DNA of 64,000 nt from a virus (IMGVR_UViG_3300009177_000030:30721-94720); one strand, 5' to 3'; positions 1-64,000 are shown, counted from the first letter of the stretch. Notes: generated by a model from the letters alone, not told the origin. A program made the numbers and translations.

Positions 1-1
1 T

Positions 2-1600
2 GACTTCACGCAGGCTGACATCGCGAAAGCCCTGTCTGGCGCACATGGGGCAACCGCTACGGCCACAGCACCACGTCCCAGTTCACGACTGCCAATGAAT
101 CTGGGGCACATCTATACTCCTCCACTACAGGAGTCTGGCTTCTTCAGCGAGAGCGGTTTCGGTCCCGGCACTTTAGGCAAAGGCATTGGCGAGGTAATTC
201 AGCCCGGTAAGCGGTTGGCCGGGCTGCATGATATTTTCGTGGGCGCAGGAGAGACCGCTTCGCCCGGTGTCCTTCCGTCTTTAGTGGCTGCGCCTGTCGC
301 CACAATCGGAACTCTCGCTGCCGCTGGATTAGGTGGTGCTGTTGGGAAAGTCGGCTCTATGATAGCCGGTGCGAGTCCCGAGGTGTCTGATCTTGCCGGA
401 GACGCCGGAAGCGTCCTCGGCGGTGGCATCGCGTCATCCCCCAAAATCCAGGCATTCACCAAAGGCGCTATCAAGGCCATTCCCGGCGCAATCTCTGAGG
501 GTGGTGGTTATCCCACCCTCTATGGCATCCTGCATGGCAAGACATCACTTCCTGCGGTTCTAGGGACACTGGCAGGCCATGCATTTGGCCACCCCTACGA
601 AGGTGGCGCATTGGGCGTCCTTGGTGGCGCTACCCCGACCGCTATACGTGGTGGACTGGCCGCTGCGGAGAACGCTCCATGGCTTCCTCAACTGTTCCGT
701 GAGCCCATCGTGCGGCCACCGGCGGGATGGCAGCAAGCCGGGGTAGAACCCACTCCGAGCGGAATTTCTCGACGAAGTGGTTCGGCCACGCCTATACTAG
801 CCACTGAAACTCCTACAGGTCGCAAGCCAGGCGGCATCCAAAACCAGACCGCTATTGAGCCCATCGTGCGGCCACCGGCGGCACGTTTTGAGCCGACTCC
901 ACGGCCAGCACCGGATGCTACACCGATACCAGCCACCGAAACCCCCACCGGTCGCAAGCCAGGCGGCATCCAAAACCAGACCACTATCGAACCCATCGTG
1001 CGGCCACCGGCGGCAGAACTTGCCGGCATTGATCCGAACGATCTGGATGCAGCAGCATCGTTGCTGACGAACAACAAAAAGATGTTCAAAGATCTGACCG
1101 GCGCGAATCGTCAGACGGCGATCAATCAGGCCAGGGGATTCTCACAACAGAGGATAGCGTTGCAGGGTAAGCCAGCCGCCGCCATGCAGCCCGTAGCCAC
1201 GTCTGCTCCAGCCACCACCTACATGCCAGACCTGGAGGCTAAGGTGATAGCCGCACCGATTGAGCCACTAGCCTCCGGTGCGCCGATGCAGCCGATTGGC
1301 AACAACATCAACTACCCGGGCCATATCCACGAGCAACTCCACGGAGCCGGTCCTGAAGTAGCCATCACTCACGCATCGAACGCCAGCGCCAAGGATCTCG
1401 CTGTGGCAACGCGCCTGAAGGCGGCCGGAATTACACCAGCAGCAGTGGATGCGATGACCGATGCGGAACTGAACCAGCACTATAAGGCGCTCGGCTATAA
1501 GCCGCTTGGATCAGACTTCAAACCAGGCAAGCGCGTTGGGCGTCCGGCAGATGTGGGGCGCCTGCACTTGAGAACGGTATTGGGGGATCTATGGAAATAG
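2..1600 (+). CDS. 5'-truncated putative virion/ejection (internal virion) protein with Gly/Ala-rich hydrophobic segments and Pro-rich repeats
   Basis: The frame is open from position 2 (DFTQADIAKALSG...) into the listed ORF 95..1600. It has Gly/Ala-rich helices then EPIVRPPA repeats, and lies at the end of a structural region. Confidence 0.5.
   Translation, partial: DFTQADIAKALSGAHGATATATAPRPSSRLPMNLGHIYTPPLQESGFFSESGFGPGTLGKGIGEVIQPGKRLAGLHDIFVGAGETASPGVLPSLVAAPVATIGTLAAAGLGGAVGKVGSMIAGASPEVSDLAGDAGSVLGGGIASSPKIQAFTKGAIKAIPGAISEGGGYPTLYGILHGKTSLPAVLGTLAGHAFGHPYEGGALGVLGGATPTAIRGGLAAAENAPWLPQLFREPIVRPPAGWQQAGVEPTPSGISRRSGSATPILATETPTGRKPGGIQNQTAIEPIVRPPAARFEPTPRPAPDATPIPATETPTGRKPGGIQNQTTIEPIVRPPAAELAGIDPNDLDAAASLLTNNKKMFKDLTGANRQTAINQARGFSQQRIALQGKPAAAMQPVATSAPATTYMPDLEAKVIAAPIEPLASGAPMQPIGNNINYPGHIHEQLHGAGPEVAITHASNASAKDLAVATRLKAAGITPAAVDAMTDAELNQHYKALGYKPLGSDFKPGKRVGRPADVGRLHLRTVLGDLWK
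701..1015 (+). repeat. Intragenic direct repeats (3x GARCCCATCGTGCGGCCACCGGCGG; 2x ~50-nt TETPTGRKPGGIQNQT block)
   Basis: Copies start at 701, 857 and 989; the second block is at ~801-850 and ~933-982. Confidence 0.9.
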
Positions 1601-1726
1601 CCGTCAAACCTCTCGCCCCCGAATACCTAACTGCGGTCTGTATTCACTGCGGCCAAGCAGGTCCGCGAACGATTACGAAGAAAGGCCCGGCGCACCTGAA
1701 GTGTGTGCCGCCGTCGGATAAGCGCA

Positions 1727-1963
1727 ATGAGTCCACTCCCGCCACCAGATAAGTTTGAACTGAATCGGATGCTGCACGCGCGAGCTCAGGAACTCAATCT
1801 GCCTGGTTCGCCAGCGGGGAAGAATGGGCATCAGATGCTGAGCCTTGCGGCCAGATCCCATTACGGCGTTAAATCACTATCAGAACTGAACGAAGCCCAG
1901 ATGCGGGCTATGTATGACTTCTTAGACAGCAAGAGGCGGTTGCCCGTCAAAGGTGAACTCTAG
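1727..1963 (+). CDS. Hypothetical protein (78 aa, YGVKSLSELNEAQM helical motif)
   Basis: In-frame ATG at 1727 of ORF 1703..1963. Confidence 0.55.
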   Translation: MSPLPPPDKFELNRMLHARAQELNLPGSPAGKNGHQMLSLAARSHYGVKSLSELNEAQMRAMYDFLDSKRRLPVKGEL

Positions 1964-2265
1964 ACCGCACGCCATTCTGCGCCGAAATACAGGCCATCGA
2001 CAGCCGCACTAATCGAGAAGCCGCCTTTAGCCAATACCGGGCAATCGTCGGAAACTACGGGAATTCGCAATCCCTGAACAATAGCGCATCCTGAGAGGAT
2101 CGGATTTCCCTCGCCGTCAAATACGGACAGAGAAATCGGCGCTCCCGTTACGTTGCTGACCCAGAGACTGTCTATCGTGCAGTCGTAGTTGGCGACAGGT
2201 GTCAGCGCCAGAGGAACAGCAGTGGAGGGGAGTTTAAAAAAACCGTTGGCGTTTATTGCGGTCAT
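1960..2265 (-). CDS. Small beta-rich hypothetical protein, possible virion decoration
   Basis: 101-aa ORF at the end of the minus-strand operon; beta-strand-like composition. Confidence 0.55.
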   Translation of the reverse strand: MTAINANGFFKLPSTAVPLALTPVANYDCTIDSLWVSNVTGAPISLSVFDGEGNPILSGCAIVQGLRIPVVSDDCPVLAKGGFSISAAVDGLYFGAEWRAV

Positions 2266-2283
2266 GGATTCAGGTTCTCACAT

Positions 2284-2997
2284 TTAGGCAAATAATGCCT
2301 CGTAATCCTTAGTTCCCGGCACACACCCGTACCGCTTCTTGAACATCTGTTTGTTAGCTTCGGCTCCCCGGCGGATACGTGCAGCCTCACCAGGATTAGC
2401 CTGCTTCAGTGTCGACGCGCCATGGTGCAGGAACGGAAGCGATACGCAAACAGCAGGTATCCCGGCATCGTGTAAGGCTTTGTGGTGGAAGCAATCCTCG
2501 AGATAAGCTGGCCAACATTCTTCGTTGAACCAGATGTTTCGATCTGTAACAGATTTGCGAATCATCCAGCTCGAATAATCCGGATGGTTTCTTTTAGAAG
2601 CAATCAGGAACTCAAGACTCGGTTCGGGATCTACCACGAACTGGTCTTCGCCCCCGACTGAAACACAAGTCACGAACGGCCCGTTGATGGCATCAAGAAG
2701 CCTGGCGGTACAGGGCGCGATTTCTACGTCGTTGTTAAGTACCAACGCTCTCGTGTGCCCAGCCTTCCACAATGCCCGCAACGCCACGTTCCAGCACTTA
2801 GCGAGGGACCACTGTTCGCCTGTGTGTATCGTCGCAATAGGTTTTGTCGCCAACCATTGATCGGTGCCGTCCGAACAATCATTCGAGACCACAAGTACCT
2901 CAACCGGGACATCCTGCCTCAGGGCTGAGTTGACCGCTTTTTTTGTTAACGGCAAGCCGTTTCGAGCCACGATAACGATCGGAATCTCAACCCGCAT
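2284..2997 (-). CDS. Glycosyltransferase family 2 (GT-A)
   Basis: IVIVARN, VVSNDCSDGT, SLAKCWN, VLNNDV (DxD-like), YLED and HHG motifs; ATG at 2997. Confidence 0.85.
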   Translation of the reverse strand: MRVEIPIVIVARNGLPLTKKAVNSALRQDVPVEVLVVSNDCSDGTDQWLATKPIATIHTGEQWSLAKCWNVALRALWKAGHTRALVLNNDVEIAPCTARLLDAINGPFVTCVSVGGEDQFVVDPEPSLEFLIASKRNHPDYSSWMIRKSVTDRNIWFNEECWPAYLEDCFHHKALHDAGIPAVCVSLPFLHHGASTLKQANPGEAARIRRGAEANKQMFKKRYGCVPGTKDYEALFA

Positions 2998-3151
2998 ACA
3001 TCTCGTCCACAACCGGCTCGGTCTCCGAAAGATTCGCCCACTCCTTCACTCGGTCAACGATCTTTCGCATATCAACCGGTTTATTTTCTGGCGGTTCCTC
3101 AATATTCAGTTTCTGCCTCATGTCGTTAATTTTACTTGTATTTCTCGTCAC
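2987..3151 (-). CDS. Small hypothetical protein (54 aa)
   Basis: GTG at 3151 downstream of a minus-strand TATAAT; overlaps the GT2 start. Confidence 0.45.
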   Translation of the reverse strand: MTRNTSKINDMRQKLNIEEPPENKPVDMRKIVDRVKEWANLSETEPVVDEMYAG

Positions 3152-3175
3152 AGTCAAATGCCTTATTATAGAGCC

Positions 3176-5557
3176 ATGCGTCACGTGAAACATATCTGCA
3201 TGATTCTGTTCCTGTTCCCGGCTCTGAGTTTCGCCCGCGGTGCGCTTCTGGGCTACTGCACTCAGGGTGGTCAGGTCATCCATACGAGTTCCGTTCCGTC
3301 AACAACGAAGGTCATGCAATCCTACCCCCAGTGTTCCGTGACGGTCTTCTACACCGGAGGACCGAGCGGCACTGTCACAACATCAGGCACGGCAGTTACC
3401 TTTGTTAGCGGCACGCTTTTTAACGCAAATTCCGGATGGGCTGGACTCCAGATAACGATCAACGGCGTTACCTATACGATTTCGTCTGTGTCGAGCCAAA
3501 CCTCTCTAACACTCACTACCAGTGCTGGAACGCAGTCTTCTCCTGTAGCGTATTCTATGGCATCAACGGCCCCGGCTGCGATATTTAACAGCAACGGATC
3601 AGCCAAAACTAATCCATTCGCATCTTCTCTGACTGGACTCTGGCAGTTTTATGCCGATGATGGAACGTTTGATATCAGATTATCGGGAGGTGGAATTCCT
3701 GCTCCTTTCACATGGGGAGCTCAAAATTTATACACAGGCCAATATCGATTGCCGGTGGCTGGATCGATACTCACCACTGTATCCGCAAAACTTAACTCCT
3801 TCTACGAGGCAGTTGCAGACTTCGGCGCCGACCCGACGAATACCAGCAACTCAACTGCTGCCGCGCAGGCGGCAATAACGGCGGCCATATCCGCACACAA
3901 TTGCGCTTTATTTGTGGGTGGAAGGTACAAACTGAGTTTTTCCTCCGTCGCTTCCCTGGTGCTCCCTTCCAACGCCTGCGTTAAGGGAGAAAGTAATAAC
4001 AATACCGTTTTCCTTGAGTCAACTGCCAACGCAACGATTATGGCGGTAACCGGGCACAATGTGAACCTGAAGGATTTTTATCTGGCATTTGAGACGGGGG
4101 TCACGGCGACCTCTGGGACGGGACTGAGCCTGTACCCAGATGTTACGAGCACCTCTCAGGTGGTTTATACCTACATGGATAATGTTTCCATTGGGTCACG
4201 TTTTTGCGACGAAGACCCAACCAACGCCTGCCAGGCTGCTGCGAATGCAAATAAGTTGCTATATGGGGTGCTGATTCAATCTGGAGTATTCGATACTTTA
4301 TTTATGCATTCGTCTAATCTATTTGTGAGATGGGCAACAAATGGAGTTTATATGATCTCCGGGGGGCTTGCGGGAAGTTCTGGTTTCGGCGGCGTGATTG
4401 CTAATAAATTCGTGGCCACTGAGATGGACGGCATTGTAGATGGATTCACATTAGCTCCGTCTGGTGAGAATTTTTTCCTGTCAACACGCGTTGATGACGC
4501 GACCCATGCGGCATGGCGCTTCATTTCTAATCCAAATGGCGGAACCTATGGCTCTCAGGCAAGTTCACACAATCACATCGAAACCTACGGAGAGGGAAAT
4601 ATAAACCTCGCCGATTTCACGGCAGCAAACAGCAACGTGATCTTCTATGCAGGAGACGAAACCAGCGTATCCACTGGAAATATTCCGGTGATTGGCGCTC
4701 AGAGATCGTCCAATACTGTGTCTGCCCCTGGGATATTCAGTACCGGATTTTATCCAGCGTCAACTATTTCGAGCGGAACATATACTAGCGGCGGAACGTT
4801 TTCCGGGTCTTCCAGTCAGACATGTCTACTGACATTCCCCGGCGGCGTCGGAACAGCCACGGTGGCCCTGACTGGTTCAAATACTATCGCTGGCGGCACA
4901 GCTCTCACATCTATTTCCGTATCTGGGGTATTTACGACTGGGCCAATCACAGCCAGTTTGTCGAGCGGAACGGCAACGTGCTCCGGCACGGCGGTAGTCG
5001 CCACTGTGATAGCGGCATCCGCAACAAGCCTCGACCCATTCATGGCGGCAGGTATTCTGGATTTCAACAACAGCCCGAATCAGGCGACCGTGGACCTGCG
5101 ATCAACCCCAAATAATCCGTACGTCATGCGTATCAGACAGGCCAGTCATCCCACGCTCACCAATTGGGATTTCCTTAATTTGGATTTATCAAAGGGATGG
5201 ATAATTCAGGACGACGCATCATCGCCACTCACTAAGCCAGTGGCTACATTCCAGAAAAACTTCACCACCGGGGCATCACCAAATTCTTTCATCCGCTTCA
5301 CCTCTGGCGTCAACCCTTTGTTCGTGGGTGACGTAGACTGTGGCTTTGTGAACACTGGAGCCGTGGTTACAACTCAATGCAGATTTGGAGTACAAAACTC
5401 TCTCGGAATAGAGAACTACCCATTTACCGTAGTGGGTGACGGCACAGTAAAATATCCAGTGTCTGGCTTTAGTGCCAATAACGTCGTCTGTTTTAAGGCT
5501 TCCGGGGTGCTGGGGTATGCGGTCGTAACGGCGGGGTCTACAGGAACATGCAACTAA
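3176..5557 (+). CDS. Tailspike/fibre-like beta-helix protein (pectate-lyase-3-like start) with N-terminal signal peptide
   Basis: ATG 3176, MRHVKHICMILFLFPALSFA|RG; DFGADPTNTSNSTAAAQAAI motif typical of beta-helix depolymerase N-caps; Ser/Thr/Gly-rich linkers. Confidence 0.75.
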   Translation: MRHVKHICMILFLFPALSFARGALLGYCTQGGQVIHTSSVPSTTKVMQSYPQCSVTVFYTGGPSGTVTTSGTAVTFVSGTLFNANSGWAGLQITINGVTYTISSVSSQTSLTLTTSAGTQSSPVAYSMASTAPAAIFNSNGSAKTNPFASSLTGLWQFYADDGTFDIRLSGGGIPAPFTWGAQNLYTGQYRLPVAGSILTTVSAKLNSFYEAVADFGADPTNTSNSTAAAQAAITAAISAHNCALFVGGRYKLSFSSVASLVLPSNACVKGESNNNTVFLESTANATIMAVTGHNVNLKDFYLAFETGVTATSGTGLSLYPDVTSTSQVVYTYMDNVSIGSRFCDEDPTNACQAAANANKLLYGVLIQSGVFDTLFMHSSNLFVRWATNGVYMISGGLAGSSGFGGVIANKFVATEMDGIVDGFTLAPSGENFFLSTRVDDATHAAWRFISNPNGGTYGSQASSHNHIETYGEGNINLADFTAANSNVIFYAGDETSVSTGNIPVIGAQRSSNTVSAPGIFSTGFYPASTISSGTYTSGGTFSGSSSQTCLLTFPGGVGTATVALTGSNTIAGGTALTSISVSGVFTTGPITASLSSGTATCSGTAVVATVIAASATSLDPFMAAGILDFNNSPNQATVDLRSTPNNPYVMRIRQASHPTLTNWDFLNLDLSKGWIIQDDASSPLTKPVATFQKNFTTGASPNSFIRFTSGVNPLFVGDVDCGFVNTGAVVTTQCRFGVQNSLGIENYPFTVVGDGTVKYPVSGFSANNVVCFKASGVLGYAVVTAGSTGTCN

Positions 5558-5778
5558 AAAAATACCGCTTCTTCATTTTGAATGTGACGGCCCTCGTGGG
5601 ATTTGGACTGTATCAGTGGATAAATCGAATGCAGTTCACGGAGTATGTGTACGTGAAGGTTCCAACTCCAGGCATGAAGATGTCTGACTACGAATCTGGT
5701 TGCCTGGCATCACTTACACGGGTAGGCACTATTAACGCTGAAAACCGGATCAAGATTCAGGAACTACAGGGACGTTAA
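5548..5778 (+). CDS. Small membrane-anchored hypothetical protein
   Basis: 76 aa with an N-terminal hydrophobic stretch; overlaps the upstream stop. Confidence 0.5.
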   Translation: MQLKKYRFFILNVTALVGFGLYQWINRMQFTEYVYVKVPTPGMKMSDYESGCLASLTRVGTINAENRIKIQELQGR

Positions 5779-6308
5779 GCACTTGCCTCGACCGCCAATA
5801 TCCACCAGTCTCGCGCTATATCGGCTCCCGGGATTTCGCGCCAGTCAAACGGCTTGATGCGGGAGAAGTCGCAGGAGAAGAGGAATTCCCTGAGAGACTC
5901 ATAGGTGAAACCCCATTTATGGCGGTCGGCCTCATGATTCATGAATGCGCCGTACACGTTCGTTAGGTAGATCTGATCTGTGATGCGACCCTGCAGCCAC
6001 CCCTTAGCGAGTGCCCGCATGTCGGGTACACAGACAATCAGAGAGCCTTCATCGGACAATATCCTTCGGCATTCGCGTACCATAGGTCCAGATTCTCCGC
6101 AGCCATAGTGCTCGAGGTTATGATGCGACACGATCAGATCTGCTGAGCCATCCGCAAACATCGGCATGCTTGCGCCATCTGCGACGACATCGGGTTTCCA
6201 GCGGGGGTTGATGTCAACGTTCACGAAGTCGTCGAATCGTCGTTGGCCGGATCCAAGATTGATACGTACTCCGGCTCCCGTCGCGTACTTCTTCTTTACT
6301 TTACCCAC
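5775..6308 (-). CDS. Class I SAM-dependent methyltransferase (Methyltransf_11-like)
   Basis: INLGSG motif I, VNVDI, ADLIVSHHNLEH and RILSDEGSLIVCVPD. Confidence 0.85.
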   Translation of the reverse strand: MGKVKKKYATGAGVRINLGSGQRRFDDFVNVDINPRWKPDVVADGASMPMFADGSADLIVSHHNLEHYGCGESGPMVRECRRILSDEGSLIVCVPDMRALAKGWLQGRITDQIYLTNVYGAFMNHEADRHKWGFTYESLREFLFSCDFSRIKPFDWREIPGADIARDWWILAVEASA

Positions 6309-6970
6309 GCCAACATCCTTTCATCCCGGCCACAAACCGGATCGCTATAACCGCCGTTGAAATGGACTACGCAAGGGCGCGAACCAGTCACAGCATTAAC
6401 CGGACCCTCTTGAATATCCCCACCACTCATCGACTGAAATACCCGGCATTCAGAATCCAAAACCAGACATTCCATCCTGCCGGCTAGAATCTCCAGCGTT
6501 ATCCACCCCTGGTCGTTGCATTCCGGATGTGAGGCGTATTCCTTCGCCATGAAATTCCATCGGTTCCAGATCCATGGAATCTCGCCCATGAACTGGCCGG
6601 CGCATGGATAGCGCCATGGGCCCACGTCTGGGAATTTATCACCAAGATCACGGAACGGGTAGCAGTCTTTCTCTGCGCTCATCAGGCAGACTGGTGAACC
6701 CAAGGCGATGTACTCTTGCTGGATATCTTCCCATGACCTCACGAATAGACTATCGGTGCCGTCCGTGTAGAGAACGTGGGTATAGCCTTCCTCCATGAGT
6801 TCCTCAAGAACAGGCAGGAGTTTTGTCACCTTAATGTCGCCCCAACCGCCCGGGTTACAACCAATGCCATATGGAGAGAGGGGAACGCCGTGCTTGACCG
6901 CAGAGTCCATCAGAAGGTGGATCATCTGTGTGTCGGGATAGAGGCAGGCCGTGATGGCGGCGAGGGTCAT
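6296..6970 (-). CDS. PLOD/LH3-type GT-A glycosyltransferase domain protein
   Basis: VLYTDGTD, SAEKDCYP, YPCAGQFMG, NDQ, LDSECRVFQ and VVHFNG follow the motif order of the lysyl-hydroxylase GT domain. Confidence 0.75.
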   Translation of the reverse strand: MTLAAITACLYPDTQMIHLLMDSAVKHGVPLSPYGIGCNPGGWGDIKVTKLLPVLEELMEEGYTHVLYTDGTDSLFVRSWEDIQQEYIALGSPVCLMSAEKDCYPFRDLGDKFPDVGPWRYPCAGQFMGEIPWIWNRWNFMAKEYASHPECNDQGWITLEILAGRMECLVLDSECRVFQSMSGGDIQEGPVNAVTGSRPCVVHFNGGYSDPVCGRDERMLAWVK

Positions 6971-8421
6971 TGAGTGGCGTCGGTGCTGTTGAGAATAGTC
7001 TTTGGCAGGAAACTACCACCAGCACCCATGGAGTGCTCGAATGATTGGCCGGTATGGTAGAACGGGATGCCAAGTTCAAGACGTACTTCGTTTTCAACCC
7101 AGTCCCGCATCTCCACCAGGCGTTCCGGCGAAATATGGTCTGTCCATACGTGGCTTATATAGGAACCAGGTTGGCCTTTATAAAACTGGGCCTCAGTCGT
7201 AAAGTCTACATCGTGCATGTAGAGTCTGTCCCCAGACTTCGGAGCCGTGTAGCACCATGAACCATCGGGCATCGTTACTGCGTCGTCGTAGTAGGGTGAA
7301 CCCGGGTAAGGGGTGATGATCGTGCAATCGAAGTCGCTCGGCTTCACGTCAACGAGCCAGTCCCGAATACAACGAATAGTGTCTTCAGACTCGCCAGCAT
7401 GTCCGGTGCTCATCAAAGCCTTCACCTTGAGGCCAGCGTTGTGAGCGATCTTAACCGCCCGCGTGTTGTCAGCCACGGTGGCGTTCTTCTGGATGTTGAG
7501 GAGAATGCGTTCATCGGCAGACTCGAATCCGATCAGGATTTGGCGGAACCCGGCACCGTACATCGCTTCAGCCTGTTCATCAGTGAAAAGCTCTGCCTTG
7601 ATGAATCCGCGGAGTTTCCATTGGATGCCGCGCTCATCGGCTGCAGCCTTGAGTTGACGCATCAGATCGACCATGGAACGGTTGATATTAAGCTCGTCGT
7701 CCATCGCCATGGCGGCCGTAAATCCGTAGGTATCGTAGAGGTGGACCATTTCCGCCACTGCGTTCTCCGAAGAACGTAAGCGAATACGGCGAAGAAAGGC
7801 AGAGTTCCTCCCGGCACAAAACGAGCAAGACATGGGACAGCCCAACTGATGGATCATAGAGGCTGCGGGAGCGCCGTCAATCTGGTAATGATAGGAACTC
7901 ACGTCTATCAAATGCCGTGCAGGCCAACCACTTTCTTCGAATCCTTTATGGGTGAGAAATAACGCGGACTTCGGATCATCTGCATTCACAAGTCCGCGAT
8001 CCATTAGCAACGCTTGGTGGATTGCATCCTCTCCATCACCTGCCACGATTACCTCAGCGTATTGGAATAATCGTTCCATGGCTGCTGCGGCCCGTGTGGA
8101 TTTCTTGATCGCAGCGTGCGTTAGAGTTGCGTGTGGGCCACCAAGAATCCTGGTACCGTGTCCACTTAGACGTTTGAGAATATTCAACGCAGCAGGCATC
8201 TGTGGACTGGTAGCCGTGACACCAAACTTTTTAGTTTCCGGTCGAAGGGTGAGGTAGTCCCCGATCACGTCAACGTAATTCTTGACGCCACTCAGGTCGA
8301 GCATATCGACGATATGGCCTGCACGTTCCAGTGACGTGGCAACCTTGAGAATACCAAGAGCCATAAATACCTTCTCGTCCATGAGGAACGAACTCGGCGG
8401 GATGATCAGGCAGATACGCAC
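6967..8421 (-). CDS. Cobalamin-binding radical SAM enzyme (class B methylase-like)
   Basis: N-terminal B12-binding-like domain (ILGGPHAT, VAGDGED), CPMSCSFC CxxxCxxC, IGFES and PYPGSPYY. Confidence 0.9.
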   Translation of the reverse strand: MRICLIIPPSSFLMDEKVFMALGILKVATSLERAGHIVDMLDLSGVKNYVDVIGDYLTLRPETKKFGVTATSPQMPAALNILKRLSGHGTRILGGPHATLTHAAIKKSTRAAAAMERLFQYAEVIVAGDGEDAIHQALLMDRGLVNADDPKSALFLTHKGFEESGWPARHLIDVSSYHYQIDGAPAASMIHQLGCPMSCSFCAGRNSAFLRRIRLRSSENAVAEMVHLYDTYGFTAAMAMDDELNINRSMVDLMRQLKAAADERGIQWKLRGFIKAELFTDEQAEAMYGAGFRQILIGFESADERILLNIQKNATVADNTRAVKIAHNAGLKVKALMSTGHAGESEDTIRCIRDWLVDVKPSDFDCTIITPYPGSPYYDDAVTMPDGSWCYTAPKSGDRLYMHDVDFTTEAQFYKGQPGSYISHVWTDHISPERLVEMRDWVENEVRLELGIPFYHTGQSFEHSMGAGGSFLPKTILNSTDATQ

Positions 8422-9197
8422 TATTCGTATAGTACGCCAGGAATCGCCTGTTGCAGCCGAATCTCAGCCCCCGGTGCCAGATTGCCGTTGCTTTGGCGGA
8501 TGCCGGTGTGGGCGACGACGTGAGGATTTATTACGCCGATGCGACCGCCGCCATAGACTTCGATCTGTCCAGCGCGGATCTGTTCTTCGGTGGGCTGGCA
8601 TGGCCCCAGTGGGGCCGTTAACCGCTGACAGAACGTCACATCCTCTCCCTGGCAAACTCCCGGTGTATGGCATTCCAGCGGGCCGTACTTGCGCCATGTG
8701 TCCCAGCGCATCAGCCAAGAGGGGCCGTCGAGCATGGAGTGTTCGGTGAACAGAGGATCAGTGCCGATGGCCTCTTGTAGGGAATTGTTGATCGGCTGGT
8801 GATAGGGATGAACTTGACCACCGAATAACCGATAACCTGAAGGTTCCAGAAACGTTGCTAATTTGGTTAATTTCTCCAGCCACCCCGGCGAAAACCAGAC
8901 ATCATTATCAGACAACGCCAGCCAATCCCCAGCCCCGAAATACTTCTCACTCCAGTACACCGCCAGATTCCGCGCTTGGCCGGTGATGCCTTTGGATGAC
9001 TTGAGCGAAATCAGGGCCATGTTGCGGTGGTCGGCGGCGTAGCGTTCAAGCAAGCGGGTTGTTCTAAAATCCGTGCTGGCGTCTTCAACGCAGGTCAACG
9101 TGAAGGATTTCTTATCGGTGTTTTCGTAGAGCGATCGGAGCGCCTGGTCTGTTAGACGGGGGCGGTCTTTGGCCAAGAGACAGATATTTGTTGTCAT
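8421..9197 (-). CDS. Glycosyltransferase family 2
   Basis: VEDASTD, QARN, LSDNDV and GEDVTFC motifs; ATG 9197. Confidence 0.85.
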   Translation of the reverse strand: MTTNICLLAKDRPRLTDQALRSLYENTDKKSFTLTCVEDASTDFRTTRLLERYAADHRNMALISLKSSKGITGQARNLAVYWSEKYFGAGDWLALSDNDVWFSPGWLEKLTKLATFLEPSGYRLFGGQVHPYHQPINNSLQEAIGTDPLFTEHSMLDGPSWLMRWDTWRKYGPLECHTPGVCQGEDVTFCQRLTAPLGPCQPTEEQIRAGQIEVYGGGRIGVINPHVVAHTGIRQSNGNLAPGAEIRLQQAIPGVLYE

Positions 9198-9889
9198 AGA
9201 GAAATCGGTAAGCAATCCCTGTAGTTTTCGAAAATCCACTTGTGGGGCGCAATATGGTCGCCCTCAAGACTCCCATCATGGAGCCATTTTGCCTGACCAT
9301 AAATCGGCGAAACGCTGGAGCCTCCACCCGAGTGACGGCAACTAAATCCAGCCTGCCAAATCTCCTTGTCATCGCTAGCCGCTTCGCAGGCGATGAAGGC
9401 ATCCAACATATGGTGATTGCAGTGACCTACAGGCCAGCCGCCGCGATTGCGGAGCCAGTCCACCCGCACAGCCATGCAGAATTGTTCTAATACCGCCACG
9501 CGTCGATCCCCAGTGAAATGACCGCCATGAACCTGCCAATCGTCTTGGTTGCTGGCGTATCCAAGGCGGATCATGTTTTGAATTCGGAATGGCTTCCTAT
9601 AGAGATCTTGCGTTCCGAGTCCAACGGCTCCGCCTGGCCCCGCCGCCACACAGTCAGGATTCTCAAATAGATTCGTTAGGCGCGAGAGCCACGCGGGGTC
9701 GTGAATTTCCAAATCATCATGGCAATATACGATCACATCGCTATCCGAGAATTGCTTCAGCAACCGTTGATATGCCTGGCATGGCGTTCGCTTGTTCTTG
9801 CGGTTGTCGAGGCCGTAGACCGTTAGCGATGGATCAGGTTGACGGAAGCCGGGGCCGGAGCACTGGACTGTGGTGATGGTGGTTTTCAT
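9194..9889 (-). CDS. GT-A glycosyltransferase (family 2-like)
   Basis: VYCHDDLEI DxD motif and terminal CRHSGGG; ATG 9889. Confidence 0.75.
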   Translation of the reverse strand: MKTTITTVQCSGPGFRQPDPSLTVYGLDNRKNKRTPCQAYQRLLKQFSDSDVIVYCHDDLEIHDPAWLSRLTNLFENPDCVAAGPGGAVGLGTQDLYRKPFRIQNMIRLGYASNQDDWQVHGGHFTGDRRVAVLEQFCMAVRVDWLRNRGGWPVGHCNHHMLDAFIACEAASDDKEIWQAGFSCRHSGGGSSVSPIYGQAKWLHDGSLEGDHIAPHKWIFENYRDCLPISL

Positions 9890-9983
9890 GAGAGCCAGTA
9901 AGATTGGTGACAGTAACGGCAAAACCGCCACTCCTTCCTCTTGAGTTGGTGGTGGTTCATAACCTTGCACCAGAACCAGTTCC

Positions 9984-10178
9984 TCACATCACCCGCCACG
10001 TAGAAGGAAAACTATCCCTTAGGACGCTATCCGGATCTTTCCCCGCGAGCCTCTGTGACTCCCGAAAGTATCCTCGGTAGTACGAAAGAAATGTAGACTG
10101 ACGGTTATAGCGTACAAACATAATTACGCAAAGAATAAACAGGATTCCGCAACTACCGGCCAAGAGGTAGTCCATCAC
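9984..10178 (-). CDS. Small single-TM protein
   Basis: N-terminal hydrophobic helix; coupled to neighbours. Confidence 0.5.
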   Translation of the reverse strand: MMDYLLAGSCGILFILCVIMFVRYNRQSTFLSYYRGYFRESQRLAGKDPDSVLRDSFPSTWRVM

Positions 10179-10522
10179 TGAACTACCTTAATCCGGGGTT
10201 CGCCGTCAACCTCTTCGATCCGCGCAAACACTTCGCTGAAGTCCGGAGGGGTAACGGTCGCAGAAGGGTCAGTTTCTGCGGGCGATTTCCATTCAACCTG
10301 CTCAATGATGCGTTGGTCCATGTCTGCGACTTTGCGCATAAAGGCTTTCGTGCTCGGTATGTCTACAAAGGACCGCTGCTCCTGTTGGCGCGGATCTTCA
10401 CCCCACGCGACAGTTAGTCCAACGCATACCGAAATCACCATCCCGTCTTTGTTGCGACTGAGAACGAATTTCTTCTGCGATGCGTAATGCCGGATGGTGT
10501 GAGTGTTGAAATTATTAGGCAT
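10175..10522 (-). CDS. Hypothetical protein
   Basis: 115 aa with overlapping start/stop coupling. Confidence 0.55.
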   Translation of the reverse strand: MPNNFNTHTIRHYASQKKFVLSRNKDGMVISVCVGLTVAWGEDPRQQEQRSFVDIPSTKAFMRKVADMDQRIIEQVEWKSPAETDPSATVTPPDFSEVFARIEEVDGEPRIKVVQ

Positions 10523-11717
10523 GCGTTAAACTCCGAAACCACTTTTCCCAGGGGTGCCGCAACCGGGTCCAGTCCAAATGCGCAACTCCATCCCGCAATT
10601 CCTCCGACCGATACTCCCGATCAGATCGCTTCTTCTCTATCTGTGTGATCGCCGCATTAGCGAATCCGTACCCAGACAGAACGGCGCGTTGCACGTTGAA
10701 AGGCGTGTCCACTCGCATCGTTACCGGCTTGACCCGGCACTCTTCAGGTACGAGCTCCGGCCCAGCCGCATAATCCGTCACCACACACGCTGTTCCACAG
10801 GCCAGCGACTCTGCTATTGGGTAACCAAATCCTTCGGAACCACTCGGCAGCATCGTACAGTCACAAGCCGAATATCGGAGCGCCAGTTCCTCGTCGGTGC
10901 ATTGCTGCGTGACTTCCAGACAATCGCCGAGACCGTAGTCCGCAGCCAGTGCGAACACGTTCCAAGTTCTGATTTGGATGTCAGTGTGCAGCCAGAATCG
11001 GAATCGATTCCCATAGTGCTTCTTCAGGATCGCGGCCGCTTCAAACGCAACCGGGAAATCCTTCCTCGATTGGTTCGCCATGACTGCGCCACAACAAATT
11101 ATGTTTGGATCCGCTCCAAGTTTCAGCGCCGCTTTCATGTCGGGCGCGAACGTCTGCATATTGATTCCGTGCGGCAGCCAGGAGGCGTTTGAATTTCCGC
11201 TATTCCGTAGCACCTGACATCCCCACTCACTCGCTGCCATCAGGCGGTCATAGCCACGCGAGGCGGCGGTCATTTCAACACCGAGAGAGTGGCCGTTGGG
11301 GCCATACGAATCCACTGGCGTGTATCCGGCCTTGAGAAACGTTCTGCCTTCGCCGAGGAACTCCGCAAGGTTTCCGTACATCGCCGGGTTCGCGAACCAT
11401 CCGCGCCGGGACATGTCGTCGGTTGTGAGAATGATTCCTGGTTCGCCGTTGGAGAAATCGTTCCACGCGCCTTCGATCTGGCGCTGGCCCCAGCCTTCGG
11501 ATTCGTGGAAGTCGTAAATGGAAAAGGGAAACTTGCGGTTGTTTCCGCAGCCGCGGGCTAGGACCGCAACGCGATATTCCGGTAAAGTGGCCAGGAGCAT
11601 GGAGAGGTCGCGGGTCACCCGGCTCAAGCCTCCATGCAGGGCGGGGCTGTCGCCCACGACCATGATTGGATTTCCTAAAGCCTTCACGCGCTCACCGCCT
11701 TGCGGGATTGCCACCAC
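10515..11717 (-). CDS. GT-B glycosyltransferase (family 4-like)
   Basis: GDSP..GGLSRV, LPHGIN, NQSRKD and SEGFGYPIAESLACG (EX7E) motifs. Confidence 0.9.
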   Translation of the reverse strand: MVAIPQGGERVKALGNPIMVVGDSPALHGGLSRVTRDLSMLLATLPEYRVAVLARGCGNNRKFPFSIYDFHESEGWGQRQIEGAWNDFSNGEPGIILTTDDMSRRGWFANPAMYGNLAEFLGEGRTFLKAGYTPVDSYGPNGHSLGVEMTAASRGYDRLMAASEWGCQVLRNSGNSNASWLPHGINMQTFAPDMKAALKLGADPNIICCGAVMANQSRKDFPVAFEAAAILKKHYGNRFRFWLHTDIQIRTWNVFALAADYGLGDCLEVTQQCTDEELALRYSACDCTMLPSGSEGFGYPIAESLACGTACVVTDYAAGPELVPEECRVKPVTMRVDTPFNVQRAVLSGYGFANAAITQIEKKRSDREYRSEELRDGVAHLDWTRLRHPWEKWFRSLTHA

Positions 11718-11940
11718 TCGTGAAGATGCTGCGTCAGAGACTTCGGTGGCCGTAGGAGTTGTCGTATTTGATCCATTGAAATTGGCTTTACGTGGGATAG
11801 TGCGAACACTCGAACGGCATCCTCGTAATCGTTAACGCTGACATGGATGCACTCTTCGCTGGTGGCACTGGAGACGAACGCATTCATCTTTGCCGCTTCG
11901 TACTTGCTGACTCTATTGCGGTCGGAAACTATGACAAACA

Positions 11941-12174
11941 TCAGGCTTCCGCATCTCCACCCAACATCACCGCCGCCTCATCCTCCGTCAACACATGCCC
12001 CGCACTAGCCGTCCCTCGAATCCCAATAGCAGCGCGAAATCCGCACACGGAGCAGTCAACGACGGAATCCTTGCCGGGTTCACATTCGTGCATAATCCAT
12101 GAGGAGTTGTTGCAGGTCGGACACTGGAGACGGGGTAAGCCGCTGGGGGATTCGTGGATCACTTTGTCAGACAT
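11941..12174 (-). CDS. Zn-ribbon hypothetical protein
   Basis: CPTC...CSVC. Confidence 0.55.
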   Translation of the reverse strand: MSDKVIHESPSGLPRLQCPTCNNSSWIMHECEPGKDSVVDCSVCGFRAAIGIRGTASAGHVLTEDEAAVMLGGDAEA

Positions 12175-12340
12175 TTATTCAATTCATCTCCCATAGTTTC
12201 ACTAACGAGATAAGCGCAACACTGACCACACGTAACCTTCAGTTGATTAGGATCGAAAGCGTGAGTGACCTCAACGCCGTCTTGCCAGCCCACAAAAGCG
12301 CCACATCGCGCGCCGCCATCAACCATCCAGTGAACCGGCT

Positions 12341-12577
12341 TCATACTCCAGGCCAACCAGCATCGCGCAGCTCTCGCAGCACCGGATGATCCGCGCGTAA
12401 TTTGAACTTCATATTTCCGTACGCCACGGCCTGAACAAACTGATGCTTGACTGGCGGCATCAGACGATCCGCAATTCGCTGCATCACGCCGCGATTTGCC
12501 AGCACCCACGCCCTAACGGCTTTGTGTTCTGGCTTGAGTGGTTTCCGTTTTGCCAAGGAAAATAATAACAGAATCAA
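12341..12577 (-). CDS. Small basic, possibly DNA-binding protein heading the minus-strand operon
   Basis: HTH-like MQRIADRL..VKHQFVQAV; exact start uncertain. Confidence 0.4.
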   Translation of the reverse strand: MILLLFSLAKRKPLKPEHKAVRAWVLANRGVMQRIADRLMPPVKHQFVQAVAYGNMKFKLRADHPVLRELRDAGWPGV

Positions 12578-12584
12578 AAAAGTT

Positions 12585-12626
12585 CTACAACTACTTGTAG
12601 TATGTCAATGATTCTAAAGGTATAAT
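12585..12626. promoter_or_regulatory. Divergent promoter region with CTACAA-N4-TTGTAG palindrome
   Basis: Palindrome 12585-12600; plus-strand TATAAT 12621-12626, 7 nt before ATG 12634; minus-strand TTGACA at 12603-12608. Confidence 0.55.
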
Positions 12627-12633
12627 TCCAGTC

Positions 12634-13032
12634 ATGACCCGCACCAAACACCGCTTCCCAGGCATCCCGCTCTGGCTGGTCCTCGGAATAATTCTTCTGA
12701 CCACGGTAGCCTTTTCTGGCGGCCAGGGAATTACAACGATCACGACCGCCGGCACTCCCGTTCAGCTTTATTCCAGCAACCCAGGCACGAAGGCTGTTGG
12801 CTGTACGATCACCGCCGCCTCCACGAATACCGGAACGATTTGGGTTGGGTTTAGTTCAGCGGTTTCGGCCGCCAATAAAATAGGAACACCCCTTGGTCCT
12901 CCTTTGACGGCAGGCCAGCCCGGTGCCAGCTACGCCTGCATGCCTGTAGGAAATACCGCTACGTTCTCTCTCGGGAGCATATTTCTGGATGCCACGGTGT
13001 CTGGGGATAAGGCGAGTTTCTCGTGGTTTTAA
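12634..13032 (+). CDS. Secreted small beta-sandwich protein (virion-decoration-like)
   Basis: Signal peptide ...LLTTVAFS|GG; Thr/Gly-rich beta composition. Confidence 0.7.
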   Translation: MTRTKHRFPGIPLWLVLGIILLTTVAFSGGQGITTITTAGTPVQLYSSNPGTKAVGCTITAASTNTGTIWVGFSSAVSAANKIGTPLGPPLTAGQPGASYACMPVGNTATFSLGSIFLDATVSGDKASFSWF

Positions 13033-13760
13033 AAATACTGGCAGGCGCGCTGGTTGCCACTGGCCTGTGGGCTCAATTGGTTACGCCACCGCCGTATGGA
13101 ACTCCATCCTCCGGTCCAGGCTCAGGCTCAGGGAACTCCACAATCTGCAACGCGAGTGCATCGGCCACGGCACCAACCTGTCCCGGCGTCCCGGTTCCTG
13201 CCTCACTCACTGGACTTACGGGTACATTGGTGATCCAGACGCAGACGAACGGAGCGCCGACAACACTGAATATCGCAGGCTTGGGGGCAAAGAACATATA
13301 CATCAATGGTGCGGTGAGCAGCGCATCTAATGTACTGGCGATTGGTTCGTATCAGTTTTATTACGATGGAACGCAGGTTCAGGTACAAACAGGATTTTCA
13401 GGGAAGATATTGTTGGCCTCATTCGGTATCGATGGTGGCGGGTCCGTAATATCCACCGGCGGTCTCGGAGTATTTCCCATCGCTGGTTCGGCCTGCACGA
13501 TAACCAGAGTAGATTCCAGTGGATCACCGTCAGGATCGGCCACAATGGACATCTGGAAAGCGGCTGGAGCAATCCCGACAGGCTCAGATAAAATCAGTGG
13601 GTCCTCTCCTGCTACCCTATCATCCTCTCAACTTGGCCTGAACAGTTCCCTGTCTGGCTGGACCACTTCGGTTTCAATCGGTGACGTTTGGGGAGCCAGT
13701 GTGGCGACCGCTACTACCGTAACTTCTATGAACGTGTTTATTTGGGGGACGTGTCCGTGA
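13023..13760 (+). CDS. Secreted tail-fibre-like protein
   Basis: MVLKILAGALVATGLWA|Q; TNGAPTTLNIAGLGAKNI and YYDGTQ segments resemble tail-fibre modules. Confidence 0.7.
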   Translation: MVLKILAGALVATGLWAQLVTPPPYGTPSSGPGSGSGNSTICNASASATAPTCPGVPVPASLTGLTGTLVIQTQTNGAPTTLNIAGLGAKNIYINGAVSSASNVLAIGSYQFYYDGTQVQVQTGFSGKILLASFGIDGGGSVISTGGLGVFPIAGSACTITRVDSSGSPSGSATMDIWKAAGAIPTGSDKISGSSPATLSSSQLGLNSSLSGWTTSVSIGDVWGASVATATTVTSMNVFIWGTCP

Positions 13761-15868
13761 AGAAAATTATTCTGGCATTATTGCTTTGCACAGCGCCTGC
13801 TTTTGCGGCGATTTCCGCCAATACGGTTTGGGAGGTCCGCACTACCGGCTCTGACACCAATAGCGGCGGATTTGTTGCTGGTGCATCTGGCACGGACATG
13901 TCGCAGTTCGATAACAAGAACGCTGCGGCTTGCACGTCATGCCAAAGCTCTACCATAAATATTTCCACTACTGACGCGGTAACTGCTGGCACCACTACAG
14001 TCACGAGTGCAACGGCGAACTTCTCGGCGGCTATCGTTGGAAACCTTGTTTACCTCTCAGGTGGAACCGGAAGTATCGCGGGCGCTTGGTATCAGGTGGT
14101 GACTTTCACGAATGTAACCACAATTGTTTTAGACCGTTCGACTGGTCTTTCGGCGGGTACTGGGGCGACCATAAACATAGGCGGGGCACTCGCCACATTT
14201 GGCCAACTTGCCATAAATATGGTTACGAGCAATCAAGCCTACGTGAAGGCGGGAAGTGGCTACACCAGCACCGCAACGAACACTTTCATTGGGACGGTTA
14301 CGCCGGGCCAGATGAATGCCATCCTGGGTTATGGTACGACCCGGGGAGATGGAGGAATGGTTACATTGACTCTCAGCACCAACACAGGATTAAAGGGATT
14401 GACCTCCACGGGAGATGGTTGGCGAATAGAGAATATAACGGTAGATTGCGCCTCTCTTGGTACGAGCACCGCCATGTCTTTCACTGGAAGTTATGGGTCT
14501 ATATTTAATGCCGTAGCTAAAAACTGTACGTCGAATGGAATTATTGCGACGAATAACATCATTGCCCAATCGGAATCATCTGGACAGTCAGGTGGCACCG
14601 GGATAAGCGGAGCATCGGTACTCGACAGTTACGTCCATGATTCTGTTTCTTCCATAAACGGTATAACCATAGGCAATACAGGGTCCGCTATAAACAACTT
14701 GGTCACAAATTTGGCTGGTTCAAATTCGGTAGGTATTCGCCTTGGTGGGTACAGTTCGATCGCGCGTAATAATACGATGTACTCGATAGGGGGAAGTTGC
14801 ATGTTGACATTCATTTCTTTCCCAATACCAGCCTATATCCGCAACAACATCATGGAAAAATGCAGCGCTGCTGCCGGAAGTGCGTGGGGGATAGCAGCCA
14901 CGAATGCCATGCCAGCGCAGCCGTTGTTGGATGGAAATTATTATCTTAAATGGTTTGCTCTGTCAAATAGACATAACATTGATGACGTTTCTGGAGTCAA
15001 TGCGGCGGGTCCGTATACCAACACTCTCGACAGGATCGGCTCCGCTGAACCCTTTAATAATTCATCTGGAGGGGTGTTTTCCTTAAATAACGCGGTCGGC
15101 GGTGGGCATGAAATACGTGGCTATTCCGTCCCTTCAAAACAGCAGGGTGTATCTGGATTTCAGGGATATGCTGATATGGGGGCTACTCAGCATTGGTCCA
15201 ACCCGCTATCGTCAGCGGGGGCTGCTGTACATGTAGCGCCATTTGTAAGCAGCACAGCGCCTCCTCCCCCCATAACCTACGCCGCTGAGGGAGATTCAAT
15301 AACGTCTGGATCGGGTACTATGACTCTTGTTTTGACATACCCCGCCGACGCGTTGGATGGGAATATTGCCAGTGGGCTTGGTGCGACGGCCATCACCAGT
15401 TACATGAATTACACTAATACCGGAACGGCGGGGAAGAAATGTAGTGAGTTGACGGCCCGTTATTCTTCCACGGTGGCTCCGCTGTATAACGCCTCAAGCT
15501 CCAAAAATGTAGCCAGCATCATGTGTGGGTCCAATGCTGAGTCTGGTGGCTTGGCATCATCAGCCTACACGCAAATTCAGGCATGGGTGTCTGCGGCTAA
15601 GGCAACGGGATTTACGGTGTTGGTTGGATTAGTCCCCAACGCAACTGGGTCGGACGCCTATGATGCGACATTGAACGGCCTTATCATTGCCGGGGCTGGC
15701 GCTGGCGGCTATACGGTTTTTGGGTCTTCCGGCACATCTCCCATGTATTGCAATGGGTGCGCTGCCAACACTACGTATTTTCAGGATGGACTACATCCAA
15801 CTCCACTGGGAGCTACGTACATTGCAGCTTACGAAACGCTAGCCTTTGCTGCAATTGGAATCAATTAA
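13757..15868 (+). CDS. Secreted beta-helix protein with C-terminal SGNH/GDSL hydrolase domain
   Basis: GTG 13757, MKKIILALLLCTAPAFA|A; Asn-ladder repeats; GDSIT, GSN and DGLHP SGNH blocks. Confidence 0.8.
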   Translation: MKKIILALLLCTAPAFAAISANTVWEVRTTGSDTNSGGFVAGASGTDMSQFDNKNAAACTSCQSSTINISTTDAVTAGTTTVTSATANFSAAIVGNLVYLSGGTGSIAGAWYQVVTFTNVTTIVLDRSTGLSAGTGATINIGGALATFGQLAINMVTSNQAYVKAGSGYTSTATNTFIGTVTPGQMNAILGYGTTRGDGGMVTLTLSTNTGLKGLTSTGDGWRIENITVDCASLGTSTAMSFTGSYGSIFNAVAKNCTSNGIIATNNIIAQSESSGQSGGTGISGASVLDSYVHDSVSSINGITIGNTGSAINNLVTNLAGSNSVGIRLGGYSSIARNNTMYSIGGSCMLTFISFPIPAYIRNNIMEKCSAAAGSAWGIAATNAMPAQPLLDGNYYLKWFALSNRHNIDDVSGVNAAGPYTNTLDRIGSAEPFNNSSGGVFSLNNAVGGGHEIRGYSVPSKQQGVSGFQGYADMGATQHWSNPLSSAGAAVHVAPFVSSTAPPPPITYAAEGDSITSGSGTMTLVLTYPADALDGNIASGLGATAITSYMNYTNTGTAGKKCSELTARYSSTVAPLYNASSSKNVASIMCGSNAESGGLASSAYTQIQAWVSAAKATGFTVLVGLVPNATGSDAYDATLNGLIIAGAGAGGYTVFGSSGTSPMYCNGCAANTTYFQDGLHPTPLGATYIAAYETLAFAAIGIN

Positions 15869-15958
15869 AGGTCAAAAGAAATGAAAACCGCAATCATGCT
15901 GTGCCGTCTCGCCTGCTGGTGTGTGGCTGCTGCTGTATTTGAGTTCAGGAGACCGTAA

Positions 15959-16309
15959 ATGCCCGATCTCGTAGGCGGACTTGGCGACAAACTGACAGCG
16001 ATCTCCGACAAGTTGGTGGCGGCGATACCGGGAATCGAGAAGCCAATACTGGATGAGTTGCACGCCGATATTGCATCGCTCGTTCAAGCTGAAAAGGACG
16101 GCATTACCCAGATCGGCGAAACCGAAAAGCAGGTCATCGACTACGCTCTGCAAAAGGCCGCGGTGCTCCTGAATTCACAGCGGGCCGCTCTGCTCAACGA
16201 TATTGATCGGCGCTTCGTGGCGCTCGGTGCGATTCTTGAGGCACTCGGCCAAGCGATGCAGAAGAATGGCACAGTGACATCCAATGACCCGCTACCGCCG
16301 CAATCCTGA
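15959..16309 (+). CDS. Helical hypothetical protein
   Basis: 116 aa, preceded by an AGGAG RBS. Confidence 0.6.
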   Translation: MPDLVGGLGDKLTAISDKLVAAIPGIEKPILDELHADIASLVQAEKDGITQIGETEKQVIDYALQKAAVLLNSQRAALLNDIDRRFVALGAILEALGQAMQKNGTVTSNDPLPPQS

Positions 16310-16419
16310 CTCGACTGCCCTGATGGTCATCGTGGCGCTCGGGCTGTTCGCTATCGGGATGGCGGTTGTGATCCGCTGAAAGTATGATATTCTGAAATTC
16401 GCAAGGGTACGAGCCACTG

Positions 16420-16469
16420 AAGCCGTCTGCCGATCTGGACCATCGGAACAACAGACGGTTTCTTTTTTT
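16420..16469 (+). terminator. Intrinsic terminator-like branched hairpin
   Basis: AAGCCGTCTG...CAGACGGTTT followed by CTTTTTTT. Confidence 0.6.
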
Positions 16470-16479
16470 GATACAATGA

Positions 16480-16920
16480 TATTGGCTCAGTATGTGGCGT
16501 CCACCACAAACCGAATTCCCATCCACATACCTTAGCCGTGCTCTGCCCTTCGATTCTCCCAGTATGGGAGCGGTTTGGCTCCACAGGTAAAGCCTATGTG
16601 TCCCCGAAAAAACAACCCCTGTTCAAAGACTACGGAAATAAGCGCCGATAACGAAGAGAGTCAGCGAAACCCAAGCAACGGAGCGGTAGTCGATCCGCTA
16701 TTCACGCCTACGTCTTGGTCCATCCGCATCCTCGATTACTAAGCTCGTCGAACTTCGTTAAGAGTCTGATTGTCGAAAGGGAAGAAAAGGGAAAACAACT
16801 GCAAACCCTATAGGAATGCGGAGGGAAGGCGTGTTGTCTTTAAGGATTCTCAACGCATCCCCTTCGGATACCGCAGCCCCTCCAGCCAGTGCTTGAACAG
16901 GTTCCAGTACAACCATAGAG
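16480..16920. ncRNA. Candidate large structured non-coding RNA
   Basis: No convincing ORF; several perfect 6-9 bp long-range complementarities (see findings). Confidence 0.4.
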
Positions 16921-16975
16921 CGAATTTCATAATCAACTCATCGGCTGAAAATGATATTCTTTTAGAGAGGAAACC

Positions 16976-17494
16976 ATGAAACTCGCACTTCTCGCCGCAT
17001 TTCTCGCCCTGCCACTGGCCGCACAGCCCGCATTCCCTGATCTGGCTATCGGCGGTGGACTTCAATACTCGCAGCAGTCGCAACCGCAATCTCAGGGGCT
17101 GGCGTTCGTTGCCAAGCTCGCCGATAAGACGCACGGCATCTACAACTACAACCTCCTGCGAATCACGGCGGTGACCTTCGACAAGAAGACGCACGCGATC
17201 GGAGTCCAAAAGCAGGCGGAAACGGGGGTGGCGATCTACATCAATTCGTTCAACCTCGGGCCGTCCCTGGGTACGTGGGATTGCTTCACCGCGGTCACTG
17301 GTGGCGCTGCTTTGGTCGGCGGCAGTGTTGGGGCCTCCGCAAGCGGCACGCCATTCTGTGCGCGTCCTCTGGGCAAAGGCTGGTATCTGGATGTGTTCGG
17401 TGGGGTGTCGTATTCTGCGCTGGCGAATGGCGGCGGATCGGCGGGTGTCTCGTACCCGGCTGGACTGGCGTTTCATTGGGGAGGAAAGCTGTAA
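16976..17494 (+). CDS. Secreted, probably outer-membrane beta-barrel protein
   Basis: GAGG RBS; MKLALLAAFLALPLAA|Q; alternating amphipathic strands; aromatic C-terminal strand GLAFHW. Confidence 0.65.
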   Translation: MKLALLAAFLALPLAAQPAFPDLAIGGGLQYSQQSQPQSQGLAFVAKLADKTHGIYNYNLLRITAVTFDKKTHAIGVQKQAETGVAIYINSFNLGPSLGTWDCFTAVTGGAALVGGSVGASASGTPFCARPLGKGWYLDVFGGVSYSALANGGGSAGVSYPAGLAFHWGGKL

Positions 17495-17706
17495 TGGATA
17501 ATCCACGCGGCCTAGCAGATTTTCAGGTACGTGACATTCTCTACGCGGATCGGTGCCCAGTTTGTGAAACCGGAAACCTTGATACGGGATGGGAATGCAA
17601 CTCATGCAATGTGGACTGTAAGCCACTGGTAGACCGACTGTCACCGTTGGCCCCATCTCCGACAGCGCACTATCCACATCCAGGCTATCGCGATCACATC
17701 ATGTAG
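17494..17706 (+). CDS. Zn-finger hypothetical protein
   Basis: CPVC...CNSC; TAATG coupling. Confidence 0.55.
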   Translation: MDNPRGLADFQVRDILYADRCPVCETGNLDTGWECNSCNVDCKPLVDRLSPLAPSPTAHYPHPGYRDHIM

Positions 17707-17833
17707 CGGCATCCTGAACAAGTTTGGCGGCGATATAGCCGCACACGACGCGGGGCGAAGGCAATCTGTGACAGGGTGCGCCGGGAAATAGGCGAGTCAA
17801 CGTGGTTAGAGTGGCAGTCACCCCATTTAATAT

Positions 17834-17864
17834 CGGGTCTGCGGGAAACCGTAGGCCCGTTTTT
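17834..17864 (+). terminator. Intrinsic terminator
   Basis: CGGGTCTGCGG-GAAA-CCGTAGGCCCG then TTTTT. Confidence 0.75.
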
Positions 17865-17926
17865 ACGTTATGATGGGATTCAGGCGGCTTCGGGATGAAG
17901 TGATCCGATGACCGAACCTTGAGGTA

Positions 17927-18196
17927 GTGAAAATGGTACGAGCGAAGTTTGTAGTTGAAAGTTACGAAACCCGCAAAAGCAATACCCGCGACCCTGAATC
18001 CGAAGAACTCCGAACACTGAAACTGGTTGCGGTTTCTGATGGCAGCGAAGAAAACAAGAAGTTCTTCCGCTGGACCCCAAACGGCACCATCAGTATCGGT
18101 GTGCTGAACCCTGAAGCATGGAAGCAATTGGAACTCGGCAAGAGTTACTACGTTGACTTCACGGAAGTGATTGACACTTCGGTGCCCAATGGATAG
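17927..18196 (+). CDS. Phage hypothetical protein (VRAKF...TPNG...YYVDFT)
   Basis: GAGG RBS; compact 87-89 aa ORF. Confidence 0.7.
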   Translation: MKMVRAKFVVESYETRKSNTRDPESEELRTLKLVAVSDGSEENKKFFRWTPNGTISIGVLNPEAWKQLELGKSYYVDFTEVIDTSVPNG

Positions 18197-18400
18197 CCCG
18201 GTAATTCACGGAGATCCATTCACACCGGAACGTCTGAAGGAGTTAATGGCCCAGGTTCGCGACTTCGGCAAAGAATCTAATATCACTCCGCACGCGAGAT
18301 TTATTGACCATGCGAAAGAGTCTGGATTTAGCGATTCGCAAGCGGAATTTCTCTGGGGTCTGCATCTGATGCCACCGATTCGGCTTTTCTGATTCACTTG

Positions 18401-18433
18401 AGCCGGGAATCCTTAACGGGGTTTCCGGCTTTC
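18401..18433 (+). terminator. Hairpin/terminator
   Basis: AGCCGGGAATCC...GGGTTTCCGGCT then a T-rich tail. Confidence 0.6.
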
Positions 18434-18460
18434 GTGCTTTTACGGTAGAATAATCACATT

Positions 18461-18670
18461 ATGAAGTCTCTCAGCCAAGACGCCACCCGCATGTGCTTCG
18501 GCTTTCTCCTGCTGACAATTCTGGTAGGCCTGGCGATTGCCATCGCTCTCGGACACGTTGAGGAGCGCACCAGCTACGGCCTGATGCCCCTGTTGATGGG
18601 AGTCTCGAATCTGGCGACTCAGTTTGCATCGTGGGCATTCAGCAAGCCGAAATCGAAGGATGAAGAATGA
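18461..18670 (+). CDS. Two-TM holin-like protein
   Basis: Two hydrophobic helices and a charged C-tail KPKSKDEE. Confidence 0.5.
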   Translation: MKSLSQDATRMCFGFLLLTILVGLAIAIALGHVEERTSYGLMPLLMGVSNLATQFASWAFSKPKSKDEE

Positions 18671-18999
18671 AAACCACAACGCAGATCCTGAACAATCTCT
18701 ACAGCCTGGTGTGCGTCTTGTGCGCTGTATGGGCAGAGATGCCACCCGCCGCGCTTGACGTGCTCCCCGCACCGTGGAAGCATTACGTTACGGTCGGAGC
18801 TATGGCTGCGATGTGGATCAAGGGCCACTATAACCTGTTTATTACACCGAATGGCGCGAAACTCCAGCAGTTCGTCAACGTTGGATCTCAGCCGGGAGTT
18901 GTGAGTTACGCCAGCGGCCAGGTCGCGCAAGAGGCTCCAGGTATTCCGCCGGTTCCAACCGAGGTGAAGGTTTCGGCTGATCCCAAGGTGGCAGAGTGA
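18667..18999 (+). CDS. Two-TM holin-like membrane protein
   Basis: Two hydrophobic segments and a hydrophilic tail; ATGA coupling. Confidence 0.45.
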   Translation: MKTTTQILNNLYSLVCVLCAVWAEMPPAALDVLPAPWKHYVTVGAMAAMWIKGHYNLFITPNGAKLQQFVNVGSQPGVVSYASGQVAQEAPGIPPVPTEVKVSADPKVAE

Positions 19000-19238
19000 A
19001 AATGTCCGAAGTCAAACCGGGAATGCGGTTGCGTTCAACGGTTTCGTATCATGGCGCGCCCGATGAATTCGCCAACGTCACGGAGCTGACTGATAAGGGA
19101 TTCCGTTACTCGTTGGATGCTGCCTATTCAATGATCCCGCGCTGGGGAATGTCTGTGAATAAAGACGGGCACGAGCATTTCGGGCTGTTGGGCGATGCGC
19201 TTTTTGAACTGGCTGATCCAAAGGTAGTGACAGAATGA
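18996..19238 (+). CDS. Hypothetical protein
   Basis: GTGA coupling; 80 aa. Confidence 0.55.
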   Translation: MKMSEVKPGMRLRSTVSYHGAPDEFANVTELTDKGFRYSLDAAYSMIPRWGMSVNKDGHEHFGLLGDALFELADPKVVTE

Positions 19239-19737
19239 AAATTCCAAATTTTTGCGGTTTTTGCTGGCTCCTGATCCCACTCGAAGAATTCACCAGACCG
19301 GGCGAAGGACTTCACGTTACCGGGCACGTTTGTCTGGCTGATCGTGGGGCCAATGTTCCGTTCGATGACGATTACCATAAACGAGCATTCGCGTCATGAC
19401 CGGCGCAATCTCCCCAATCGAAACGCTCTTGCGCTCGATCTCCAATCTGGACGTGGAAAAGTCGCTGGACCATTCGACGAAATCGGAACTTCTTAAGCGG
19501 GCGGATGATCTCGAATCCATCGCTAAGGGAATTCGGGACTACGCGGGGCAACCGAATCCCCCCGCAGTTAACGATCCTTCTTGACTGGTCGATCTTTCCG
19601 CACTCGCCGGCGCATCTGCGAAACCCAACCTGTTTTGGCTAATTTAGGCGGATCAGGTGGCGGCGTGGCAAGTCTGGCTATGTTCGTTTGATTGGGCTTG
19701 TAGATGCGCACGTTCGGGCACGGCTTAAATTCTTCGC

Positions 19738-20481
19738 TCACTTCGTCTCCTTGTCTACTGGGGAGTCTGTCCACTGTCCCGCTGGGATGCGCCATCGCTT
19801 TGATAATTCCCGCATAGGGAGATTCTTGATATATGAATCGCAATCCGACTCGCGACTTGTGACGAGAACCGCAAATCCGCCTTCAAATACGCTCCACTCC
19901 CACTCCGTTTGCCGCTCAACTGGAGGGGCCTGCTTCATGGCGACACCGTCGATGATTGCCATGTCGTCATCGTTGAACATCGTCAACTTAACCAGAGCAT
20001 CCATGTTCTCCCATAACTTGGAAATAAGGAGGTATGCGGCAATCAACTTGGCCTCAATAACGGAAATGTAGGGTTTGCGCCGATCCGATTCCGCTGCTTT
20101 GGACTCTGCCGCATCTGCACGCCATGCTTCCGCTTGTGCCTGATTCCGAGCTTCGTCTCTTTCCCGCTCCGCAACTTCCAGTCGCTCGCGTTCGGCGGCT
20201 AGCTCGGCCTGTGCTTTATCGATCATTTCCCTGAACGAGTGCAACTCGCAGGCGAATCCGTTTTCCCGGTCTCCGTGGGCGCAACCATAGATTCGATGTG
20301 GGTCCATCGGGTCCGACTGGCAGATTTGATGCGCCCCGTCGAGTACAAACGGATTTCCGCCGCAGTTCGCCCACTTCGTGACGGTTGCCACCTTTCCCTG
20401 TGCTGCTTGCAGCGCAGCGCGGAGGGCGGCATTCTCTCGGGCCAGCCCATCCATTATTTCCACGTCAGTATTTTCACTCAC
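19738..20481 (-). CDS. Coiled-coil accessory hypothetical protein
   Basis: 247 aa with heptad-rich segments; coupled minus-strand operon. Confidence 0.6.
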   Translation of the reverse strand: MSENTDVEIMDGLARENAALRAALQAAQGKVATVTKWANCGGNPFVLDGAHQICQSDPMDPHRIYGCAHGDRENGFACELHSFREMIDKAQAELAAERERLEVAERERDEARNQAQAEAWRADAAESKAAESDRRKPYISVIEAKLIAAYLLISKLWENMDALVKLTMFNDDDMAIIDGVAMKQAPPVERQTEWEWSVFEGGFAVLVTSRESDCDSYIKNLPMRELSKRWRIPAGQWTDSPVDKETK

Positions 20482-20830
20482 TTGTTTTCTCCTTGCCCTC
20501 GGCGCGGCGGATGGCTTCTATGGATCTCGCTCGGCGGCACGTAAAGCAGATGCAGGTTCCGAAACACACAGTTTTTTGGCAGGTTCCAGCAAGACGCGCA
20601 AAATCCGAAATCTCATCTTTCAGCGCCGCCAGCAGTTCCGCTTTCTGCTTACGTATGGCCTGAAGCTCCAAGAGCGCGTTCAGATTGTCTTCGCCTGCAA
20701 CACGAGCCGCCGCGACTGCGCAATACTTCCTAACGTACTCCCGCTTGTTGGCTATCAACTCCTCCAGCCGCGCGTCGCTGATGGGTTCACTGGGCATTGG
20801 CGATCCTTTTGCGGGCTTCTTTCCAGTCAA
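20474..20830 (-). CDS. Hypothetical protein with C-terminal Cys cluster
   Basis: CFGTCICFTC; coupled to the downstream gene. Confidence 0.55.
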   Translation of the reverse strand: MTGKKPAKGSPMPSEPISDARLEELIANKREYVRKYCAVAAARVAGEDNLNALLELQAIRKQKAELLAALKDEISDFARLAGTCQKTVCFGTCICFTCRRARSIEAIRRAEGKEKTSE

Positions 20831-21015
20831 CCCACTCGCGTCGGGCGGTCAACAGTTTTGCATAAACATCAATCGTCAGCATAGCTAGAAGACCGAACAG
20901 GAACAGAAATAATCCGGCCAGCATCGGCCCCACAAGCCACTCGTGTCGTGTTAGAAACTCTGTGAATAATTTACTCATCTCTTTCCTCCCCATAAGGCTG
21001 CGTGTGCGGAGCGGG

Positions 21016-21240
21016 TCACTGAATCGACCGCCTGAGTTCCGAAATCTCCATGTGCCGCTTGTCATAAAACTCCGCGCACATCTCCAGAAAGTCTTCGCGC
21101 GACATCTTCAGTATGTTGGCACTCGTGTTCGACGCCAGCGACATCAGGACCGTAATCGTGTCGAGAATATTCAGCCCAGGCAGAATGGCTAGCACTTTCG
21201 TCTGAACCGCTTCCATCTGTAAATCACGTTCGCTTTTCAA
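21016..21240 (-). CDS. Hypothetical protein
   Basis: GGAGAGG RBS before TTG at 21240. Confidence 0.55.
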   Translation of the reverse strand: MKSERDLQMEAVQTKVLAILPGLNILDTITVLMSLASNTSANILKMSREDFLEMCAEFYDKRHMEISELRRSIQ

Positions 21241-21303
21241 GTTCGTCCTCTCCCGGCAGTATGCCGGATTACCTAACAATGGGAATTATATACATGAGTA
21301 CAG

Positions 21304-21432
21304 TTAGCCTTTCTTTGCAGCACGTTTGGCCCTCTTTTTTTCGCGGCGCTTCGATGCCTTCTGTTTGTCCTTCGGCTTGTAGTTCAGGACTACATCGGAG
21401 ATCAGGTCTAACTCTTTTGGGGTGGTTGTCAT
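21304..21432 (-). CDS. Small basic IS passenger peptide (MTTTPKELDLISDVVLNYKPKDKQKASKRREKKRAKRAAKKG)
   Basis: 42-aa ORF coupled (ATGA) to the MTase stop and ending at the IS end. Confidence 0.55.
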   Translation of the reverse strand: MTTTPKELDLISDVVLNYKPKDKQKASKRREKKRAKRAAKKG

Positions 21433-22226
21433 ATAAAACTCAAAACCTCTTGAGAAAGTCTCTTTGCTGCAATCTCACAGTAGCGTTCCTCGATTTCGAT
21501 TCCAATGGCGGGACGCCCTGTTTCCTTGGCCGCTCGGAGAGTTGTACCACTGCCAGAAAACGGATCTACTACCAGACCTGGCTTTGTCGTTTCCATGGCA
21601 CGCAGCGGCAGTCCGATTGGAAACGGAGCCGGGTGCTCTGTGCCGGATTCTTGCGGTACGTACCAAACATCCCCGACTCCGCTTGCGCCCTTATCGCGGA
21701 GCCTGAAGGCAGGTTTTGCCAGAATCATAATCCACTCGTGGGTGGGAACGTAGTGCGTGGGCGCGAAGTTTATTCCACCGGCCCGTTGCCAGATGACAAT
21801 CTGCCTAAGTGGCAACCCTGGATTCAAGGACGTAGGGAGCCACACTTCGCAACTCTGCGCGCGTGGTTTGTGGTTATAGTAAATCGCGCCTTCCTCTGTC
21901 AATTGCGAGTAGCAGAGCGTAAGTATGTCGCGTTGCCACGCTTCATACTCCGGCCATGGCATAGCGTCGGTGCAGACGCCGTAACCGTCCGCGAGTGCCC
22001 CACCAGACCATTTACCGCACCCGCCGCGCGCCTTCCCCATCCTCGCGTCATCGGAGTAATGACCGTGATTGCGAACGAATTTAGAGGCAAACCCACCGCC
22101 CGTGGTGACTCCAAGATTGTACGGCGGCGACGTGAATATCAAATCCGCCGGCGGCAGTGTTGGGAGAACCTCACGACAGTCTCCGTGGTAGATCGTGATA
22201 TCGCCATGCTGGTAATACGGCTTCAC
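21429..22226 (-). CDS. N6-adenine/N4-cytosine DNA methyltransferase (beta class)
   Basis: TSPPY motif IV precedes HPAPFP and DPFSGSGTT motif I. Confidence 0.92.
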   Translation of the reverse strand: MKPYYQHGDITIYHGDCREVLPTLPPADLIFTSPPYNLGVTTGGGFASKFVRNHGHYSDDARMGKARGGCGKWSGGALADGYGVCTDAMPWPEYEAWQRDILTLCYSQLTEEGAIYYNHKPRAQSCEVWLPTSLNPGLPLRQIVIWQRAGGINFAPTHYVPTHEWIMILAKPAFRLRDKGASGVGDVWYVPQESGTEHPAPFPIGLPLRAMETTKPGLVVDPFSGSGTTLRAAKETGRPAIGIEIEERYCEIAAKRLSQEVLSFI

Positions 22227-23010
22227 GCGATCACCTTCGCAATCAACTGCTCATATGTGAGGCGCTTCCCGACAATGGCGTCGATGAACGACTCCAGCCG
22301 CCTCATGGTGTGGCGCTTCACATCGCCCTCGTTCAGCCGGAACGTGAATTCGTCAACGTATCGGTGCAGATGCTTCGGAGACACCTGATGGTAAACGCCA
22401 TGAATGCCACGCTTCAGAACCGCCCAGACCGATTCAATCGAGTTGGTGTTAGCCAGACCCCGCGCATACTCCCCGGCGCTGTGGTTGACGCTCTCGTGCG
22501 AATAGAAAAGGCCGTCCAGATCGTTAAACACCATGTGGTCATCGGTGTAAAGCTGGCTACCCACTTCCACGTTGGCGTGAATCTCGCCGTGGATAAAGTC
22601 CAGCGACCGTTGCTCCACGACTTGCGCCCGCGTTCGACCGCCACGCTCCCGCATTCCGAGCACGGCGACCTTGCCGACCGCGCCGCGTCCGGCCTTCAGT
22701 TTCTTCGATTCGTGCTTGTTCTTTTCCTTGCCGCCTACAAACGTCTCATCAATTTCGATGATGCCGCGAAGTTTGTCGATGTTGTCAGGGCTGGAGCACG
22801 CCTCACGCAACCGGCCCAGAATGAACCATGCAGTTTTCTGCGTGACTCCGATCTCCTTCGCCAGTTGCATCGAACTGATACCCTTGCGTGCCGTGACAAC
22901 AAGATACATGGCGTAGACCCATTTGTGAAGCGGAACCTTAGACCGCTCGAACACCGTTCCGGTGCGCACCGTAAAATCGAAGTTGCAGGCATTGCAGCGG
23001 AAAGCCGGTG
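22223..23010 (-). pseudogene. IS1595-family transposase, N-terminally truncated
   Basis: EIDETFVGG, YTDD, NHS, TNSIESVW and YVDEFTFRLN motifs. Upstream in frame only FRCNACNFDFTVRTG remains before a stop; the first CxxC half and start are absent. Confidence 0.85.
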
Positions 23011-23016
23011 CGCTTG

Positions 23017-23229
23017 ATGCTCAGTAAATTCGAGCAACTGAAAGACCGCCGAATTCGAATGGACAGGTTGATAACGAAAGCTAAGTCCAAGTTGGATAGG
23101 GTAAACGCCATGATCAAGAAACATTCGGCGGAAATGGAACCAGCCAAATCGGCTGAAATTACTGAGTCAATAAAATCGTTTCTTGCCGTCTTGGATGGGA
23201 TGCATCGGATGGTGGCGGAATCCAAATGA
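23017..23229 (+). CDS. Helical hypothetical protein, possibly a 5'-truncated remnant
   Basis: No RBS; begins at the transposase breakpoint. Confidence 0.4.
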   Translation: MLSKFEQLKDRRIRMDRLITKAKSKLDRVNAMIKKHSAEMEPAKSAEITESIKSFLAVLDGMHRMVAESK

Positions 23230-23421
23230 CCCTCCCCCAAGAAAAATACCCAACCTGCTCCAAACGCTTTCTGTTCAACAGCGCCATATCGTTCCATGAA
23301 GCGCAGGAGAACGCCTTCCGTGGGTTCACCCGCCGGAACTCTCGTTATAACGGTCAGCGGATCGGATGGGCGGCTACGAAGTTTATTCTGGAGGAGATGT
23401 TTTGGAGGGAGCCTCGTTAAA

Positions 23422-23766
23422 ATGGAAGTCTACATCTCCAATCTAGTCATCCGCCCCTTGAACGAATCCCCGTTTAGCCAGGAGCACGCGAAGAAGACAG
23501 AAGGTTCCGCTGAAAAAGTCTGCTGGATCTGCACTCTTCCATTGGGCCGCAAGAAAGGTCCGCAGCATCTTCGAAAGTCACGCGATCACGTAATTCCGCA
23601 AGTCAAGGGAGGTAGATTTATTCTCGGAAATATTCGGTGGGCTCATTGCTGGTGCAATAGCGCGCGCGGCCATCATGATTTGACGCCGGAGATTGTTTCT
23701 CTCTGTCAGGACAAAATTCGGAAATCGCTTCAGGCTTTGGGATGGAATGGAGGGCCGTGGTGTTGA
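23422..23766 (+). CDS. HNH endonuclease
   Basis: CWIC...DHVIPQVKGG...NIRWAHCWCNSARG. Confidence 0.85.
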   Translation: MEVYISNLVIRPLNESPFSQEHAKKTEGSAEKVCWICTLPLGRKKGPQHLRKSRDHVIPQVKGGRFILGNIRWAHCWCNSARGHHDLTPEIVSLCQDKIRKSLQALGWNGGPWC

Positions 23767-24000
23767 GTAGATGGGCCGAAGAAAACGGAAATAACGGAGC
23801 ATGCGAGTGTTGCGGTCGCAAGATCTGGATCGAATCGGGATGCGCTCCCCGTTGTGATGCGTGTGGCGACTGCGACCCGGAACAGGGCTGCAGTTTAGAT
23901 CGAGGGCCGCAGACTCTCGCTGACGTTGGAATGTGTGAGGACGATTTTAGATGAGAAATACTTTGGACGCCGTTCGGGCAGAGTTGGGGAGGTTTAACTT

Positions 24001-24678
24001 ATGAGTCTTGACAGAGTAACAATAACTGGCGCAGACGACAATACGTCGATTGAAGAACTGTTCAGCCTGAGCCTTGAATTCCCGTTCGTGGAGTTCGGTA
24101 TCCTGGTATCGAGTTCAAGGGAAGGCTCACCACGATATCCTTCACGTGACTGGTGTCGGCGTCTCAATGACAAGATTGACGGCCGAACGCGGATCTCGGT
24201 CCATGTCTGCGGTTTATGGGCGCGTGAGATATTCGCGGGGACTGCGGACTTTCGGAAATTTCCTACTTTGTATCCAGCCCGGATGCAGATCAACGGAACG
24301 ACTGCGACCGAAGGGTTTACAACGAGGTCGATTGACCAATTTCCGAATACCCAGTTCATCATTCAGTATCCGCGATCTCAGGATTTTCTGGAAGCCGCCC
24401 GCATACAGGGAGTCAACATAGTCCCGCTATTTGATGAATCGGGCGGAGAAGGTAAACGACGGGAGTCATGGCCCCTGCCAGTTCCGGACTTCTATTGTGG
24501 GTTCGCGGGAGGAATCGGCCTTGATAATGTGGCCACGGTGGTCCGGGATCTATCCGAAAAGTGCTCCACGCAGTTCTGGATTGACATGGAGGGGCGAGTA
24601 CGCGACGAAAAGGACAGGATGGATCTGGATTGCGTTGGACAGATTTTGGGCGTCTGCGCTCCGTTGGTGGTTGCATGA
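24001..24678 (+). CDS. Phosphoribosylanthranilate-isomerase-like TIM-barrel protein
   Basis: VTITGAD, LFDESGGEG, GFAGGIGLDNV and WIDMEGRV; GGAGG RBS. Confidence 0.7.
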   Translation: MSLDRVTITGADDNTSIEELFSLSLEFPFVEFGILVSSSREGSPRYPSRDWCRRLNDKIDGRTRISVHVCGLWAREIFAGTADFRKFPTLYPARMQINGTTATEGFTTRSIDQFPNTQFIIQYPRSQDFLEAARIQGVNIVPLFDESGGEGKRRESWPLPVPDFYCGFAGGIGLDNVATVVRDLSEKCSTQFWIDMEGRVRDEKDRMDLDCVGQILGVCAPLVVA

Positions 24679-25862
24679 GAAACCCCCAAGAGCAATCAGA
24701 CTTCATGGCCAGTCGCCAGCACGGGATCGGCGGCAGCGACATCGGATCCCTTTTGTCAAACCAGATTCCGGTTGAGTACGGCTGTGAGCGCAGGCTCTGG
24801 CTTCGCCTTTCTGGCTATCCCACCGACGGCCCGGACCATTCCACAGAGCCGATGATTTTAGGCCAAATATTGGAAAAGTACATAGTCCGTGCCTATCAGG
24901 ACCGCACCGGCAACACAGTAAAACAGTTCGGACTCAAGAAACACCCGACCGTCGACTGCCTGCAGTACCACGACGACGGCGAGATATTTCCTCACGCCGA
25001 CCATCCGCGCAAAACCAACGGCGTCTTGGAATGCAAAGGCATCGGGCGCGAGATGATGGCGAAGGTTCATGAGTTCGGAATTATCCCGGACTACATTCTG
25101 CAGGCACAGTCGGGGATGGCAGCGTTCAAATTAGATTGGGCGGCCTTCGCGGTCGGCATGCGCGAAGACCTTATGCCGTTGGTGGTCATCGAAATGGCCG
25201 CAATCATCGCCGGCGAACCAATACCAACGCTCCCGCGGCAACCGAAGATTGTCACGTTCGAAGTGGAGCGGGACGACGCGATCTGCAATGCGATTGAATC
25301 TTACGCCCCGAAGTTCTGGGGCACACTGAAAGACGAATCAAAGATCCCGCCGCGGGAAGAACCGGAATCTCCCAAGTGCCAACGATGTCCGTATGCCAAG
25401 CAATGCCAGGGTGCCGCCGTAATGGAAGGCATCCAGACAGAGCACGGAGTCCCTGAACGCCGCGACCTTGATCTGCTGATTCAGGAATACCGGGATCGAT
25501 CGGCATTGCTGGAAGAGGCCACCGACCTCGTTAACGAGACGCAGCGAAAGTTCAAAAACGCGCTCGACAAGACGACCGCCGTCAAGGTCAACATCGAAGG
25601 CAAGTGGAAGAACATCATTTACCGCATCCGCAAGGGTGCTGAGCGCGTTGATGGTAAGCGGATGGCTGCGCAGTACGATGCGTTGCGCAGGGCTGCTATT
25701 GAGGCTGGAGTGGCTGGTGCTGAGCTCGTGCCGCCGTCTGGGCAGTTCATTAATGTTGGGATGCCGTCGAGACCTTTATTACTTTCATCGGTATTGCCGA
25801 AAAAAGAGAAAAAACCCGGCGAGGTGCCGGAGACGGATGAGGAAAGTTACGAGGATCTGTAA
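24675..25862 (+). CDS. YqaJ/lambda-exonuclease-like recombination nuclease
   Basis: RQHGIGGSD, GQILE, DG...LECK, YILQAQ and CQRCPYAKQC. Confidence 0.85.
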   Translation: MRNPQEQSDFMASRQHGIGGSDIGSLLSNQIPVEYGCERRLWLRLSGYPTDGPDHSTEPMILGQILEKYIVRAYQDRTGNTVKQFGLKKHPTVDCLQYHDDGEIFPHADHPRKTNGVLECKGIGREMMAKVHEFGIIPDYILQAQSGMAAFKLDWAAFAVGMREDLMPLVVIEMAAIIAGEPIPTLPRQPKIVTFEVERDDAICNAIESYAPKFWGTLKDESKIPPREEPESPKCQRCPYAKQCQGAAVMEGIQTEHGVPERRDLDLLIQEYRDRSALLEEATDLVNETQRKFKNALDKTTAVKVNIEGKWKNIIYRIRKGAERVDGKRMAAQYDALRRAAIEAGVAGAELVPPSGQFINVGMPSRPLLLSSVLPKKEKKPGEVPETDEESYEDL

Positions 25863-25870
25863 AATAATCC

Positions 25871-25899
25871 TTGCAACCAGAACACTCTCGGGCTACACT
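25871..25899 (+). promoter_or_regulatory. sigma70-like promoter (leaderless transcript)
   Basis: TTGCAA-17-TACACT, 8 nt before ATG 25908. Confidence 0.6.
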
Positions 25900-25907
25900 A
25901 TCCTTTC

Positions 25908-26174
25908 ATGGCAGATTTACTAAAAGCCTCCTCGCTCTCCGAATAGCAACTCCGCAAGAGCGCCAAGCGTCTGGTCGCTTCCCGACTGAAATGTGAAGAA
26001 GACGAAGCGGCGATGCTGTCTAATCTGCACGTGTACCTGAAACTGAACGGTACGGGTGCTGCTACCCGGCTGTGCAGTAATTGCGGGATCGTTAAGGCTC
26101 GGTTGTCGGAGCTCGTAAACGGTAAGCGTGGGGTTCCGGTGGACATGGCTCGACGGATTGCGGGGCTGAAGTGA
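25908..26174 (+). pseudogene. XRE-type HTH protein with in-frame TAG at codon 13
   Basis: MADLLKASSLSE*QLRK...GIVKARLSELVNGKRGVPVDMARRI; TAG at 25944-25946. Confidence 0.6.
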
Positions 26175-26446
26175 CCAAGCACGAAGGAATCGCCCCGTAC
26201 CGCAAGGCTGACAATCCCCGCGAGCGAATATTTGCAGAAGAGTGGGATCGCCAGAATAATCCTCCGAACAATCAGCCAGGAACTCTCCAGTGGTTGCTCC
26301 ATTCGAACGGAAGCCGCGTTGATGGGAATCCGTGTTCTGGCGAAGAGATCAAGATTGCCGCTACCGTAATCCAGTGGCTCGGTTCGCCGGTTGGATTCTC
26401 GTGGCTCACGCAGGTTATGGAAAAGATTGAAAAGGAAGTTAAATAA
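26171..26446 (+). CDS. Phage hypothetical protein (AATVIQWLGSPVG)
   Basis: GTGA coupling; 91 aa. Confidence 0.65.
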   Translation: MTKHEGIAPYRKADNPRERIFAEEWDRQNNPPNNQPGTLQWLLHSNGSRVDGNPCSGEEIKIAATVIQWLGSPVGFSWLTQVMEKIEKEVK

Positions 26447-27958
26447 ATGAGCACCCAACCACTATTAGGCACAACCCCACGCCCCAACACAATGATCGGA
26501 ATCACCCACACGTCCGACGGGCGTAAGGTGATCCGCGAGTCCAAAGCCCTCAAGGTAGGCATCGGCTATCCCCGCGGGAAAGCTGCCGATGTGTTCGTGG
26601 ACACTGACGGCGCGTGGAATATCCGAGTCGGCAAGTACGGCTCCGACAAGAAAATGAAATGGGAGACGGTGGCGAAGTTCCCCACGAAAGATACACTACC
26701 CGGCGAGTCCCGGGCCAAGGCCGAGAAAGCCTTCCGCCAGGCATGGAAGGATTCCGACGTTTGCACGTATCCGCGCAAGGTGGCCTTCTTTCAATTCACA
26801 AAACCGATCATGGGCGAAGACGGGGCCGAGATCTACGTTCCTGACTTCGATGCTATCGAGGCGTACTCGTTCAGGAAGGACCGCTCTGGCCCTCCGACCG
26901 AGATTGACATCATCTTTCTCGATGATGAGCCCTTCACTGGTGGCTACCAAATGTGGAGTGCATCCGAACTGAAGTGCTCCGGCGACGGCGAGAACGCATT
27001 GCGGGTTCTGTCAATGGCTTCCACCCCGGAAGAGAAAGCATTGGCCGAGGAGGCCGCCAAAACCGGCAAGAAGCATTTCCCAGTTGTTGGCGGCTGCTGG
27101 ACCTGCAACTGCCCGTACGCGAAAGAAACAGCCGGTCCGCGTGGCCCGCAGCCAGCACCTTGCAAACCAGGCGCCGACATCAAGTTCCAGTTGATGGGGA
27201 GTATGCTAATGCGCGTGGGCGGCACGGCGTTCTTCCACACGTCCAGCTTCCGCAGCATCTCTCAGATTTTCAGTTCAATCGAACGCATTAAGGAATTGAC
27301 CGGCGGGCGGATCGCTGGCATTCCTCTCAAGATGATGGTCCGGTCGCACAAGACCAACCATAACGGCCAAGCCGCTATTCAGCAGAACGTTGCCATCGAG
27401 TTCCGCGCGAGCGATATTGATGACCTGCGCAAGAACCTGATTGAGCAGGCCTGGAAGTTCCGGCAGGCAACCGGAATTATTCTACCTGCTCCCGCGCGCA
27501 TGATCGAGGCAGCGCCGACGGAAGAAGAGACGCCAATGAGCGCTTCCGCGATGGCGTCTGAGTTCTATCCTGAGGCGGATGATGACCAGCCCGAGCAGGA
27601 GCCAGCCTCCCCCGCCGCCACAGCCACAGCCGCAAAAACGGAAGCGCTGAGCGACAAGCTGAAGAACGCGAAGAAAGCAGATAAACCAGCGGAAGCCGCG
27701 AAAGACCCGGGTGCGGCGCAGAACGAGGTTCAGCAGGCCACTCCCGCACCCGCCGCCGGTAAATGGCCCGACCGCCAGGCAATGAACGCCGACTTCAACA
27801 AACAGAAGGCGCGGATCGGGGAACCAGCATTCGAGGCAATCCGACAGAAGCATGACGTTCTGATGGGTGGACTGAAGTTTGATGATCCGAAGGCCGTTGC
27901 GATGTTTGAGGAGATGGCTGCGGCGCCGATGGCGGTTACTTCCGAGGATGTATTTTAG
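26447..27958 (+). CDS. Gp3-like/recombination-directionality-factor-like protein, candidate strand-annealing partner
   Basis: LKCSGDGENA, CKP, HTSSFRSI and IAGIPL motifs plus a long acidic tail; near the YqaJ gene. Confidence 0.6.
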   Translation: MSTQPLLGTTPRPNTMIGITHTSDGRKVIRESKALKVGIGYPRGKAADVFVDTDGAWNIRVGKYGSDKKMKWETVAKFPTKDTLPGESRAKAEKAFRQAWKDSDVCTYPRKVAFFQFTKPIMGEDGAEIYVPDFDAIEAYSFRKDRSGPPTEIDIIFLDDEPFTGGYQMWSASELKCSGDGENALRVLSMASTPEEKALAEEAAKTGKKHFPVVGGCWTCNCPYAKETAGPRGPQPAPCKPGADIKFQLMGSMLMRVGGTAFFHTSSFRSISQIFSSIERIKELTGGRIAGIPLKMMVRSHKTNHNGQAAIQQNVAIEFRASDIDDLRKNLIEQAWKFRQATGIILPAPARMIEAAPTEEETPMSASAMASEFYPEADDDQPEQEPASPAATATAAKTEALSDKLKNAKKADKPAEAAKDPGAAQNEVQQATPAPAAGKWPDRQAMNADFNKQKARIGEPAFEAIRQKHDVLMGGLKFDDPKAVAMFEEMAAAPMAVTSEDVF

Positions 27959-28094
27959 TTTCGCCGGCTGATAATTGCGCTTCCCCTCGACGCGCAGGTC
28001 ATATACAGAAATCCGGCGATGTTGTAAGCCTGAAAGGGTAAAGGGAAGCCCCGGCGGAGAATCTCGGGGGAGACGACCAAAGGGGCTCGAATTT

Positions 28095-28430
28095 ATGCCA
28101 CAAATTTACACACAAAAAGACCTCGGCTATCCCAGAACGCCAACTACGGCATTGTTCCGCGTGGAAATGGAAGACAAGTCGCTCTGGGACGTTCCGGTGC
28201 AGGCGATTGTTGACAGCCGGGATGAGCACTACGCTAGCGATAAAGAAGACACCATAGGATTTATACACGAAGGTGGACTCTCTGATGTCGAGATCTTCGA
28301 CTGGGCCGGGAACAACATGAACTGGGATGACGTGAAGGAGTTCGCGGTTCAGGTGCCATCACCCAAGGTCGAGATTGACTGGGAAGAGGGCTGGAACTCT
28401 GGCGAGAAGGAGATTGTGGGGAAGGTTTAG
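28095..28430 (+). CDS. Acidic hypothetical protein (DWAGNNMNWDDV)
   Basis: ATG 28095 in ORF 27975..28430. Confidence 0.65.
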   Translation: MPQIYTQKDLGYPRTPTTALFRVEMEDKSLWDVPVQAIVDSRDEHYASDKEDTIGFIHEGGLSDVEIFDWAGNNMNWDDVKEFAVQVPSPKVEIDWEEGWNSGEKEIVGKV

Positions 28431-28503
28431 GTTTTATGCACCCGGCATCCCGCAAGGGGTGGCTCTGTCTCACGATGGGGTGGTGGTTCCCGGGTGCTCC
28501 AGT

Positions 28504-28688
28504 TCTGGCGGCGGCGTGGATGCTCAAACGGAGTAATCCGCTCTTACAATGAGCGGGGAGACACGCGGGAATGGTGGCCCATTCCATCGGTGGTGACGCA
28601 GGGGATGAGATGCCCCACGAAACGCAGAAATGCGGGGAGACGTTACAAGGCCACAAATCGATAGCCCGTTAGATTCGGGACCGCCAGA
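28504..28688 (+). ncRNA. tRNA-shaped non-coding RNA with expanded arms
   Basis: Closing stem TCTGGCGG/CCGCCAGA, D-like stem GCGTG/CACGC, central hairpin, T-like arm CCCG-TTAGATT-CGGG. Confidence 0.5.
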
Positions 28689-28708
28689 TTAAATTTTTAG
28701 GGGATGAA

Positions 28709-28930
28709 ATGAAAGTCACAAAAGACAAAGATTCGGTAGTCGTTAAATGCAGCGCCAAGGAAGCTCGGTTGATGGCGGCTGCCTGCGCTCAGGCGGCAGA
28801 AAAGCAGTATACCAGCGGGACGGAAGCCAAGATGGATTCATTGGCTAAGATCGCCCTTCAGGTGTCCAGCGAGTACAATGCCATAGCCGTTAAGATCCTG
28901 AGCGAGGCATCGTTCTGCGAGAACGTTTAA
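28709..28930 (+). CDS. Hypothetical protein
   Basis: 73 aa; GGGGA RBS. Confidence 0.55.
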   Translation: MKVTKDKDSVVVKCSAKEARLMAAACAQAAEKQYTSGTEAKMDSLAKIALQVSSEYNAIAVKILSEASFCENV

Positions 28931-28991
28931 ATGTTTCCACTCACTTAGCCTGCGCTCGTGAGTGGCCCCGGCTTACCGGCTGGGGGAGAAT

Positions 28992-29080
28992 TCTGGCGGT
29001 GATCGGGATGACTGACGGCTCCCCGATGAAAAGGTAATCGTTGGAGGTATGATGTGCGCCTCATGAAACAAGCCGCCAGA
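28992..29080 (+). ncRNA. Candidate three-way-junction RNA
   Basis: TCTGGCGG/CCGCCAGA closing stem; inner ATCGGG/CCCGAT and GAGG/CCTC helices. Confidence 0.4.
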
Positions 29081-29190
29081 GCAAGACCCTCGAAAGAGGT
29101 ACGGCAGGGATTGCGTATCTGAAGCGCAAGATCCTCCTCCCACGTTCCACCTCCGTGCGCCGGGAAGAGGTGGGTAAATTTGAGGAGATT

Positions 29191-29811
29191 ATGCCAGCGT
29201 TGTCGTTTACCGTCGAGTTTGTGATTGAAGAGTGCTGTGCTTGCCATATGATGTTCGCCGTGAGCAAGGACTTTCAGCGCCGCAAGCAAGTGGACCATGG
29301 GTCGTTTCACTGCCCAGAGGGACATACTATGTCCTATACCGGAAAGACCGAACTGGATCGCTTACGGGAGTCAACTACTGCAGCACAGCAGGCTCTTCAG
29401 GCCAAACTTAATGAGGCCAATCACGCGAAGTTGGTAGCTGAAAAAGAGCGCAATCAAATCGCCGCCGAGAAGAAGCGCATGGAAGCGCGTGCCGCGGCTG
29501 GTGTTTGCTTGTGCTGTAACCGTACCTTTGAAGATCTCGCACGCCATATGGAAAGTAAGCATTCCGGCGTTCTTGGCCCTGGGAAAGAGCAACGCCAGAT
29601 TGAGGGCGAGAGGGCAATGCCTGTAATGGTGGAGGAGTTGGAATTAGGTGTACGGGCATACAACTGTCTGAAGAACGCTGGCATTGACACTATTCAGGAG
29701 CTACTTGCGGCTCCATGCGCCACTTTATTTCAAATGAAAAACTTCGGCAAAAAATCAATGGATGAAATTAACGCAGAGTTGGGTCGACTTGGCCTGCCGG
29801 TGAAAAAATAA
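29191..29811 (+). CDS. Zn-finger/coiled-coil protein fused to an RNA polymerase alpha-CTD-like domain
   Basis: CCAC, HCPEGH and CLCC..H...H, then VEELELGVRAYNCLKNAGI...KNFGKKSMDEI. Confidence 0.85.
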   Translation: MPALSFTVEFVIEECCACHMMFAVSKDFQRRKQVDHGSFHCPEGHTMSYTGKTELDRLRESTTAAQQALQAKLNEANHAKLVAEKERNQIAAEKKRMEARAAAGVCLCCNRTFEDLARHMESKHSGVLGPGKEQRQIEGERAMPVMVEELELGVRAYNCLKNAGIDTIQELLAAPCATLFQMKNFGKKSMDEINAELGRLGLPVKK

Positions 29812-30266
29812 CCATGTCCCAAAAAACCAAACCCCGCACCCGCGTAATCATCGAACCCAAGAAAGTAGTCGAGCTCGGAGTCTATGTCTCCGCCGGGCAA
29901 TTGTCCAGGCTGGAGAAGATACTGAGCAACTGGAGCATTAAGTATTCGGTGCTGCCGGAGCCGGATGAGCCGTATGCGGATTTGAGTGAGTGGTATGAGG
30001 AGTGTAAATATGAGTCCGCTTAATAACGTCTCCGCCAGTGTTCCGGATAAGCTCGTAAAACCCGAGACCGCCCGCGTTCTCCGTGAAGAGATGAACTACC
30101 GGAACAAGAGCGAGAGTTGCAAGACTTGTGCCAACCACAAGGAAATCGACGATCCACACTTAGACCGTAGTTGGATGCAGGTGTGCGCTTTGTTCGAGAA
30201 GCAGTTGGGGCTTATCACCATCGAAGTCACTGGCATCTGCAAGCACTGGAAGGAACCGGAATCGCC

Positions 30267-31622
30267 ATGCGCATAGTTTCATTATCGGCCGAAAACATCA
30301 AACGCCTGAAGGTGGTAGAGATCACCCCGAAAGGTGACGTGGTTCAGATCACGGGCAGGAACGCGAGCGGCAAGAGTTCAGTCCTTGATTCAATTATGTA
30401 CGCCCTTGGCGGCGAGAAGTCAATCCCCGGTAAGCCAGTCCGCGAAGGCTGCGATAAGGCCAAGATCAAACTGAACCTCGGCACCGTGGTAGTCGAGCGC
30501 CGGTTCACACCGTCCGGAACGACCATCAGCGTCACGAGCGCAGACGGTGCCACCTACAAGTCTCCACAGAAGATGCTGGACGATCTCCTCGGGGCGCTGA
30601 CGTTCGATCCTCTCGCATTCTCACGTCAGAAGCCTCGGGATCAGTTTGATACGCTCCGCAAACTGGTAAATCTGCCGATCGACATCGACGCGCTGAACGC
30701 AGCGAACCAGAACGACTACGAATACCGCACGGAGATCAACCGGCAGACGAAGCAATTTCGAACGCAGGCAGAAGCCATAAGGGTGCCGGATAGCACTCCG
30801 GTGGAACCAGAAGACGAGTCCGCCTTTTTGGATGGAATTGAGCGCGCCGGAACTGTCAATGCAGATATTCAGCGGCGGCAGGCGAACCGGGAAAAGGCGG
30901 TTAAGGACGTTGCAGATTTACGAGCCAGGGCGGTTGCCGTCCGGGATGCATTCTTAAACGCGACCAGTGAAGCGGGCGAGCGCATTACTGATCTGCAAAA
31001 ACAAATCGAGGATATCAAGGCACGTCTCCAGCGAGACGCTAAGGCTGCTGATGAATCGGCGGCGGCCAGCGAATCGGCTGCGAATGCTCTGGAAGCTAAG
31101 CTATTATCTGCCCCGCTACTGCCCGAACCGGTATCCATCTCCGACCTCCGAACCAAACTCGACGCTGCGAAGATCCGCAACGTTGCCGTGGCTGAACGCA
31201 AACGCCGGGAAGCCCTGCTCGAGCAGGCCCAACAGTCCGAAGCCGTGGCGAAGTCCCTCACCGACGCCATGGAGGTGCGCGACAAGCAAAAAGAGGACGC
31301 TATCAAGGCGGCCACTATGCCGGTGTCTGGACTTGGATTCGGAAGCGATCACGTCACGTATAACGGGATCCCGTTCGATCAGGCGAGCTCGGCTGAGAAG
31401 TTGAGGGTATCCGCCGCTATCGCTATGGCTGGGAATCCGAAGTTGCGGGTGATCCGGATTCAGGATGGATCGTTGCTGGACGAGGACGGCCTGAAGATCA
31501 TCAGCGACATGGCCGCAGAGAAAGACTATCAGGTGTGGCTCGAAGCCGTGGATTCGACCGGTAAGGTCGGCATCTACATGGAGGATGGCGAGGTTGCGGC
31601 GGTGAATGAGGCGAAGGCGTGA
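30267..31622 (+). CDS. SMC/RecF-like coiled-coil AAA ATPase
   Basis: AENIKRL, Walker A GRNASGKSS, long coiled coil, ASSAE signature-like, IQDGSLLD. Confidence 0.85.
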   Translation: MRIVSLSAENIKRLKVVEITPKGDVVQITGRNASGKSSVLDSIMYALGGEKSIPGKPVREGCDKAKIKLNLGTVVVERRFTPSGTTISVTSADGATYKSPQKMLDDLLGALTFDPLAFSRQKPRDQFDTLRKLVNLPIDIDALNAANQNDYEYRTEINRQTKQFRTQAEAIRVPDSTPVEPEDESAFLDGIERAGTVNADIQRRQANREKAVKDVADLRARAVAVRDAFLNATSEAGERITDLQKQIEDIKARLQRDAKAADESAAASESAANALEAKLLSAPLLPEPVSISDLRTKLDAAKIRNVAVAERKRREALLEQAQQSEAVAKSLTDAMEVRDKQKEDAIKAATMPVSGLGFGSDHVTYNGIPFDQASSAEKLRVSAAIAMAGNPKLRVIRIQDGSLLDEDGLKIISDMAAEKDYQVWLEAVDSTGKVGIYMEDGEVAAVNEAKA

Positions 31623-31990
31623 CCCATCAGCAGTTAGAAATCCTCCAGCACGCGCTGGGTGTAGACGAATATGGCCGGGGCCAACAATACCGGGACCACT
31701 TCGCGGCTGGCGGGGAAGACATACCCATTTGCCAGGAACTGATCGCTCTCGGCTACATGCGCCAAGTCGCAACGACTGCGGTGTTTCAGGACTTCAACTG
31801 CCGGGTCACCGAGGAAGGCAAAGCGGCCATGCTCCGGGAGAGTCCGGCGCCGCCCGTACTGACCCGGGGACAGAAACGATATCGGCACTGGCTGAAGGTT
31901 TCGGATTGCTTCCCGGATTGGAAGTTTGGGGATTATCTAAAGAAGTATGTGCGGCCTGAGGCTGGTGGCGTGCTGGGGGATTATCTGTGA
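31619..31990 (+). CDS. Phage hypothetical protein
   Basis: ILQHALG...YRDHF; GTGA coupling. Confidence 0.65.
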   Translation: MTHQQLEILQHALGVDEYGRGQQYRDHFAAGGEDIPICQELIALGYMRQVATTAVFQDFNCRVTEEGKAAMLRESPAPPVLTRGQKRYRHWLKVSDCFPDWKFGDYLKKYVRPEAGGVLGDYL

Positions 31991-32233
31991 AATCCACCCG
32001 CACCTCAGACCGCGAATTTACGCAATCCGTAGGCATCAAACAGGACTGCGAAATGTGCGAACTCCTGCACATCGACATCGAACGCCAGAAGGACGAGACC
32101 ACCCATAGGGAACAGGTCTGCTGGTTCCTGATTCAGGTTGCCTTGAGCCGAGAGAGTCGTCTGCGAACGTGGAAGTTGGCTGCGTTTGGTGGCTGGGTTA
32201 TGGCGGTCCTGCTGGGGATTGCGAGCCTTCATC

Positions 32234-32623
32234 ATGCCTAAAATCCACAACCGTATCGAACGCACCAAAATGGAACACATCCGTATGCAGGCGGCTCGGT
32301 GCTTTGCGGTGGGCAGCACGCAGGCTGATATAACGCGGCTGTATAACGTAAGCCGAACGACGGCTATGAAGTGGCACCGGGCCTGGAAGCGTGGCGGCGC
32401 GAAGGCACTCGAGCAGCGCAAAGCTACCGGGCGGCCGAGATTTGTGGGGATTGAGGCTATCCGGGAGTTTATCGAAAGCTTAGATATGGAAGGCCAGACG
32501 ACGGAGTCGATGGTTGCGGAACTCAGCATGCGTTTCGGGGTGGAGTACGACAAGGATCACGTGGGGCGGATTTTGAATCGGTTGGGGTATCGGTGGATCG
32601 GGAGGGGGTGGGGGCGTGGATAA
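32234..32623 (+). CDS. IS630-transposase-type tandem HTH protein without catalytic domain
   Basis: VSRTTAMKW..AWKRGG..AL....TGRP and FGVEY....VGRILNRLGY. Confidence 0.7.
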   Translation: MPKIHNRIERTKMEHIRMQAARCFAVGSTQADITRLYNVSRTTAMKWHRAWKRGGAKALEQRKATGRPRFVGIEAIREFIESLDMEGQTTESMVAELSMRFGVEYDKDHVGRILNRLGYRWIGRGWGRG

Positions 32624-33390
32624 CTATATTGCACCTGAAGGAACTGAATGGGTCTGTGGCGCATGCGGTCGGCACGGTTCGGACCGGACCAGAATTGGTG
32701 ATGAGTCCTGTTTCCTGAATGCGGTTCTGTGTCGCAAGAAGCTGGTCGTTGGGGAAGATGGTTGTGAGTGGGAGGCGGTAGAATGATCCACCGCCGCATC
32801 GACGACAACGAACTGAACAAAGACGCCAAGTTTGAGTGCGGCATCGCATGGCCGTTGCCGGAAGGCGATCTGTACGTCTGGGACAGCGAGTTATTCATGA
32901 CCCATCGGATTACGTGCGAGGGCTGCGGAGGTGGACCGCCAAGGCCAATCGGAACTCCGATATCCGAACTCTCAGGCCAGCCGGGGCATCCCGGCTATAA
33001 AAAGTTCTGCGACATCGCCCGATCGTGGGGGTACGAATGAGCAAAATGACTCAGGAGGAATTTATCGCAATCCTCTTTGCGGACTTAAATTATGACACCG
33101 CCGCCCAGCGCAAAGGTTGGCTGCAACTCCGGTTTCAGGTGAACTTTCCGGATGAGTTGACGGTGGCCCAGAAGTCTCGGGCTATTGAGATGTTGAAGGC
33201 GGAGAAGAGCGGAGAGCCGGAGGATGAGGATGATTGAATTTTTTTGGTGTACGCTGGCAGCGGGATCCGCATTCTGGATCTGCGCCGCCCTTCACGAGAT
33301 CCACCAAGACCTGGTTCGCATCGGCGACATCCTGCGCGACAAGCAGTTGGAGATACCGAGTCCGTTGATGGTTGAAAGGTATGAAAGCAA

Positions 33391-33720
33391 ATGAATAATC
33401 CAAAACTATACCGAGAGATGTCCGAGCCGCACGCGACTGCTGCCGAAGTTAACGCTTCCCTCCAGGCGTTTTTCGATGATCTTGGCGAACTGCGCAAGAA
33501 ACACAAATTGCGCGATATCGTCGCTATCGTAAACACCTCCTACTTGGCCAGCGACGGCATCGAAGAGATTGACGGCGGCTCGTGGTTTGGATACGGGAAT
33601 TCCATGAATTACGAAATAATGCTGGCGCACACCTTGGGCATCGTTCAGACTGAACGGCAGGAAATGCTAGCTCGGGCTATGTCTGCGCCTCTCCGGAAGG
33701 GCGGATCGACTCATGGCTAG
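33391..33720 (+). CDS. Hypothetical protein
   Basis: 109 aa in a coupled run of small genes. Confidence 0.55.
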   Translation: MNNPKLYREMSEPHATAAEVNASLQAFFDDLGELRKKHKLRDIVAIVNTSYLASDGIEEIDGGSWFGYGNSMNYEIMLAHTLGIVQTERQEMLARAMSAPLRKGGSTHG

Positions 33721-34000
33721 CCACCTCAAAATCATCGAAACCCACGACACAGGAAAGACGAAAGTCTTCACGGTCCATCCGGCGGCTGGTGGCGGCGCTA
33801 TCGGTCGCATCCTCTGGTACTCCCAATGGCGGCGGTACACGCTTCAGCCGGCGAGCGCTACGGTGTGGGATTCCTCGTGCCTGCTGGAAGTGCGGGATTT
33901 TATTGACCGGTTGATGCTGGACCGGGATCCGCGGCATCAGAAACTCGTTAAAGAGGCGGCTGCGGCCATGGTGGCCGATATGTATGGGGACGGGGATTGA
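33713..34000 (+). CDS. Phage hypothetical protein (IGRILWYSQWRRY)
   Basis: Coupled ORF. Confidence 0.6.
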   Translation: MASHLKIIETHDTGKTKVFTVHPAAGGGAIGRILWYSQWRRYTLQPASATVWDSSCLLEVRDFIDRLMLDRDPRHQKLVKEAAAAMVADMYGDGD

Positions 34001-34454
34001 TGGAAAATCCTCCTATCCAAAGCATTTCCGCTGCCGCCAAAATGCGCGACAATCTGTCGGCCGAGATAACTGCACTTGTCGTTAAGTACGAGCAGCAGAC
34101 GGGCTTGACTATCAACGGACTACCGATTCTTCGAACTATTCTAAAGGACCGGCGCGGTTACAAAACAAATCAGATGCGTGTGGGCGTTAATGCTCAGTTG
34201 CCTGGAAATGGGGCGGAATAATGCTGCAACTCTGGCGCATAACGATGCGGAAACTGGCCTATGTTGAATCGGGGCGATTCATTCACGCAAAGGAAATCGC
34301 CATAAAATCCCGTTCCGAAATTGAGGCCGTAGCGTTTGCAAAGAAGAATATCCACTCGCCGGAATGGTGGGAAGGCTACATCATTACTGAAGTGAAGTGG
34401 ATCGGCGAACTGTGGGCGGCGGAAGGCTTTACCTGTCCGATGGAGGAAGATTAG

Positions 34455-35060
34455 ATGAAAGAGCGCGGCATTCTATTCTCAGCCCCAATGGTGCGCGCGA
34501 ATCGGGCCGGAGTTAAGACGCAAACCAGACGCACGCGCGGGCTGGATAAGATCAACGAAGCGCCGGATTCATGGTCATACGAATACGCTGGTGGCGTTGA
34601 TAATGCGTGGCATACGTTTGTTCAGATTGGGCACAACCCTGACGCTCTGAAAATTCGATGCCCCTATGGTGTTCCATGTGACCGGCTGTGGGTTCGCGAA
34701 ACATGGACTGGCTCGTGGGCGTACGAAACAATGCACATCGTCTACGCTGCCGATGGCGCAGAACGCGATCTAGAGATTCCAGACGTTCCCGCCGATTACC
34801 AATTACCGAAAGCCGCTCTCAAGCCGCTCAACTGGGTTTCTCCGCTATTTCTGCCGCGCTGGGCATCTCGCGACACGCTGGAGGTGGTGAGCGCTCGACC
34901 TGAGCGATTACAGGACATCACGGAGGCGGATGCGCTCGCGGAAGGCTTCGGCCCACGGCAGTCAATTGCTCTGTTTCGTGGAACGTGGTCGGTTATTAAC
35001 GGCCTCGAATCGTGGAATTTAAATCCTTGGGTCTGGCGCGTGGAGTACCGCCGCTTATGA
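34455..35060 (+). CDS. ASCH/PUA-like phage protein
   Basis: ILFSAPMV..KTQTRR, DRLWVRETW, ERLQDITEADALAEG and NPWVW. Confidence 0.8.
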   Translation: MKERGILFSAPMVRANRAGVKTQTRRTRGLDKINEAPDSWSYEYAGGVDNAWHTFVQIGHNPDALKIRCPYGVPCDRLWVRETWTGSWAYETMHIVYAADGAERDLEIPDVPADYQLPKAALKPLNWVSPLFLPRWASRDTLEVVSARPERLQDITEADALAEGFGPRQSIALFRGTWSVINGLESWNLNPWVWRVEYRRL

Positions 35061-35551
35061 GCAACCTCTTCCTCGACTCCGGCGCCACCTTCAGCGAGGA
35101 CCGGAAATACCGAAGTTTGCTGTGGAGGATTTGGGATAATTCTATGCCATTGTTGTGCGTAGTGCTTTTGAACCCGAGCGTTGCGGCTGAAGAAGAATCA
35201 GACAGCACGGTGACCCGCCAGATCGAACGCGCACACCGGATGGGATGCGGTGGTCTACTGGTCGTGAATGCCTACGACTTTGTATCGACAGATCCAAAGT
35301 ACATGAAAGCTCAGGATGTGCCGTCTAGCCTGGAGAACGATGCCGCTATCCTTGCAGCCTGTAAACGGGCTGTGGACTCCGGCGGCATGGTGATCTGTGG
35401 CTGGGGCGGTAATTGCACACAGGCGCGGCACAATGAACTTGTGCGGTTGCTTCAGGGGATACCGCTCCATGCGTTGAAAGTGAATGCTGACGGCTCGCCT
35501 CAGCATCCGTTATATTTGGGATATTCCGTGCAGCCTGTGAGGTGGCCATAA
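35057..35551 (+). CDS. DUF1643-family protein
   Basis: YRSLLWRIW, LNPSVA....D.T, ICGWG and PQHPLY. Confidence 0.85.
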   Translation: MSNLFLDSGATFSEDRKYRSLLWRIWDNSMPLLCVVLLNPSVAAEEESDSTVTRQIERAHRMGCGGLLVVNAYDFVSTDPKYMKAQDVPSSLENDAAILAACKRAVDSGGMVICGWGGNCTQARHNELVRLLQGIPLHALKVNADGSPQHPLYLGYSVQPVRWP

Positions 35552-35885
35552 TGCTCAACCCCAACCACGCATGGATCTCCAAGATCAAGAAAGGCGACGT
35601 CCTGCGATCCGGAACCGGCATGCTCCGAATTGTCCGCCGGGTGAGCCATTCCTTCATTAAATACTACGGCATCCGAACGTCAGTGACGTTCACAATTCAG
35701 GCTTGCTCATGGACCGGCAGGCCCTATACCGTCCTCACTGGCAACGATCTGGTGCAGATGGGGTACATTCCGATGCGTGGGAGATTTGCGCTGAAGACTA
35801 AATTCGACAGGACGCTGGAGCGGGATTTTTCGGCCGATACGGCGGCGGACTGTGAATTAACGTGTTGTGATGTGAAAGGAGTAGC

Positions 35886-36311
35886 ATGAGCCGGCACGGC
35901 TACAACGACGATATCGACAACTGGGCCATGATTAAATGGCGTGGTCAGGTAGCAAGCGCTATTCGAGGCCGGCGTGGACAGAAACTCCTCACTGATCTAC
36001 TCGCAGCCTTAGATGCCATGCCAGAGAAACGCCTCATCGCTCATGAGTTAGAGGAAGTAGACGGCGAAGTGTGCGCGCTCGGTGCTTTGGGTAAAGCGCG
36101 CGGCATGGACATGAAGGAACTCGACCCGGAGGAGCCGGAGTCCGTAGCTGCCGCGTTTGACATCGCGCCGCAGTTGGCGCGGGAGATCGTTTACGAGAAC
36201 GATGAGTATGACTGGATTTATGTGGATTCTGGTCGCCGGGAAGTAACTCCTGAAGAACGGTGGGCTTATATGCGGAAGTGGGTAGTGGGGCGGATTAAGG
36301 TGACCGCATGA
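35886..36311 (+). CDS. Phage hypothetical protein
   Basis: MSRHGYNDD...GRRGQ..L..LDAMPEK; ATGA coupling. Confidence 0.7.
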   Translation: MSRHGYNDDIDNWAMIKWRGQVASAIRGRRGQKLLTDLLAALDAMPEKRLIAHELEEVDGEVCALGALGKARGMDMKELDPEEPESVAAAFDIAPQLAREIVYENDEYDWIYVDSGRREVTPEERWAYMRKWVVGRIKVTA

Positions 36312-36817
36312 TCGCCAAACTAATAACTGCTTACGGAAAACCAACCATCCTCGCGTGCGATGCTCAGTGCGGATTGGCGTGGGGTATCCAAAATCGTCCG
36401 CGCGTTCGTTTTGACGATGAGGACGATTACGCCTTCCTGTCTGACATTGAAGCCCTGGCTTCTACAGGGCCAGCGCCGGAAGACCCTGGCACCTACGAAG
36501 GTCCTGACGGAAAACCTGTTGGTGATGAAGATCGTCTGAATCGGTGGTGCTTTCGGGAATGTGAGCGTTCCGTGTCTACCTCGGGGCACGGGTTGATTCA
36601 ACTGGATGATTGGTCGCGGCGTGTTTATAATCAGCCGGGCAAGCATCGGGATGAGCGGGAAGCGGAGAAACCAGAACCCCTGCCGGAGCGAATGGACCAC
36701 TGCCATGCAGGTCGGGACGGAGAATGCAACTGGAAGGCTTGCCCGCAAATCCGCGACAACGAGCCGACTGCCACCGGGCGGCATTGCCCTCTTGATGTTT
36801 GGAGGGAGGAAGATTGA
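36308..36817 (+). CDS. Cys-rich hypothetical protein
   Basis: PEDPGTYEG, NRWCFRECER and a C-terminal Cys cluster. Confidence 0.65.
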   Translation: MIAKLITAYGKPTILACDAQCGLAWGIQNRPRVRFDDEDDYAFLSDIEALASTGPAPEDPGTYEGPDGKPVGDEDRLNRWCFRECERSVSTSGHGLIQLDDWSRRVYNQPGKHRDEREAEKPEPLPERMDHCHAGRDGECNWKACPQIRDNEPTATGRHCPLDVWREED

Positions 36818-38451
36818 GTTTCACGCTCCGGCCATACCAAGACCATGACTTCAGCGAACTTCGGCAGCAACTGAGGCACTTTCGCTCGGTACTGTATTGC
36901 CTTCCCACCGGCGGAGGTAAGGGCACCGTTATCGCGCAGATGGTTGCGAATGCGGTCGCTAAGAAAAAGTTCGTAATCTTCGCGGTCAGGGGCCTCGCCC
37001 TCTGCCACGACATGAGCCGTCGACTGACAAAGCTAGGGATCAAGCACGGCGTTCTTATGGGAGGCCATAAGCGCGAGCGGTGGTATCCAGTACAGGTCGC
37101 AAGCATTGACACCCTGCACCGGATAAAGCATAAACCGCAGTGTGACCTGCTGATAATAGACGAGGCCCGCACGTTCATGAGCGCCACCGGGCGTATGGTT
37201 CTCCAGGAATATCCTAACGCCAAGATCGTTGGTATGGATGCCACGCCCGCCCTCCTGAACGGGCAGGGACTCGGTGTTTCAACTGGCGGAATATTTGAAT
37301 CCATGGTGACTGGGCCCACTGAGCAGGCCCTGATTGACATGAAATTCTTATCCCCGTCCATCCCTATCGGGACTCAGGATCCGATCGACGTCAGCGGCAT
37401 TGAAAAGACTGGTGGCGACTTCAATCAAAAGAAACTGGCCGAGGTTTGCGACAAAGTAAAGTTGGTCGGCGACATCGTAGAGAACTGGTTGCGCCACGGA
37501 GAATATCGAAAATCTCTGGCCTTCGGTGTGGACCAGAAGCACGCTAAGCATATTCAGGAGCAGTTTGTCTCTGCGGGCGTCCAGTTCGAGTACGTCGACG
37601 CTTCCACGCCGGACGACGAGCGCGAGGATATATACGATCGACTGGACCGTGGGCCTTTGGTCGGGATATCGAACTGCATGATAGCGGGGGTTGGGTTCGA
37701 TCACCCGGTCATATCCTGCGTAATCGCCGCTAGGCCAACCGCCTCGTTAACGCTGTGGCGCCAGATGATAGGCCGCGGCGGACGTATTTGCCCGGACTGT
37801 GCGCAGCATGGCAAGTGCAAATTCCACCCAACAGGAAAGAAGAATTTTATCATTCTTGACCACGCCGGGAATGGCATTCGCCACTGGCCGTATGGATTTT
37901 TCGAAACGCCGCCGATATGGACTCTCGATGGGCCACAAAAGCCACCTAAGGATGGCAACAAGGCGGCTCCGGTGTCGATGTGTAAGCGTCCAGTCCCGAT
38001 ACCTGAAACTGGAGTTCCTTCTTTTTTCAAGGGCCCAATATCGAAGGATGGAAAATTCATGTTGCCCGGTTTTCATCAATTCCGTGCCGGTCCAGAGATT
38101 TGCCCGTACTGCGGAATCCCGCTACGTGGGCCCGGTCGCGACATCGAAGTCGAGGCTGGGCAACTCACGGACCTGTCTGCACTACGCGAGCAGGCCAAGA
38201 CTGAGGTCAAAGAAAAAAGCGCGAAGATGGTAGCGTATGAAGAACGAATGCGCCGACGCTATCTGGAATTGGTGAAGACCGCCATGACATCCACCAAGAA
38301 AGACGGCTCACCGTTTTCGAAAAACTACCCGAGCATGGCCTTTGAAATCGAGTTTCACCGCTGGCCGAAAAAGGAATGGAAGGAAGAGGCGATTAAGTTG
38401 TACGGCGGCCCGGTGGTGGTGAAAGAATACTTGCAGGAGTCATTGATATGA
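36814..38451 (+). CDS. Superfamily 2 DEAD/DEAH-like helicase
   Basis: LRPYQ, PTGGGKG, IIDEA, ATP, GVGFD, QMIGRGGR and ILDHAGN; TTG with GGAGGA RBS. Confidence 0.92.
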   Translation: MSFTLRPYQDHDFSELRQQLRHFRSVLYCLPTGGGKGTVIAQMVANAVAKKKFVIFAVRGLALCHDMSRRLTKLGIKHGVLMGGHKRERWYPVQVASIDTLHRIKHKPQCDLLIIDEARTFMSATGRMVLQEYPNAKIVGMDATPALLNGQGLGVSTGGIFESMVTGPTEQALIDMKFLSPSIPIGTQDPIDVSGIEKTGGDFNQKKLAEVCDKVKLVGDIVENWLRHGEYRKSLAFGVDQKHAKHIQEQFVSAGVQFEYVDASTPDDEREDIYDRLDRGPLVGISNCMIAGVGFDHPVISCVIAARPTASLTLWRQMIGRGGRICPDCAQHGKCKFHPTGKKNFIILDHAGNGIRHWPYGFFETPPIWTLDGPQKPPKDGNKAAPVSMCKRPVPIPETGVPSFFKGPISKDGKFMLPGFHQFRAGPEICPYCGIPLRGPGRDIEVEAGQLTDLSALREQAKTEVKEKSAKMVAYEERMRRRYLELVKTAMTSTKKDGSPFSKNYPSMAFEIEFHRWPKKEWKEEAIKLYGGPVVVKEYLQESLI

Positions 38452-39160
38452 CCGTCCGCGAACTAATCACCGAACTCCAGGCACTGCCCGATCAGAACAA
38501 ACGAGCCATGTATCCGTACAAGTACTTCCAGGACGACAGCAAAGGAAACGTGGTGGAATTCGAGACTGAGGAGATAACGGATCTTGAGGTTACCGACACT
38601 GAGGTGCGTTTAATATGACCAACCGCGAAGCCCACGAACAAGCCGCCGGCATGGGGCTGGAAGAATCGTTTTTTCGTTTTAACGGGATTGATCCGGAGGG
38701 GGAGTATGGCCCACAGGTGGCGCATCCGAAACCAAGAACCATCGACGATCTGGTATTGGAGCGGGCCTTCATCTACAATACAATCCACCACCGCGACATG
38801 CAGCCGTATGAGTATTCTTACGCGCTCGAGGTGGAACTGGCTCGGGTGCGGTTGGTGTTGCGGAAGATACAGGCAGAGTCGCGCCCGTCGGGTGAAGACT
38901 TCGGGAATAGCGCTGTGCTGAAGTTGGCGGAGGAAGGGTTGAAGTGCTGAAGAAAGCCTGGCTCACGCCGCACACCCCAGAACTGAGCACACTTACGCTG
39001 GAATCATTAAACCTGACGCCGGAACACATGCGGTTATCGGCTGACCAGCGCACATTCCCGGCCGCCAATCCAGAGCATCACGTAACCGTTATCGGGCTGC
39101 TTTATGATAACGATTTGCGGCAGATCATGTTTGCTATCAAGGATTATCTGGACGGTAAGG

Positions 39161-39553
39161 ATGCCTGACAAACCACCCACCGCGAACCAAATTACGGCCG
39201 AGCTCCTGCTGAAGATACCGCGGGCAATACCGAACGTGTGGGTGTGGCGTAATAACCGTATCGACGCGAAGGCTGTCGGCAGAAACGGCAAGATGCGTCA
39301 TGTTTCGGCTGGCATTAACGGGCAGGGTGACTTGAGCGGAATGGCTACGATCGATATGTTCACGTCCACTGGCGCGCGAAAAAAGGTTGCCGTTCGGGTT
39401 GAGTTAGAAGTAAAATCGCACAATGATCACATCCGGCTATCGCAAGAAGCCTTTGGCGGAAAAGTGAAATCGATGGGCGGAATCTACTTAATCGTGTCAG
39501 ACCCCGAACAGGGGATTGCGGATTTGCGGGAGGAGTTGTGCCAACTCTCGTAA
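39161..39553 (+). CDS. VRR-NUC-like PD-(D/E)xK nuclease
   Basis: WRNN, GQGDL, LEVK, SQEAF and GGIY. Confidence 0.75.
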   Translation: MPDKPPTANQITAELLLKIPRAIPNVWVWRNNRIDAKAVGRNGKMRHVSAGINGQGDLSGMATIDMFTSTGARKKVAVRVELEVKSHNDHIRLSQEAFGGKVKSMGGIYLIVSDPEQGIADLREELCQLS

Positions 39554-40614
39554 TCGGACCGTCAACTACTCGGAAATACTGCGTAGACGTTAAATGCCAA
39601 CGGTGCGGGGCGATCAGAACTGCCGAAAATCGTCGAAACAGAATACCTGCTTTCTGTCGGGATTGCATTCGCACAAAGGACCGTGTTCACCTAACGTGTC
39701 CCGTCTGCTCAAAGGAATGGTCGGTGAAGAAGTCTCACGCGCCGCGCACTAAATACTGTTCTAAGGCGTGCGAGGCTGTTGGATACAGGGATCAAATGCG
39801 GAATGACTCCAACCCGAACTGGAGGGGCGGAGATGTAGTTGTTAAATGCCAACAGTGTGAACGTGATTATAAGGTCCGTAGGTCCGTAGCGTCCCGAGCT
39901 AAATGCTGTTCCCGTTCATGCCTGTCGTCCTACCGCTCTGTATTGATGAAGGGCAGACCCAACCCAATCCATAAAAAACGCGTTACGCGACCGAAACCAG
40001 ATAAGGCACCGAAACCAAGTCGGTCGAGCAATCTAGACGCAAAAACTTATACTGGAAATTGCCCTAAGTGTAATGTGCGAAGAAAAATAACCAAGGGCTG
40101 TGATCCGCTCTGTCAAATATGCCGAAGGGAGGGAAAGCAGCCGATAAAGCCTTGCTTACTGTGCAATACGCCTCGTTCGTGGAACGGTACTTCTGGAATA
40201 TGCTCAAGGTGCTACAGATCCTCAAGATTAGGGGCGTCTAACCCGAACTGGAAAGGCGGAATCACCCCAGCCAACAAGAAATTAAGGGCCTCTCCCGAAT
40301 ATAAGGCGTGGCGGATAGCCGTTTTTGAAAGAGACAGTTACACATGTCAAAAATGCGGTCAAGTGGGATGGACGCTTCACGCTCACCACCTCATACCGTT
40401 TTCTGCAGATCCAGAATTTAGGCTCGAAGTGTCAAATGGCCAGACGTTATGCGAGCCATGCCACAGAAAAACGGATTCATTTTTGGGGAAAGCAAAAACG
40501 TGGGGAAAAAGTCGCTTGCAGCGCAGTTTTTCGTTTGCAGTAGAACGGCCCGTTGAGTGGGGAGAACCCGATATCTCGGCCACGCTGGAGAAATTGAAGC
40601 AGGCGATTGGGTAG
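39538..40614 (+). CDS. HNH homing-type endonuclease with multiple Zn-finger and NPNWKGG modules
   Basis: Repeated CxxC/CSxxC, NPNWRGG and NPNWKGG, VFERDSYTCQKCG...HAHH...NGQTLCEPCH. Confidence 0.9.
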   Translation: MPTLVIGPSTTRKYCVDVKCQRCGAIRTAENRRNRIPAFCRDCIRTKDRVHLTCPVCSKEWSVKKSHAPRTKYCSKACEAVGYRDQMRNDSNPNWRGGDVVVKCQQCERDYKVRRSVASRAKCCSRSCLSSYRSVLMKGRPNPIHKKRVTRPKPDKAPKPSRSSNLDAKTYTGNCPKCNVRRKITKGCDPLCQICRREGKQPIKPCLLCNTPRSWNGTSGICSRCYRSSRLGASNPNWKGGITPANKKLRASPEYKAWRIAVFERDSYTCQKCGQVGWTLHAHHLIPFSADPEFRLEVSNGQTLCEPCHRKTDSFLGKAKTWGKSRLQRSFSFAVERPVEWGEPDISATLEKLKQAIG

Positions 40615-41759
40615 TGGTCTACTACAACGAGCTCGACAGGAAGAAAGCTGCATGGCTACGCGAACTGATAAAAGTAAACGCCATAGCAAAAGGTGAAGTA
40701 GATGAGCGATCAATTACCGATGTTCAACCAGGAGACCTTGACGGATTCGACCAGTGCCACTTCTTCGCCGGCATTGGAATCTGGAGCTACGCACTCCGGT
40801 GCGCCGGATGGCCAGACGAAGCGCAGGCTTGGACTGGTTCATGCCCGTGCCAACCGTTCAGCGTTGCTGGAAAGGGTGAAGGAACCGAGGATAGACGACA
40901 CCTTTGGCCAGCTTGGTTTAGACTCATCCGCGAGCGAAAGCCTGGGGTGGTCTTTGGCGAACAGGTTTCGTCTCCGGACGCACTCGCTTGGCTCGACATT
41001 GTTTTCGATGACATGGAAGGCTCGGCGTACACCATCGGGGCGGCGGATTTATGCGCTCCGGGCGTCGGCGCGCCCCACATCCGAAACCGTACTTTCTTCG
41101 TGGGCGACGCCCCGGACGCAAACGGGGGGGGCGGAATCTGGAGCAAGGAAGAAGGAACTCGGCCGGATGGAATCAGGCGGCGGGGATCTGGAGAGTCAGG
41201 CACTTCTTGCCAGTTGGCCGACACCGAGAGCGGAAGATTCGGAATCGAGCGGGATGATAGTATCCAGGGGAACAGCGGACACGTTAACGGCTGTAGCGAG
41301 TCTAACGGGATGGGCAACACCCACGAAACGGGATCACAAAGACGGAGCCAGCGAGGGAGCAGTGGAAGTAAACGCGCTTTTGGGTCGGCAAGTGTGGCTG
41401 GCAGCATGGCCAACGCCGAACGCAAATCCGGATGCTCCAAATATGAGCAAGAACCGAGGATCGGATCACGGCGGGGATCGGCGTCGATATACGTTGCAGG
41501 GTTTGGGGGAAGCGGCGAAGAATATCGACGTGGACCTGTTAACGGGTTCTGGGAAGATGCCGTGTGGATTCCATGCAGATCCGAAAGAGAAGGCGAAGAA
41601 GGACGGTATCGGCCAATTGAATCCTGCTCATTCCCGTTGGCTTATGGGACTCCCCAGCGTGTGGGACGACTGCGGGGTTACGGCGATGGAATCGTTGCGC
41701 CCCTTGCGCAAGCATTCATCGAGTGTTACATCGAAGAGTGCGACATAGTCTTCGCATGA
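40614..41759 (+). CDS. C5-cytosine DNA methyltransferase, alpha polypeptide
   Basis: FFAGIG (I), CPCQPFS (IV), GEQV (VI), HIRNR (VIII) and LRGYGDGIV (X); motif IX is absent from this frame. Confidence 0.9.
   Translation: MVYYNELDRKKAAWLRELIKVNAIAKGEVDERSITDVQPGDLDGFDQCHFFAGIGIWSYALRCAGWPDEAQAWTGSCPCQPFSVAGKGEGTEDRRHLWPAWFRLIRERKPGVVFGEQVSSPDALAWLDIVFDDMEGSAYTIGAADLCAPGVGAPHIRNRTFFVGDAPDANGGGGIWSKEEGTRPDGIRRRGSGESGTSCQLADTESGRFGIERDDSIQGNSGHVNGCSESNGMGNTHETGSQRRSQRGSSGSKRAFGSASVAGSMANAERKSGCSKYEQEPRIGSRRGSASIYVAGFGGSGEEYRRGPVNGFWEDAVWIPCRSEREGEEGRYRPIESCSFPLAYGTPQRVGRLRGYGDGIVAPLAQAFIECYIEECDIVFA
40702..41748 (+). CDS. C5-cytosine DNA methyltransferase, beta polypeptide in overlapping +1 frame
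   Basis: 348-codon open frame nested in alpha; W(A/P)TP repeats and QLNPAHSRWLMGLP (motif IX-like). Confidence 0.75.
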   Translation: MSDQLPMFNQETLTDSTSATSSPALESGATHSGAPDGQTKRRLGLVHARANRSALLERVKEPRIDDTFGQLGLDSSASESLGWSLANRFRLRTHSLGSTLFSMTWKARRTPSGRRIYALRASARPTSETVLSSWATPRTQTGGAESGARKKELGRMESGGGDLESQALLASWPTPRAEDSESSGMIVSRGTADTLTAVASLTGWATPTKRDHKDGASEGAVEVNALLGRQVWLAAWPTPNANPDAPNMSKNRGSDHGGDRRRYTLQGLGEAAKNIDVDLLTGSGKMPCGFHADPKEKAKKDGIGQLNPAHSRWLMGLPSVWDDCGVTAMESLRPLRKHSSSVTSKSAT

Positions 41760-42073
41760 CCTTCACCCTCCACCGCCGCCACCCCGGCAACACATTCTCC
41801 GGCCAGCGCATCTTACACAACCTAAAAGACAATCTACCGTTCACTGTAGACGTCGAAGGCCCCATCCCGCGCACCGACTACGCCGCAACGTGCAAATGCA
41901 CAGAGGTGTATCGGATCAACGCCGAGTCCGTGTCGTGGCTCAGGAAGAATGAGATGCTGCGTAAGGGGTTGAGGAATAACCCTTGCGTATGTGCGTGTCA
42001 GGGGGTTTTGGGTGGGGAGGTGGTTGATGTGGAGAAGCGGGGGTATCGGAGTCACTACAGGAAGCTAAAATAA
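41757..42073 (+). CDS. Hypothetical protein
   Basis: ORF 41723..42073, probably starting at the ATGA overlap with the MTase stop (start approximate). Confidence 0.5.
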
Positions 42074-42089
42074 CAATTCCACAAAAATG

Positions 42090-42118
42090 TTGACATCGTA
42101 TGTGGGTATCTGTATACT
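42090..42118 (+). promoter_or_regulatory. Near-consensus sigma70 promoter of the ABC/OmpA operon
   Basis: TTGACA-17-TATACT, 8 nt before ATG 42127; ATGTTGACAT imperfect palindrome over the -35. Confidence 0.75.
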
Positions 42119-42126
42119 CGCTTTGT

Positions 42127-42291
42127 ATGCCAAACATCAACGTAAAAGATGACGTTCACAAGCGCCTTAAGCAATTGGCGCTAGACACCGGCGAAACCCT
42201 CTGCAACGTGGTCCATAACGCTTGCATGGACACACTATCGGCCGCCGAAAAGAAGGTCGCCGAAGTCAAGAAGAAGAGCACCCGCAAATGA
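42127..42291 (+). CDS. Ribbon-helix-helix regulator (leaderless)
   Basis: MPNINVKDDVHKRLKQLALDTGETLCNVV. Confidence 0.7.
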   Translation: MPNINVKDDVHKRLKQLALDTGETLCNVVHNACMDTLSAAEKKVAEVKKKSTRK

Positions 42292-42878
42292 GCTGGCTCG
42301 CCCAAATTCAGGATCTAGTATTCGAGCCTGAAGAGATGAAGCCGACTCCGACAGCATCCGCAGCGCCAGCAACAACGACTGCATCGCCTGCATATGTTCC
42401 GTCGATTCCACCGGCTTGCGGGCCGATGGACGGATTTCTCGCCAAACTCCGCTCCAAACTTCAATCACCCGGATCGCCAGTAGAGAAGTTCGAAGCAACC
42501 CTGAACTCTTTAACTGCCATCGCGGACATCGGCACGCGGGTTACCGCGGCAGCCAGCGTTCTGAAGGCAACCGCTGGTATCGACGCCACTCAAATCAGGG
42601 CTGCGTACAATGACCGTCTGAACGCAATCGAGGTGCAGTGTGGTCAATTCAAGACGGCTCTCGACGGGCAACACCAGCAAGTGGAGCAGATGACGGCTGA
42701 TATCGATGCGAAGAACCGTGATATCCAAGCACTAACGCAACAGCGGGATTCGCTGAACGCGGATATCGCGTCTATACGAACGAAGATCGCGACAGCGCAG
42801 GCAGGTTTCGACAGCGCGGTCGCTACCGTTCGAAACGAAATTCAGGAAGCTATGAACAGATTGAAAGGGGTTCAGTAA
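42288..42878 (+). CDS. Soluble coiled-coil protein with N-terminal amphipathic helix
   Basis: MSWLAQIQDLVF, Pro/Ala linker and long heptad C-terminus; ATGA coupling. Confidence 0.75.
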   Translation: MSWLAQIQDLVFEPEEMKPTPTASAAPATTTASPAYVPSIPPACGPMDGFLAKLRSKLQSPGSPVEKFEATLNSLTAIADIGTRVTAAASVLKATAGIDATQIRAAYNDRLNAIEVQCGQFKTALDGQHQQVEQMTADIDAKNRDIQALTQQRDSLNADIASIRTKIATAQAGFDSAVATVRNEIQEAMNRLKGVQ

Positions 42879-43861
42879 TGGAAACGGCAACACACGGATA
42901 TTTTTCAGGCCCGGAAGGCAAGGTTAACGCTACGACGTGGGGAGCACTCGGGCTCGGGCTCGCGGTCGTTATTTACTTGATGGGTGGATCGGTCGGCGAA
43001 TATCTTGTCAACGCGGCCGACAACACGATGCACCTCGTTATCGTGGGGTGTGCGCTGGCGTTTGTTCTGGCTGCGCTCATGGACCCGAAGAAACGGCTCT
43101 GGTACGTCTACCGCGGCATTGTCCGCTGGCTGATGAGTTTCTGGATCGAACTTGATCCGATCGGTATCCGCAAGTCCTACGTGGAGCGTCTGAAGGCCAA
43201 GCAGGAGAAGTTCATCGAAGCCGTTGGTACTCTGCGCGGTCAGTTGATCGGCATGAAGCGGGACGCCGCCGGGAATCAGATGGAACTGGAACGGCATGAG
43301 GCGCTATTCAAAGAGGCTATGAAGGTCGGCGATCAGCGGGCGCAGGTCTCCAACAGTAAAGACATGCAGCGCTGCCAGATACTGGCCAAGCAATACGCCG
43401 GCGGGATTGAAAATCTGACCAAGATGCAGACCGTTGTGGTTCGGTACCAGGAGATCTGCGCTGACGAGATAGCCGACAAGGAATCTGACATCGTATTCCG
43501 CCAGAAGCAGTTGAAGTTGTCGAAGGCGACCGGCAGTATCAGCGGGGCTATCAAAGGCATCCTCAGCGGGCTTCCCGAGAAGGATCTGTACGACGAAGCC
43601 GGAAACGTTCTGGACGCGATGTACGATCAGACGCTCGGCGAGTTCGACAATGCCTTGGACATCACGAAGGATGTTCTGAGTAACGCCAATTTGGCCGACA
43701 GTGCGGCTCTTCAGGCTGCACTATCCAGATTCGAAAACAACAATTCAAAAGTTCTGGTAGGGAAGACAACGAAAGAAGAAATTCTTCGTCAGATTCCGGC
43801 GGCAATTCCGGCCCCACGGGCGACTACGTCGACATCCACGGACTACTCCGACCTGCTGTAG
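42878..43861 (+). CDS. Two-TM protein with PspA/IM30-like helical hairpin
   Basis: Two TM helices, then ELDPIGI and ~200 aa of coiled coil; TAATG coupling. Confidence 0.65.
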   Translation: METATHGYFSGPEGKVNATTWGALGLGLAVVIYLMGGSVGEYLVNAADNTMHLVIVGCALAFVLAALMDPKKRLWYVYRGIVRWLMSFWIELDPIGIRKSYVERLKAKQEKFIEAVGTLRGQLIGMKRDAAGNQMELERHEALFKEAMKVGDQRAQVSNSKDMQRCQILAKQYAGGIENLTKMQTVVVRYQEICADEIADKESDIVFRQKQLKLSKATGSISGAIKGILSGLPEKDLYDEAGNVLDAMYDQTLGEFDNALDITKDVLSNANLADSAALQAALSRFENNNSKVLVGKTTKEEILRQIPAAIPAPRATTSTSTDYSDLL

Positions 43862-43903
43862 TAGTCACTTTTTAACTAGAATTTTGAGGAGATGAGGAAA
43901 ACT

Positions 43904-45694
43904 ATGTCAAAAATTAAAACGGCACCGAAATTGGTAATTGGGCTGGCCCTGATCGTGGGCGGCTTGCTGGAATTGAAGCATCTCGTTTACGTTGGAGTGA
44001 TCCCGCGGCCTAGCGCCATGAAGACGGTAATTCCGATCAAGGCGGAAGAATTGAGCGCTACGGTTTTATCCGGTGGAACGGTGGCAGCGAAGCCACTGCC
44101 AACCGCCACTCCCATGCAGGTTTGCATGGACGGAAACACCAGTAACTGCGTCAATTCCACGCCCGTGGAAATGGAAACATGGGCATGGAACGGGAACATT
44201 GGATTGCTGTACTCTATCGGGGGTCCGCAGACCACCAAGGGTTCTATCACGGCCTCACATGGACTGATGGTCAGCACAAGGCGGCAAGACGACACCGGCC
44301 AGATGAACAACGACTTACTGGACACAGCCCAAAAACTTCAATCTGATCCAAATGCGCCGGGCGTCAAGCTCATCACCATCATGGGCGATGGAGCAGCGGC
44401 TGAACTTGCCGCAATTAACCCGAAACTCCAGAAGGTTTGTCCGGATTGCGGGCTGAAGGTGGTTGGCGTCATGGGCTACTCCCGGGGTGAGGATGTTTTC
44501 ATGGGGCCTGCCGATTGGAAGGCAGACCCGCAGAAATCCCGCGGTGGCCTGGTGATCGGGGTATTGCGCGACGGCGACTGGAATATAGCGCTGAAATGGC
44601 TTGGCCAAAACGGCATCCCAAACAACCCGGACGACACCTCCTACGATCCGAGCGCTCTCAACTGGATCAATTCCGATTCCTACACTAAGGCCGCAGGCGA
44701 CTTTGCTACCGGGAATGCCTGCGTGGATATTCCCGTAAAAGGCAAACTGGGCGGAGCAAAGGTGCATAAATGCGCTGACGCTGTGGTCACGTGGACACCT
44801 GGCGACGTTACCGTGGCGAAGAAGCGGGGCGGTGTAGTGCCGATTGCATCGACGGCTCAATACGTATTCCAGATGCCGTGCGTTATTCTCGGCATTGACC
44901 GGTGGATGAAGTCCCACCGCGGTGAAGTTCAGAATTTACTCGCGTCCGCATTCGAAGGTGCCGACCAGATCCGCTCCAATTCCGCCGCGCTGCAAAAGGC
45001 TGGCGAAATCTCCGCTAAAATATACAACGAGGAAAACGCGGACTACTGGGTCAAGTACTTCAAAGGGGTGACCGAACCCGATGCTCAGGGAATCCGGGTA
45101 CACCTCGGAGGAAGCGCGGTCGCCAACCTTGCCGATAACCTCCAAGCGTTCGGACTCAACGGTGGACCTTCGCTGTTCGCCGCAACGTACACGACATTCG
45201 GCAAGATCGTAGTCCAGCAGTATCCGCGACTGGTGCCGAGTTTCCCAACGGCCGAAGGTATTGTGGACACGTCATATTTGGCTGCACTTAAGGGGACGAT
45301 GACCGCGCCGGCAGAAGACATCATCAAGGCGTCTACGGCTCCGATGAAATCGATTGCCGGGAAGCGTAACTACAGTATTCAGTTTGCCGTGGGCAGTGCC
45401 CAACCACTCTCATCGTCCTACGCTGACTTGGAGCAACTTGCCGCCGATATCAGTCTGACAAACTACATCGTTGCGTTGCATTCTCACACAGACAACACGG
45501 GAAGCGCCGAAGCCAATATGGATTTGAGTCAACGCCGTGGCGATAGCGTGGCCGCATATCTGAAGCAAAAGGGCGTCCGGAATACGATACGAAGCTATGC
45601 TCATGGTTCTGAAGAGCCGTTGCCTGGCAACGATCCCAATTCCGTGGCTGGCCGCGCTAAGAATCGCAGAGTTCAGGTAGTTTTAGGAGAATAA
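43904..45694 (+). CDS. Membrane-anchored ABC substrate-binding-like protein fused to an OmpA/MotB C-terminal peptidoglycan-binding domain
   Basis: N-terminal TM; GYSRGED, DGDWN and VTWTPGD (SBP-like); HTDNTG...NMDLSQRRG...RAKNRRVQV. Confidence 0.85.
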   Translation: MSKIKTAPKLVIGLALIVGGLLELKHLVYVGVIPRPSAMKTVIPIKAEELSATVLSGGTVAAKPLPTATPMQVCMDGNTSNCVNSTPVEMETWAWNGNIGLLYSIGGPQTTKGSITASHGLMVSTRRQDDTGQMNNDLLDTAQKLQSDPNAPGVKLITIMGDGAAAELAAINPKLQKVCPDCGLKVVGVMGYSRGEDVFMGPADWKADPQKSRGGLVIGVLRDGDWNIALKWLGQNGIPNNPDDTSYDPSALNWINSDSYTKAAGDFATGNACVDIPVKGKLGGAKVHKCADAVVTWTPGDVTVAKKRGGVVPIASTAQYVFQMPCVILGIDRWMKSHRGEVQNLLASAFEGADQIRSNSAALQKAGEISAKIYNEENADYWVKYFKGVTEPDAQGIRVHLGGSAVANLADNLQAFGLNGGPSLFAATYTTFGKIVVQQYPRLVPSFPTAEGIVDTSYLAALKGTMTAPAEDIIKASTAPMKSIAGKRNYSIQFAVGSAQPLSSSYADLEQLAADISLTNYIVALHSHTDNTGSAEANMDLSQRRGDSVAAYLKQKGVRNTIRSYAHGSEEPLPGNDPNSVAGRAKNRRVQVVLGE

Positions 45695-45695
45695 T

Positions 45696-45902
45696 ATGGA
45701 AAAGCCACTCGCAATCAACGGCCCGATCATAATCAATCCGGCCAAGGTCCTTTGGGCCAACATCGAAGCCGTGCTTCCAAAAGGAACCGGCGTACAAATT
45801 CAGTTCGAAGGGCAGTCTGCTCCTTCTAACTTTTACGACGGGGATGCTGGCGCCGCAGCTTCTATCCTTGTCGCCTCATCTCAGGAGGCTCCGAATGCGT
45901 AA
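45696..45902 (+). CDS. Small hypothetical protein
   Basis: AGGAG RBS; 68 aa. Confidence 0.55.
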   Translation: MEKPLAINGPIIINPAKVLWANIEAVLPKGTGVQIQFEGQSAPSNFYDGDAGAAASILVASSQEAPNA

Positions 45903-46395
45903 AGCAATTCTTTCTTTATTTGCTCTGGTATTGGCCGCCTGCGGTCCTGCCTACGTTCAGCCGGTTCAATCTGGATGGAACGGAGACCCCTGCGACCAGT
46001 CATACTTTGACGCCATGGCATGCCGGACCGCAATCGGTCTCGGAGGATGGTACCTGAATGGCGTGCTGGTTCCGCACTATTACGGCGGATATGGATACGA
46101 TCATTACTATCAAGCGAACCACGTCTACATCCTGCATGGCGGCCACGTGAATTCCTACAGCCAGTCCGTGAGAACGGTGCGTCCGGTCCAGCCTGCCAGT
46201 TCGGTGAATTCAGCATCGAAAGCCTATATTCCTCCATCACAACGCGCTCCCGCTGGATCTGCCGCATCGGCTTCGAAACCATACACTCCACCGAGCCGAC
46301 CGGCTAGCAGTTATAGTCCGCCGTCCAGACCTGCAAGCAGTTACAGTCCGCCGTCTCGGCCGTCCAGCAGTTACTCGTCGCCGAGGCGAAAGTGA
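45895..46395 (+). CDS. Lipoprotein with Tyr/Gly core and Ser/Pro repeat tail
   Basis: AGGAGG RBS; lipobox LAAC; PASSYSPPSR repeats with 30-nt period at ~46290-46385. Confidence 0.75.
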   Translation: MRKAILSLFALVLAACGPAYVQPVQSGWNGDPCDQSYFDAMACRTAIGLGGWYLNGVLVPHYYGGYGYDHYYQANHVYILHGGHVNSYSQSVRTVRPVQPASSVNSASKAYIPPSQRAPAGSAASASKPYTPPSRPASSYSPPSRPASSYSPPSRPSSSYSSPRRK

Positions 46396-46592
46396 ACCGG
46401 GACACCTTATTCTCCCGCGGGATCACCATGGCTAACGTCGTGCTGATCCTGCTGGGAATCTGGTTATGCTATCTCGCGTTCTCATTCGTTCGCGTAGTCG
46501 CGTTCTGGATTCTTTTTCATGTGTTTGGGATTGCCGCATCCTTGGCGGCTATAGCGGTTGTGTTTTTCTGGTGGAAAGCAAAACGCAAATGA
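46392..46592 (+). CDS. Small two-TM protein
   Basis: Highly hydrophobic with a basic tail; GTGA coupling. Confidence 0.6.
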   Translation: MNRDTLFSRGITMANVVLILLGIWLCYLAFSFVRVVAFWILFHVFGIAASLAAIAVVFFWWKAKRK

Positions 46593-47449
46593 TGGGCTTC
46601 TTGATCGCCGAATACGAAAAACGCCGGGATGCTGAGCACGGCCACGGTCCGATCCACGACCGCGAGCGATACCTGTCTCACTGGATAACGCCGAACGGAA
46701 GCCTGCATAATACCGGGTTTACAATCCTGCTCGCTACATGGATCGGACTGTTTCTGGTCGTGTGGGTCTCCGCCGGTGCCAGTTACCTGCCTTCCCCGTT
46801 TGAAGTTGTGCGGGCACTCCCTGGACTCTGGAATGAAGACGGATTGGGCGTTCAGATATGGACGAGCTTGGAACTTAATCTCGAGGCCGTAATTTTGACT
46901 TTCATCGCATCCCTGTTGATCGCTTACGCCACCGTGCTGCCACTATTCCGACCGCTGGCGACACTCGTATCATCAGGCAGGTTCAACGGGATGGTGGGGC
47001 TTCCGCTGGTTTTTCTGAGCCTCCTGCATAATCCGCACTGGGTGAAGGTCGCGCTCCTGGTATTCGGGACTGGCGTATTTATGGTCCTGTCTCTCGTGCG
47101 AATGATCGAGAATATCCCGACTGAGTTATTTGATCACTCAAGAACGCTCGGAATGTCGGAGTGGCGCGTGGCGTGGGAGGTTGTGGTGCTCGGCCAGTTC
47201 GATCAGGTGCTCGACATATTTCGCGGATCGGCAGCAATGACTTGGGTATTGCTCCCGATGGTGGAGGGATACTTCCGGTTTGAGGGCGGCGTCGGCACTC
47301 TGATGCTAACAGAAGCGAAGCATCTGAACCTGGATGCGGTCTTCGCCATCATGTTTGTTGTGCTGGCGATCGGATTTGCTCAGGACTGGATATTCGGGAA
47401 GGTGCGAAATTTGATATGTCCGTGGGCGGATTTGGGGGTGAGGAAATGA
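46589..47449 (+). CDS. ABC transporter permease (NitT/TauT/SsuC-like)
   Basis: YLPSPFEV, about 6 TM helices, EAA-loop-like IPTELFDHSRTLGMSEW, GGVG. Confidence 0.88.
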   Translation: MMGFLIAEYEKRRDAEHGHGPIHDRERYLSHWITPNGSLHNTGFTILLATWIGLFLVVWVSAGASYLPSPFEVVRALPGLWNEDGLGVQIWTSLELNLEAVILTFIASLLIAYATVLPLFRPLATLVSSGRFNGMVGLPLVFLSLLHNPHWVKVALLVFGTGVFMVLSLVRMIENIPTELFDHSRTLGMSEWRVAWEVVVLGQFDQVLDIFRGSAAMTWVLLPMVEGYFRFEGGVGTLMLTEAKHLNLDAVFAIMFVVLAIGFAQDWIFGKVRNLICPWADLGVRK

Positions 47450-47982
47450 TAGCTTTATTCATAGTCCTGGCTGCGGTTTTTATCGTGATTGTCGCCATTG
47501 CATCGCAGGAGAAATCTACCCGGAGCATCGACCTCACAAGCGTAAGGGACGCAATGGTAAGCAGACACGGATGGACACCCGAGAGGGCCGATGCCGCCCG
47601 GGGCGAATACCTGAAATTTCTAGCGATCCTCCGCAAGAAGCCAGATTTTCCAGTAGTTCCATGGCTAACCGACGGGAGGGACGATCTTGATCAATTTTGG
47701 CATCAGCACATTCTGGACACCGCCAAATACTCCCGAGACTGTCATTACCTGTTCGGAAAACTGGTCCATCACGATCCTCACTTAAAAAAAGGTTCGAAGG
47801 AAGAACTTTCGGCCGCGCAAAGGACACAGGCCGCTTACGTAGACTCTTGTGGTGGGGTCATTGAAGGCTCCGCCCCTGGACATCATTGCGATAGTTCCCA
47901 TAGCGACTCTTCTCACAGTTGCAGTACCCATAGTTGCTCAAGTCATAGTTGCGGCGGCCACGGATGTGGAGGCGGCCATTGA
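47446..47982 (+). CDS. Glycine-rich-domain (GRDP/TIGR04222-like) membrane protein with His/Ser/Cys tail
   Basis: N-terminal TM; EYLKFL, LDQFWHQHILDT..Y..DC and HHDP; tail HHCDSSHSDSSHSCSTHSCSSHSCGGHGCGGGH. Confidence 0.75.
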   Translation: MIALFIVLAAVFIVIVAIASQEKSTRSIDLTSVRDAMVSRHGWTPERADAARGEYLKFLAILRKKPDFPVVPWLTDGRDDLDQFWHQHILDTAKYSRDCHYLFGKLVHHDPHLKKGSKEELSAAQRTQAAYVDSCGGVIEGSAPGHHCDSSHSDSSHSCSTHSCSSHSCGGHGCGGGH

Positions 47983-48800
47983 TAGCCACCCGTACCGATA
48001 CCCTGCTGTCCGTAGAGAAAGTCTGCCTATCCTACGGCGATAACGTTGTACTGCGCAATGTAAACCTACAGATCAATGATCTCGTGATTCCGGGACGCAT
48101 TACCGGCCAAATTGTCGGAATTCTAGGTCCCAGTGGCGTAGGTAAAACTTCACTTATCAGCATTATTGCCGGGCTACAGCGGCCGACTTCCGGGTCTGTT
48201 CTTATCGGGCGCGAGCAGTCTCCAGTACGCGCTGGAAACGTTGGTGTAGTGAGTCAGAACTACATCGTTTACCGGAACAAGGAAGTGATCGACAATTTAC
48301 TTGTGGCCGCAATGCAGGCAAAAGATAAGCCTGGCCGCAAAGAGGCACTGCAGCGCTCTGTCGACATGCTCAGCGATTTCGGGCTACTCGACAAAGCCCA
48401 CCTTTACCCGGCGCAACTATCTGGTGGCCAACGCCAGCGTGTGGCAATCGCTCAGCAGATTTTAGCCAGCGGCGATTTTCTTGTCTTCGACGAACCTACC
48501 GCCGGGCTGGACCCGGCTTCGAAGGACAAGACATGCGAACTGATTACGCGGTTGGCGCATCGCTCCGAAACCGAAACGATATTGATCGTTAGCCACGACA
48601 TCCCGTCTGTGGTCGCACTCTGCGACACTATCGTCCTGATGGGCCGATCCAAAGACCAGCCGGGCGCCAACGTGGCCGCTGAGTTGGACATGATCTCTCG
48701 TGGGTTGGTTCTAAATGGTGGCGGCGTACACAGTCTGCGCCGTAAACCTGAGTTCCGGGAGACCGTGGATGAGATTCAGGATATGTTTGCAACTTTATAA
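47979..48800 (+). CDS. ABC transporter ATP-binding protein
   Basis: GPSGVGKT, LSGGQRQR, LVFDEP and VSHD. Confidence 0.95.
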   Translation: MIATRTDTLLSVEKVCLSYGDNVVLRNVNLQINDLVIPGRITGQIVGILGPSGVGKTSLISIIAGLQRPTSGSVLIGREQSPVRAGNVGVVSQNYIVYRNKEVIDNLLVAAMQAKDKPGRKEALQRSVDMLSDFGLLDKAHLYPAQLSGGQRQRVAIAQQILASGDFLVFDEPTAGLDPASKDKTCELITRLAHRSETETILIVSHDIPSVVALCDTIVLMGRSKDQPGANVAAELDMISRGLVLNGGGVHSLRRKPEFRETVDEIQDMFATL

Positions 48801-49172
48801 AGGAGAAAGCCATGAAAGTATTGAAGTGCAAGAAATGCGGCGACTGTGCTCATTGGGAAGTAATCCAGCGCGAGGGCGAAACGAGCCTGAAGAGCGTCAC
48901 ATGCAAGGGCGAGTATAAGGCCACCGTGACGGTTGACCCGCACGAGCATCTGCATTACGTGAAGCATGCGGAGTGACACCGACCGCATAAACGCATTAGA
49001 ATCCTTCGCCCCGCCAAACAGCGTGTGGATCAGAAACCAGGTGCGGGATAAGTTGATTTTAAGCAACGTGGTGGTGCCTGTGCGGCCGGTTCCGAGAGGA
49101 TACGCGGTGGATTTTCGGGTGCCGTTTTGGGAGACGTTGAGAGAGGCGATTGATGGATTTGAGGAGACGTAA

Positions 49173-49898
49173 ATGACACAGGTACCAGTAGACGAAAATA
49201 TCTTGCCCGGCGAGACAATTACCACCGCCGCGCACAAGGCTCTGGAGTTGCTGGCAACATATGGCGATCAAGACGTGGAGATCACATTCACGTTCAACGA
49301 CACGCCTGCGTTCGCTCGCAAGGGGGATACGGCAGAGGTGGTAGTTGAACGCTGGTCCGCTGACATGGAAGCGGCGTCGAAAGCCTACCGGGAATCGCCG
49401 GAGTACATCGAGCGCCAAAAACGGGAAGCCGAAGAACTGGAGCGCAAGACGAACGCGGTTATGCTGGAGTCCGCTACGGGCGAGACGGCAATGCGAGACG
49501 CCTCCGTTCCGTGGCCCTACACCATGAAGCAACTCGCCGAGTATGTGGAGTCGGTCACGAAACGCCAACACGACTACGGAACCTGCGTATACGCGATGAG
49601 CATGGCTGCAACTGCTGCGTTCTACTACGTCGCGCACCAGTTGGGCGTCACCGGGTTTCAGTCGTCCTGCGCGGACATGGACATCCTCCGGCGCACGCGG
49701 TCAATCAAAGGACCGTGGATGATCCTCAAAGCCGAAGATGCGCTCTATCCACAGTACGATCTGAAGGCGAAACTTTCAGAGATGCTGGAGTCGGGCGAGA
49801 CGAGGCAATGGCTCAAGGAAGAAGCCACTAAGAAATTGGCAGAAAACGCTGGCGCTCATCCGAACGTTATCGCGCATTGGAAGAAACTGGCCGAATAG
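49173..49898 (+). CDS. Phage hypothetical protein (HDYGTCVYA, GVTGFQ)
   Basis: GAGGAG RBS; 241 aa. Confidence 0.7.
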   Translation: MTQVPVDENILPGETITTAAHKALELLATYGDQDVEITFTFNDTPAFARKGDTAEVVVERWSADMEAASKAYRESPEYIERQKREAEELERKTNAVMLESATGETAMRDASVPWPYTMKQLAEYVESVTKRQHDYGTCVYAMSMAATAAFYYVAHQLGVTGFQSSCADMDILRRTRSIKGPWMILKAEDALYPQYDLKAKLSEMLESGETRQWLKEEATKKLAENAGAHPNVIAHWKKLAE

Positions 49899-50126
49899 CC
49901 ATGTACGAACCATCCGAAGACGAAACCGCAAGGCGCCAGATCCGGTACGACTACGACGAGCGGCAGGAAGAGATAAACCACGGCATTTACCCCATCGTGG
50001 TGCATCGCGGGAAGGCTCCGGCACCTGTGAAGTTGGGGTGGTGGAAGCGGTTTACCTTGCGTTTTCGTGGCGTTTTGAAGTAGACTTGAATTCGAGCGCA
50101 GACCAACGGATCGCCACCGCTGCCTC

Positions 50127-50927
50127 ATGCTAGCCACCGGCCTGGATTTGGATCTCCTCATCTGGACCAGGCCTGCTAGCACCCCGAGGATAAAAATGTT
50201 TTCACCCGCCGAGATCGGTAGTCGAATCGTTGCCGATAACCAGAAGAATGATCACTTTACCGCTGATCCTATATTCATGGTCCAGAAGTTGCACCGGATC
50301 TTTGGAATCGATACCGGGTTAACGGATAACGTCCTGTGGCAGCACGGCGACGAATATACGGAACTTCCGGTTAACCTCACTGAGGCATGTGAGGCATTTT
50401 ATCAAGAGAACTTTCTAGCCCCGGTCTGTATTATGGACGGCGTTCTCTATGGTCGCGGCGACGAACTACCGGATACCAGTGAAGTAGACGAGTACTTTTC
50501 CGACATTCGGCGCATCGGATATTACGATGAGTGGGATAACGTCCAGCCATTTTTCACCAAGGCTGGCGCTGAGCGGTACATCGAAGAGAACGGCCACAAC
50601 CTGAAGAAACCGCGCATTTACGTGGAGTGCGCCTATCGAAACCGGGAATGGCTGGCGATGCGAAAGCACCTTATCGGATGCTCGCGAGCTCTGGAATTAG
50701 CACTAGCCATCGAACGCCACTGCCCCTGCGGCGCCCGGCCTGAATCACCAAATACCCATGCCCACGTTCCTGGCTGTGAGGTGGCCGAGCTTATTCAGGT
50801 ACTGGGTGGGGAGTGCGCTACTGTAGCGGGAAATTATCAGAAGGCGGTAGAACCCGATTGTTACCCTGACACTAAAAACCTCAGGCTCAAAGCCCAATTG
50901 GCTGAAGCATCGGGGGCGACGGCGTGA
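50127..50927 (+). CDS. Phage accessory protein (TADPIF...FFTKAGAERYI...YRNRE)
   Basis: Long ORF; true start probably the internal MFSPAE. Confidence 0.65.
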   Translation: MLATGLDLDLLIWTRPASTPRIKMFSPAEIGSRIVADNQKNDHFTADPIFMVQKLHRIFGIDTGLTDNVLWQHGDEYTELPVNLTEACEAFYQENFLAPVCIMDGVLYGRGDELPDTSEVDEYFSDIRRIGYYDEWDNVQPFFTKAGAERYIEENGHNLKKPRIYVECAYRNREWLAMRKHLIGCSRALELALAIERHCPCGARPESPNTHAHVPGCEVAELIQVLGGECATVAGNYQKAVEPDCYPDTKNLRLKAQLAEASGATA

Positions 50928-51424
50928 ATATGGCACCCCGCCGAAACACGTTATGGCTCGACGATATACGCCTGGCAGAACGCCCCGGCACCGAACACGA
51001 AGGCATCGTAGCGCGGGAGATGCTAAAGAAACTGGAGGCTAAATCAGGCTCATTCGCTGACAAGCTTCGCAACGGCACATTGAAATCCTTCGAAGAGATA
51101 CTGCGTGAGCATGGTGTTCCAACTGATGTAACGTGTCCTTGCGGGAAGTCACGGAAGATTTTTGCTGGTCTGTGCCCGAACATCTCCGGCCACATGGAGA
51201 TCAACGCAAAGATCCGCGATACTTTCACGCGCGGCGACCGGGTTTTTTACAACTATTGGGCGTATCCACCAAACTGCCCGGGGAAGATTGCGCGGCACGT
51301 TCCGCTCGGGCGTGAGTCTACTTGGCATTGGATATCGGTGAAGTTCGACCATCTCAAGAATGCCCGGCAGGTTCCGATTTTGAATGATGCCGGGGTTTGG
51401 TGTTTGACGAAGGAGCGGAAGTGA
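50924..51424 (+). CDS. Hypothetical protein
   Basis: GTGA coupling; 166 aa. Confidence 0.6.
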   Translation: MNMAPRRNTLWLDDIRLAERPGTEHEGIVAREMLKKLEAKSGSFADKLRNGTLKSFEEILREHGVPTDVTCPCGKSRKIFAGLCPNISGHMEINAKIRDTFTRGDRVFYNYWAYPPNCPGKIARHVPLGRESTWHWISVKFDHLKNARQVPILNDAGVWCLTKERK

Positions 51425-51814
51425 GCACCCCCGCCGCAGTAGCCCAACGAGCACTGGAAGACGGCCAGACGCAAGCCCTCATCGGTGAGGAGTTCCAAGC
51501 GTTGAAGATTCTTCTATCCGCGCTCCACCACATCGCGTCCGGCGGTAAGCGCGATGCTGAGAGATGGGATGGGCTGAGGTTAAATTCATGACCCAAATCC
51601 AACGTATGGACCGCCCGGTATCCATCACCCTCCCGAGCGCGGACTGGGATATCATTCAGGGGCTGCTTACCGGCGAGCGTAACGCGGTACGGGATGAAGG
51701 AACCAGGCCGGAGTATTTGAAGACTTTGTAACGCATTAGACAAACCCTCATAGACGGTAACCCGTAAGATGTATAATTCATTTGTCACGGACCGGTTGAT
51801 CACCACCGAGACAC

Positions 51815-51878
51815 GCAGGGGAGCCAGGCCGGTAACGTCCTTACCGTTCCGGCCCTCACCTGCACGCCCGTAAGGAGG
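51815..51878 (+). promoter_or_regulatory. 5' leader hairpin whose loop is complementary to the Shine-Dalgarno (H-type pseudoknot)
   Basis: Loop TCCTTAC 51838-51844 versus GTAAGGA 51870-51876. Confidence 0.6.
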
Positions 51879-51883
51879 CAAAA

Positions 51884-52165
51884 TTGAAGGTTTCAAATTG
51901 GAAGTCTATTAACAAAAACAGCCTGATCGGCTCTTTCGACCTGGAACTATCTTCCGGGTTTTTTATTCAGGGCGCAATGCTCCTGGGTAAGGAAGGACGC
52001 CAGTGGATCTCATTTCCCGGGATCCCAATGTACAAAGACAATCAGCCGATGATGAAGGACGGTAAACAGCAATACCGTAACGTCTTTTCTATCCCGGACC
52101 GCGAACGCCGTGACAAATTTTCCGAACAGGTAATTTCAGTACTTCAGTCTGCGGGGCATCTCTGA
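51884..52165 (+). CDS. SpoVG/PC4-like putative ssDNA-binding protein
   Basis: AAGGAGG RBS and TTG start; WISFPG...KDGKQQYRNVF. Confidence 0.6.
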   Translation: MKVSNWKSINKNSLIGSFDLELSSGFFIQGAMLLGKEGRQWISFPGIPMYKDNQPMMKDGKQQYRNVFSIPDRERRDKFSEQVISVLQSAGHL

Positions 52166-52169
52166 TTCT

Positions 52170-55112
52170 GTGCCAACCGTCCTCCGTCCAGACATCGATG
52201 AAATCCGCCGGTCAGTCGCCCTCTTCATGGAGCCGGGCGGCATTGTGGAACTTCGTGTGCCGAACGCCGGATTTGATGGCACGATCTCGGGATACTTCGC
52301 AGATACCGAAAAGCTGATTCAAGCGGCTGTCGCGGTAAATGGTAAAGGACCGGGCGTCTATGTCACGATCAATCGGATCAAGACTGATCTGCTAGCTCGG
52401 GCGGCTAACCGGACGCAAACCAGAGCAAAAAACACGACTGGCGATGATGACGTTCTGCGTAGACGCTGGCTGTTATTGGACTTCGACCCAAAGCGTCCCT
52501 CGGGAATATCCAGCACTGAATCTGAGCACGACGCAGCTCTGCAGGTCGCTCATAGCGCCAAAGACACCCTTGATATTTTAGGCTGGCCGGTTCCCATCCT
52601 GGCTGATTCCGGTAACGGCGGCCATCTTCTGTACTCGATCGATCTCCCCTCAAAGGAATCGACAGAACTGCTCAAGGGACTCCTGAAGGCCGCCGCGGTC
52701 AAGTTCGGCACGCCGGAGGTGACGGTTGATGTCTCAGTCTTCAACGCCTCCCGTATCTCCAAACTCTACGGCACCGTAGCAGCCAAGGGCGACTCTACCG
52801 CCGATCGGCCGCATCGGCTGAGCCGAATGCTGGATATCCCGGAAACCTTAGAACCGGTTAGTTTTAAACTCCTCGAGGATTTCGCTGGCAAGCCAGAACC
52901 TCCGCCGCAACGAGCGCCGTCTCACTCTACCAGTTTCAATCTTGGAGACTGGATATCCCGCCATGGGGTGCAGGTTCACCGCGGCCCCGTGCCGGATAAC
53001 GGATCTGATAAATGGGTGCTCAAAGCATGTCCGTTTAACCCGGACCATACGGCGCCGGATGCAGCGCTGTTTCAAAATCCCTCCGGAGCTCTGATTTTCA
53101 AGTGCTTTCACTCATCCTGTGCTGATAAGAAGTGGCAGGATTTTCGCGCGGTATATGAGCCTGAATCCGTAAATCGGGTTAGTCGGCAACAGAGGGTTAA
53201 TGGTTCGCCGGCATACAGCGGAACTTCCAGTGCTGTTCCGGCTCCAGTTCCGGAACAGCCAGAACCCCAAACTCCGAAAACTCAGTCAGCACTTGAACGC
53301 GCCGAGGAACTTCTCAACGCCGCCATTGATTCCAAAGATCCGATGATGATTCTCGGTGTAGGTTTAACCCCCTCAGAACTCATTCAAGCCCTCGCACAGA
53401 ATGAAATCAGCAAAACTCAGCGGGTTGAGGCTAAGTCCAGAATAAAGAAGAATTTCAAGGCTATTGACGTTTCTCTTCGTGAATTTGACACTCGATTAGC
53501 TGATGAAATTCAAAAAAACCGCGGGCTGTTCGCGGTAGAATTTCAGCCGGCAGTATCTGGGCTGCCTCAAATCATGACTACCTCCCGGCAATTGCGGGAT
53601 ATAACTTCAGAAGCCCTCGCTACAGTAAATCCTCCAGACGCTCCCGTTATTTTTATTCGTTCCGGAGATCTTGTTCATGTGGTCAGGGACGAAGGCGGCA
53701 GGCCATCCGTATCGCCAGCTTCGGAAACGTGGATACGAAGTGTTCTCGCACGCTCGGCTGACTGGATGAAGTACAACCAGTTTGGCGAAGTAAAGCCAAC
53801 CTTCCCCCCTATGGATGTAGTTCGGGACATGTCCGTGCTGAGCGATCTTCCGTTTCCGGCCCTCACATCGGTTACTGAAGTTCCAACCCTTAGCCCTGCC
53901 GGGACGATTATCAGTGAGCCCGGGTACGATCAGGATTCAGGGGTTTATTATGCTCCTTCTCCAAACCTGAAACACTTTCCACTTCCGGCTGACCCCACTC
54001 GAGAGCAGGTCAGCGCGGCCATTGAAAATATCAATGATGCGATTGGCGAATTCCCGTATGAAGATGAGGCCAGCCGCGCTAATGTGTTTGGACTGCTGTT
54101 AACTCCCGTACTCCGTCCGTCTATCATCGGATGCACGCCATTGGCTGTAGTAGACGCGCCGCAAGCCGGCACCGGTAAATCTCTCCTGATTGACGTCCTG
54201 TCGATCATTACCACCGGGCGCCCATCGGCCATGGTCCCTTACCCGTACAAAGAAGAGGAAATGCAAAAACAGATCGGTGCAAGCCTTGCCGCCGGCCGTC
54301 AGCTTATTGCGTTCGACAACCTCGAGGGAGAACTACGATCTCCATGCTTGGCATTGGCTCTGACCGCTAAAGAATACGAAGCCCGTATTCTGGGATTCTC
54401 TCGCAATATGACCGTCCCGAACGTGTCCACCTGGATCGTCACCGGCAATAATATCCGACCCGCCGGCGACATGCCGCGGCGCTGCTATCAAATCCGCCTG
54501 AATGCTAAACAGGCAGTTCCTTATCGCGGACGGGAATTCAAGCACCCAGACCTGCTGAAGTGGGTATTTTCCAATCGCTCAGAACTCCTTCACTCGCTGT
54601 TGGTTATATCTCGATTCTGGTTCTCCCGAGGATGTCCTGAAGGAACTTCAGGGCCCGCTATTGGATCGTTTGAGGACTGGCACCGAAAGGTGAGTGGTAT
54701 TCTCCGCGCTGCGCAAGTGAAGGGTTTTCTCGCGAACTATACGGCATTCATTGAGCAGGAAGATGAATCTCCGCGGCAGTGGGAGGGTTTTCTGGAACAG
54801 TTGCACGAAACCCTGCCAGGCGGAGAAGACAAATCTTGCTCGGGGTGGTTCGCGGTTTCAGACTTGCTCCCAATGATAGGCGGAACAATGTCATCGCCCT
54901 TGCGAGATTGCATTCCGGCTGAAATTGCAGACTGCCTGGATCGCAAGGTTAACCACCTGATCGTTATTGGAAAGATGTTTCGCTCTCGGCGAGAACGCCG
55001 GTTCGGCCCGTACTGCCTCGAGCGAAACACTGAGGATGGGAAGCACAAAGGCGCTGCCTCTTGGCGAGTTCGGAAGCACGCTCCTGGTCAACCCGACACG
55101 GATTCGTTATAA
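52170..55112 (+). CDS. Primase-helicase (primase-like N-terminus, Zn domain, C-terminal P-loop helicase)
   Basis: LLDFDP, DSGNGGHLL, RISKLYGT, CPF..DH...CFHSSC, PQAGTGKS, AFDN and VTGNN. Confidence 0.85.
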   Translation: MPTVLRPDIDEIRRSVALFMEPGGIVELRVPNAGFDGTISGYFADTEKLIQAAVAVNGKGPGVYVTINRIKTDLLARAANRTQTRAKNTTGDDDVLRRRWLLLDFDPKRPSGISSTESEHDAALQVAHSAKDTLDILGWPVPILADSGNGGHLLYSIDLPSKESTELLKGLLKAAAVKFGTPEVTVDVSVFNASRISKLYGTVAAKGDSTADRPHRLSRMLDIPETLEPVSFKLLEDFAGKPEPPPQRAPSHSTSFNLGDWISRHGVQVHRGPVPDNGSDKWVLKACPFNPDHTAPDAALFQNPSGALIFKCFHSSCADKKWQDFRAVYEPESVNRVSRQQRVNGSPAYSGTSSAVPAPVPEQPEPQTPKTQSALERAEELLNAAIDSKDPMMILGVGLTPSELIQALAQNEISKTQRVEAKSRIKKNFKAIDVSLREFDTRLADEIQKNRGLFAVEFQPAVSGLPQIMTTSRQLRDITSEALATVNPPDAPVIFIRSGDLVHVVRDEGGRPSVSPASETWIRSVLARSADWMKYNQFGEVKPTFPPMDVVRDMSVLSDLPFPALTSVTEVPTLSPAGTIISEPGYDQDSGVYYAPSPNLKHFPLPADPTREQVSAAIENINDAIGEFPYEDEASRANVFGLLLTPVLRPSIIGCTPLAVVDAPQAGTGKSLLIDVLSIITTGRPSAMVPYPYKEEEMQKQIGASLAAGRQLIAFDNLEGELRSPCLALALTAKEYEARILGFSRNMTVPNVSTWIVTGNNIRPAGDMPRRCYQIRLNAKQAVPYRGREFKHPDLLKWVFSNRSELLHSLLVISRFWFSRGCPEGTSGPAIGSFEDWHRKVSGILRAAQVKGFLANYTAFIEQEDESPRQWEGFLEQLHETLPGGEDKSCSGWFAVSDLLPMIGGTMSSPLRDCIPAEIADCLDRKVNHLIVIGKMFRSRRERRFGPYCLERNTEDGKHKGAASWRVRKHAPGQPDTDSL

Positions 55113-55261
55113 GCCTTAATGGCCGCGGTCCGACTAATCCCCAACCGCTTAGCAATCTCCTCCCACGTCCACCGCTCCGGCGCCCGTCTGAGGTCGACCA
55201 CCGCTTGAGGGTCTATCTGTAACCGCGGCCGGCCGGGTTTACGCTTTATCGTGCTCGACAT
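55088..55261 (-). CDS. Small HTH protein (GRPR + WTWEEIAKRLGISRTAA)
   Basis: 57-aa ORF translated by hand; below the ORF-track cutoff. Confidence 0.6.
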   Translation of the reverse strand: MSSTIKRKPGRPRLQIDPQAVVDLRRAPERWTWEEIAKRLGISRTAAIKAYNESVSG

Positions 55262-55733
55262 ATCTCACCATGCCCAACCGCTGAGCGATTTGACCCAGCG
55301 GGAATTTATTCTTGTGGCGCGACCAGAAACCTCTGCAGCATGCTGTGTCTGAGTGATGACAGATCCGATGGCCTACAAAACCGCCGTACGGATCGGCTAT
55401 CTGGCGTTCCAGCGCCTTCAGATCCAGCGGGCTATCTTTGCGGTATATGCAGGTTGCGCACTGGCGTTTTTGGACTTCGAAGCCGGTCACAGGTGCCACC
55501 ACTCTGCCGTCGCCACCCACACAACCAGCATCACGGCAATACCAGCCCACACCCACGGCCACCGGTTCCGCTTCCGCTTCGCCCCTAGCATCTCGACACC
55601 AGAACCGCTGCGTATATCAGCAGCACTATCACCCACAACGCGAAACCAGTCTTCCGCACGTGGCACCTGAACCAATGCTGCGGGGTGAGTTTCGCCGCCC
55701 TTCCGTGGAGGTGCCAGCATACGCGACAGTGGG

Positions 55734-56099
55734 TCATCTTGGCACCCCGGTAATACCGGGCATGTCGCCTCCGGAAACCATTATTGCGTCGGCGTATGCC
55801 TCTCGGAACGGCTTCGTTGCCTCATTCATGAACGCGCCGATAACGCGATTAAGTTCGTGTTCGAAGTAGCGTAGTGATTCGTATTCGTCGATCATCTCGC
55901 GGATTTCGGATGGGTGGTCGTAACCATCCTTACCTTCCCGGACCATCCTGTCCCGATCAGCGTCTATTGCCGCCTGTATTGTGGCCTTCAGTTCAGCGGA
56001 ACGTCGTTCGGCAATCGTTACGAACTTCTTGCGAAACTCCGTCAGCAAATCGAGTGCTGATGGACCCTCGAATCCGCGCATTGCTTCTATTGCGTTCAT
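55734..56099 (-). CDS. Hypothetical early protein
   Basis: ATGA-coupled minus-strand run. Confidence 0.6.
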   Translation of the reverse strand: MNAIEAMRGFEGPSALDLLTEFRKKFVTIAERRSAELKATIQAAIDADRDRMVREGKDGYDHPSEIREMIDEYESLRYFEHELNRVIGAFMNEATKPFREAYADAIMVSGGDMPGITGVPR

Positions 56100-56361
56100 C
56101 CCTCAGCCCTCCTTATCACATCCCGCGCCCGGTCAAACTCCACCGTTGCGCGGTCAGCCACAGCCACCACGCCTTTCAGAGCCTCCAGCATCTCAGCACG
56201 CAGATCCGGCTCAATCTCTCCCGCTACGATTGCGCGCTGGATGATTTGTTTCGTTTCGATGGCCTCTGCTAAGCGTGACGCATTAGAGGGCGTCTGGAGC
56301 ATGTGTATTTCGGCCAAGACGAAACGTTCGGCTGACTTCAAAGCACTTAACTGTAAACTTT

Positions 56362-56685
56362 TCATTTGTACGCCGCCTCTCCCTCGCAAGCCTTAATCTC
56401 TGCGTCCGTCAACGGCTTCAGCGCCGCCAGCCGCCGCATATGCCGGTTCCACTCTTCACCGTTCACAGCACCGTTCAGGCGGTTTACGGGACACACCACC
56501 TTGGCTTCCGTTCCCCATCGCAGGTAGGGACGCTCAAACAGGATTTCCGCTTTGTCCGGCTTGTTGATCGCTGAGACGATAGCGGACGCGTCCAGGTCCA
56601 GCCTTGCAGCCGTGCGGGTGATTTCCTCGCTCACGCGCTTTACGTGGTTCTCTCTGACTTCGCCCTGCAGTTCTTTACGTGCCAT
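56362..56685 (-). CDS. Hypothetical early protein
   Basis: 107-aa ORF. Confidence 0.55.
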   Translation of the reverse strand: MARKELQGEVRENHVKRVSEEITRTAARLDLDASAIVSAINKPDKAEILFERPYLRWGTEAKVVCPVNRLNGAVNGEEWNRHMRRLAALKPLTDAEIKACEGEAAYK

Positions 56686-57841
56686 ACTTTTCTGCGGATC
56701 CTCAACCGCTTACCTCTTTACTCTCCCCGCATTCCTCCGGGCCAACCCCACCTCGAGCAGCCCGACCGCTTCACTGTACCTGTCTTCCGGCACGTACCAG
56801 ACGCCGCGGTCGTAGATACCGCCTAATGCGCGTAGCTCGCGCCTCACATGCCAAGTTTTGCCGGTTATCCGCCTCACCAGTCACTATCCCGCATCGGGTA
56901 CCCAGTTCCGCTGCAAATATCTCGTACGTACTCCTCAGCCTCCGGCGTCAGTTTAACGCCATTCTTTCGAGCCTCAGCCAGATCTGCCTGCATTTGCAAC
57001 GAGCCGTTTCGTTTTACGTCTTCTTTCAGGATGTCCAGCGTTATGCAGCCTGTGGCGAGGTCCGTTATTACCGGCCGCTTGGGGAATTCGCAGACCTCGC
57101 CCGATCCGCTGGCTACCCAATCCTGTTACCGGGCTGTTACCCGGAACCTCCTCAGCCGGTAACGCTGGGGTAACAGTTTTCTGTGCTGCAGCCCTTTAAC
57201 TGTCTACCTATGGCGTTATACAGGGCTATTTCTGACCGGGCGGATTTGCGTTTACGCATATTTCCTCGATATTTCCGCTGCCTCAATAGCAGCGCGTACT
57301 TTCTGAGGTGATTTCCCTGTCTCTTTCGCTACGCGTCGGACTGTAGCCTCGTATTCCAGATTCCCTGCCTTGCGCCGCAACCAGTCTGCTACGCGTTTAC
57401 GGGAATCAGACTCGCCGTCCGTGCCTTCGTTCACGTCGAGCCATTCCGCGGCTGTCCGTAGATCTTCCGAGAGAGGCTGGCTCATATCCTCCCCTCCAGC
57501 AAATCATCCACCCGCGCGCTCAGAACGATTCCGAACATAGCGCCATTGTCGATATTAACGATCTCCCGAAAGTCTCCGCTTTGGCTCAGTTGAAATTGCG
57601 CTTCTGATTCGACGGTCCCCTGCCACACACACCCGCCATTCCCGCGCGACCACAGGAAATTCCACTGGGAGAGGGTGAGGTTACGCATTTACGACCTCAC
57701 ACATCGCCACGCTGACGACACCCTGCACCCAACGCTGAATTTCAAGCTGCAGCAGCCCGTTAGCCATGCGGTCGCGGCCTGTTGCTACGTTCAGCGCGTT
57801 AACGGCGGAGTGCTCCCGTAGCCATTCGAGCATTTCGTCGC

Positions 57842-58201
57842 TCACTTCGTCACCTCCGCCAGTTTCGCTTCCATCGCCGTACCCGCCTGCGTGAGGTATT
57901 CTCCCAACATCGGAGTATCCTCAGTCAGCATCGATTTACCGATCGCGTAATAGATCGGGCGCGCGGCAGACGACATCAGGCTAGCCCGCTCTGCTTCCAT
58001 GCACTCCGATAGCGCTTTAGTGAGCCTGACCTGAACCGACATAAGCGCCTGCAGCCGCGCGTAGCTGTCGTATTCGTGGTTCAGGGACTCTACCAGTTCA
58101 CAGGCGATACCCTGCACATCGCGCGACGCCCACGCGCCGAACGGGATCGCGTTAATTGCTTCCATGGCCTTGTCGACCGCTTGCGGGATGCCTTTACGCA
58201 T
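57842..58201 (-). CDS. Hypothetical early protein
   Basis: 119 aa; coupled to neighbours. Confidence 0.55.
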   Translation of the reverse strand: MRKGIPQAVDKAMEAINAIPFGAWASRDVQGIACELVESLNHEYDSYARLQALMSVQVRLTKALSECMEAERASLMSSAARPIYYAIGKSMLTEDTPMLGEYLTQAGTAMEAKLAEVTK

Positions 58202-58601
58202 TTACAGCCTCGTTCAGTTCATCAAACACCCCGGGATAATCGCGGCGTGCGCAAAAATCCCCCAACAGAACCGCCCAAACGCATTGCTGACAGTGAGACT
58301 CAACGAACGAGATCACGTCATCAGTGCGGTATTCCTGACGCTCCCCGGCGGTGAACCAATCCCAGATAGATTGGCAGGCTTGCCGCAGGCACAGCTCGTA
58401 GCGCTTGCGTTTGCTGATGTGCTGGCCGGTGCGCTCGTAATGAGCGGTCAGTTCCCGGATGTTCGATAGCACCGAGGTTTCCGACCTCCCGGTCAGCGCC
58501 GCAAACATGCGGGCGAAATCGAAGTCTATGCCGTAGTTAGATGTGGTCTCGTGCAACCGCTCGATGATTGCTTCGCGCGGGTCTTTCTGTGTGTTTTCCA
58601 T
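58194..58601 (-). CDS. Hypothetical early protein
   Basis: GAGG RBS; 135 aa. Confidence 0.6.
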   Translation of the reverse strand: MENTQKDPREAIIERLHETTSNYGIDFDFARMFAALTGRSETSVLSNIRELTAHYERTGQHISKRKRYELCLRQACQSIWDWFTAGERQEYRTDDVISFVESHCQQCVWAVLLGDFCARRDYPGVFDELNEAVNA

Positions 58602-58651
58602 TTCCTCGCCTCCTCAAGCGATCCCGGGGATTACCCCGGATTTTACAACTC

Positions 58652-58993
58652 TTACCGCTGATGACAGACACAACCACAATGCCCGGTAACCGCTTCGCCG
58701 GTCGCAGCCGCCAATGCCTCGGCGCAATCCGTTGCACCCTGCAAGCCAGCGCCGCCAGGGAGATCGCAGTTACAGTTTGCCGGTATCGGCGCGGGATATA
58801 ATTTCTTCACCACCACTTCACCACTAACGGTCAACTTTCCATCTCCGATTAGTCCATTCATTATGTACTTACGAACAACATCAGAGCGAGAAACATACTC
58901 TTTCGTGAGCCCATCAAGCAACTGAATGTACACTTTCGGAACATCAACCGCCAGCCTAGCCCCGACCTTGTCTGTCTTGTTTGTGTTCTTCAT
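58652..58993 (-). CDS. RHH (CopG-like) regulator with C-terminal Cys cluster, leaderless
   Basis: RLAVDVP...LLDGL....VSRSDVVR; TGnTACACT 6 nt before the ATG. Confidence 0.65.
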   Translation of the reverse strand: MKNTNKTDKVGARLAVDVPKVYIQLLDGLTKEYVSRSDVVRKYIMNGLIGDGKLTVSGEVVVKKLYPAPIPANCNCDLPGGAGLQGATDCAEALAAATGEAVTGHCGCVCHQR

Positions 58994-59034
58994 GTACACA
59001 GTGTATCACAATACAAGCAACTGTTAATACCTAT

Positions 59035-59967
59035 TTACTGTACCGCCTGTGACAACACAGTAGGCACATTAACCGGTCTTGCATACTTCGCCTCCCGCTT
59101 AGCCCGCCGCCCGGCCTCGTGCCGCTCCTGAACCCGGTACGCTTCCATGACAGCTGGATACAGCGGATGATTCGAGCAAACCCGAATATGGTCGTTATCG
59201 TGATAGTCCGTCTGGAGGTCTGAATTATTACTCACCACGAAACAACCCTTGACCTCCGCCGAAAACGATCGCCAGTCCCGAGCGTTGATGCTCAACGTAT
59301 CCTCAGGATAATCATACAGATTCCCTAAGCTATAATACGCCTTCTGCAGCCCACCGCCGTTAACCTTAATCCCGTTCCAATAGAACCGTAGCCCGTGATC
59401 CGCACTCACTACAGGCGGATTCGATATCTCATGAGCAATCCGTGCTTGACGTTCTGCCACCCGCGCGGCAGCTTCGTCTTTCTCACGTTCTTGACGGGTA
59501 CGTCCTTCCGCCATCCCATCCGCAGCGAAACCCACGTACCGGGCGTAATTATAGCCCTGAGGGTCAACGTACACCCGGGCGCCAGCACAAACCACCTCGA
59601 CGACCAGCAGGTACATGGTCGAGTGATACCGGGCCCAGTCTGCTTTCGACCACGCGCCGGTGTGCTCCAACTCCAGTGCGGCATATTCCGGATTCCAATT
59701 ACTCGCGCCACCCTTCCCTGCCAACCATTCGCGATCCTCAAGCAATCCCCGCATGAATGCGTTCCAGTCCGCTACTGAAAGCACTACGGTCTCGGTTACC
59801 TCTACCCACTGGATGTCGTAGTCACGGCTGGGGATCTGCTTTAGATACTCCTCGATCCAGTCGCATTTGTTCAACCGCGGCATGGCTACGCGGATTAACC
59901 CCGCCGGTCTCTCTACGTTCAACGACGGCATCACGGCTAAATTACCGACCTCAGATAAATTCCTCAT
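59035..59967 (-). CDS. Two-domain early protein (DUF6329-like VDPQGYNYARYVG plus NNSDLQTDY domain)
   Basis: 310 aa; own promoter TTGTAT-17-TATACT at 60028-60000. Confidence 0.6.
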   Translation of the reverse strand: MRNLSEVGNLAVMPSLNVERPAGLIRVAMPRLNKCDWIEEYLKQIPSRDYDIQWVEVTETVVLSVADWNAFMRGLLEDREWLAGKGGASNWNPEYAALELEHTGAWSKADWARYHSTMYLLVVEVVCAGARVYVDPQGYNYARYVGFAADGMAEGRTRQEREKDEAAARVAERQARIAHEISNPPVVSADHGLRFYWNGIKVNGGGLQKAYYSLGNLYDYPEDTLSINARDWRSFSAEVKGCFVVSNNSDLQTDYHDNDHIRVCSNHPLYPAVMEAYRVQERHEAGRRAKREAKYARPVNVPTVLSQAVQ

Positions 59968-60269
59968 TCGCTTTCACCGCTCCTCAACGGTATGAAACTA
60001 GTATATGGGATACAAAAAGGGAATACAAGGGGAATTTATTCAACACACCAAATTCTGTAACCTTTTTCCGGCTCGTGGCAGGTTCGTTGAGTGAAATCCT
60101 TCTTTGCTCTGCGAAACGCTAAACGCAGGCACCTGGCTTCGTTATGCGTTCTAACGAAGATGCTCTGACCGGGTTCTATAGAACTCACTGCGCGGACCCA
60201 GTCTCCTCCCTTACGACCTCTTTTACTCGTTGGGATTGGAATCCCTGATGTTATCTCTATCATGCTCCC

Positions 60270-60720
60270 AAATATACCATAAATAGAAACATAGGGACAA
60301 TAGGGAAAATCCTCGGATAGACCAGATATCTTCACTCCCCCGTTTATCGTCCATTTTAGACCACTCCCCCTCCATTCCCCATTTTTTATCTGATTTGTTA
60401 TCTTATAGTTACATGTTTTTTTGGGGAGTGAGGTAGTGGGGGAGTGTATCTACGGTTATGGGTAAAACCAAATGAATACGATATTTCCTCTCGTGTGTAT
60501 CATCGCGTGTGTGTATCGTAGCGGCACCGGCGAACTGAAACCCCCCGATTCCCCACATTTGTTGCAAGCACACATAGTTATCCGGGGGGAGTGCATTTTT
60601 TGCGCGATTTTCTGGTTTATTCCCCAAGTGCTGTATAAGTAAATCTAATTTGCTGTGTGATGCCAATATGTATAAAATGAACTTATTGCCGATCCATTAA
60701 GGACCTGAGGAATTTACAGC
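60270..60720. repeat. Non-coding region with CACTCCCC iteron-like repeats (putative origin)
   Basis: CACTCCCC at 60333 and 60362; inverted copies at 60423, 60439 and 60586; AT-rich spacer. Confidence 0.5.
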
Positions 60721-60934
60721 CATCAACGGATTGTGATATGTCGATACGTGGAATACATGCTTCGGACTGGCGCTGCGGGTGTGGAGCCTGGAACGGGGAT
60801 AAGCGCAAATCCTGCCGCAAATGCGCGCGCGTCTCTCTACCTCTCGCGCGTTATTCCCGCGCTCGCCTGCGCGAACTGAACGCAGAGCGTAAGACCGATG
60901 AGATACTGAGGCGGTTTGGGCTTTAGGACTTCAG

Positions 60935-61576
60935 TTAATCCAGCCGCGCTAAAATCTTCCGAATCGTCTCTGGGCGCCAGTCCAGCCCGTACCGCGTTTT
61001 GTATCCACGGCGATTTAATCCGTCTGCTATTTCGGCCGCCGGCTGAGATCTCATCCCGCAGATGACCTCGAGTATAGCGGCTTCGCCATCCCGCGCGCCA
61101 TAAGGTTTTCGCCCCTCACAACGGCCTGTTTCATCCTTCTTACGCTGGCGGGCGCCGCGGAGTTTGAGCACGATCGACTGGCGTTCGTATTGAGCAAAGC
61201 CGGCAAGCATGACGCGGAATAACTGGCGCTCGGGTGAGTCATCGTCTGTATCGTCTCCGCTTGAGCTGAGCAAACGTACTTGGCGTTTCTTCAGGTCAGC
61301 GAGAATGAGCTCCTGTATTAAAACGGCGCGCGCCACGCGGTCTAGTTTCTCAACGATAATCGTCCTACAGCCGTTGACGCGCGCTGCCATTGCGGACCAG
61401 CCCGGGCGATCCTGCCATTCGTCTTTGCCGGTTTGCGTGTCCTGAAACCATTCGGTAATGGTAAATCCGTTAGCGTCCGCGTATTTTTGGATAGCCAGGC
61501 GCTGGCGTTCGAATCCGTCTTTACCGTCTCCGGCTTGACCGCGGCCGGAGACTCGCATGTAGGCGAGTGCGTTCAT
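60935..61576 (-). CDS. Small serine recombinase (resolvase/invertase family)
   Basis: YMRVS catalytic motif, RQ, DRPG, KLDRVAR, AQYER, GRKPYG and a short DNA-binding tail. Confidence 0.92.
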   Translation of the reverse strand: MNALAYMRVSGRGQAGDGKDGFERQRLAIQKYADANGFTITEWFQDTQTGKDEWQDRPGWSAMAARVNGCRTIIVEKLDRVARAVLIQELILADLKKRQVRLLSSSGDDTDDDSPERQLFRVMLAGFAQYERQSIVLKLRGARQRKKDETGRCEGRKPYGARDGEAAILEVICGMRSQPAAEIADGLNRRGYKTRYGLDWRPETIRKILARLD

Positions 61577-61818
61577 GCGGATTCCTCCGCAATCTTAACG
61601 AGACCCATAATGAGCAATTCCTCGAGCCCATAGACTTTCATCTGCCTGCAATCCTCACACGCGTAACGCCTTGCGTCTGGTTCACAGCAGCCTTGCGTGT
61701 TTCCGCACGCGAGACAAAAGCCAGTATAGTTTTCCGATTCCGCGCGGAATTCTGCCTCCGAGATGACCAGGCGAAACTGAGTCTCGCCCGTGCGCGTGGT
61801 ATAGGTTTCACGCTGCAT
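61573..61818 (-). CDS. Zn-ribbon phage protein (GFCLACG...EPDA...CEDC...VYG)
   Basis: GGAGG RBS; CxxC pairs. Confidence 0.7.
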   Translation of the reverse strand: MQRETYTTRTGETQFRLVISEAEFRAESENYTGFCLACGNTQGCCEPDARRYACEDCRQMKVYGLEELLIMGLVKIAEESA

Positions 61819-61979
61819 TGGTCCCCTCCGTCATGAATGAGCGTCCCCAGCCGCTATCCCAAATTGACTGGGCACAAATCCAGCCGATCCACTCGCCTGT
61901 TATGGTGTTCTGTTGATAGATGTATCGGTCGGGATCGAACCAATACGAGTATTTGCCTTCGTGTGAGGTGGCAACCAAT

Positions 61980-62855
61980 TTACGCATGAACCACCTCCGT
62001 CAGCAGCGCTTTGCGTGTGTGGATATCGGCCAATCCGTCAATCGTCAGCATCCATGTGGTGGGCCCAAACTTCGTCACCGATCCACCACGCGTGTCTAAC
62101 AGATGGTTGTAGCAGGCTTTGCATATAGTCACTGCGTCCGAAGTCATCTCGTGATCCCGACGAAGCTGGAACGTCGCATAGGCGCGCGTGTAATTAGCCT
62201 GGTAGAATTCGTGCTGATGGTTGTCTATTCCCTGTTCACAGCAGGGACAAATACGTCTCATGCTGTGGCTGTGGATATCCTTCGTGCCTGCCGCATTGCG
62301 GCCGTCGACCATCAGCGCGCCTGCCGCATTCAGGAGTTTGCGCTCAATCAGGGCAATCTTGGCAAAGTCCCATTCATTGCGCGTGATCCCCAGGTACTCA
62401 TTGGCCTGGGCAAAACGATAATCCTTTATGCCGGCATAACTGGACTTCAGACCACGCGTGGCAATCAAAACGACCTGCTCTGCCCAACTAACAGACTCAG
62501 ACTTCGGAAGCAATGCTGTCGCATTGGATGCGTGAATGTGGATCGTGATCCCGAGATTCTCGCCTCGGACCATTGAAGACTCAATCACAGCAAAATCTGC
62601 CGCGGGTAAAGGTAGATCGATCCCGAATCCAAACGCGTCGTATCCCGAGCCATTCTGGGGAACTACTAGCGCCTTCATGGTGGATAACTGCAGGATCATG
62701 AAGGTATCGCGTGATCCACCATCCCAATAGGAGGCGAGATTCATACCGCCGGATTCGTGCACCTGGAGTTTAAACGTCTTTGTGTTGCTTCGGAAGGTGA
62801 CCGCATTAATACGCTGGGCAGTCGGATCGGAAGGCTGTAAGTGAATGGTCTGCAT
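61980..62855 (-). CDS. Hypothetical early protein (SYWDGGSR)
   Basis: 291 aa; TAATG coupling. Confidence 0.7.
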   Translation of the reverse strand: MQTIHLQPSDPTAQRINAVTFRSNTKTFKLQVHESGGMNLASYWDGGSRDTFMILQLSTMKALVVPQNGSGYDAFGFGIDLPLPAADFAVIESSMVRGENLGITIHIHASNATALLPKSESVSWAEQVVLIATRGLKSSYAGIKDYRFAQANEYLGITRNEWDFAKIALIERKLLNAAGALMVDGRNAAGTKDIHSHSMRRICPCCEQGIDNHQHEFYQANYTRAYATFQLRRDHEMTSDAVTICKACYNHLLDTRGGSVTKFGPTTWMLTIDGLADIHTRKALLTEVVHA

Positions 62856-63259
62856 TAGAGTGTCACCTCCGAATTCTTCAAAACGGACGCCATCTGCTCG
62901 AGCGCAAGTTCAGCCTTGACCACGCGTTCATACTTCGAGTCACCATAGGAACCACCGAGAGACTGGACTACTTTGCCGGATTCGTCGTACATCAGAGTCT
63001 GCCATGCGGTTCCAGACCATTCAGCCTTATAGTCCGCGACTTCTGCCGGAGTGTCGCCAATGTCATCCATGAAGGACTCATCTGTATCGGGATCAGGCGA
63101 GATGTAAAAGGAATAGCCGTTGACCACTGCCCACACCTCAGCCTTAGCCAGTTCACGGGCTGAGCGTTTATGTCCCTGCTCGGTGGTCTCACCCTTAGCT
63201 ACGCTGTAGCCTGCGTTGTCGTAGAAGAACTGTTCTTGCTTTGTCATGTCGTTAGTCAC
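62855..63259 (-). CDS. Hypothetical early protein
   Basis: GAGGAG RBS and GTG start. Confidence 0.7.
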   Translation of the reverse strand: MTNDMTKQEQFFYDNAGYSVAKGETTEQGHKRSARELAKAEVWAVVNGYSFYISPDPDTDESFMDDIGDTPAEVADYKAEWSGTAWQTLMYDESGKVVQSLGGSYGDSKYERVVKAELALEQMASVLKNSEVTL

Positions 63260-63277
63260 TCCTCAATGACTGATCCA

Positions 63278-63306
63278 ATCTTATTAGATTAGCTTCCATA
63301 CGTCAA
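63278..63306 (-). promoter_or_regulatory. sigma70-like early promoter
   Basis: TTGACG-17-TAAGAT upstream of 63259. Confidence 0.65.
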
Positions 63307-63542
63307 GTCTTTTTTGCGGAATTATATTTTTCGGTACTTTGGTACTTACTCCGTGGTGCCGCGGCAACACATCGAGACCCGGGGTCGACCTGGGGTGGGG
63401 TCTGGAGTGGGGTAGTTGGTTCCTGATTGTTTTACGGGTGTAGTGGGTGGGTCGCCCACAACTCGCCGAATGTAGGCTCAGATTTTACCCAAAAAAGTAA
63501 TTTTTAGTGAAAAATTTTTATAGACATGATAGCCTTGTAATT

Positions 63543-63929
63543 ATGAAAAGAGGACCTAAGCCAAAGTGGTGTTACGTGTGCCAGAAGAATCCACCATGCT
63601 CCTACGGATCACCATGTCAGAGGCTGACCGGTAAGGAAAAAGCGCAAGCATATGCGGTCGGCTACACGGCAAAACATGGAGATAAGTTGCGTAAAAACGC
63701 GGCCGACTACTACCGGAAGAATAACCCAAACGCTGAGCCGTATAAGCCACAGGAAATCAGATCCAGCGTGGCTGAGCAGAAAGAATCTGAACGCGTAAGA
63801 AAGCAGCGAGAGAGGGAGGAAGGGTGGCGATTAAATACTCTTCTGAATGGCGACAAGCGTACGCGGTGGAAGAAGACCTTGCGAGTGCGTAGCGGCAGAA
63901 AACAAGCCGATCAGGAGGCAGATAGATAA
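63543..63929 (+). CDS. Basic Cys-containing hypothetical protein
   Basis: MKRGPKPKWCYVC...; first gene of the next rightward unit. Confidence 0.5.
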   Translation: MKRGPKPKWCYVCQKNPPCSYGSPCQRLTGKEKAQAYAVGYTAKHGDKLRKNAADYYRKNNPNAEPYKPQEIRSSVAEQKESERVRKQREREEGWRLNTLLNGDKRTRWKKTLRVRSGRKQADQEADR

Positions 63930-64000
63930 ACTCCGAAAAAAGTACTTTAATAAATTGGTCGCATCCTGGTATGCGTGGGATATTGCTGAAGCGCAGAGGG

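Follow-up and report, generated by a model that had tools for sequence, protein, structure and literature searches.

A five-gene module in a soil phage of 94.7 kb (~95 kb) is probably a compact, phage-carried form of the 'PspA-associated ABC transporter' operon known from bacteria, a reading to which we assign a probability of roughly 0.7. The recurrent unit joins a predicted membrane-anchored PspA relative to an ABC importer without an AAA+ partner, and is carried by many phages, from 95 kb to more than 500 kb. The stretch of phage DNA analysed here, 64,000 nt long, is referred to as the window, and all features described below lie on its + strand.

Gene array and conserved unit

The module is embedded in an array of ten tightly packed genes (g1 to g10, positions 42127-48800) downstream of a sigma-70-like promoter (TTGACA-17-TATACT, 42090-42118), which was called from its consensus match only (11/12). 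Adjacent ORFs overlap by 1-8 nt or are separated by short gaps, with SD-like sequences at most ORFs; the g1 stop and g2 start, for example, overlap as ATGA. An earlier note on this DNA had described ten closely spaced, mostly coupled genes behind a near-consensus promoter, and both observations are borne out. It had also described a leaderless ribbon-helix-helix (RHH) gene at the head of the array. A leaderless or near-leaderless start of g1 (54 aa, 42127-42291) is plausible, its ATG lying 8 nt past the -10 element, but its assignment as a possible RHH regulator comes from Pfam matches that are all sub-threshold (E 0.05-0.11), namely RHH_5 (E 0.052), PSK_trans_fac and Antitox_RHH (E 0.11). Same-strand genes upstream of the module encode a helicase, an HNH endonuclease and a methyltransferase, and a primase/polymerase-like gene follows downstream. 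The stretch was found in one sequencing run, a DNA rhizosphere metagenome that is probably its source, with no RNA run listed, and the region had no blastn match among GenBank phages.

Though the earlier note treated the ten genes as one unit, only five (g2, g3, g4, g8 and g10) are conserved elsewhere. Our survey covered the best 80 loci from each of two collections, IMG/VR viral and bacterial, rather than a random sample. Searches of these 160 related loci using jackhmmer with g1, g5, g6, g7 and g9 returned essentially no homologs, and because these five genes are near-absent there we left them out of the conserved unit. Homologs of g1 and of g7, a small 2-TM protein (66 aa, 46392-46592), occur only in the closest relative, L085. 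For g5 (68 aa, 45696-45902, no TM helix) no homolog was found, and the 160 loci contain none of g6 (166 aa, 45895-46395), a predicted lipoprotein with the lipobox LAAC and a Pro/Ser-rich repeat tail. Inserted between the permease and ATPase genes, g9 (178 aa, 47446-47982) encodes a TM anchor, a weakly GRDP-like region (PF07173, E 0.03, sub-threshold) and a His/Cys/Ser-rich tail; its domain is seen again in L114 and L161, outside the module. The lipoprotein and small membrane protein previously noted are thus recognizable, in the lipobox of g6 and the 2-TM hairpin of g7. By sequence comparison, the putative RHH gene, the gene for the lipoprotein and those for small membrane proteins are insertions specific to the lineage.

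The most widespread part of the unit is a triad of g4, permease and ATPase, present together in ~76/80 bacterial and 74-75/80 viral loci. Homologs of g8 (38-50% identical) adjoin g4 in 76 of the 80 bacterial loci, the permease does so in 75 of the 80 viral loci, and the ATPase adjoins the permease in 77/80 and 74/80, respectively. Full-length g4 homologs number more than 2288, and g4 is distributed over 483 bacterial species and 89 viral contigs; the bacterial hosts of the triad include Acidobacteriota, Myxococcota, Armatimonadota and Gemmatimonadota. In what we call the classic bacterial type, the usual companions of the triad are a PspA recognized by Pfam (PF04012, E 1.5e-15) and encoded immediately before g4, a TM-Snf7-like protein, whose family is found in 52 of the bacterial loci, and an AAA+ ATPase, found in 19. 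A further candidate family ('U373', from L008) was discarded, as its members were ORFs read in alternative frames across the TM-Snf7 gene of high-GC MAGs.

The compact type, to which the window belongs, combines g3 and g2 with the triad and lacks both Snf7 and AAA+ components. It accounts for 76/80 of the best IMG/VR loci and 13/80 bacterial loci, and its carriers include phages of 436 and 578 kb bounded by terminal repeats. Neither TM-Snf7 nor AAA+ genes occur in the loci that have g3. Within the window, hmmsearch matched g2, g3, g4, g8 and g10 only, with no match to the TM-Snf7 profile, and across the whole 94.7-kb phage the AAA+ model (PF00004) found nothing except a 14-bit P-loop match in g10. 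In the g4 tree the compact type occupies one side, as a separate, mostly phage-borne clade, and a single change separates it from the classic type.

Co-occurrence of the coiled-coil and ABC genes, on which the earlier note had made its proposal depend, is recurrent: g3 is present in 76/80 and g2 upstream of it in at least 58/80 of the best viral loci, a divergent upstream family (~232 aa) occurs in 14 further loci, and the g2/g3 pair is found in 13/80 bacterial loci. Likewise, all 14 viral loci retrieved via g3 have the permease and ATPase downstream. Co-occurrence of this kind is no proof that g2/g3 and the transporter are coupled, physically or functionally.

Core proteins

The protein encoded by g3 (327 aa, 42878-43861) was characterized by hhalign, AF2, Foldseek and synteny. 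Its predicted layout comprises an N-terminal 2-TM hairpin, an amphipathic helix, a PspA/ESCRT-III-like helical hairpin and two further helices, with conserved N-terminal PEGK and C-terminal DYSDLL(K) motifs. Profile-profile comparison of the g3 family with Pfam-positive operon PspA families gave hhalign probabilities of 91.8% (E 7e-7, 232 columns) and 95.3% (E 2e-8, 209 columns), the alignment beginning where PspA has its N-terminal helix and D/E-P motif, at g3 residues 73-100. Consistent with this, the AF2 model contains a long hairpin (94-222, pLDDT 80-93) plus two helices, to which Foldseek matched Vipp1, PspA and CdvB2 at a probability of 1.0. Furthermore, g3 sits directly upstream of g4, the position held by PspA in L030 and L044.

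The window protein has no PF04012 (PspA/IM30) match at E <= 0.01, and 2 of 38 family members match this model (best E 2e-6), in a family of 1251 representatives at 50% identity. Searches of PDB sequences with phmmer and profiles returned coiled-coil noise only, and an ESM Atlas search returned unnamed clusters, the nearest named one being PspA/IM30 at 0.77, which we treat as a lead only. The earlier label 'PspA-like' therefore stands on hhalign and synteny, while Pfam lends the window protein itself no support: by sequence, g3 is a PspA relative at the profile level, a label that needed profile-profile comparison together with synteny. We also considered g3 as the Snf7 component and rejected this, because hhalign gave no signal between g3 and the TM-Snf7-like family; PspA against TM-Snf7 gave none either.

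Upstream of g3, g2 (196 aa, 42288-42878) encodes a predicted soluble coiled-coil protein for which Pfam gives generic coiled-coil matches only. As the earlier note had it, the locus thus encodes two long coiled-coil proteins, one of them (g3) with two TM helices. The g2 family aligns with family X, an unnamed gene before PspA in the classic bacterial operon (hhalign 96.2%, E 2e-9, 54 columns), and by this profile match and synteny g2 is a homolog of X. A weak match of g2 to a PHROG holin family (E 0.007), along with the ability of PspA proteins to counter proton leakage, could suggest a lysis-timing device, in which PspA-like proteins would offset the membrane damage done by holins and the protein bound to peptidoglycan would work together with the lysis machinery. 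We regard this as very improbable: the holin match is a 17-bit coiled-coil artefact, the module lies among same-strand DNA-metabolism genes and not beside recognizable lysis genes, and the bacterial chromosomal copies have no lysis context.

The largest core protein, g4 (600 aa, 43892-45694), was assigned from PF00691, AF2 and Foldseek. A predicted TM anchor at its N-terminus is followed by a periplasmic binding domain (~90-470), and its C-terminal part is an OmpA-like domain (498-586; PF00691, 49.8 bits against a gathering score of 27.2). Columns D534, N542, L545, S546 and R549 of the latter, within a D...NxxLSxxR motif, are invariant in 23 homologs, and we take them to be the peptidoglycan-binding motif of the OmpA domain. 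At the sequence level, neither PDB nor Pfam yielded a relative of the binding domain, the PDB search returning the OmpA domain only. In the AF2 model (pLDDT 81.6, pTM 0.78) it has a TauA/NrtA/CmpA/SsuA-like (NMT1-like) fold: Foldseek matched TauA (6ssy, E 8e-10, TM 0.75), NrtA, CmpA and SsuA, the entries including 2g29, 2i4b and 3ksj, with TM-scores of 0.59-0.75 by target. These features agree with the earlier description of a membrane-anchored binding protein ending in an OmpA-like domain.

A peptidoglycan-binding domain and long coiled-coils in a phage-encoded locus might also indicate an envelope sensor for superinfection exclusion or defence, by analogy with Zorya: a peptidoglycan-anchored complex would detect the damage caused by an incoming phage, and the coiled-coils would block entry. 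The OmpA part of g4 does have weak ZorB-like matches (E 3e-6, this part only). PADLOC, however, gave no specific defence-system match, only generic ones to OmpA (ZorB), ABC ATPase and coiled-coil models; the genes conserved in the module include no nuclease or other effector; and the same core occurs in ordinary chromosomal contexts, the bacterial copies adjoining isoamylase and spermidine synthase genes. Such a role is, in our estimate, highly unlikely.

The remaining core genes encode an ABC type I importer permease (g8, 286 aa, 46589-47449; BPD_transp_1, PF00528, with a marginal score of 27.3 bits against a cutoff of 26.4) and an ABC ATPase (g10, ~265-283 aa, start uncertain, 47949-48800; ABC_tran, PF00005, 89 bits). 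Walker A, Q-loop, LSGGQ, Walker B with its Glu and H-loop are all readable in g10, as expected from the earlier claim of an intact ATPase. Its closest NCBIfam models are PhnT2, CysA, TauB and SsuB, at 113-137 bits against curated cutoffs of 357-458, and the only curated model matched by g8 is SaoP, at 30 bits against 295. None of the sulfonate, nitrate or taurine equivalog cutoffs (TauB/SsuB/NrtD; TauC/SsuC) is reached by the transporter; the earlier note had named grouping with characterized sulfonate/nitrate importers as a finding that would count against its proposal.

These matches bear on a plainer explanation, that g4, g8 and g10 form an auxiliary nutrient importer supplying a NitT/TauT-type solute (nitrate, bicarbonate, sulfonate, taurine or a thiamine precursor) for replication, the coiled-coil genes being unrelated neighbours. 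The TauA/NrtA/CmpA/SsuA-like fold of g4, the identity of the closest ATPase models and the PHROGs class for such ATPases (moron/AMG) would fit. This explanation leaves aside that g2/g3 are nearly always upstream of g4, in fixed order, in viral loci (76/80), and that PspA or Snf7 genes lie alongside the triad in bacteria; moreover, no curated transporter cutoff is reached and the binding domain lacks a sequence match to any characterized binding protein in PDB or Pfam. We consider it unlikely.

Candidate mode of action

PspA, Vipp1 and ESCRT-III proteins are cellular membrane-repair and remodelling polymers. In the working model we favour for the compact variant, g3, as a homolog of PspA/IM30 (ESCRT-III superfamily), would be fixed permanently in the inner membrane by its N-terminal two-helix hairpin, with its polymer-forming helical domain on the cytoplasmic side and g2 as a soluble coiled-coil partner. 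Together, g4, g8 and g10 would form a type I ABC importer, g4 being held between the inner membrane, through its N-terminal anchor, and peptidoglycan, through its OmpA-like domain. The module would be expressed during infection alongside the phage DNA-metabolism genes; g2 and g3 may then coat the inner membrane on its cytoplasmic face, or alter its shape there, keeping it tight, while the importer takes up a small solute at the same site. The phage might benefit in that membrane integrity, proton-motive force or osmotic state would be preserved while a large phage completes its long replication cycle. Such membrane maintenance coupled to solute import appears more likely than the trans-envelope machine proposed earlier, a description that was overstated, as nothing reaches the outer membrane and g4 is predicted to span from the inner membrane to peptidoglycan only. 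The cell-wall-derived ligand suggested in the earlier note is speculative, as are its links to superinfection exclusion and lysis timing.

A bolder proposal is that the compact-type transporter is not mainly a nutrient pump but a sensor and motor controlling the membrane-anchored PspA-like polymer, with ligand binding by the peptidoglycan-tethered g4 and ATP hydrolysis by g10 driving g2/g3 assembly or disassembly in place of the classic operon's Snf7/AAA+ (Vps4-like) pair. We hold this with little confidence; if it were true, phages could, on cue, reshape the inner membrane of the host or seal it. A module free of AAA+ bears on how bacterial PspA/Vipp1/ESCRT-III polymers are regulated without a Vps4-like ATPase. 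The unit is small enough for plasmid expression, making testable both the cooperation of an ABC system with a PspA-like polymer and what large phages gain from their own membrane-maintenance kit.

Comparison with known systems

Like the TauABC, SsuABC, NrtABCD and CmpABCD importers, the module has the corresponding binding-domain fold, a type I permease and ATPase motifs; unlike them, it misses all curated cutoffs, and its binding protein, g4, combines a predicted TM anchor with a fused OmpA domain. With E. coli PspA, cyanobacterial Vipp1 (IM30) and B. subtilis LiaH, g3 shares a predicted hairpin plus further helices, an amphipathic helix and the D/E-P motif. Those canonical proteins are peripheral and soluble, and are recruited to stressed membranes, whereas g3 is a predicted integral membrane protein with its own PEGK and DYSDLL(K) motifs. 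PspB, PspC and PspF partners are absent here.

Phage pspA genes have been described in large-genome phages, with complete ABC transporters beside 15/189 of them, in a survey filtered for proteins of 200-300 aa matching PF04012 at E <= 1e-5 (Yuan & Chen, bioRxiv 10.64898/2026.10.24.761521). Similarly, g3 is a phage-borne PspA-family gene beside membrane and transport genes. It falls outside that set because it is 327 aa long and lacks a PF04012 match, and its phage is 95 kb where theirs exceed 200 kb. Surveys based on the Pfam PspA model therefore undercount phage PspA-like genes.

This report of phage PspA beside ABC transporters, together with the description by comparative genomics of an operon of PspA, PBP-OmpA, permease and ABC ATPase (Ravi et al. 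2024, PMC11237479), means that the system is not, as had been suggested, undescribed. The operon string given there (Table S3), PspA-PBPB/OmpA-ABC-Snf7-AAA+, with a membrane-anchored divergent Snf7 and a double AAA+ ATPase, agrees with the classic bacterial loci found here. The window module has in common with it the binding-protein/OmpA fusion, permease and ATPase (42-48% identity to bacterial copies), a PspA homolog encoded immediately before the binding protein and, preceding that, an X homolog. It differs in that the PspA homolog has a predicted 2-TM anchor and has diverged too far for Pfam to recognize it, and in that the phage lacks TM-Snf7 in the module and AAA+ in the module or the whole phage; the window module also belongs to a separate, mostly phage-borne g4 clade and carries extra lineage-specific small genes.

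Gene layout and phage setting

Ten plus-strand open reading frames (g1-g10) run from 42127 to 48800, their stops and starts overlapping or abutting, with SD-like sequences ahead of most of them. The putative promoter TTGACA-17-TATACT (42090-42118, + strand) matches the consensus at 11 of 12 positions, and the first ATG of the module lies 8 nt past the -10 element. Within the module, g10 is an ABC ATPase (Pfam, 89 bits) with all motifs readable in the sequence, g8 matches the permease model BPD_transp_1 marginally, just above the Pfam cutoff (27.3 and 26.4 bits), and g4 (600 aa) carries an OmpA domain at residues 498-586. The other seven proteins gave no significant match in Pfam, NCBIfam or PHROG searches. 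Because the layout, promoter and profile matches bear it out, the ten-gene operon described in the earlier note, with its near-consensus promoter, ABC ATPase, permease and OmpA domain, is real. The RHH label given there to g1 drew sub-threshold matches only, leaving this gene a possible regulator.

The window covers bases 30721-94720 of a 94,720-bp IMG/VR virus record, which CheckV rates as complete, and the sole public run containing the module stretch is a rhizosphere DNA metagenome. Phage genes on the same strand surround it: a DNA helicase (phrog_16), an HNH endonuclease and a DNA methyltransferase (40557-41759; phrog_363, E 5e-69) upstream, and a primase/polymerase-like protein of 980 aa downstream. 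A 348-codon open frame (40702-41748) overlaps the methyltransferase in a different frame. This placement amid DNA-metabolism genes argues weakly against a role in lysis; as for a role in defence, no defence-system model gave a specific match.

Across 160 related loci (the best 80 bacterial and best 80 viral, the latter from IMG/VR), the accessory genes g1, g5, g6, g7 and g9 have no homologs, barring g1 and g7 in the closest relative, L085. Since the spacing of g4, permease and ATPase also differs by kilobases between viral loci, these positions gather lineage-specific small genes. One such gene, g9 (47446-47982, + strand), separates permease and ATPase; its product combines a TM anchor with a weakly GRDP-like stretch (FWHQHILDT; PF07173, E 0.03) and a His/Cys/Ser-rich C-terminal tail (HSDSSHSCSTHSCSSHSCGGHGCGGGH) that looks metal-binding. 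The g9 domain also occurs in viral loci L114 and L161, outside the module. The predicted lipoprotein g6 (45895-46395, + strand; lipobox LAAC) carries in its tail three near-identical P/S-rich repeats (YSPPSRPASS).

The binding protein and its transporter

In the AlphaFold2 model of g4 (pLDDT 81.6, pTM 0.78), a TM helix at the N-terminus is followed by a two-lobed α/β domain and then by the OmpA domain. By Foldseek, the middle domain aligns to TauA (6ssy; E 8e-10, TM 0.75 by target), with NrtA, CmpA and SsuA as further matches; profile searches found no sequence-level relative of it in PDB or Pfam. Within the OmpA domain, D534, N542, L545, S546 and R549 do not vary among 23 homologs; these residues form the peptidoglycan-binding motif. 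The TM helix, TauA-like fold and OmpA motif make g4, as modelled, a binding protein tethered to both inner membrane and cell wall. No module protein reaches the outer membrane, and the trans-envelope machine proposed earlier is an overstatement.

Full-length g4 homologs number more than 2288, and 483 species encode one (one genome per species searched), mainly Acidobacteriota, Armatimonadota, Myxococcota and Gemmatimonadota. Permease homologs adjoin g4 in 76 and ATPase homologs in 77 of the best 80 bacterial loci, at 38-50% identity. The order g4-permease-ATPase is identical in LR756500.1, an uncultured 462-kb phage in GenBank.

Classic and compact forms in bacteria and phages

Many bacterial loci carry a Pfam-positive PspA directly upstream of g4 (PF04012 at E 1.5e-15 in L030); an AAA+ ATPase is found downstream. 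Iterative searches over the best 80 bacterial loci placed PspA in 23, an unnamed upstream partner (X) in 21, a TM-anchored helical family (TM-Snf7-like) in 52 and the AAA+ ATPase in 19. In L008, L009, L014 and other Thermoanaerobaculia loci, two long ORFs overlap in different frames at about 7850-9000, both matching helical families across the TM-Snf7 gene, and probably reflect either spurious alternative frames in high-GC DNA or frameshifts in the MAGs.

Homologs of the coiled-coil gene g2 and of g3 instead lie directly upstream of g4 in 13 of the 80 bacterial loci, from 12 Terriglobales-type Acidobacteriota and one Longimicrobium. These 13 loci, which share this compact form with the window, lack the PspA, TM-Snf7 and AAA+ families and sit in an ordinary chromosomal setting beside genes for isoamylase and spermidine synthase. 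Among the best 80 of 89 g4-bearing IMG/VR contigs, g3 occurs in 76, the permease in 75, the ATPase in 74 and g2 in 58; the coiled-coil genes thus do accompany the ABC genes elsewhere, as the earlier note had proposed checking. A search starting from g3 returned 14 viral loci, all 14 with permease and ATPase downstream. Besides the 58 loci with g2, 14 g3-type loci, including LR756500.1, have a divergent family of about 232 aa upstream.

We regard g3 as related to PspA. Its family aligned with the operon PspA when profiles were compared (91.8%, E 7e-7, 232 columns; with larger alignments, 95.3%, E 2e-8, 209 columns), beginning at the PspA N-terminal helix with its D/E-P motif. The model of g3 shows a pair of TM helices, one amphipathic helix and a long hairpin (residues 94-222, pLDDT 80-93), plus two more helices, and Foldseek matched it to Vipp1, PspA and CdvB2 with probability 1.0. 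The family comprises 1251 representatives at 50% identity, and 2 of 38 members match PF04012 directly. Comparison of g3 with the TM-Snf7 family gave no match; the g2 family matched X (96.2%, E 2e-9). No AAA+ ATPase was found anywhere in the whole phage. An acidic/aromatic C-terminal motif of g3, DYSDLL(K) (43840-43861), and an N-terminal PEGK motif are conserved from phage to acidobacterial homologs; by analogy with ESCRT-III MIM motifs, either could be a docking peptide.

The classic type occurs in just one of the best 80 viral loci, L102 (IMGVR_UViG_3300044957_000763, 478 kb, direct terminal repeats), which carries g4, permease, ATPase, TM-Snf7-like gene and X, not g2-g3. The viral records checked span 141 to 578 kb, with direct terminal repeats bounding those of 436, 478 and 578 kb. 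On a FastTree phylogeny built from 160 g4 proteins, a single change accounts for the compact/classic label, and five for virus/bacterium. Two additional g4-profile matches lie downstream of the module in IMG/VR loci L159 (6543-9500) and L160 (13588-16500), and a second lies beside g4 in L161; these may be binding-protein or OmpA paralogs.

Possible working and relation to known systems

The homologies, fixed gene order, intact motifs and distribution constitute the observed part of the mechanism. We infer an N-in/C-in topology for g3, which would place its PspA-like domain in the cytoplasm, where it may polymerise together with g2; g4, g8 and g10 would take in a small solute at the g2/g3 site. 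The phage would gain by keeping the membrane intact or solutes in balance.

According to a preprint from October 2026, 184 huge phages and 667 IMG/VR genomes carry pspA, and 15 of the genes adjoin complete ABC transporters (bioRxiv 10.64898/2026.10.24.761521). Its screen took only proteins of 200-300 aa matching PF04012 at E <= 1e-5; g3, at 327 aa and without a PF04012 match, falls outside these criteria. The classic operon is the one that Ravi et al. described by comparative genomics (section 18, Text S2.2, Table S3) and read as linking membrane remodelling with solute transport (PMC11237479). The composition, put forward earlier as undescribed, is therefore not so. The module is real and conserved: a compact, Pfam-invisible, mostly phage-borne variant of an operon known from comparative genomics, interesting yet not categorically new.
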